Notes under the pieces: model-generated | What the model was told of the DNA's origin: nothing | What the model saw: only the letters and a program-made list of their open reading frames with translations | Database searches by the model: none | Program-made: the position numbers and the translations under genes | In this document: in pieces, positions 1 through 64,000 of the stretch | Layout of the letters: each line of letters opens with the position of its first letter | Numbering within the stretch: position 1 is the stretch's first letter | Assembly: GCA_002269645.1 (NCBI GenBank) | Contig: NIVC01003770.1 | Coordinates: forward strand, 1-64,000 | Origin: Macrostomum lignano | Taxonomy: Eukaryota | DNA: 64,000 nucleotides | Direction: 5' to 3'

Positions 1-197
1 ACTACGAGGGTAAATTTACCAGCCCTTGGATTGCACAGAAACAGCTATAACTACAGATATTTATGCTCGAACAAGAGTAAAGGGCTCTGCAAACTTCTGT
101 GGAATATCACTACAACACTTAGCCTAGTATCACAAGAGCAAGAAAAAATACTGATTTCCTAAATACATAAATTTGACCAACAGATGTCGTTCGTGTC

Positions 198-1423
198 TCA
201 TATCAGCCTCTCCTCGTTTGGCGGCCGGAGAATGTCCTGCATGCTTTGCTGTCCCGACTTGCCGCTGCCCAGCTCCCGATCGCTGGGCTTATAAACGCCT
301 GTGTCCTTTCGTCGGTCGCGTATCACTTTGAAAGCTAAGCCAGCTGCAGTTCCGGCTAGCAGAACAAGTAGCAAACCCACTACTAGGCCGACTACCAGAC
401 GACTGTCTGCGGCTGGAGCCTGAGTTCCAGCCTCCACAGGCTCCGTTGTCTGAGCAGTCTGTGGTATCGTTGTCAGAGGCGGAGTCGTCGTTTGCGAGTC
501 GTCGCTAGCGGAGTCGTCGCTGGCGGAGTCGTCGCTAGCGGAGTCGTTGCTGGCGGAGTCGAACAGTTGGCGCCGCTGTAACCGTCGGTACAGTTACAGG
601 AGAAAGTCTCCAACGAAGCGATGCTAGTGCAGAATCCGTGCCCTGAGCAGGGCTCCAGGCCGCTGCTGCTTGTGTTGCAGAAATCTCTAGCCTTTAAGCA
701 AAGGTCGCCCCCGTAGCCGGTAGCGGTGCAGTTGCAGCTGGAGTGGAGGTTCCACTGAAGCCGGGGCAAGCAGCTGCCCCCGTTTGCACAGATGCAGGGG
801 TCCTCATGGCAGCCAGCCAAAGCACCGGAGCCATTCAATAGCTGCACATTCGTCACCTCGGCAATGGCATTATCCGAGGACTCAGTGACCGTCGCATTGG
901 CAAGGCAACCTCTTAGTCCGTCGGTGCCATTAGTACCACCAAAGGTCATCACAGTCCAGTTGAATATCGCCGTTAATGCTGTCGTCGGATCTGCAAATAC
1001 ACGTAGCAGTTCAGCTCCATCCAAGCTGACAGTCACGTCGCTGGCATTGGCATCGAGTCTGATGCTGACAGAGTGCCAGTATCCGTCAGTAAGATTAACA
1101 GCAGCTTGGTTGCGACTGCCATTCGAAGGCCAATCAGCAGTCAGATGCTGGAAAGTGATGCCGAGGACCAGTTGCAGCATGCTGTTGGTTTCATTGTCCG
1201 TCGACGGTGCGTACAAGCCCCAGATGGACCAAGCCGGGTGTGACGCTCGAAACTCGAATGTTGCGACAGTTTCAATCGGGATCGCCGAAGCATTTTGGCG
1301 CGTCAGATTTGCAACGCCACTGACGTTAAATGTTGCGACATCGGCCGAAGCATTGGAAATTGGCAGTGTAACCAGAAACAGCACGCCGAAGCAGAAATAC
1401 AGAAAAAATCGTCGAAGAAACAT
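198..1423 (-). CDS. crb: Compact intronless Crumbs-family protein (signal peptide, LamG, 2 EGF, Thr/Pro stalk, TM, FERM-binding motif, ERLI); about 408 aa after restoring one base at ~496
   Basis: ORF 473..1450 gives a hydrophobic N-terminus (ATG at 1423), a LamG signature (DGYWHSV..VSLDG..FGG..GC) and two EGF modules. ORF 198..437 gives a TM plus tail GVYKPSDRE...PPNEERLI, matching the Crumbs GxYxPSxxE and ERLI motifs. Adding one G at 496 (tttgcg[g]agtc) joins the two frames through TTPQTTTPPLTTIPQTAQTTEPVEAGTQ. Confidence 0.88.
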
Positions 1424-2733
1424 GCTTTCTGCGTCTAACAATTCAACCAAAGCAAAAGAAGTCGTCAGAGCTATAGTTGCACGAAACAGTTGATTCGAAT
1501 CTATCGCTTCAATAGGCCGTAGTTCAGGTAAGCTTTATAATCGCTTTCACACTTGCTCGTTTACTCTCATGCTTAATTAGACGCAGGCTGAAGCATAATA
1601 ATAGCTGCAATAGCACGAAGTTCCACGAGTGTCGTATGTCAGCACGGGCACGATAGAGAGTAGTAGTACGTCTCTAGTCACGGAGGAAATGCGCCACACT
1701 GGTACGCTCGCCGTGGCCTTTCTCGCGAACAGCTAGCTGCTTTCCTTTGTATACACTTCTCTGTATACTCACTATAGCAGCCCTGGCCTTCTCTCCAGAC
1801 ACAGGGGTAGAACTGACTGAACGGATTTGGCTAACGAATCTTTCTTGCCAAAAGTTCTGTTGGTCATGCAGTACTCATGTCGTTTTTTCTTAATGCTTCG
1901 TTTTTTATTTTCACTCCTGCTTCGCAGAGAACACGGCCCACAGGGAAAGTTTTCTCTCGTATTAGCCCATGTAAAATCGTTTCTATATCGGGCTGACGGA
2001 CACGGTGGATTGGGCTGAGTTAGTTGAGCAGAGCCGGGAGGTAGGGCGGAGAAGCTTTATGGGTAGAGAAAGGGAGTTGCACTGGAAGGCTATTGGATGA
2101 AAGAACTGCAGCTTAGGGCGTGGAGATGCATGAGCTCATTCGCTTTCCTCCGCTCTCTCCTGCCCTACCGTCTCACCAGCTGAGCACTGTCTCTGTCGGA
2201 CTTAACTGCGCACGACAATAGGCCTATAATTTCGCGGGGGAGTGCTCGTTTCTCACCCTCAGGCCAGCGTGCATGGTCGCTTGGCGTGCATACATGAGCA
2301 TATACGAGCGTATACGGAATGAGGCGCTTTGCATTCAGTGGCAGACTGAACTTGAGTAAGCAAATGATAGAAGAGATAATTATTTTCAGTGAAAAGGATG
2401 ACAGTTTTCTGTTGCAACCACTGCCTATTATTTACTCCTTAATATCTGTATATTATGACATTAAGTAATTAAAGCTTTCAAGCAAGATAAGGAGTCAGAG
2501 GCAATCGCGAGGGACTGTCAGAACAGTTGTGCATAGACACGATAATGCAGACACGTTATTAGGAGGTGGGGCAGCTATGTACAAGAATGGGGCAGTGGGG
2601 CTTCACCGCTGCTTTAACCGTGCCTTAATTTAACAGCGCACATGTATAAACATTCTTGCTTGCCTAGATTGACTAAGGGACTGGAGAGTGGCATAATTTT
2701 AACCATTGTCAATTATAGAAGCTTGTCTAGCAG

Positions 2734-4792
2734 ATGTATCAATGTCGAATCCTTCTGAGGCAGCGCTCGCTACTTCAACGATCGCTATGCACAGCAAAGT
2801 CGGGCACCCCAAACGGTCGATTCGACTGCGCAGTGATCGGTGCCGGACACAACGGCCTGGTGGCTGCCGCCTACTTGGCTGGCGCTGGTAAGAAAGTCTG
2901 CGTACTTGAACGGCGCCATGTGATCGGTGGCGCTGCCGTAACTGAGGAGATCGTGCCCGGGTTCAAGTTCAGCCGCTGCTCCTACGTGCTGAGCCTGCTG
3001 CGCCCGAAAGTGATGGAAGACCTTCAGCTAGAACGGCATGGCTTGGTCGTGTACACTCGCGACCCCAGCTCCTATACGCCTCTACTGGAGCCCGGGTCGA
3101 AAACTGGAGCTCAATCACTTCTACTGGGTCGCGACCACGCGCGGACGCACAGGTCCATCGCCGCATTTTCGCCTCGCGACGCCGACCAGTTCGTCCGCTA
3201 CGAAGAGCAGATGGGCCGCCTGGCAGCCAGTCTGGAGCCGCTGCTCGATAACCCGCCGTTCAACTTGCACCACCTGCTGGCATCAAGCGGACTTCGTGCG
3301 AAAGCAAGGGAACTCGAACGGGCTAGACCGCTTTACCGGATGGCGTCTCAGCTCGGACCGCAGCTGCTGCAGCTCTACGAGCTGCTCACTGCGCCAACTT
3401 CTCGAATTCTGGATCGCTGGTTCGAGAGCGAGCCTTTGAAGGCCACCCTGGCCACGGACAGCGTCATCGGAGCAATGATTTCGCCGGACACGCCTGGCAG
3501 CGGCTACGTACTACTGCATCACGTGATGGGCGGAGTGAACAATATCCCAGGAGCATGGGGCTTTGTCCACGGCGGTATGGGATCTGTTAGCAAAGCTATT
3601 GCCGAAAGTGCTCAAGCAAGAGGTATGAAACTACAGGAACCAATTGCTATTAACGAGTAAACTTTGAAGCTCAATTTGATTTAAAACGCTTAAATCGTTT
3701 CTCCTCAGGTGCCAAGATATTCACCGATGCTCCGGTCTCTCATATCAAAGTAGTAAATGGCAAAACAGAAGGTGTTGTTCTTGCCGACGGCAGCGAAGTA
3801 GATGCGCCCGTGGTGTTGTCGAATGCCACGCCGAAGGTGACATTCGAAAACCTGCTGCCACCAGACTCTCTGCCCGAGGACGATTTTCTGGCCAGCGTAC
3901 GGCGAATCGACTACGCCTCGCCAGTGACGAAAATCAACGTGGCCGTTTCCCGACTGCCAAACTTTCTCGCCGATCCCAATCCGGTGTCGGGCGACTGCCC
4001 GGACCATTTTCACGGCACCATTCACCTCAACTCCGACAGCTGCGCCATGATTGATACGGCCTACCGGGCCTGTCAGCAGGGCGGCTACGCTGATAGGCCG
4101 GTCATCGAGATGACTGTGCCCTCGTCGCTTGACGATAGTCTAGCTCCAAAAGGTACGCGGAAGATTGAGCATTTCTATACTAATATACTGCAGGTCTGGC
4201 TGGTTGACTGTCTCCAGAACTTGTTCTAGAAGCGTCCCAGAGGACTGTGCAAGAGAAGTTAGGCTTATCTGAAACGCCTCCCAAATGATTCAACACTGCT
4301 CATAGTTGACTTTATGAACCATGGAAACCACGTTTTCAATTAGCTTTTAATGCGTCTTCTCTCTGTAGGGGGTTTACCGGATAATCCTCGTCCTAATTAC
4401 CAATAGGTGCACACGTGGTCCAGCTATTTACTCAGTACACACCAAAGCTGCTGCATGGCAAGCGGTGGACGCAGGAGGACAAGGACCGCTACACCAGGAC
4501 CGTGTTCAAATGCATCGACGACTACGCGCCCGGTTTCTCCGCCTCGGTTGTTGGCAGCGACGTGCTGACTCCGCAGGACCTAGAAGAGACATTCGGTCTC
4601 ACCGGAGGCAACATCTTCCACGGCGGGATGTCGCTTGACCAGCTTTACTTCATGCGGCCAACCCCCGAGTACTGCGACTATCGCAGTCCGATCGGCGGCC
4701 TCTACCTGTGCGGCAGCGGGGCTCACCCTGGTGGCGGCGTCATGGGTGCACCTGGACGGCTGTGCGCTTTGGAAGTGCTCAGAGACAGCTAA
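2734..4792 (+). CDS. PYROXD2: Pyridine nucleotide-disulfide oxidoreductase domain 2 (phytoene desaturase-like FAD oxidoreductase); exons 2734-3622, 3709-4152, 4407-4792; 572 aa
   Basis: FAD motif [49 protein letters not shown] and C-terminal [25 protein letters not shown]. Both GT-AG introns are phase 1 and join the three ORFs in frame. Confidence 0.93.
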
Positions 4793-5164
4793 ATGATGAT
4801 CACTATTGAAGCCATTCATTTTGAATTCAATAGTTTCCTCTATTATTGAACCTCTATTTCTATTGGAATGAATTTTTTCGGTAATTATAGCAATATTTAG
4901 AATTATTCTATTTTTCAATAAGCAGATGTTAGAATTCGAAATTTATTTAATAATACATTTTAATAATCACTATACGAACGTAGAAGCAGTCTCAAAAATC
5001 CTTGTCTGAAATCGGTAATATTTTTATAGCTGATCCTGTAGGGTCAATACCAAACTACATCATAAGAATCAGCTGTTCTTGTCTTCAAAATGAATCAGTG
5101 AATGAATGTACCTTATCAGCCTAAAAATAAATCATACAAAACAACAGGTCTGCAATGACGCAGA

Positions 5165-5653
5165 CTACAGTTCTTTCTTCTCAGCAGCGTCCTCGCTGTC
5201 AGGCTGCTTGGCGGCCTTCTTCGCCGCTTCGTCGGTGCCTTGAAGCGTCGGCAGCTCGTCGTACTCGCCCGGCTTGTGCGCCGCCTCGCAGGCGGAGTTG
5301 CACCGGGCGAACTCCTCTGCCAGCTCGTGCTCGCTGACGCACTCGCGCCGGCAAACCTGCAGCTTGCTGAGCCGCTTTGCGCGCATGATTTCTTGGAAAG
5401 CCTCCTCGGCTTCGGCGCGCAGCTTCGGATCCTCCGTGTTCATCAGCATCATGCGGTCGATCTCAGGGCCGGCCTTGGGGTCCTTTTTCATGAAGTCCAT
5501 GTTGACGTCATCGGCGTCCGGGTAGAAGGCCAGAGCTGGAAGCGACAGCTGCGTGAGCAGCACCAGCAGCACCGGGAGGGTTTCTCTTCTAAAAGCCGGC
5601 TGCATTTCCAAGACAGACGGGTATATCAAACTTTCAAATCGGGTAGCTCGCAT
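5165..5653 (-). CDS. Small secreted protein with twin CX3C motif, unknown function (start may be ATG 5605, 146 aa)
   Basis: 162-aa GC-rich ORF with signal-peptide-like segment LPVLLVLLTQLSLPALA, motif CRREC..CNSAC and acidic tail ending KKEL. Confidence 0.7.
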   Translation of the reverse strand: MRATRFESLIYPSVLEMQPAFRRETLPVLLVLLTQLSLPALAFYPDADDVNMDFMKKDPKAGPEIDRMMLMNTEDPKLRAEAEEAFQEIMRAKRLSKLQVCRRECVSEHELAEEFARCNSACEAAHKPGEYDELPTLQGTDEAAKKAAKQPDSEDAAEKKEL

Positions 5654-6239
5654 GTTGGACCGGTTTTCAGCATTTTTATACCGGCTTGCCAGCTGATCTC
5701 AGTGTCCAATTGCAACGCGACCCGTCATGCCACATCAACACAGAGCAGGTGCGCCGTTCGATAGGAGAACTTTGGGACATTTAGTTTTCCCAATTGCAGT
5801 CTGTTCAAACACGCTGGTTCTCTATTTGATTTCAGTTGCTTCGATTCTGTCACAATCCAGCGCATTGTTCAACCATAAAGGTAAACACACGCCGATTGTG
5901 TTTAAACAGTTCACTTCGTATTACTTGACATTGAGCGAGAGTTATTTATGCAAGCCACCCATAGTCCATAGGGATTTCAAGCTGCCAGATTTTAAGCAGA
6001 GCCACCATTGACTTAGAAGCCTTAGCGCTCGATAATATCAGCATTTTCCAAGTCAATTTTTTCGATTTTCTAACTCAGTATACTTGAAAACATCTGTTTC
6101 CAGGACTTTGATAAGCAATTCGGCGCTCACGATTTATACTAATAGCTTCCTCAAAATGTATGTTTAGTCTTCTACATAATGTGCAGCCAGTTCTTCATAT
6201 CATCTACAAAGCCGCTCCCCATTTCGGTTGGGCTGGATA

Positions 6240-6378
6240 GGCTTTTCATAGCGGCCATAGTCTATTGCCAGCCTTGCCGGACTGGAGGGGCTTTTCATAG
6301 CGGCCATAGTCTATGGCCAGCCTTGCCGGACTGGAGGGGCTTTTCATAGCGGCCATAGTCTAAGGCCAGCCTTGCCGG
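6240..6378. repeat. 49-bp tandem repeat x~2.8 containing palindrome GGCCATAG-T-CTATGGCC
   Basis: Units start at 6240, 6289 and 6338. Confidence 0.85.
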
Positions 6379-6494
6379 GCGTGGAGCTATTTATAGAACT
6401 CTATGTTCGGCAAGGAACGGAGTTTTTTATTGCTTCGGCGCGAAGAACAAAAAAACGACGCGGGCTAATAACTAACCATGGAAAAACTGCTCAC

Positions 6495-33131
<26,637 letters not shown>

Positions 33132-33348
33132 GGAGGAAAGGAGAGCGAGAAGGGGGGCGGCGCAACTCGCCCCGCGTGCGACCGACCGCTCGCGGCTGGG
33201 GTGGGGGCCGGCTGCGGAGGTTGGGGTGGGTGTGAATTGGTCGGGCGAAAGTTAAAGGGGGGTTTGGCTGGGCTGGGGTGGGAGAGTTGAGGTTATCTTG
33301 GCCTCAACTGCCCAGCCCATGGGGGCCTGGAAGGGTGCCGTGCCTCAG

Positions 33349-33610
33349 CCAATCAGAGCCGAGGGGGTGGAGTTGAGTGACGATCAAAAGCGCTACGGCC
33401 TTTCTTGCACTGTTTTGTTGTACCCTTCGCCTCCCCCAGACAGAGGCCACGCACGGATAGGGAGAGGGGAGGGAACAGAGGAAAGGAACAACAGTGCGCT
33501 TTTGCCCTATACGACAGCGAAGCCGGGGGGGGGGGCGATTCACCTCAAAGCTGCGCTGCACAATGAACGAGGGTCAGCCAACCGAGGGTGACTCTCCACC
33601 GATTGCCAAT
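33349..33610 (-). promoter_or_regulatory. Putative Cav1 promoter region with two CCAAT boxes
   Basis: cagCCAATcag at 33349-33353 and tgCCAATcac at 33606-33610 lie in GC-rich sequence 200-480 bp upstream of the ATG. The TSS is unknown. Confidence 0.3.
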
Positions 33611-34539
33611 CACGTTTTTTTTCTTGGCCGACGGCCCAGAATACTATCGCATTGCGCAAATTAATGGTGTAAGTTGTTGAATAGAATACATACGCTCGTA
33701 CACATGGTAGCAATAAAATTGTACATTGTGTGCATGGGAAGAGTCATATAGATTTTTTACTTCATGGGATCTTTTATGCTTGTTTGTAAACTTACTACAC
33801 TTAGTAAAAAATTGCGTACTTTCTGATTTTCAAGTTTGAAGAAGTATATTATGAGGCAGTATTGATGCTTCAGACTTGACTTACTATCAAATTTCTCACC
33901 CTAGCTCCCTTGCCTCATCACTCTATCTCAGTCTTGCCTTCAGAATCTTCCCCACAGCACAGCAACTTGAGTGCACTTTTAAAGGCGATAAAAGCGCCCG
34001 GCTGTATTGAGGATTAGGATGGGAAGTTATACTAACACACGCAGTGTGATCCGACTTAAGCGTTATCTAGGATGCCGGGGGCTTCGGTCGAGAGATCCTC
34101 ATTCTCTCTCCTTTCCTCCCCCGCGCTCCAGCATTTGTATTGCAGGGATTTGTTAGAGAAATCCTCAACGCTGTTGCTCCCGGGCGGCCTCTCCAGCTGA
34201 CAGAGAGGCCCAGGCCGCCAGCCCGTCACCCAGGCTGCACACATAATGGGATGCGATGCCTCCCCGCTTCTAGTTCAGCAGCTACCGCAGCAGTTCGGGC
34301 TGTAGTTTGTGGTTGGGAAAAGATTTCTGCAATTATCCCTTAGCCTGAGATTAGCGCCGCCCAGTGAGCTCTGACCGAACGCCTATTTAGCTGCCACCAG
34401 CTGTCGGTTTCTAGGGATAAATTTGACAGTTCCTACTCGAGTTTTAGAAGCGAAGAGGCATGCATAGTTATCGGAATTTATTTCCCTGCAGACAATCTAA
34501 AAATCTAAATTAGTTCGCTATATTATCCGGGAAATATGG

Positions 34540-36178
34540 AATCTCACTGACTGGGATCTCACTGACTGGGATCTCACTGACTGGAATCTCACTGACTGGG
34601 ATCTCACTGACTGGGGATCTGACTGACTGGGATCTCACTGACTGGGATCTGACTGACTGGGATCTCACTGACTGGGATCTGACTGACTGGGATCTCACTG
34701 ACTGGGATCTCACTGACTGGGATCTCACTGACTGGGATCTGACTGACTGGGATCTGACTGACTGGGATCTCACTGACTGGGATCTCACTGACTGGGATCT
34801 CACTGACTGGGATCTCACTGACTGGGATCTCACTGACTGGGATCTCACTGACTGGGATCTCACTGACTGGGATCTGACTGACTGGGATCTCACTGACTGG
34901 GATCTCACTGACTGGGATCTCACTGACTGGGATCTCACTGACTGGGATCTCACTGACTGGGATCTCACTGACTGGGATCTCACTGACTGGGATCTCACTG
35001 ACTGGGATCTCACTGACTGGGATCTCACTGACTGGGATCTCACTGACTGGGATCTCACTGACTGGGATCTCACTGACTGGGATCTCACTGTCGACTGGGA
35101 TCTCACTGACTGAGATCTCACTGACTGGGATCTCACTGACTGGGGATCTGACTGACTGGGATCTCACTGACTGGGATCTGACTGACTGGGATCTCACTGA
35201 CTGGGATCTCACTGACTGGGATCTCACTGACTGGGATCTGACTGACTGGGATCTGACTGACTGGGATCTCACTGACTGGGATCTCACTGACTGGGATCTC
35301 ACTGACTGGGATCTCACTGACTGGGATCTGACTGACTGGGATCTCACTGACTGGGATCTCACTGACTGGGATCTCACTGACTGGGATCTCACTGACTGGG
35401 ATCTCACTGACTGGGATCTCACTGACTGGGATCTCACTGACTGGGATCTCACTGACTGGGATCTCACTGACTGGGATCTCACTGACTGGGATCTCACTGA
35501 CTGGGATCTCACTGTCGACTGGGATCTCACTGACTGAGATCTCACTGACTGGGATCTCACTGACTGGGGATCTGACTGACTGGGATCTCACTGACTGGGA
35601 TCTGACTGACTGGGATCTCACTGACTGGGATCTCACTGACTGGGGATCTCACTGACTGGGATCTCACTGACTGGGGATCTCACTGACTGGGATCTGACTG
35701 ACTGGGATCTCACTGACTGGGATCTCACTGACTGGGGATCTCACTGACTGGGATCTCACTGACTGGGATCTCACTGACTGGGATCTCACTGACTGGGATC
35801 TCACTGACTGGGATCTCACTGACTGGGATCTCACTGACTGGGGATCTCACTGACTGGGATCTCACTGACTGGGGATCTCACTGACTGGGATCTGACTGAC
35901 TGGGATCTCACTGACTGGGGATCTCACTGACTGGGATCTGACTGACTGGGATCTCACTGACTGGGATCTCACTGACTGGGGATCTCACTGACTGGGATCT
36001 CACTGACTGGGATTTCACTGACTGGGATCTCACTGACTGGGGATCTCACTGACTGGGATCTGACTGACTGGGATCTGACTGACTGGGATTTCACTGACTG
36101 GGATCTCACTGACTGGGGATCTCACTGACTGAGATCTCACTGTCGACTGGGATATCACTGACTGAGATCTCACTCACT
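34540..36178. repeat. 15-bp minisatellite (ctcactgactgggat) with occasional 1-3 bp indels
   Basis: Direct inspection. Confidence 0.95.
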
Positions 36179-36519
36179 AATTGATTCACTATTAACGAGA
36201 AATAACTCGTGATAGAAAGCGATTGTTTTTTTTCGTTGCACATGCAACTGTCATTTTGATATCTTGCGGTCTATCTGAAACCCTGGGTCCCTACTGCAGT
36301 TTTGCTTAACTCGGTCAACTATAATAATAATATATCAGTTTCTTTCGCCGAAATTTATTGCGAAAGAAAAATTCAAGACTTCGCAATCCGCAGGGGCTGA
36401 ATTCCAGTGGTCGAACTTTAAGTTCTGCTTTTTTCTGTCTGACTCTGCTTTGCAAGCTGGCGTTCTTATGAAATGTACTTTGCATGCTTTATGTGTAATT
36501 TTATTGAAGAAATAGAATG

Positions 36520-37285
36520 CATTCCTAATCTAGAATGGATTGCTAATCTAGAATGGATTGCTAATCTAGAATGGATTGCTAATCTAGCATGGATTGCTAA
36601 TCTAGAATGGATTGCTAATCTAGAATGGATTGCTAATCTAGAATGGATTGCTAATCTAGAATGGATTGCTAATCTAGAATGGATTGCTAATCTAGAATGG
36701 ATTGCTAATCTAGAATGGATTGCTAATCTAGAATGGATTGCTAATCTAGAATGGATTGCTAATCTAGAATGGATTGCTAATCTAGAATGGATTGCTAATC
36801 TAGAATGGATTGCTAATCTAGAATGGATTGCTAATCTAGAATGGATTGCTAATCTAGAATGGATTGCTAATCTAGAATGGATTGCTAATCTAGAATGGAT
36901 TGCTAATCTAGAATGGATTGCTAATCTAGAATGGATTGCTAATCTAGAATGGATTGCTAATCTAGAATGGATTGCTAATCTAGAATGGATTGCTAATCTA
37001 GAATGGATTGCTAATCTAGAATGGATTGCTAATCTAGAATGGATTGCTAATCTAGAATGGATTGCTAATCTAGAATGGATTGCTAATCTAGAATGGATTG
37101 CTAATCTAGAATGGATTGCTAATCTAGAATGGATTGCTAATCTAGAATGGATTGCTAATCTAGAATGGATTGCTAATCTAGAATGGATTGCTAATCTAGA
37201 ATGGATTGCTAATCTAGAATGGATTGCTAATCTAGAATGGATTGCTAATCTAGAATGGATTGCTAATCTAGCATGGATTGCTAAT
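36520..37285. repeat. 18-bp minisatellite (gctaatctagaatggatt) x~42
   Basis: Direct inspection. Confidence 0.95.
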
Positions 37286-38404
37286 CCAGCTAAAGTCAAG
37301 TGAAGGAATAGAATGGATTGCTAATCTAGCCAAAGTCAAGTGAAGGAATAGAATGGATTGCTAATCCAGCCCACGCAGTTGAGGGAACAGAATGAACTGC
37401 ATAATTTTTTGTTTTATTTCGGCGGAACCGTTCAGTACTGCATCTTGGCTGGTTGTATATTTACAATCCTGATGCATTCTGTTTGAAGAAAAATGTCTTA
37501 GCCCAAGAGTAACCGGTCCGATCTCTGCCCCAATATTGCCGAATGCAACTGTGTAACTTCCCGAGTGCTTTATTGCCCGACGGGAGGCATTTAGGCCGGT
37601 AAAGCATGGCAGGTCCAGTTGGGCAGGGGAAGGCGAGGGCTCTCGTCTTTGGCGGTGCGCGCTCTCCATTTACGATGCAACAGATACTGCATAGAGGGAA
37701 CATGCGGCATTAGACTTTTAGGCGGGACGGGGGCCGAACACTTGGAAAGGATTGTATAAAAAGGCTTCTGCGTCCACCCTTCGAGCGATGACTTGCGGAT
37801 GCCGCAGAAATGATGCAGCACCGAGAGGCTGGCCCTGCAGGTCTAGGCTAGCTTGGAGCTTGGAGCTGGATTCCCATATAGATGGGGTGAAATTAGGCGG
37901 GGCAGGGGGGGGCACGGGGGGCAGGGGGTCTCGACTTTGCCTCCTCCAGGTTTTTGGATGCGTCCAAAGAATCGCGTGTCGGAGGCAATCAATAGTGTCT
38001 GGGGGGGAGTGAGATGAAGGACAGGAGGGCGAATCATACCAGCTGCCGCGTTGTCTGGCGCGGTGGCATTTCCGAATGCTCCACGCAGTTCACCTCGAAC
38101 CCTCGCAGCTGCCCCAGGCTGGGCCACCATCCCTATCCTTTGGAACATGGCTTACCTGCACCCCAATATTTCCTCCTCTGTCCTCTCTCTCCCTCCTCAT
38201 GACCTGGCAACTTCTGTTTGACTTACCAACAGAAAAAGTCAGTGTGTGCGCGCATCCCGGGAAATCGAGGGTGAAGAGGGGATGGGTGTAGACAGTTGCT
38301 TTTAGTCTTCTTGTGTTTCACCTAGCAAGAGAATGCAGCCATGCACTTTTGCTGGGCGAATACTGGACTGCACACATTGATGGTGTATTGGTTCCCAGAT
38401 GCGA

Positions 38405-40280
38405 ACCCTAACCCGAACCATCAAACCCGAACCATCAAACCCGAACCATCAAACCCAAACCATCAAACCCGAACCATCAGACCCGAACCATCAAACCCAA
38501 ACCATCAGACCCGAACCATCAGACCCGAACCATCAAACCCGAACCATCAAACCCGAACCATCAAACCCAAACCATCAAACCCGAACCATCAAACCCGAAC
38601 CATCAAACCCAAACCATCAGACCCGAACCATCAGACCCGAACCATCAAACCCGAACCATCAAACCCGAACCATCAAACCCGAACCATCAAACCCGAACCA
38701 TCAAACCCGAACAATCAAACCCGAACCATCAAACCCAAACCATCAGACCCGAACCATCAGACCCGAACCATCAAACCCGAACCATCAGACCCGAACCATC
38801 AAACCCGAACCATCAAACCCGAACCATCAAACCCGAACCATCAAACCCGAACCATCAAACCCGAACAATCAAACCCGAACCATCAAACCCAAACCATCAG
38901 ACCCGAACCATCAGACCCGAACCATCAAACCCGAACCATCAAACCCGAACCATCAAACCCGAACCATCAAACCCGAACCATCAAACCCGAACCATCAAAC
39001 CCGAACCATCAAACCCGAACCATCAAACCCGAACCATCAAACCCGAACCATCAAACCCGAACCATCAAACCCGAACCATCAAACCCGAACCATCAAACCC
39101 GAACCATCAAACCCGAACCATCAAACCCGAACCATCAAACCCGAACCATCAAACCCGAACCATCAAACCCGAACAATCAAACCCGAACCATCAAACCCAA
39201 ACCATCAGACCCGAACCATCAGACCCGAACCATCAAACCCGAACCATCAAACCCGAACCATCAAACCCGAACCATCAAACCCGAACCATCAAACCCGAAC
39301 AATCAAACCCGAACCATCAAACCCAAACCATCAGACCCGAACCATCAGACCCGAACCATCAAACCCGAACCATCAAACCCGAACCATCAAACCCGAACCA
39401 TCAAACCCGAACCATCAAACCCGAACCATCAAACCCGAACCATCAAACCCGAACCATCAAACCCGAACCATCAAACCCGAACCATCAAACCCGAACCATC
39501 AAACCCGAACCATCAAACCCGAACCATCAAACCCGAACCATCAAACCCGAACCATCAAACCCGAACCATCAAACCCGAACCATCAAACCCGAACCATCAA
39601 ACCCGAACCATCAAACCCGAACAATCAAACCCGAACCATCAAACCCGAACCATCAGACCCGAACCATCAGACCCGAACCATCAAACCCGAACCATCAAAC
39701 CCGAACCATCAAACCCGAACCATCAAACCCGAACCATCAAACCCGAACAATCAAACCCGAACCATCAAACCCAAACCATCAGACCCGAACCATCAGACCC
39801 GAACCATCAAACCCGAACCATCAAACCCGAACCATCAAACCCGAACCATCAAACCCGAACCATCAAACCCGAACCATCAAACCCGAACCATCAAACCCGA
39901 ACAATCAAACCCGAACCATCAAACCCGAACCATCAGACCCGAACCATCAGACCCGAACCATCAAACCCGAACCATCAAACCCGAACCATCAAACCCGAAC
40001 CATCAAACCCGAACCATCAAACCCGAACAATCAAACCCGAACCATCAAACCCAAACCATCAGACCCGAACCATCAGACCCGAACCATCAAACCCGAACCA
40101 TCAAACCCGAACCATCAAACCCGAACCATCAAACCCGAACCATCAAACCCGAACCATCAAACCCGAACAATCAAACCCGAACCATCAAACCCGAACCATC
40201 AAACCCGAACCATCAAACCCGAACCATCAAACCCGAACAATCAAATACGAACCATCAAACCCGAACAATCAAATACGAAC
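38405..40280. repeat. 14-bp minisatellite (accatcaaacccga)
   Basis: Direct inspection; the 14-aa ORF periodicity equals 3 units. Confidence 0.95.
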
Positions 40281-41294
40281 CATACGCAGGAGTCAGAAAC
40301 GTAACAAGAGTGTCAAACCAGAAGGTGCAGGAGTTTTGGGATGCCAAATATTTGATTCAAGGTATCCGGAACGCATCTACAATAAACGAACCACGAGACA
40401 AAGAAGTCGATAATTTTTTTCTGTACCTTCCTGCCTACTATCAGTAAAATAGTTGTAAAATTGACACCTGAAGTTTCACGAGTCTGTCTCACAGACTGAA
40501 GAATTCACATTCTCAAAGACAGATCGAAATTTCACAATCAGAAATTAGGAACTGAGAAGCTTTCAAATATATTTTGATTCATTCAATTTATTGATTCTAT
40601 TAAAAAATGCAGGTACACCAAGTCCTTTTGAAAAGTGCATAACAAACGTCTAGTCAAAATAATTTGTAGGAAGTGAAAATTGAGGGAATGAAATTGGGAA
40701 GCGCCACTCGGGGACATCCCAGTCCACCAGATGGGGTGGAATTTTATTTTCAATCAATTTTACACCCAGCGGGGTGGGGGGGGGACACTGCCCGTGGCCA
40801 TCGAGCCGGGGTTACTAAAGCGAGACGAAGCAGAGTTTCCCGCTTTGGAAAAGACGACATTTGAGGTACTATTGCTCTTAACCTGGCGTCTTATCTTTTT
40901 CCTCAGCTCCAGCTTTGCTCAAGACTTTTAGTTTGAGCCGAAAGCTATATGGAGGATACGTAAAAGGTGGGGATCGAGATGAGGAGACCTATGCGCGTGA
41001 TTGGGATCTGAAGTAAACACTGGCCTGAGCTGCCTCCGTGCCAACTGGGTCCGGCGTGCAGCCGCCTTGAGCTGAGGGAAGATCTACTCATTCGCGCATA
41101 CAGCTTGCAAGTGTGTTAAAATAGTATAGCCCGAGATTTGCACCTTTGCTTCTTTACTCTTTGCCTGTATTAGCTGCTTTTTAAACTGACTGCCGACATG
41201 TAGCGTTGTTAAATTGATCCAAGGGGAACTGACTGCAATTGTTGCATTTGGTCAGACCGTGCGATACTGAGAGAATACTGGGATGCGATCTGGG

Positions 41295-41750
41295 GAGAAG
41301 AGAGAGGAAAGGAGACGAAAGGAGAGGAAAGGAGAGGAGAGGAGAGAAGAGGTGAGGAGAGGAGAGGAGAGGTGAGGTGAGGTAAGGAGAGGAGAGGAGA
41401 GGAGAGGAGAGGAGAGGAGAGGAGAGGAGAGGAGAGGAGAGGAGAGGAGAGGAGAGGAGAGGAGAGGAGAGGAGAGGAGAGGAGAGGAGAGGAGAGGAGA
41501 GGAGAGGAGAGGAGAGGAGAGGAGAGGAGAGGAGAGGAGAGAGAGGAGAGGACAGGAGAGAGAGGACAGGAGAGGAGAGGTGAGGAGAGGAGAGGTGAGG
41601 AGAGGAGAGGAGAGGTGAGGTGAGGTGAGGAGAGGAGAGGAAAGGAGAGGAGAGGAGAGGAGCGGAGAGGAGAGGAGAGGAGAGGAGCGGAGAGGAGAGG
41701 AGAGGAACGGAGAGGAGAGGAGAGGAGCGGAGAGGAGAGGAGAGGAGCGG
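41295..41750. repeat. (GGAGA)n polypurine tract
   Basis: Direct inspection. Confidence 0.93.
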
Positions 41751-42524
41751 AAAACACAGAAGATCACAGGGAAAGAAGGCAGGCATGAAGTCAAAAATAG
41801 CCATTAAGACTCCAGTCGGCGATTAAAATTATTTTTTATCACGGTAATATAAGTCAGTAAAAATAGCGGCTGGCCCAGTTCGCCCACTGAGCAATATGAG
41901 ACATAAATTTCATTACGCAACAGTTTCAGCCGGCGATGACATTAAAATGTTACGGAGAAGCACCTGTGTCCCCATCGTCCCTGCTTAATAAGCCTGGATT
42001 AGGAGATCGCAAAGACAACCCGTTGCTGGGGGAGGTGAGGTGGGGATTGGGACGAATCTGCAGCCGGTGCTCGCAGCGGGGGGCTGCAGGAGAAGAAGGG
42101 ATCGAAGGAGGAAGCGAGACGGGCTGGGAAGAGGCCACAGGGGATGCCAGGTTGGCCCTTTAGGAAGTCGCATTGGACGGCCTCGCCCTTGCCTGTGCCC
42201 GGGACGCGGCGGAAACCTCCCATAGGGATAATAATCCCAGTCATTTCTGCCTAGTTAATATTACGCGCGTGTACTTATACAAAATTTGCATCTCCGCTGC
42301 TTGAATCCCAGGAGCTCAAACCCTTCTCTCCGCCCCTCAAAGGACTCCGCTTTGATATTCATTGCCGGCACCAGACGGCTATGGGAAACTTACTTCGGCT
42401 GACTCGGGCATCGATGGCTAAGGCTGGTTTATTCTTTGAATAAAAATGACCCCGATATTGAGCAGGAGTGCTGAATACGGACAGATAGTTTGTCTGTTTA
42501 GTTGTAAACTAAACACCTGTTTGA

Positions 42525-42850
<326 letters not shown>

Positions 42851-42883
42851 CCGGTCGGCCTCCCTGCCTGTCTAAAACACTAT

Positions 42884-42987
42884 GGGGTCGTACTATAAAG
42901 CTGTCGTAGCGTAAGTTCGAACGTACGTACTGCGGAGATAGGAGCTAAGAACGATCTTATCTTACGATGGCGTTATAGAACGGGCCC
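42884..42987. mobile_element. Possible 104-bp MITE with imperfect TIRs
   Basis: Left end GGGGTCGTACTATAAAG versus right-end reverse complement GGGCCCGTTCTATAACG (13/17 identical); flanks TAT / TAA. Confidence 0.4.
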
Positions 42988-43554
42988 TAAGTCTTACGAG
43001 CTCGTATGTCCAGCTTCGCCCAGCCCACCGATAACAAAAACTACAACTGCGCAGTTTAAAAAACTGGAATCAAAAAGCTGAAATTCCCTATTAAAGCCGG
43101 GTCTCGAATGTCTCTCGCGGTTCTGTCGCCAAAACAGCAGCTCGCACGAAATGCCGCACTGGTTGCTCCTCCCCGCAGGAGTGCCGTCTGCCCACTGTTC
43201 GAACCAGCCTTCGAGCCAGTCTCGTCCCTTCCCTCCTCCTCAACCTATAAAGAAGCAGTTTTCTCAGTCCCGGTGGCTTCAAAAGAAGCAGCCAAATTCG
43301 CAACTCGAGGCTTTGAAACGGGGCGTCCAAGCGCTACACACAGCCGGCACCCGCAGCCACGCATAGCAATGGGTTAGCTATAATAAAAAGCGCATCGGGG
43401 GTGGCGCTGTGATGTAGCGGCTGCTTTGGCAGAATAGTATAATTCGATAATGCCCCGCTGGGACAAGGGGGATTAGCCTAATGAGGCCAGCCTAGGCCAC
43501 TCTACTGTATTCGGTGTGGGAGCGTTGGTCAGGATTTCTCATTGCGGGAGGCAC

Positions 43555-43695
43555 CATTTCTGTTGAGGGGCGCCATTTTTCTCGAGGGGCGCCATTTTTC
43601 TCGAGGGGCGCCATTTAACTCGAGGGGCGCTATTAGCACCAGAGGCGCCAGCACCAGAGGCGCCAGCACCAGAGGCGCCAGCACCAGAGGCGAAC
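43555..43695. repeat. Two adjacent GGCGCC-containing arrays (~20 bp x4 and 15 bp x4)
   Basis: gaggggcgccatttttctc and gcaccagaggcgcca units. Confidence 0.8.
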
Positions 43696-43976
43696 TCGAT
43701 GACAACGGGAACTGGAGAACTCAGCTGGGTTGAGGACAGCCAATATACTGTTTTTCCCGCACTAGCGACACACTCGCCTTCCAAATGCCGCAAACCGGAT
43801 GTTATGGAGGTAAGCGCAGGAAGAGGCTTAGAGGCAGACGACGGGCAGACGAAGGACGAATTGGCATTTTATTGCGCAGGCGTGGCTTGCTCACTGATGG
43901 AGCCGTAATTTGGTGGGCCACAAATCGTGGAATAGTCTGAGTAAAGAAGCAGGCAGAAAATAAATATCCCATTGGG

Positions 43977-45200
43977 AATAATTTTAGTGGAAAAGATCTC
44001 ACTGGGATAAATCTCACTGGGACGAACCTCACTGGTACGAACCTCACTGGTACGAATCTCACTGAGACGAATCTCACTGAGACGAATCTCTCTGAAACGA
44101 ATCTCTCTGGGACGAATCTCTCTGGGATGAATCTCTCTGAGACGAATCTCTCTGGGACGAATCTCTCTGGGATGAATCTCTCTGGGATGAATCTCTCTGG
44201 GATGAATCTCTCTGAGACGAATCTCTCTGGGATGAATCTCTCTGGGATGAATCTCTCTGGGACGAATCTCTCTGGGATGAATCTCTCTGGGATGAATTTC
44301 ACTGGGATGAATCTCTCTGGGATGAATCTCTCTGGGATGAATCTCTCTGGGACGAATCTCTCTGGGGTGAATCTCTCTGGGATGAATTTCACTGGGATGA
44401 ATCTCTCTGGGACGAATCTCTCTGGGATGAATCTCTCTGGGATGAATTTCACTGGGATGAATCTCTCTGGGATGAATCTCTCTGGGATGAATCTCTCTGA
44501 GACGAATCTCTCTGGGACGAATCTCTCTGGGATGAATCTCTCTGGGATGAATCTCTCTGAGACGAATCTCTCTGGGACGAATCTCTCTGGGTTGAATTTC
44601 ACTGGGATGAATTTCACTGGGATGAATCTCTCTGGGATGAATCTCTCTGGGATGAATCTCTCTGGGATGAATCTCTCTGAGACGAATCTCTCTGGGACGA
44701 ATCTCTCTGGGATGAATTTCACTGGGATGAATCTCACTGGGACGAATCTCACTGAGATGTATCTCTCTGGGATGAATCTCTCTGAGACGAATCTCTCTGG
44801 GATGAATCTCTCTGGGATGAATCTCTCTGAGACGAATCTCTCTGGGACGAATCTCTCTGGGATGAATTTCACTGGGATGAATCTCACTGGGACGAATCTC
44901 ACTGAGATGTATCTCTCTGGGATGAATCTCTCTGAGACGAATCTCTCTGGGACGAATCTCTCTGGGATGAATTTCACTGGGACGAATCTCACTGGGACGA
45001 ATCTCACTGGGACTAATCTCACTCGGAAGAATCTTAATGTAACATATCTCACTGGGACGAATCTCCCTGAGACGAATCTCTCTGGGATGAATCTCACTGG
45101 GACGAATCTCACTGGTACGAATCTCACTGGGACGAATCTCACTGAGATGTATCTCAATCGTAAAAATCTCCGGCAAATCTCAGTGAGACGAATCCAAACA
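43977..45200. repeat. 15-bp minisatellite (gaatctctctgggat), indel-free, reads as pentapeptide repeats on +
   Basis: About 80 units; the + frame is open from 43941 to 45203. Confidence 0.93.
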
Positions 45201-45901
45201 TAATGATTATCAAGAGAGCAAATCTCAAGGGAAAAGTCTCGAGGATTTAAATCCCAGTGAAAAGCCGGCCATCAAAGCCAGCAGCTGCAACCAGAAGCTG
45301 GAGATGGCTGAGCCAGCGCAGTCAGGCATAAACAAACCAGGTGCAATACAAGCTGAAGGCACAGCGGGGGCCCCTATAATTGCCTGTTTTTTCCGTTCTC
45401 AATCTGCAATCCTGAGCCCCCTTAAATACCTAATTCCTAGAAATCCGTCAACAATTTTGTAATTAGCCAGCCGGCTCAGGCGTCAGCTCAGCTGAGCCGA
45501 AGCCGAGAAATCATTGGCTTTACCTTTCAATAAGCGGAAGCCCCCCCAAAACACGGCCCTCAGCGCTGGCATTCGAGATTTTTATCCCCCCACCCCCCCC
45601 CCCCGAAATCCAGCTGCGCGGCTGCACAAATCTGTAGCGCCGCAATGGAGTGGGGCAGGTAGGGATGGCCGGGAGGAGAAATTTAATCCCGAATCAAAGC
45701 TGCGCCGGCAGACAGTTGAAGCTGCCCTGGGTTTTTTATTTAGATTCGGCTTTCACTTCGAGACTGCGGCCCGGTCGAGATGCGACTTCTTGCGGCTAAC
45801 TGGGATGGAGTGGCGCTTGCACTGCGGCTCCAAGTGCCTGCCTATCTGACTGGGCGCTTGTCTACCTGCCTATCCTGCATAATTAATAGTAATGCAAATA
45901 A

Positions 45902-45902
45902 C

Positions 45903-45957
<55 letters not shown>

Positions 45958-45982
45958 GTGTCTGTCTGTCTGTCTGTCTGTG

Positions 45983-46025
<43 letters not shown>

Positions 46026-46026
46026 G

Positions 46027-46113
<87 letters not shown>

Positions 46114-46114
46114 A

Positions 46115-46149
<35 letters not shown>

Positions 46150-46150
46150 T
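45902..46150. repeat. (TGTC)n microsatellite
   Basis: Direct inspection. Confidence 0.93.
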
Positions 46151-46739
46151 CAACTAGTTGAATAGTTTAGCAGCTTTCTTCATCAACTTGCATACAGCAG
46201 CTGCACAGTGCAGATGTGCAGAAGCCTGCCCTGAGAAGACTGCTATCCAGCACATGTATCAATTTGTATCAGCAGCTAATTTTTAGAATTAAGCAAGCAA
46301 TAAAAAAGTGGCACAAAATTTTGTCTGCACTGCAATTTTAGAGACTAACCCAGCAAACTGTTACAATATCTGTAATACGATAAAGATTTTCAATCAACTA
46401 TATCAAGAAATACCTCGTAGCTGTTGAAAATTACTTAGCCGCACGCAGTTTCCAGTGTGCTCAAACTTTGAGCAGAGTTAGCCTAGCTGCCTGCACTACC
46501 AGCAGTGCAGTAGTCGATGCCATTGTATTGTCCGCGTCGCAACAATATTCAGTGAGAGTGTTGAGCTTGGTACACTTTCTTCAACGGTGCTCTCCGATTG
46601 GAGTCAATCGAGGGTCTCTTGTCGAGAGAAAAAAAAGGTGAACACTGATTGCCTGGATTTGCCCCCTCTGCGCTACTCGGTTCGCGGCTTAGGGTGGAAA
46701 GCACGCGGTTGCTTAAGATAATCCGCTAGGCTTAGTAGC

Positions 46740-46784
<45 letters not shown>

Positions 46785-47164
46785 CCGGCATTGGCTACCC
46801 GGCCTGCAAGCCAGGTCCCGACGCCATTGGACGTCACCAGTAGCTCTTTTGGCGCCCCAATTTTCATGCTTTTCTCAGCCCGCCAACCAGAGTTAGAAAA
46901 ATCCCCATTCCCAGAATTTTTTAATTCGACACGCCCGATCGGCTGCGGGCCAGCCAGGAGCCGCTGCGGCAAACCGAGTGAGGATTTTCGGGGAAATCAG
47001 AAAACTGGGGTCTGCCTCGGGCCAGCAGCTTTCTCGCGTGTTTTTATAGGTCATTTTTGCAGTAGTTTCGACTTTAAGACATTTTTTAACAAAGCTCTTA
47101 GGTTTCAGTCTCAGTGGAGACTGGACACTAAGTGGACAGTGGACACTAAGAAAACTAGGTTTGT

Positions 47165-47915
47165 GTCTGTGGCTAGTGTCCATCACCATGGGTGTCTGTG
47201 GCTAGTGTCCATCACCATGGGTGTCTGTGGCTAGTGTCTATCACCATGAGTGTCTGTGGCTAGTGTCCATCACCATGAGTGTCTGTGGCTAGTGTCCATC
47301 ACCATGGGTGTCTGTGGCTAGTGTCCATCACCAAGAGTGTCTGTGTGGCTAGTGTCCATCACCATGAGTGTCTGTGGCTAGTGTCTATCACCATGAGTGT
47401 CTGTGGCTAGTGTCCATCACCATGAGTGTCTGTGGCTAGTGTCCATCACCATGGGTGTCTGTGGCTAGTGTCCATCACCATGAGTGTCTGTAGCTAGTGT
47501 CCGTAAGTGTCTGTGGCTAGTGTCCATCACTATGAGTGTCTGTGGCTAGTGTCCATCCCTATGAGTGTCTATGGTTAGTGTCCATCACCATGAGTGTCTG
47601 TGTGGCTAGTGTCCGTCAGTGTCTGTGGTTAGTGTCCATGAGTGTCTGTGGCTAGTGTCCATGAGTGCATGTGGCTAGTGTCCATGAGTGTCTGTGGCTA
47701 GTGTCCATGAGTGTCTGTAGCTAGTGTCCATGAGTGTCTGTGGCTAGTGTCCATGAGTGCATGTGGCTAGTGTCCATGAGTGTCTGTGGCTAGTGTCCAT
47801 GAGTGTCTGTAGCTAGTGTCCATGAGTGTCTGTGGCTAGTGTCCATGAGTGTCTGTGGCTAGTGTCCATGAGTGTCTGTGGCTAGTGTCCATGAGTGTCT
47901 GTGGCTAGTGTCCTA
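47165..47915. repeat. ~29-bp minisatellite shortening to ~23 bp (gtgtctgtggctagtgtccatcaccatga)
   Basis: Direct inspection. Confidence 0.9.
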
Positions 47916-50624
47916 CTGTAGTATTTGACGGCCATAATTTTATTTTCTGTTTCAAGGATCCGCTATTGACAGCACAAACATCACTGCTGCATTTTCTATC
48001 GAAAATGAGAATTCTAGATGAAGTCAGTGCATCACTAATAGATGGACTCATCTCCCAGGTGTGAAAGACTCCCGGGCAATGAAATACAAGCCGGCGCAGG
48101 TCGAGTCGAAGCTGATTAACCCCAACCAATTCTGCTCAAAATAGAGCGCGGAGAGACAGCGATGCAGGAGGAAGGAGGGCGAGAGAAAAGGAATCTGAGA
48201 TGCGCAGGCGAGAAGCAGGTCAGTTGAATCGCTGACACTGATTCAGGGCCAGCCAGTCCCCTCAAGCCCCTTCACTTTAGTCCGGAACCGACTCGAAACG
48301 CCTTTTAGAATTGTAACGCGACACGAAAGAAGCGCTGCTACTGCTGCTAGAGAAAGATGGCGGTACTCTAAAGAAGCTGAGCAGATTAATTTCGAATTCG
48401 TTTGGGCTTTTCTCTTTTTTTCTCCATCTGTGAGCCGCGCCATCTCTTTGTATATTAATCTGCAGACCTAAGGAAGAGATCTGTGCTAAGTACTTTAGAA
48501 AATACAGAGCGCAATGGACAATGTTTTGTTATTTGTTTTTGTCGACAAAACAAGTGGAGAAGCGAAGCGAGAGTGTACATGCCTTGAAGATTCGAAAGTC
48601 AAAGAGCCGCTGTGTGAGCGTGTGCATGAGTGCGTGCCTGCGTACGGTATGGGCAGAATTGACTCAGCGCTGGTTTTGGGACGGCGTCACCGAAGGGGCT
48701 AATTACATTAAAAGTGCCACTGAAACTTTATAATGAAAATCGAAAATAGTCTTGCTGATTTTCTGCTTATTGAGAAAAAATACACATAGTTTTCTCACCT
48801 CGCTACTATCGGGTCATAAGTAGTATTTCGAGCACTAAACTAAAAATGATTTGCAGAATGTGTAAAATGTGCACTGATGCGTGGGTGTTTATTCTTGAGC
48901 ACATGGAGGGTAAAGAGAGACAAGATGATGCCAGACCGCCATGACGTCCATCTCTCTGCGTGTTGCTGGGCACTGAGTCCATGGCTATACTCAGACGAAT
49001 TCCATTCTCACGACCCCCCGTACACTCTACTTTAGGCATTCGGCTCTCGTAATACAGGCATGCTGTTAGATAGACAGACATCCAGTAGTGACAGCGGAGG
49101 GTCTAAAGAAAATCATAAAATTTAAAAGATAGAAGCAATGGAAAACGGAAGCTTATGTTGAAAAACATTGCCCCGCACCAAACGACATTGTCTTCCGTTA
49201 TTTTGAATTTGAATATTTAACGTTAACGGTTTACTGTTTTGAAGAAAGTAAATATTGCTCTATTTAAGAAATGGTGGTATTGCTCAAGGCACGTTACAGG
49301 ACCATAGTCAGGAGTTGCATCCATGGGTAATTAGTGTTCACCGAACTTGTATGAGAAAGAATCAAGATTTTACAATATTACCGCTTTTGAATTTGAAGAA
49401 TGAAATTAAAATGCAACGGCACACAGCGGGTAGCCATAAATTTGCAAGAACAGTGGAGAGAATGCATGAATTTGAGGGCAATAAAACCACCGATGCAATT
49501 AGCGGCTTGGATAAAATGGAACGGTTACGAGTGTACGGTTGTAAAATTTCAGAGCGTCGTAAATTTTCTGAAAACTTATTTTATAAGTTTGTAAAAATGA
49601 ACAAGCGCAGGGTTTTCGCTGTTGTTTAGTTTAAACCACAGATACTTGAATAACTAGATGGGCCACTCAGCACATTTGCGTGTGAACTACTTTCAGTTCA
49701 GTAGTAAGTTAAACAGAAGCATTTTAATGTAATTTTAAAGCCAAGGCTCATTTATTGGCTCTTACCCCCAGCTTAAACCCTCCAATCGAGCCTTTCAACA
49801 CTACCCCCCCCCCACCCAATTTTTATTGCCTTTCAGTGGACTGGCTAATGTACATTATTGCTGAACCAATTAGCAAGCTGTTTACGCCTGCAAGCTTGGG
49901 CTTCTAAACTTATCAAAGTCATTTCAGCTGCCTTTATTTTTTATAAAATAGCTTATGTATTCTTCTTTGCTACTGAACTGAAAGTAGAAAGCCTTTTTAC
50001 TAAGCATATATGCCTGAGTGGCTGATCTAGTTATTCTAGTATCTGTGGTTTAAACTCTTGGCTTTTTGTTAGCGCGAAATAATAAATGGTCGAAAAGTCG
50101 AAAAGGATTAAAGCTACCCCCGATTATCAGTTTTCTCGTATCTTTTATTTCAGAATAGTCCAAGAGAAATTGCATAGAGTGGCGACTTTACAATGTTGCT
50201 GAGTATATATTATCCCATTGATAACTAAGTCAAATAGATAGGCCTTTACTAAAATTGATGGCAAACACAAAATAGCAATGAGCGCATTTTGCGATGCCTA
50301 ACTATGGCAAGGAAGATTCAGACAGCCGCTAATTCTAACAAGCGGACAGAGAAGGAATGAGAGAAGAGAGAGACAAAGCCAGGGTTAGAAGGATAGACAG
50401 TTCGGCAAAGTTAGAGCTCGAAGATTGGACAGAAACAAAAGGAATTAAAGATAGCCAGGTATTAGAAAAGTTCTCATCTGCTGGCCATGCAGGAATGCCG
50501 AACCTGTGTATTAATACATAGGCTTCTTCAGGCGCATGCGGTAGGCTGCACATACTGACGCGCCGCTTAAAACACGTACAGCTTTGAGACGGTCAGTCAA
50601 CTCATTCCGCAAGTTCAATACTGA

Positions 50625-53600
50625 ATGATGAGCCCAAAGACGGAGCTAGCAGAGCTAGTCGTGCTGAACCTCCTGCTGATGGCATTATCTGTGGCGAATG
50701 CTCAGACTCTTGAAGGCTGGGCCAGCTCAAAGGAGGTGCCGTTGGGTGGCAGCCTGCGACTCCGTTGCAGCGCCGTCGGTCCGTCGGGTCTAGCGGTCCG
50801 CCTCGCCTGTCCGCTGCTCGCCAAGACTGCTGGGTCGGCGGCGACTTGCTTTGAAGATTGCCAACGATCGCCAAGAGCTGCGAAAGTCCCGGAGCTGCAG
50901 ACGGCTGCTCGGTGCGAGCTGAGGCGGCGGCAGGTGGCGGCGCCAGGGAGCAGCATGGGCGACTACGGGTGGTCAGAGGTGACGATAGAGTACGAGTTTT
51001 CCGATTTCAGTGAACGATACGATGGAAACTATACCTGCAAGTTCATGTTGCTGCGAGCCGTCAGCACCGTCAAGGTTGCATTGCCAGCGACTAACCCATC
51101 GATGACAAGTGCCGCTTATGCGACAACGCCGGAGCCAAAGAACTCGAAGATTGACGATTCTTCCGATAGCGCAGGTCAGTAAAACTGAAATTCAAAGATT
51201 TCTTTTTGAGACGCGGAACAGCTCTTTGATTGAAATTCTCTGAGTCGCCTGAGTGCCACCTTGGACTTTAGTGTATAACAGCTAGTGTCTAACAACTAGT
51301 GTCTAACAGCTAGTGTCTAACAGCTAGTGTTTAACAGCTAGTCTCTAACACCTAGTGTATTACAGCTAGTGTCTAACAACTAGTGTCTAACAGCTAGTGT
51401 CTAACAGCTAGTGTCTAACAGCTAGTGTCTAACAGCTAGTGTCTAACAGCTAGTGTCTAACAGATAGTGTCTAATAGCTAGCGTTTAACAGCTAGTGTCT
51501 AACAGCTAGTGTCTAACAGCTAGTCTCTAGCACCTAGTGTATTACAGCTAGTGTCTAACAGCTAGTGTCTAACAGCTAGTGTATAACAGCTAGTGTTTAA
51601 CAGCTAGTGTCTAACAGCTAGTGTATAACAGCTAGTGTTTAACAGCTAGTGTCTAACACCTAGTGTATTACAGCTAGTGTCTAACAGCTTGTGTCTAACA
51701 GCTAGTGTCTAACAGCTAGTGTCTAATAGCTATATTATCTAACAGCTAGTGTCTAATAGCTTGTGTCTAACAGCTAGTGTCTAACAGCTAGTGTCTAACA
51801 GCTAGTGTCTAATAGCTATATTATCTAACAGCTAGGGTCTCACAGCTAGTGTCTACTTACTTGACTCAGCTACAGGTGTTTCCGGACATCCGGATACAGT
51901 GGGGAGGCGTCGCCGCCCATCCTGCTAACCCCTGACGACGAGCAGTTGGTGATGCGGTGCCGTGCAGGGAGATCCGGTGGTGCCGGTGTCCGCAGCGCAG
52001 TCCCCCTCCGGGTGGTCGCTCGCCCGGTAGCCTTTAGTTAGCGGGCAAGCCGGCAGAAGTTCTCGGGGCCGAGGTAGTTGGAAAGGTCCGGGTTTTGGGC
52101 CCAGGTAGGTGAGCCTGTCCTGAGCAAAGGCGGGGCAGTCACAGATGAAGTGCTCCGCACTATCAACACTGGCGCAGAGGCAGAATGGGCATTCCTCATT
52201 ACGGATTTTTCCCGGAGGTAGCAATACCTGGCAGAACAGTCATGGTCCATTTGTCCCTCCGGTTGAATTTTGCAGCCGTAGACGTCGTGCGAAAGAGTTC
52301 AACAGCAGCCGTAAGCAATTCGGCAACTGGAATTGCGAAAAAGGCCAGACCGACCCAGGCCCCCCTTGGCGATTGGTTCCGAATGGAAATTTGTAAGTAA
52401 TGCTGCTCATATCTGATGCAACACAATCGGCGCGTACCCCGGTTAGTTCAAGCTGATAAGCTTCATTGCTTGCAGATGGACCGATCACACTGGGCCACGT
52501 GATCGCAGTCTCGCTAAGCGTAGTCACGCTACTGCTAGTCGCCTGCCTTGCAGCCGGCCTCGTCAGCTGCTACTGCCGACGAATTCGTCGAAAACGGCGA
52601 CACGCAGAATTTACGAGTAAGTCTTGGATGGTCTTGGATGAATTTTCAACTCGTTTTGTAATTGCTTTTTTGTAAGAGATTAAATTTTAGGACAAGATTT
52701 GGTACATTTTTCAAATTTAAATATTCTAGACACATCGTCTACTTAAAGTAGAAATATAAGTGTAACATGCTATTCTTCGTAATGACAAACACTATAACCA
52801 GAACTATAAATAGCTTCGCCTGTGTGGACTGCACAGGTGGCTGCGGCGCCTCGCTGCCGCGCGGCCGGCAGACACCAATCAGCGGCTTCTCAACAGCCGA
52901 CATCGCAGCCGCCGCGGCCGCCTCGGTGTCGGCATCAGCCACCTTGCAGGCTGGCGCAGACTCGTCGTGGACTTCATCGCCAATCTACGCCGACGTTGAA
53001 TCTTCGCCGCTGATCAGCGGCGGCGGCAGTGCCGGTCATCGACAGGATGCCGCCTTCGGCTCCCAGGGCCGTGGCATCAACGGGGCGGCCGTTGCTGTGG
53101 GAAGCAGCAGTGGTTCGTTCTTCAATCGCGACCAGCTTGGACGTCACTCGTTTCACAGCGTCCGCCAGCAGCATCAGGTGGTCAACCGAGGCGCGACCTC
53201 ATCAGCCGCTGCGTCGCCCGCGATTCCTAGGCAAAATCCGCTGCATTCTCCGCCATTCGCATTCGCTCCATCATCGGATGCTGTACCAGTGCCAATCCTG
53301 CAGCTGGTGACTGAGCAGCGAGTTGAGATTGACCGGCTCAGCCAGCAGCTGCGCAATTCGCAGAGGCAGTTGAACCAACTCGTGGCGTCGCACACAGACC
53401 TGCACCGGTGCCTGAGCTCCAGGCAGCTCAACTCAGCTGTTCGGCACAGACACGAGAGCGGTCCGCAGCAGCTGACTAATGAGTACCAGCAGGACCCCAG
53501 CCAGGACCGCTCTATTGTCGGAGGCGTCTACGGCTCCACAGATGCGCTGACGGTGGAGACAATTGACGAAGAATTTGAGGCTGATGGAACTTTGAAAACG

Positions 53601-53642
53601 CCGGCTCGCAAGCAGCAGCAGCAACGGCAGCAGTTGCATTAG
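50625..53642 (+). CDS. Single-pass membrane protein with one Ig-like domain and a long cytoplasmic tail; exons 50625-51174, 52476-52616, 52837-53642; 498 aa
   Basis: Signal peptide, Ig-like motifs LRLRCSA and DGNYTC, TM exon [22 protein letters not shown] then RRIRRKRR. Both introns are GT-AG phase 1 and join the ORFs in frame. Confidence 0.8.
51275..51857. repeat. 16-bp minisatellite (ctagtgtctaacagct-like)
   Basis: Direct inspection; intronic. Confidence 0.9.
51858..52460 (-). mobile_element. Degenerate 3' fragment of a non-LTR retrotransposon (C-terminal CCHC knuckle, 3' UTR, AAGT tail)
   Basis: [33 protein letters not shown], preceded by a frameshifted TGHCYL-like segment; ends aagtaagtag. 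Confidence 0.75.
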
Positions 53643-54059
53643 CGGCTTAGGCCATCGTCATTACATACTTGTCGCCTTGACTTTTGCCATACGTATAGTA
53701 TTGGTTTAAATCTGATACGCCAGTACATGTAACATGTGTAACGCAATCGATCTGCTTATGCTTATGATTTTTGATACACCTGACTAAGCTTCCCTTTACA
53801 GTTTAACGTTGCTATTTAGTAAAAAAAACCATGGCTGATATTGCAATATCCACAAATCAATGAGAGAGTTTTTTACCGAATAAGTCAATCACTGGTAGCT
53901 AGGCGAAAGAACGGTACTAACAATGTAAATTGAGCAAGAACAATAGCGATAAGGCAGCCACATGCTCAACAACAACGCGAGGACGGAGAAGCTCGGCGTT
54001 GATCCGTATCAACAGACTTTCCCGACATGTCTACAGGTATGACGATTGGAAACTCAAGG

Positions 54060-54190
54060 CCGCTGTACACCCTGTGTGAGCGTGAGCATGAGTGCGTGCC
54101 TGCGTACAGTATTGGCGCGCTTGCATGTGCTCAGGAGCCAGCGGAATGGGCAGAATCGCCTCAGCGCTAGTTGCGGGTGCTCGCAGCCCT
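54060..54190 (+). mobile_element. Diverged 5'-truncated copy of the 10011-10380 SINE 3' body (shorter copy at ~48605-48680)
   Basis: Shared blocks CCGCTGTACAC..TGTGTGAG..GTGCCTGCGTAC..GCGCGCTTG..GCGGAATGGGCAG. Confidence 0.65.
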
Positions 54191-55911
54191 CCTGCAAATG
54201 TTTGTTAGCATTATTAAGCTCTAGAATATATATAAGCTACAGCAGTCAAACTACTATCGAGTGAGTAGGTATGGAGCAATTTTTGCTTTGGCTCATAATA
54301 AATTCAAGAAGAAAAAAATAAACTATCAATCAAAATAAGTTTTCCATCAATCGCCCGCTTGCGCATACGGCTTCTCCGAGTTGCTTCTCCATCTCTAGGC
54401 GTCTCAACATTCTCCCGCAATTACACTTGTCCAGTTCTCCAATGCCGACTAACAAGAAGTGAGTACAGGCGCCAGCTAGGCCTTGACTTGCCTGGAGTGT
54501 ATAGATGCCTTCGAAATCAGGCGCCGGTGTGTGTGGGCTGCAAGGGGAAGGCGTCGTTTCTCATTTCGGTGGGCAAGGCCCGTTAAGCCGGAGACCTATA
54601 ATTGGTGGGTGCCTCCGGAGTTTTTGTTGAGTGGCCAAGGCGGCAGTAGAGGGGGGCGGCCCGGGGAGCCTGCATGGTGGCAACTGTGTGATATGGCGGT
54701 GATGAGCTGGCAAAACTCGCGGACGGCCTGGAGACCGCGGGGGAGCACGAGGGGAAGGGAACTAACTTGAAGACGGCAGAAGGAAGCAGCCAACGAGTTC
54801 AGTTCAGTCGCACTTGAGATGGAGAAAAAAACACAGAAGAAAGTTCTACCCAGAATTCGTCCCGGGAAGTGAAAGGCAAAACCGGGAATATAGAACTTTA
54901 TTCGGTTCTTCTGCTTTTTTCGGAGAAAAGGGAAAATGGCTTACGAAATCAGACATTCGGTTCATTCTACAAGGCCACTACAAGGCAAGAGAGGAGCGAC
55001 AGTGCAATAGGTAAGTTCTTATACTGTGCTCAAGAGGTAAATACTCGTATGTTTGTTCCTACCCGAAGGCACACTTTTTTAATTTGCACAAATCAAAACT
55101 GTGCAGTGCCAGCAGTGTTTGAAGTATGTTTCATTTTTTATTGAAGTTTTTTTAGCAGATGGCTTTAGTAAAAGTACTAGCCGTAGTCAGCAAAAAAGTT
55201 CAAATATTCAAATTGTAACTCTTCTGAAATTAAATGCCACCAATATTCTTGGACCTACCGGGGGGATTGCTGAGATGTCAATGCTTACGGGGGGAGGAAT
55301 CGTTAAGATGGTAAGGCTTGGGGGGGGAATTGCTGAGATGTCAAGGCTTGCGGGGGGAGGAATCGTTAAGATGGTAAGGCTTGGGGAGAATTGCTGAGAT
55401 TTCAAGGTTGAGGTCAGAAGCTGCATGTAGTTTAATCAAATTGTTATTTTACTTTTTTGTTGGCTCCCCAACGGTGAGGCGCTGATTGCTAGTAGACAAA
55501 CTCACTCCGCTAAGCTGTTAACATTCTTGGATCTCAGGCTAGTGTAAGAAAAGAATACCTATGGAAGCAAAGAGAACGGGAAACTGTGTGTGTACATAAG
55601 AAGACGCGATGGGCGTGCCTTGTGGCATGGCAGATAGCCAGGTTTCAATTCTTTTCGAAAGTTTCGCGCGACATGAGCTCAGTGCAGAGACACACAGAAT
55701 TGGCAACAATGTGCAAACAATAGAAGGAAGAATGACAGAACAGCACACCAACCTCATTGCCAACCTTCTTTTTATGCATGCATCTATTTTTGCTCTACGC
55801 GAGAGACTTAGGTTGAGCTTGCTGATGAGAAGAGATACCCACACAGGAATGTCACTGAGCTCTAAAACTTTTCGTTGCAATTATTTCTCTGTAACAGACT
55901 GGGCTGCACCG

Positions 55912-57159
55912 ATGCTTTGGAACGCTCTGATGTTGCTACTGCTAATGCTGACCGCAGTTCCCACCGATGTTGACTCAGCCAGCCTTGCGGAAGTCTGCGG
56001 CCACAGCTGCAACTTTACTAGCCTGTATCAGGGCCTGTCGCGAACTCTGACAGCCGCAGCCACCTCAACGGAAGATAACGACAGGGAACTCGCCGATTCT
56101 GTGGCAGACTTTGCTAGCGGTTTGTCGGCGCTCAACCTTCGCCTCCGACAGGAGCTCGCACAGGCCGCCAACTGCGCCAGACGCTGGCTGAAAGGACCAG
56201 TTGGCTCCAACTGCTACCTCTGCTGCCCCGACCCGACTCTGGGCGATCTGATCCCCGCGATGGACTGCATCAAAGCCGAGGTGAAGCTCAGCATAGCCGG
56301 CGCTGACAGGGCTGCCGCGACCGCGCTGCCGCGATCTTACAACTATCCCGACTTGGCCTTCGACACGCACAACGTCTTCTCGGGCGCCTTTATGGACTTC
56401 GTGCGGCAGCTAGCGATTGATTCTAGACAGGCCCGTCTTGAACTGGACGCATTCGGCGTGTTCTACAGCCGACTGCGGCTGTTGCCGGACAAAGTGAACA
56501 TCACCTTGACGCCAATGGATCACAGCGACTGTCTTAAACTGCATCCGCTTTGGCGAAACATGTTTGGCGTGGCGTTGCAGCAGCTGGTTATGCGCGAGGT
56601 TGCTGCGTCAGGATCCGCCCAAGGCTATTCCAAGGACTCCGAGGCGGTTTGGCGAGCTTATTTAAACGTGGCCGATATTGCTACGCGAGCGAAAATTGCG
56701 TGCAACTCCATTTCAGCTAGCAAGTCACGCAGCGTTCTCGATGTCGGCGGACAGCATAGCCACATCGCGTTAGCAGTTCTGCTGCCGATTCTGTTTCTGC
56801 TGTTTCTGGCAATTTTAATCGTGATTTTGCTGCGCCGCCGACGGAAGCAAAAGCGACGAAGGCGTGAATTTGCCATGGATCAGCCGACTGCGGATACAGT
56901 CGATGAGCAAGGTTCCGCTGTAGCTGCCATTATAAACAGAAAAATCACCGACGATAACGAGACGAACTGCGAGGACCGCGTCAGCGCAAAAGCCGATGAA
57001 GATAACATCGAAGACGGCGACGATGACGCTGACTGCGGCGACACAGCGTCCAGATCGTCTGCCGATGGGGCTGACCTGGGGGCGGCTGCGGCAGTAGGCG
57101 TCGACAGTGTGCTCCGCCGGCCTGACGGCAGTGTGATCAATGATCCTGATGAGATGTGA
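55912..57159 (+). CDS. Orphan type I membrane protein, ~415 aa, single coding exon
   Basis: ATG 55912 MLWNALMLLLLMLTAVPTD (signal), Cys-containing ectodomain, TM IALAVLLPILFLLFLAILIVILL, RRRRKQKRRRR and acidic tail. A splice acceptor ctctgtaacag lies just upstream. Confidence 0.78.
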   Translation: MLWNALMLLLLMLTAVPTDVDSASLAEVCGHSCNFTSLYQGLSRTLTAAATSTEDNDRELADSVADFASGLSALNLRLRQELAQAANCARRWLKGPVGSNCYLCCPDPTLGDLIPAMDCIKAEVKLSIAGADRAAATALPRSYNYPDLAFDTHNVFSGAFMDFVRQLAIDSRQARLELDAFGVFYSRLRLLPDKVNITLTPMDHSDCLKLHPLWRNMFGVALQQLVMREVAASGSAQGYSKDSEAVWRAYLNVADIATRAKIACNSISASKSRSVLDVGGQHSHIALAVLLPILFLLFLAILIVILLRRRRKQKRRRREFAMDQPTADTVDEQGSAVAAIINRKITDDNETNCEDRVSAKADEDNIEDGDDDADCGDTASRSSADGADLGAAAAVGVDSVLRRPDGSVINDPDEM

Positions 57160-57361
57160 CTTGTGGGAGTAGCGAGCCTTAAGCTTTCTAGTCAGTAGCA
57201 ACAATATTTATTTTTCATTTCTCATATTGTACATAGCTTCTTTAGTTCAATCTCTAATTGTGATTATCGCCGAGTCGATGTAGATATTATTAAGTTATTG
57301 ACTAGTCGTCAGTGGGTTGTAGGTCTAGCGGCACTTAAGATTAAGAATGCTCATTCCGTTG

Positions 57362-57897
57362 ATGCCACTGATGCCAGATCCCGATCCAGGAATCCTAATG
57401 ATGCCAGATCCCGACCCAGGAATCCTAATGATGCCAGATCCCGATCCAGGAATCCTGATGATGCCAGATCCCGATCCAGGAATCCTAATGATGCCAGATC
57501 CCGACCCAGGAATCCTAATGATGCCAGATCCCGATCCAGGAATCCTAATGATGCCAGATCCCGATCCAGGAATCCTAATGATGCCAGATCCCGACCCAGG
57601 AATCCTAATGATGCCAGATCCCGATCCAGGAATCCTGATGATGCCAGATCCCGATCCAGGAATCCTGATGATGCCAGATCCCGACCCAGGAATCCTAATG
57701 ATGCCAGATCCCGACCCAGGAATCCTAATGATGCCAGATCCCGATCCAGGAATCCTGATGATGCCAGATCCCGATCCAGGAATCCTGATGATGCCAGATC
57801 CCGATCCAGGAATCTTAATGATGCCAGATCCCGATCTAGCAATCCTGATGATTCCAGATCCCGATTCAGGAACCCTGACGATTCCGGATCCCGATAG
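57362..57897. repeat. 30-bp minisatellite (atgccagatcccgatccaggaatcctaatg)
   Basis: Direct inspection. Confidence 0.93.
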
Positions 57898-58704
57898 CTA
57901 TTCTATATTTAGCCAAACCTTAAATAAGCGTGCTACTCGTAGTTTGCATCAGGCAAAAACTGCTGGAACATTGACTTCTTACACCGACACTCAGATAAAA
58001 TTTAATTTGAACACCAGCTCAATAATGCTAGACTTTGGAGGTCAGTAATACACTGTATTAATGTATGTCTCTATCACTGTAAATAAATTATTTTTAATAA
58101 TAACCTAACTTACTAGTACTATCAATAATACTATCTGTACTAAACTAGAGTTTTGGACTCTAAAAAACGATGAAGGCTTGAAATTTCTATTGAAAAAGTA
58201 AACGCAAGATGCGATCACATAAGTAAAGCGCGCCTCAAGCGAGCGTGTATATTAGTTAAAAACGAATAGATTATAACAAATACTAATATTAATAATTTTT
58301 AAAGATCAAAGCGGCAAGGTAAAACGAGTGAGCCAGCATAACTTTCCGAATGTTGAAACAGCGAATAAAATAATAAAAAACTTACTTTCAGCTGAATGGC
58401 TCAAGTATTTTTTATGTAAATATTATATAAATAAGATGCTTTAGAAGACTAGGGTGAAGCCATAAATAAACAGACTAGGGTGACGCAAGCATGATTGGTT
58501 ATTAAAACTACTACTAGTACTATCTTCAGCACAAAAATTAAAACACTATTTGAGAGCAACACGATAATCGCTACAATATTAACACAAATTAGAGTAGAGC
58601 TTTGCCGTGTGAGTGCAAATTTAAAACCAACAAAAATATGAAAACAATACAATACTACTAATAGCAGACAGATATTCAAAAGCTTTCTAAAGCTTTTTGA
58701 TGCT

Positions 58705-59105
58705 AATCATTTGGCTGTTCACTTAGCTAATCATTTGCCTGTTCACTTAGCCAATCATTTGGCTGTTGAATTAGCCAATCATTTGGCTGTTGAATTAGCT
58801 AATCATTTGGCTGTTGAATTAGCTAATCATTTGGCTGTTGAATTAGCTAATCATTTGGCTGTTCACTTAGCTAATCATTTGGCTGTTCACTTAGCCAATC
58901 ATTTGGCTGTTGAATTAGCCAATCATTTGGCTGTTGAATTAGCTAATCATTTGGCTGTTCACTTAGCTAATCATTTGGCTGTTCACTTAGCCAATCATTT
59001 GGCTGTTGAATTAGCTAATCATTTGGCTGTTCACTTAGCTAATCATTTGGCTGTTCACTTAGCCAATCATTTGGCTGTTGAATTAGCTAATCATTTGGCT
59101 GGTCA
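58705..59105. repeat. 24-bp minisatellite (aatcatttggctgttcacttagct)
   Basis: Direct inspection. Confidence 0.92.
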
Positions 59106-59739
59106 ATTATTAACTAATCACGCGGTGAATTTGGTGGAAGCTTAGGTGAGTGAGTGCTTGAGGAAGACAAAGAAAAATGGATACGATGGAATTAAAAACT
59201 GCGTGCAATAGCACAATATAGTTATATAATATATACCATAGCTAGATCTACAATAGACTAGCAAAGTTCTGGCACAAGTACAACAATAAGTACGAATAGA
59301 TTCCGTGAATAGTAAATCCATCCGAAACAGAGAAAAATAGCTCAAGTGTTTTAAATATCTGCTTCACAAGACACACAGAATGCAATAAGAACTCAGTGAA
59401 CAAAAATCTACGCAAAGTAAACTCGTTGGAACTTGGAAGTGACATAAAAGTACATACTATATACTAAGGTGTATAAAAAAGCAATTGACGGTGATGCAAA
59501 CAAAAGCAATGCAGCAAGGTAAAAAAGGTTGAAGTGTGAAGACTGCAGACAAAGTGTGCAGCATTGCAACACAGCCGAATCTCAAGTACGTAGTTGCAGG
59601 AAATCAAGGCCTGTCGAAAAAAAACTGCTTTACAACGTAGAATTAAACCAAAAAATATATGACAAAAAAGAACTTTCCGAATATATTTAACATAAGACAA
59701 ACCGCGCGAGGGAACAGTTTCACTGACACATACACTCCT

Positions 59740-60082
59740 GAGAATCTCACCCCACTTATGTAGTAGTCTAGGTGAGAATCTCACCCCATTGATGCAGTCT
59801 ATAGGTGAGAATCTCACCCCATTGTTGATGTAGTCTAAAAGTGAGAATCTCACCCCATCGATGTAGTAATCTAGGTAAGAATCTCACCCAATCGATGTAG
59901 TAGACTAGGTAAGAATCTCACCCCATTGATGTAGTCTATAGGTGAGAATCTCACCCCATCGATGTAGTCTAGGTGAGACTCTCAACACATGGATGCAGTC
60001 TAGGTGAGAATCTCACCTCATCGATGTAGTCTAGGTGAGACTCTCAACACATTGATGCAGTCTAGGTGAGAATCTCACCCTC
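59740..60082. repeat. ~31-35-bp repeat with palindromic core GGTGAGA-A-TCTCACC
   Basis: About 10 units. Confidence 0.88.
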
Positions 60083-60198
60083 AATGTTCAGCACTATCAA
60101 GAAACTCAACGATCTTCCAAAAAATTGCACTCTGAGATAAATTAAAAACAGTAAGATAGCCGGCACACACTGGCTACACAGCTATGGCCATACGATAG

Positions 60199-63197
60199 TC
60201 AGAATAGCAAATCAGCCGAGTTGGCAGCCGACCAGGCCTCAGACGGGTCGGAGGCAAGCAGGCTGTCGTTCGCTTTTTTATCGGCAAGCGGAGGACCAGC
60301 TGAAGCGGCTGTAACGGGCGAAGCTGCGCCAATGTTTGCGCCCCAAACAAATTTGTCGGCATTGTTGATCAAGCCTGTTTGATAGTTTGCAATGGATGCT
60401 AACGGACTGCTCAATGGTACAGCTTCCGGCATCTGATTTGGCTGCTGCAGAGCCTGCTGTCGATGCTCAAGTATGCTCTGGTCGCTCTGGTAGACGAAAG
60501 TCTGCTCAAGAGACGCCTCGCTAGCGAAAGCCAACTGTGGGAAAATTACTATTATTATTATGCAACGAGACGATGTACTTTAAAAAAGTACAAAAAATTG
60601 GCAAGAGTGCATTAAGCAAGCCAATTGGAATATCAGCTTTTTTAGCAAAGTAAACTTATTTGTGTGCTTGTCTTTAAGTTAAGCTGAGTTCGTTTGGTTA
60701 GTATGCATCTGGTCTGGATAGGCCTCTGTCACCTCAGACAATTACCGTGAGCAAATATGGCGAATATAAAGGTTCACCCTGCTGTGATTGAGAAGCAGCT
60801 CTGGGCTTCCGTCAAACTACAGGTCGGGAATACAGAACCACCGCACCACCCCCACAATGTCAAAAGTCCTTTCTAGTAATAAGATTTAATAATTTGATGG
60901 CTTTAACACCTCACCTTCTTTCGTCTAACCTCAGCGCCAGTTACTTTAGAATGCTCCGTTGGCGTTTCTGCTTTCGCTTCGGCCAATAGACGTTGAGCCT
61001 CTTCGGCGAGCTGAGGATCTGCTCGACTATCCAAATGGCCGTGAGCCTCTGCGCTTCGAATATGATCCCAAACTGTGCTCTGGGCAAGCCAGCTGTGCTC
61101 ATCAGCGGATTCGCTATCAACTTTATTCCCTAAAGAGAATAGTTGCGGCTTGTTTACTGGCGACTTAACGCACTGGCCAACTCGGACAGGCGTTACACAA
61201 TCGGGTATGCCTAGCTTAACAGCTGCTTCATCCGTTGATTCAGCAAAAAAGTACCAAGACTTGCCAGCCCTTCTAATACTGGCCAACTCAGTTGAGCTTA
61301 GGGGTACTCGACGAGCCCTGCTGGTACTGTCGACTTTTGCTACTCCAGCATTACGCAGGGTAGTATCTACGCTGCTCTGTCTTTTAGACGAACTTTTAGG
61401 CGCTGTGGCATTGGTAATAGGTGGAGTTTTATTGTTTTTTTGTTGTTGAACTACCTCAATGCTACTCGGTCTCATGCCTATGCCTTTATGTACTGCGGCA
61501 TCCGCTAGAAAACTTTGCTTTTCCTCGCGTTGGACAACTACTACGCTGCTTGGTCTCTTGTGGGTGTTATTAGAAGCCGGACTAGCGGCCGTCGGTTGCC
61601 TCTGAAGAGCAATGGACGACCAAGTCTTAAACTGGCCGCTACTGCCGCTGTCTTGATTAAGGTGAGATCTGGACAGCTGACTGGCAGCGGGTTTGACTGA
61701 AGCTAACGAGCCAGACTGACGAATAGACTCTGGTCTTTTTCTCACAGGCCTAACCTGATCTTCCAACTGATATCTGCCATTGTTCTTTGTTTTAACAGGT
61801 TCAGTATAAATAATGCTTGCTGAGCTTCTTTGTGAAACTTTGCCGTCACTCGAGTCAGAGGAAACAAAACGAATTGACGAAGACTGCCGCCTTGGATCGC
61901 TTTTCATTTCGTCTTTGATGACAGCAGCGGATACAGAGGAAACCGAAGTGGCTCTCTTCGTGTACTCTGACTTTTGAGCACTGAAATTATGCCCGGCAGG
62001 CACCGAGTGTCTTACTGAATCTTTAGGACGAATGGAGTTGATCTGCTGTGTTTTTGAAACACTGGATCGATCAGATTTGTCAGCATAGTCGCGCCTAATG
62101 GCAGTTATACCTTTCTTGATTGAATCATCCCTGGACAAGTTAGAAGTAGCATTGCTGCTAAGCACTGACGGCTTCATTAAGTTTCTTAATGAGTCAGGAA
62201 AAGCGCCACTAGAGGAAATTTCCATCTGTCGTACAGGATCCTTGACTCCAGCTTGACTGACAGACTTTGATAATTGGCTGCTTCGATTTTCGGATGTCTG
62301 AGAACTGCCACTAGCAACATAAATCGACTGTCCGATTGTTTCTTTGGCTTGATCGAGACTTCGGGTGTCATTTGGTCCTGAATGGTTTCTTGGACTATGC
62401 GTTGCTAATTTCTTTGATTCTTCAGGGCTAGCAGTAGCTTGACTAACAATTGTAGGCTTAGCGGAACCAGTAGAATGACTAAATGAAGCTTTAGCCTGCT
62501 GCAATATTGACGGCGTAGTCGATGTCTTATTTGCGCGAATGATAGTTGGTTCGTTGCGTTGCATTATTTTTAAATCGCTCTTATTACTATTGAGATGACC
62601 TCCATCTTTATTATCTGCTACTTTCTGGTGCTCGGTCGGATTGGCTTCAAAAATTGATCGTACATTCTGTACTATGTTTTTAATTGGAAGCGACACGTCA
62701 CTGGGTATTGGCACGAAACTCTCAGTTTGGTTAGCTTTCTTATTAGTCGCAGCTTCACTGCTCTTTGAAGCAGCGGGTGTTGTGGATATTACTGACTGTG
62801 CTGGCTGCTGAACAGGTGTGATATCTGTCTGTTTCGATTGATTTTTTGTTACTACAAGATTATGCTGCTGTTTGGCGGCCCCAGTTTGAGCAGGTGCAGA
62901 CGACATTGTCGGTAGTGCAGCGGTGCCATTCTGTGAACCACAGCCAGCACCGCTCGCCTGCCCGAATCGGTTAAGCAACTGGGTGACAAATCCAGGCTGG
63001 AATGGCAACTCCGTGTCCGACTGTATGCTGTAGCTCTGGCCGCCTGGCCATGGCTGACGTTCGAGCTCTTTGGATCGTTGCAGTTGGACTTCCAGCAGCA
63101 CGCGATCGATGGCCGACTGTGGGGGCGCGGTGTGACTAGCCGAGTCCATCTGGTGGAATGCTATAGAGCGTTGATCAGGTAAGCAGTCAGCCAGCAG
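60199..63197 (-). CDS. Ser/Thr-rich, largely disordered protein of unknown function; exons 63197-60915 and 60534-60199; 5' end uncertain
   Basis: 2283-nt phase 0-0 exon (ctgcag|LLADC..RRKK|GTGAGG) spliced to ttcccacag|LAFASE..DLLF*. An upstream donor at 63955 follows sequence with stops in all three frames (possible UTR exon; first in-exon ATG is 63149). Confidence 0.7.
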
Positions 63198-64000
63198 CTG
63201 CAGAATATGTGGAGACAAAAAACTACTTACATAAACTAATAAAAATCATTTGTCTCACTTGAAACCCTAAACAAAAATACTATTTGGAGACTAAGGATTG
63301 CAACAACTTCAATATGAAATTGATTAAAGAACCATTAACATTACTGCACCTTACTATAAATGATCCTAGTTTATCACAACATAACAACAAGTTGACTTAG
63401 TTTGCATGGGTGTGTGCACCTGAGCAAACTGGCTTTAGTGATCAGTCAAGGTGCATTCTCTTTCCTCACATTATGAGGCAATCTACATTATGAGGCTCAT
63501 AAAATTGCTTGTGCTCATTCTTTGCAAGATGGGCATGTTAATTTGAAGCAGTGCCATGGTAGGCCTAACCTAGCCACAGTGATTCAAGGTAAGCATACTG
63601 CCTTCTTAGCACCAATTTTGTTGTTTATTGATTTATTATCCTAAATTTGGATCCTGAATGCCAAATTGGCAAACACTTTTCAAGCTAGGAAGCATTTATT
63701 TTAAATCTACCTATACTAAATATCTTAAGTTCTATTCTATCTATGCAGCATTAGCTGCCCATGGTTGCCAGGGGTTAGCAAAATGGGCAGCAATACCTCC
63801 TCGCTGTTTCCAGACACATAGAGCCCCTGCAGCTAAGCCAAGTAAGTCATGTATTGTATTTTCTAAAATTTATATTTTATTTAAAGTTATTTCAAAACAA
63901 TTTTAATAAATATCTATTCTAGAATCAAGACAGACAAGAGTGATTAATAACTCACCTATGCTTAAAAGACTGGCATAACTAGGTTATACTTCAGGCTTTT

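Follow-up and report, generated by a model that had tools for sequence, protein, structure and literature searches.

The Cav1 gene Mlig000393 of Macrostomum lignano is very probably an ordinary four-domain channel gene, which carries three other genes within its intron 15 and which, in the contig studied here, is cut by the contig end; by the same token, the three-domain channel which this contig seems to encode is very probably an artefact. The region analysed (the window, in the following) is a stretch of 64,000 nucleotides, corresponding to positions 1 to 64,000 of the forward strand of contig NIVC01003770.1. In the proposed mechanism, intron 15, located at DKNQ/RKC in the III-IV linker, would have grown to 7.3 kb, hosting three independent small genes; RNA polymerase would transcribe through these genes, and the spliceosome would join exon 15 to exon 16, generating a channel of 1973 aa. 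The contig ends within this intron, about 0.8 kb short of exon 16, and Cav1 seems to stop after domain III for this reason. GenBank already contains the host model as well as the nested genes, and the arrangement is an annotated one.

The features detected in the window are reported in Table 1. An initial annotation of the same region had described a Cav1 gene ending at a donor site, DKNQ/GTGAGC, and had put forward three explanations: (a) that a single Cav1 intron contains all three genes, (b) that the channel is split, or has three domains as a result of polyadenylation within the intron, (c) that the sequence is rearranged or misassembled at this point. The exon end is as described, since the minus strand reads ...GAG TTG GAC AAG AAT CAG up to 6495, followed by GTGAGC at 6494-6489. 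Exon 15, which encodes the last part of the IIIS5-S6 pore region, the whole of IIIS6 and the beginning of the III-IV linker, is the final Cav1 exon on NIVC01003770.1. The read-through peptide with its stop codon and the AATAAA hexamer located 34 nt later were both found at the expected positions. Similarly, the reported absence of domain IV exons from 1-6494 was borne out by a tblastn search, in which just one chance match (E = 3.8) fell within this interval, while matches elsewhere in the window were restricted to the paralogous domains I-III; the query, the human Cav1.2 sequence from the III-IV linker to IQ, served as a lead alone.

Table 1. Features of the Cav1 locus in the window, in order of position. 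Coordinates are those of the window.
Feature	Position	Strand	Evidence or remark
Cav1 intron 15, first 6,494 nt; contig terminates inside	1..6494	-	alignment to L004
Nested gene 3, single-pass membrane protein, EGF and laminin-G-like, same strand as Cav1	198..1423	-	
Nested gene 2, 572-aa FAD/NAD(P)-binding oxidoreductase, opposite strand, convergent with gene 1	2734..4792	+	
Nested gene 1, single exon, 162 aa, same strand as Cav1	5165..5653	-	gene call; three contigs encode the same product
Non-coding spacer 5' of nested gene 1	5654..6232	-	TATAAAA about 25 nt before annotated ATG
49-bp tandem repeat, 3.1 copies, 94% matches	6233..6386	.	between Cav1 donor and nested gene 1
AATAAA hexamer, 34 nt past read-through stop	6426..6431	-	use unsupported by evidence
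Read-through of donor: VSSFSMVSY, then TAG at 6467-6465	6465..6492	-	deposited partial model ends ahead of this stop, at 6483
GT donor of Cav1 intron 15, CAG/GTGAGC, phase 0	6493..6494	-	same donor in L004 at 28203
Cav1 exon 15, encodes LYMSIDS...CELDKNQ	6495..6692	-	aa 1209-1274 of PAA65287.1, 100% identity
Exons 1-15 of Cav1, encoding the N-terminus and domains I-III, minisatellite-rich introns between	6495..33131	-	maps to PAA65287.1 aa 1-1274

The position of the window relative to its contig was evaluated by comparison with the assembly. Window 1..15653 matches NIVC01003770.1 1..15653 with 100% identity (contig of 77.7 kb, assembly Mlig_3_7, GCA_002269645.1), so that the contig physically ends at window position 1. 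The 162-aa product of nested gene 1, used for an exact look-up, occurs on three contigs of GCA_002269645.1. The loci named L001 and L004 are located on NIVC01001668.1 (253 kb), while L003 corresponds to NIVC01005260.1. Over window 35886..1, NIVC01001668.1 aligns colinearly, with an identity of about 98%, and it continues beyond the edge of the window; within this region, window 8936..1 aligns to L004 25776..34701 with 99.25% identity. On L004, exon 16 starts at 35534, after the acceptor ttctttcttatgcag, encodes a peptide including ...AMK and ends with AAG/gttagt. Its first base lies 833 nt past L004 34701, the base aligned to window position 1. In NIVC01005260.1, exon 16 and two further domain IV exons are found downstream of the same three genes. 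Domain IV exons are therefore present just beyond the aligned edge, on sister contigs which both pass uninterrupted through the point where NIVC01003770.1 stops. The locus of Mlig000393, an L-type calcium channel gene, occurs in at least three redundant copies, of which NIVC01003770.1 carries one. The Mlig_3_7 assembly is described as fragmented and redundant, as it contains 180 Mb of non-repetitive sequence in redundant blocks (identity of at least 95%), and its annotation was RNA-seq-guided, by a pipeline combining StringTie, TACO and TBONE for the definition of boundaries (PMC5730564).

The complete gene is represented by PAA65287.1 (Mlig000393g1, 1973 aa), encoded on NIVC01001668.1, which maps to L004 as 29 exons, with all introns of the GT-AG type. 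Exon 15 ends at 28202; intron 15 covers 28203-35533 (7,331 nt, phase 0), and exon 16 and the remaining 13 exons, encoding domain IV, GPHH and IQ, run to L004 54122. Four Ion_trans stretches are detected by Pfam in PAA65287.1 (E = 4e-267), vs three in the partial model of the window, together with GPHH (PF16905, E = 5e-26) and Ca_chan_IQ (PF08763, E = 9e-30), both encoded by exons within L004 45962-50864. The glutamates of the EEEE selectivity filter are all present (TMEGWTD, LTGEDWN, TFEGWPG, ATGEAWQ). The window encodes aa 1-1274 of this protein with zero amino-acid changes and one 1-nt deletion at about 25297. The same exon 15 and exon 16 are also joined in UniProt models of other origin (A0A1I8JEW8, A0A1I8GVU8). 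Judging from the deposited gene models, splicing of exon 15 to exon 16 is presumably the main outcome; the missing tail of the window copy should also exist in the animal, even if this copy could, in principle, differ downstream.

A functional Cav alpha-1 subunit needs four domains plus the EF-hand/IQ tail. As in the L-type Cav1 channels, such as Drosophila Ca-alpha1D and vertebrate Cav1.2, the M. lignano protein contains four Ion_trans domains, GPHH, IQ and the pore glutamates, and no unusual feature distinguishes it from them; the window contig, in contrast, contains domains I-III only, because the contig ends. The assignment to Cav1, rather than to Cav2 or Cav3, follows the database matches: among the top ones, every named entry is described as L-type, as 'type D' or as 'muscle calcium channel alpha-1'. 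The best relatives, reached by using a 1196-aa composite query, are 57-63% identical, while a 164-aa domain III peptide, used as protein query, matched just short fragments of up to 287 aa and no M. lignano entry.

The three genes contained in intron 15 were located in both copies. In L004 they are found at 29044-29532 (+), 29905-31963 (-) and 33278-34504 (+), i.e. wholly within the intron, and are flanked on both sides by host exons (exon 15 to 28202, exon 16 from 35534). Explanation (a) is thus supported, as a 7,331-nt intron of the sister contig holds the same three genes. The number of the genes and their strands, two of them on that of Cav1, are as given in the initial annotation; their description as complete needs a correction for the third, which is interrupted in the window. 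Its product is 408 aa long in the sister copy, while in the window it corresponds to two ORFs, 473-1423 (316 aa) and 198-437 (79 aa), as a consequence of a 1-nt deletion near 497, within a Thr/Pro-rich 15-bp repeat. In nested gene 3, the EGF domain is detected with E = 2e-6, and Laminin_G_2 with E = 7e-4, below the curated cut-off. Nested gene 2 matches the Pfam families DAO, NAD_binding_8 (E = 1e-11) and Amino_oxidase, and its predicted product resembles phytoene desaturase or PYROXD2. For nested gene 1, a Pfam scan assigned no family; its product contains a signal-peptide-like stretch (MQPAFRRETLPVLLVLLTQLSLPALA).

The spacer separating nested gene 1 from the 49-bp repeat gave no match in Pfam, Rfam and tRNA searches, and presumably represents the promoter or 5' region of nested gene 1. 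At the opposite end, the stop codons of nested genes 1 (-) and 2 (+) are located just 373 nt apart (window 4792-5165). Two AATAAA hexamers, at 4942-4947 (-) and 5126-5131 (+), are the likely poly(A) signals of these convergent genes, whose 3' UTRs, given the positions of the hexamers, would therefore overlap.

The history of the intron was evaluated by comparison with paralogous genes and with other species. At the same phase-0 position, DKNQ/R, an intron of 626 nt is found in Mlig027667 (L005), one of 117 nt in Mlig000343 (L006) and one of about 66 nt in Daphnia pulex. The position is old. Since the introns located there in the paralogues and in Daphnia are short, it is the three-gene block that accounts for the large size of intron 15 in Mlig000393; most simply, this block would have been gained in the lineage of the Mlig000393 paralogue. 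No nested gene is listed in the annotation of the Cav1 gene of Opisthorchis felineus, which spans 106 kb. Genes nested within introns of host genes are a common arrangement in animals, and may bring transcriptional interference (PMC11694760, PMC3192792, PMC3786989). Mlig000393 conforms to this scheme, as whole independent genes, on either strand, are contained in one intron and the host model is spliced across them; it differs from typical cases in having three such genes, two of them on the host strand, in one modest intron of 7.3 kb. The biology which remains is itself modest: in a four-domain gene of the L-type, the intron located in the III-IV linker contains a block of three genes which the paralogues lack.

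Among the alternatives, the best surviving one, although still improbable, is that of a minor three-domain isoform, corresponding to explanation (b), in which the DKNQ donor would be left unspliced, translation would terminate at TAG 6465 and the transcript would be cleaved after AATAAA 6426-6431, or at a poly(A) site of a nested gene. The read-through stop and the hexamer are real and identical across the three contigs. AATAAA is, however, a common sequence: the window contains 67 copies and, besides the one discussed here, nine are located inside other Cav1 introns on the minus strand, i.e. on the strand of the gene, so that chance alone should place one hexamer no more than 100 nt away from a donor. 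The only truncated model deposited for this gene, PAA49886.1 (Mlig000393g4, 1047 aa, from the window's contig), is flagged 'partial' and ends with ...DKNQVSSF at 6483, without a stop codon; this end lies 12 nt into the intron, ahead of the TAG at 6465 and 52 nt short of the hexamer. Such a pattern fits a contig end, and points to a contig-end effect, rather than to an end defined by polyadenylation, as the origin of the 3' end of the model. The model located on the intact contig, on the other hand, has the full 1973 aa. A three-domain or split channel thus finds no support among the deposited models.

The 5' end of PAA49886.1 also differs from that of the complete protein. The model begins with MDQNAYL, just past the site, at about 25297 (minus strand), at which the IS2 exon lacks one nucleotide, and where the window reads ACCGCGAGTGC and the sister copy ACCGCCGAGTGC (GCC to GC); the downstream start is explained by this deletion, which shifts the Cav1 frame and is probably a consensus error.

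Some truncated two- or three-domain isoforms of vertebrate Cav alpha-1 act as dominant negatives. The M. lignano read-through product would likewise end just after IIIS6; unlike those isoforms, however, the truncated M. lignano model is probably a contig-end artefact. Two of the nested genes share the strand of Cav1, and nested genes have been reported to cause intron retention and cryptic polyadenylation in their hosts (PMC3192792). By analogy, it is plausible that same-strand nested genes, by placing poly(A) signals in the path of the host transcript, may cause some premature termination (cf. PMC3192792), a behaviour which, if true, would provide a tidy model of interference between host and nested genes.

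Truncated Cav1 models are also found, at other, unrelated places, in the paralogues, which further weakens the case for a three-domain isoform. The GenBank models of two Cav1 paralogues end early, at 1021 and 1057 aa (L005 10001-35337 and L006 10001-41023, respectively). Their interpretation as recurrent three-domain products was considered and rejected, since they end in IIIS3, in the region of the alternative exons, and not in the III-IV linker. In both cases the remaining exons are found just downstream, in L005 inside the interval assigned to another gene call. These short models are annotation splits, and truncated Cav1 models are a recurrent artefact in Mlig_3_7, whose annotation contains several of them, shortened for technical reasons.

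A related and decidedly improbable reading assigns a function to the intron itself. Owing to its two same-strand nested genes, intron 15 could be a regulated decision point, where part of the Cav1 pre-mRNAs would be terminated, either by the intronic AATAAA or by the poly(A) site of a nested gene, yielding a domain I-III protein; or mature transcripts of the nested genes could be derived from the host pre-mRNA through spliced-leader trans-splicing, a process which is widespread in M. lignano. If true, channel dosage would be coupled to the expression of the nested genes; such an effect would be paralogue-specific, because the inserted block is found in the Mlig000393 paralogue only.

It is very unlikely that the Mlig000393g4 copy is truly truncated or rearranged past nested gene 3, as would be the case for a redundant copy decaying within a neopolyploid/aneuploid genome. 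NIVC01003770.1 does end downstream of nested gene 3, and its copy of the gene is distinct from that of the sister contig, featuring a private 1.3-kb insertion with terminal inverted repeats (TIR) and 1-nt deletions in two coding regions. The detailed comparison with NIVC01001668.1, over the unique stretch of window 8136..1, revealed five substitutions and five single-base deletions. The latter, which are all the indels in this 8.1-kb stretch, are 1-nt losses on the window side, located within runs of G or C; the one which interrupts nested gene 3 is among them. Single-base deletions in G/C runs are the usual signature of long-read consensus error. Moreover, no amino-acid substitution is found in 1274 codons, and both other contigs continue straight through the point at which the Mlig000393g4 copy stops. 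The assembly is known to be fragmented and redundant (PMC5730564). The case suggests a general caution: when, in fragmented and redundant assemblies of polyploid genomes, a gene appears to stop at the edge of a window or contig, sister contigs should be compared first.

Finally, a misassembly fusing unrelated DNA at 6200-6500, near the 49-bp repeat, as assumed in explanation (c), has a practically negligible chance of being correct: tandem-repeat content changes sharply there, but the three contigs, although assembled separately, share 100% identity over 6180-6520 and remain colinear for kilobases in either direction, which, insofar as assemblies can tell, refutes a breakpoint at this site, and the real assembly break sits at window position 1, the contig end.

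The palindromic 49-bp repeat, reported to mark the boundary between repeat-rich and gene-dense DNA, is indeed present where tandem-repeat coverage shifts, from 1.3% of 1-6232 to 44% of 6233-36000. Three matches to the unit were found in the window, vs 0 expected, and no copy is located elsewhere in the window. Each unit carries a 17-nt palindrome, GGCCATAG-A-CTATGGCC; the palindrome of the middle unit is perfect, while those of the other units contain a single mismatch each. The repeat is 100% identical in the three contigs. Searches for Rfam families (E <= 1) and for tRNAs gave no match, and the single-strand fold is unremarkable (z = -0.76). For these reasons, and because no second site is found, a special role for the repeat was dropped, and it was treated as one more minisatellite. 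Within window 6233-36000, nearly every Cav1 intron contains a separate long minisatellite array, the periods ranging over 4-104 bp and the copy number reaching 234; the nested-gene block, unlike the other Cav1 introns, is almost free of them.

Other features of the gene were noted. The IIIS2-S3 segment is encoded by two similar exons, at 10876-10977 and about 7735-7839 (-), with a minisatellite array of 2 kb between them, and the pair resembles mutually exclusive exons. The first one is taken in GenBank models, while some UniProt models wrongly place both in tandem. In the I-II linker, a cassette exon at about 17110-17180 (-) is included in PAA49886.1 and not in PAA65287.1, a difference probably due to alternative splicing.

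The possibility that the window and its sister contig are one molecule, assembled twice, was rejected, as the 1.3-kb TIR element occurs in the window alone. The element, located at window 21160-22478 inside a Cav1 intron and missing from the sister copy (L004 14710-14712), has terminal inverted repeats of at least 20 bp (CGAGGGGTGATCAAAAAG...CTTTTTGATCACCCCTCG), flanked by TA on each side, and looks like a non-autonomous insertion of the Tc1/mariner type, polymorphic between the copies.
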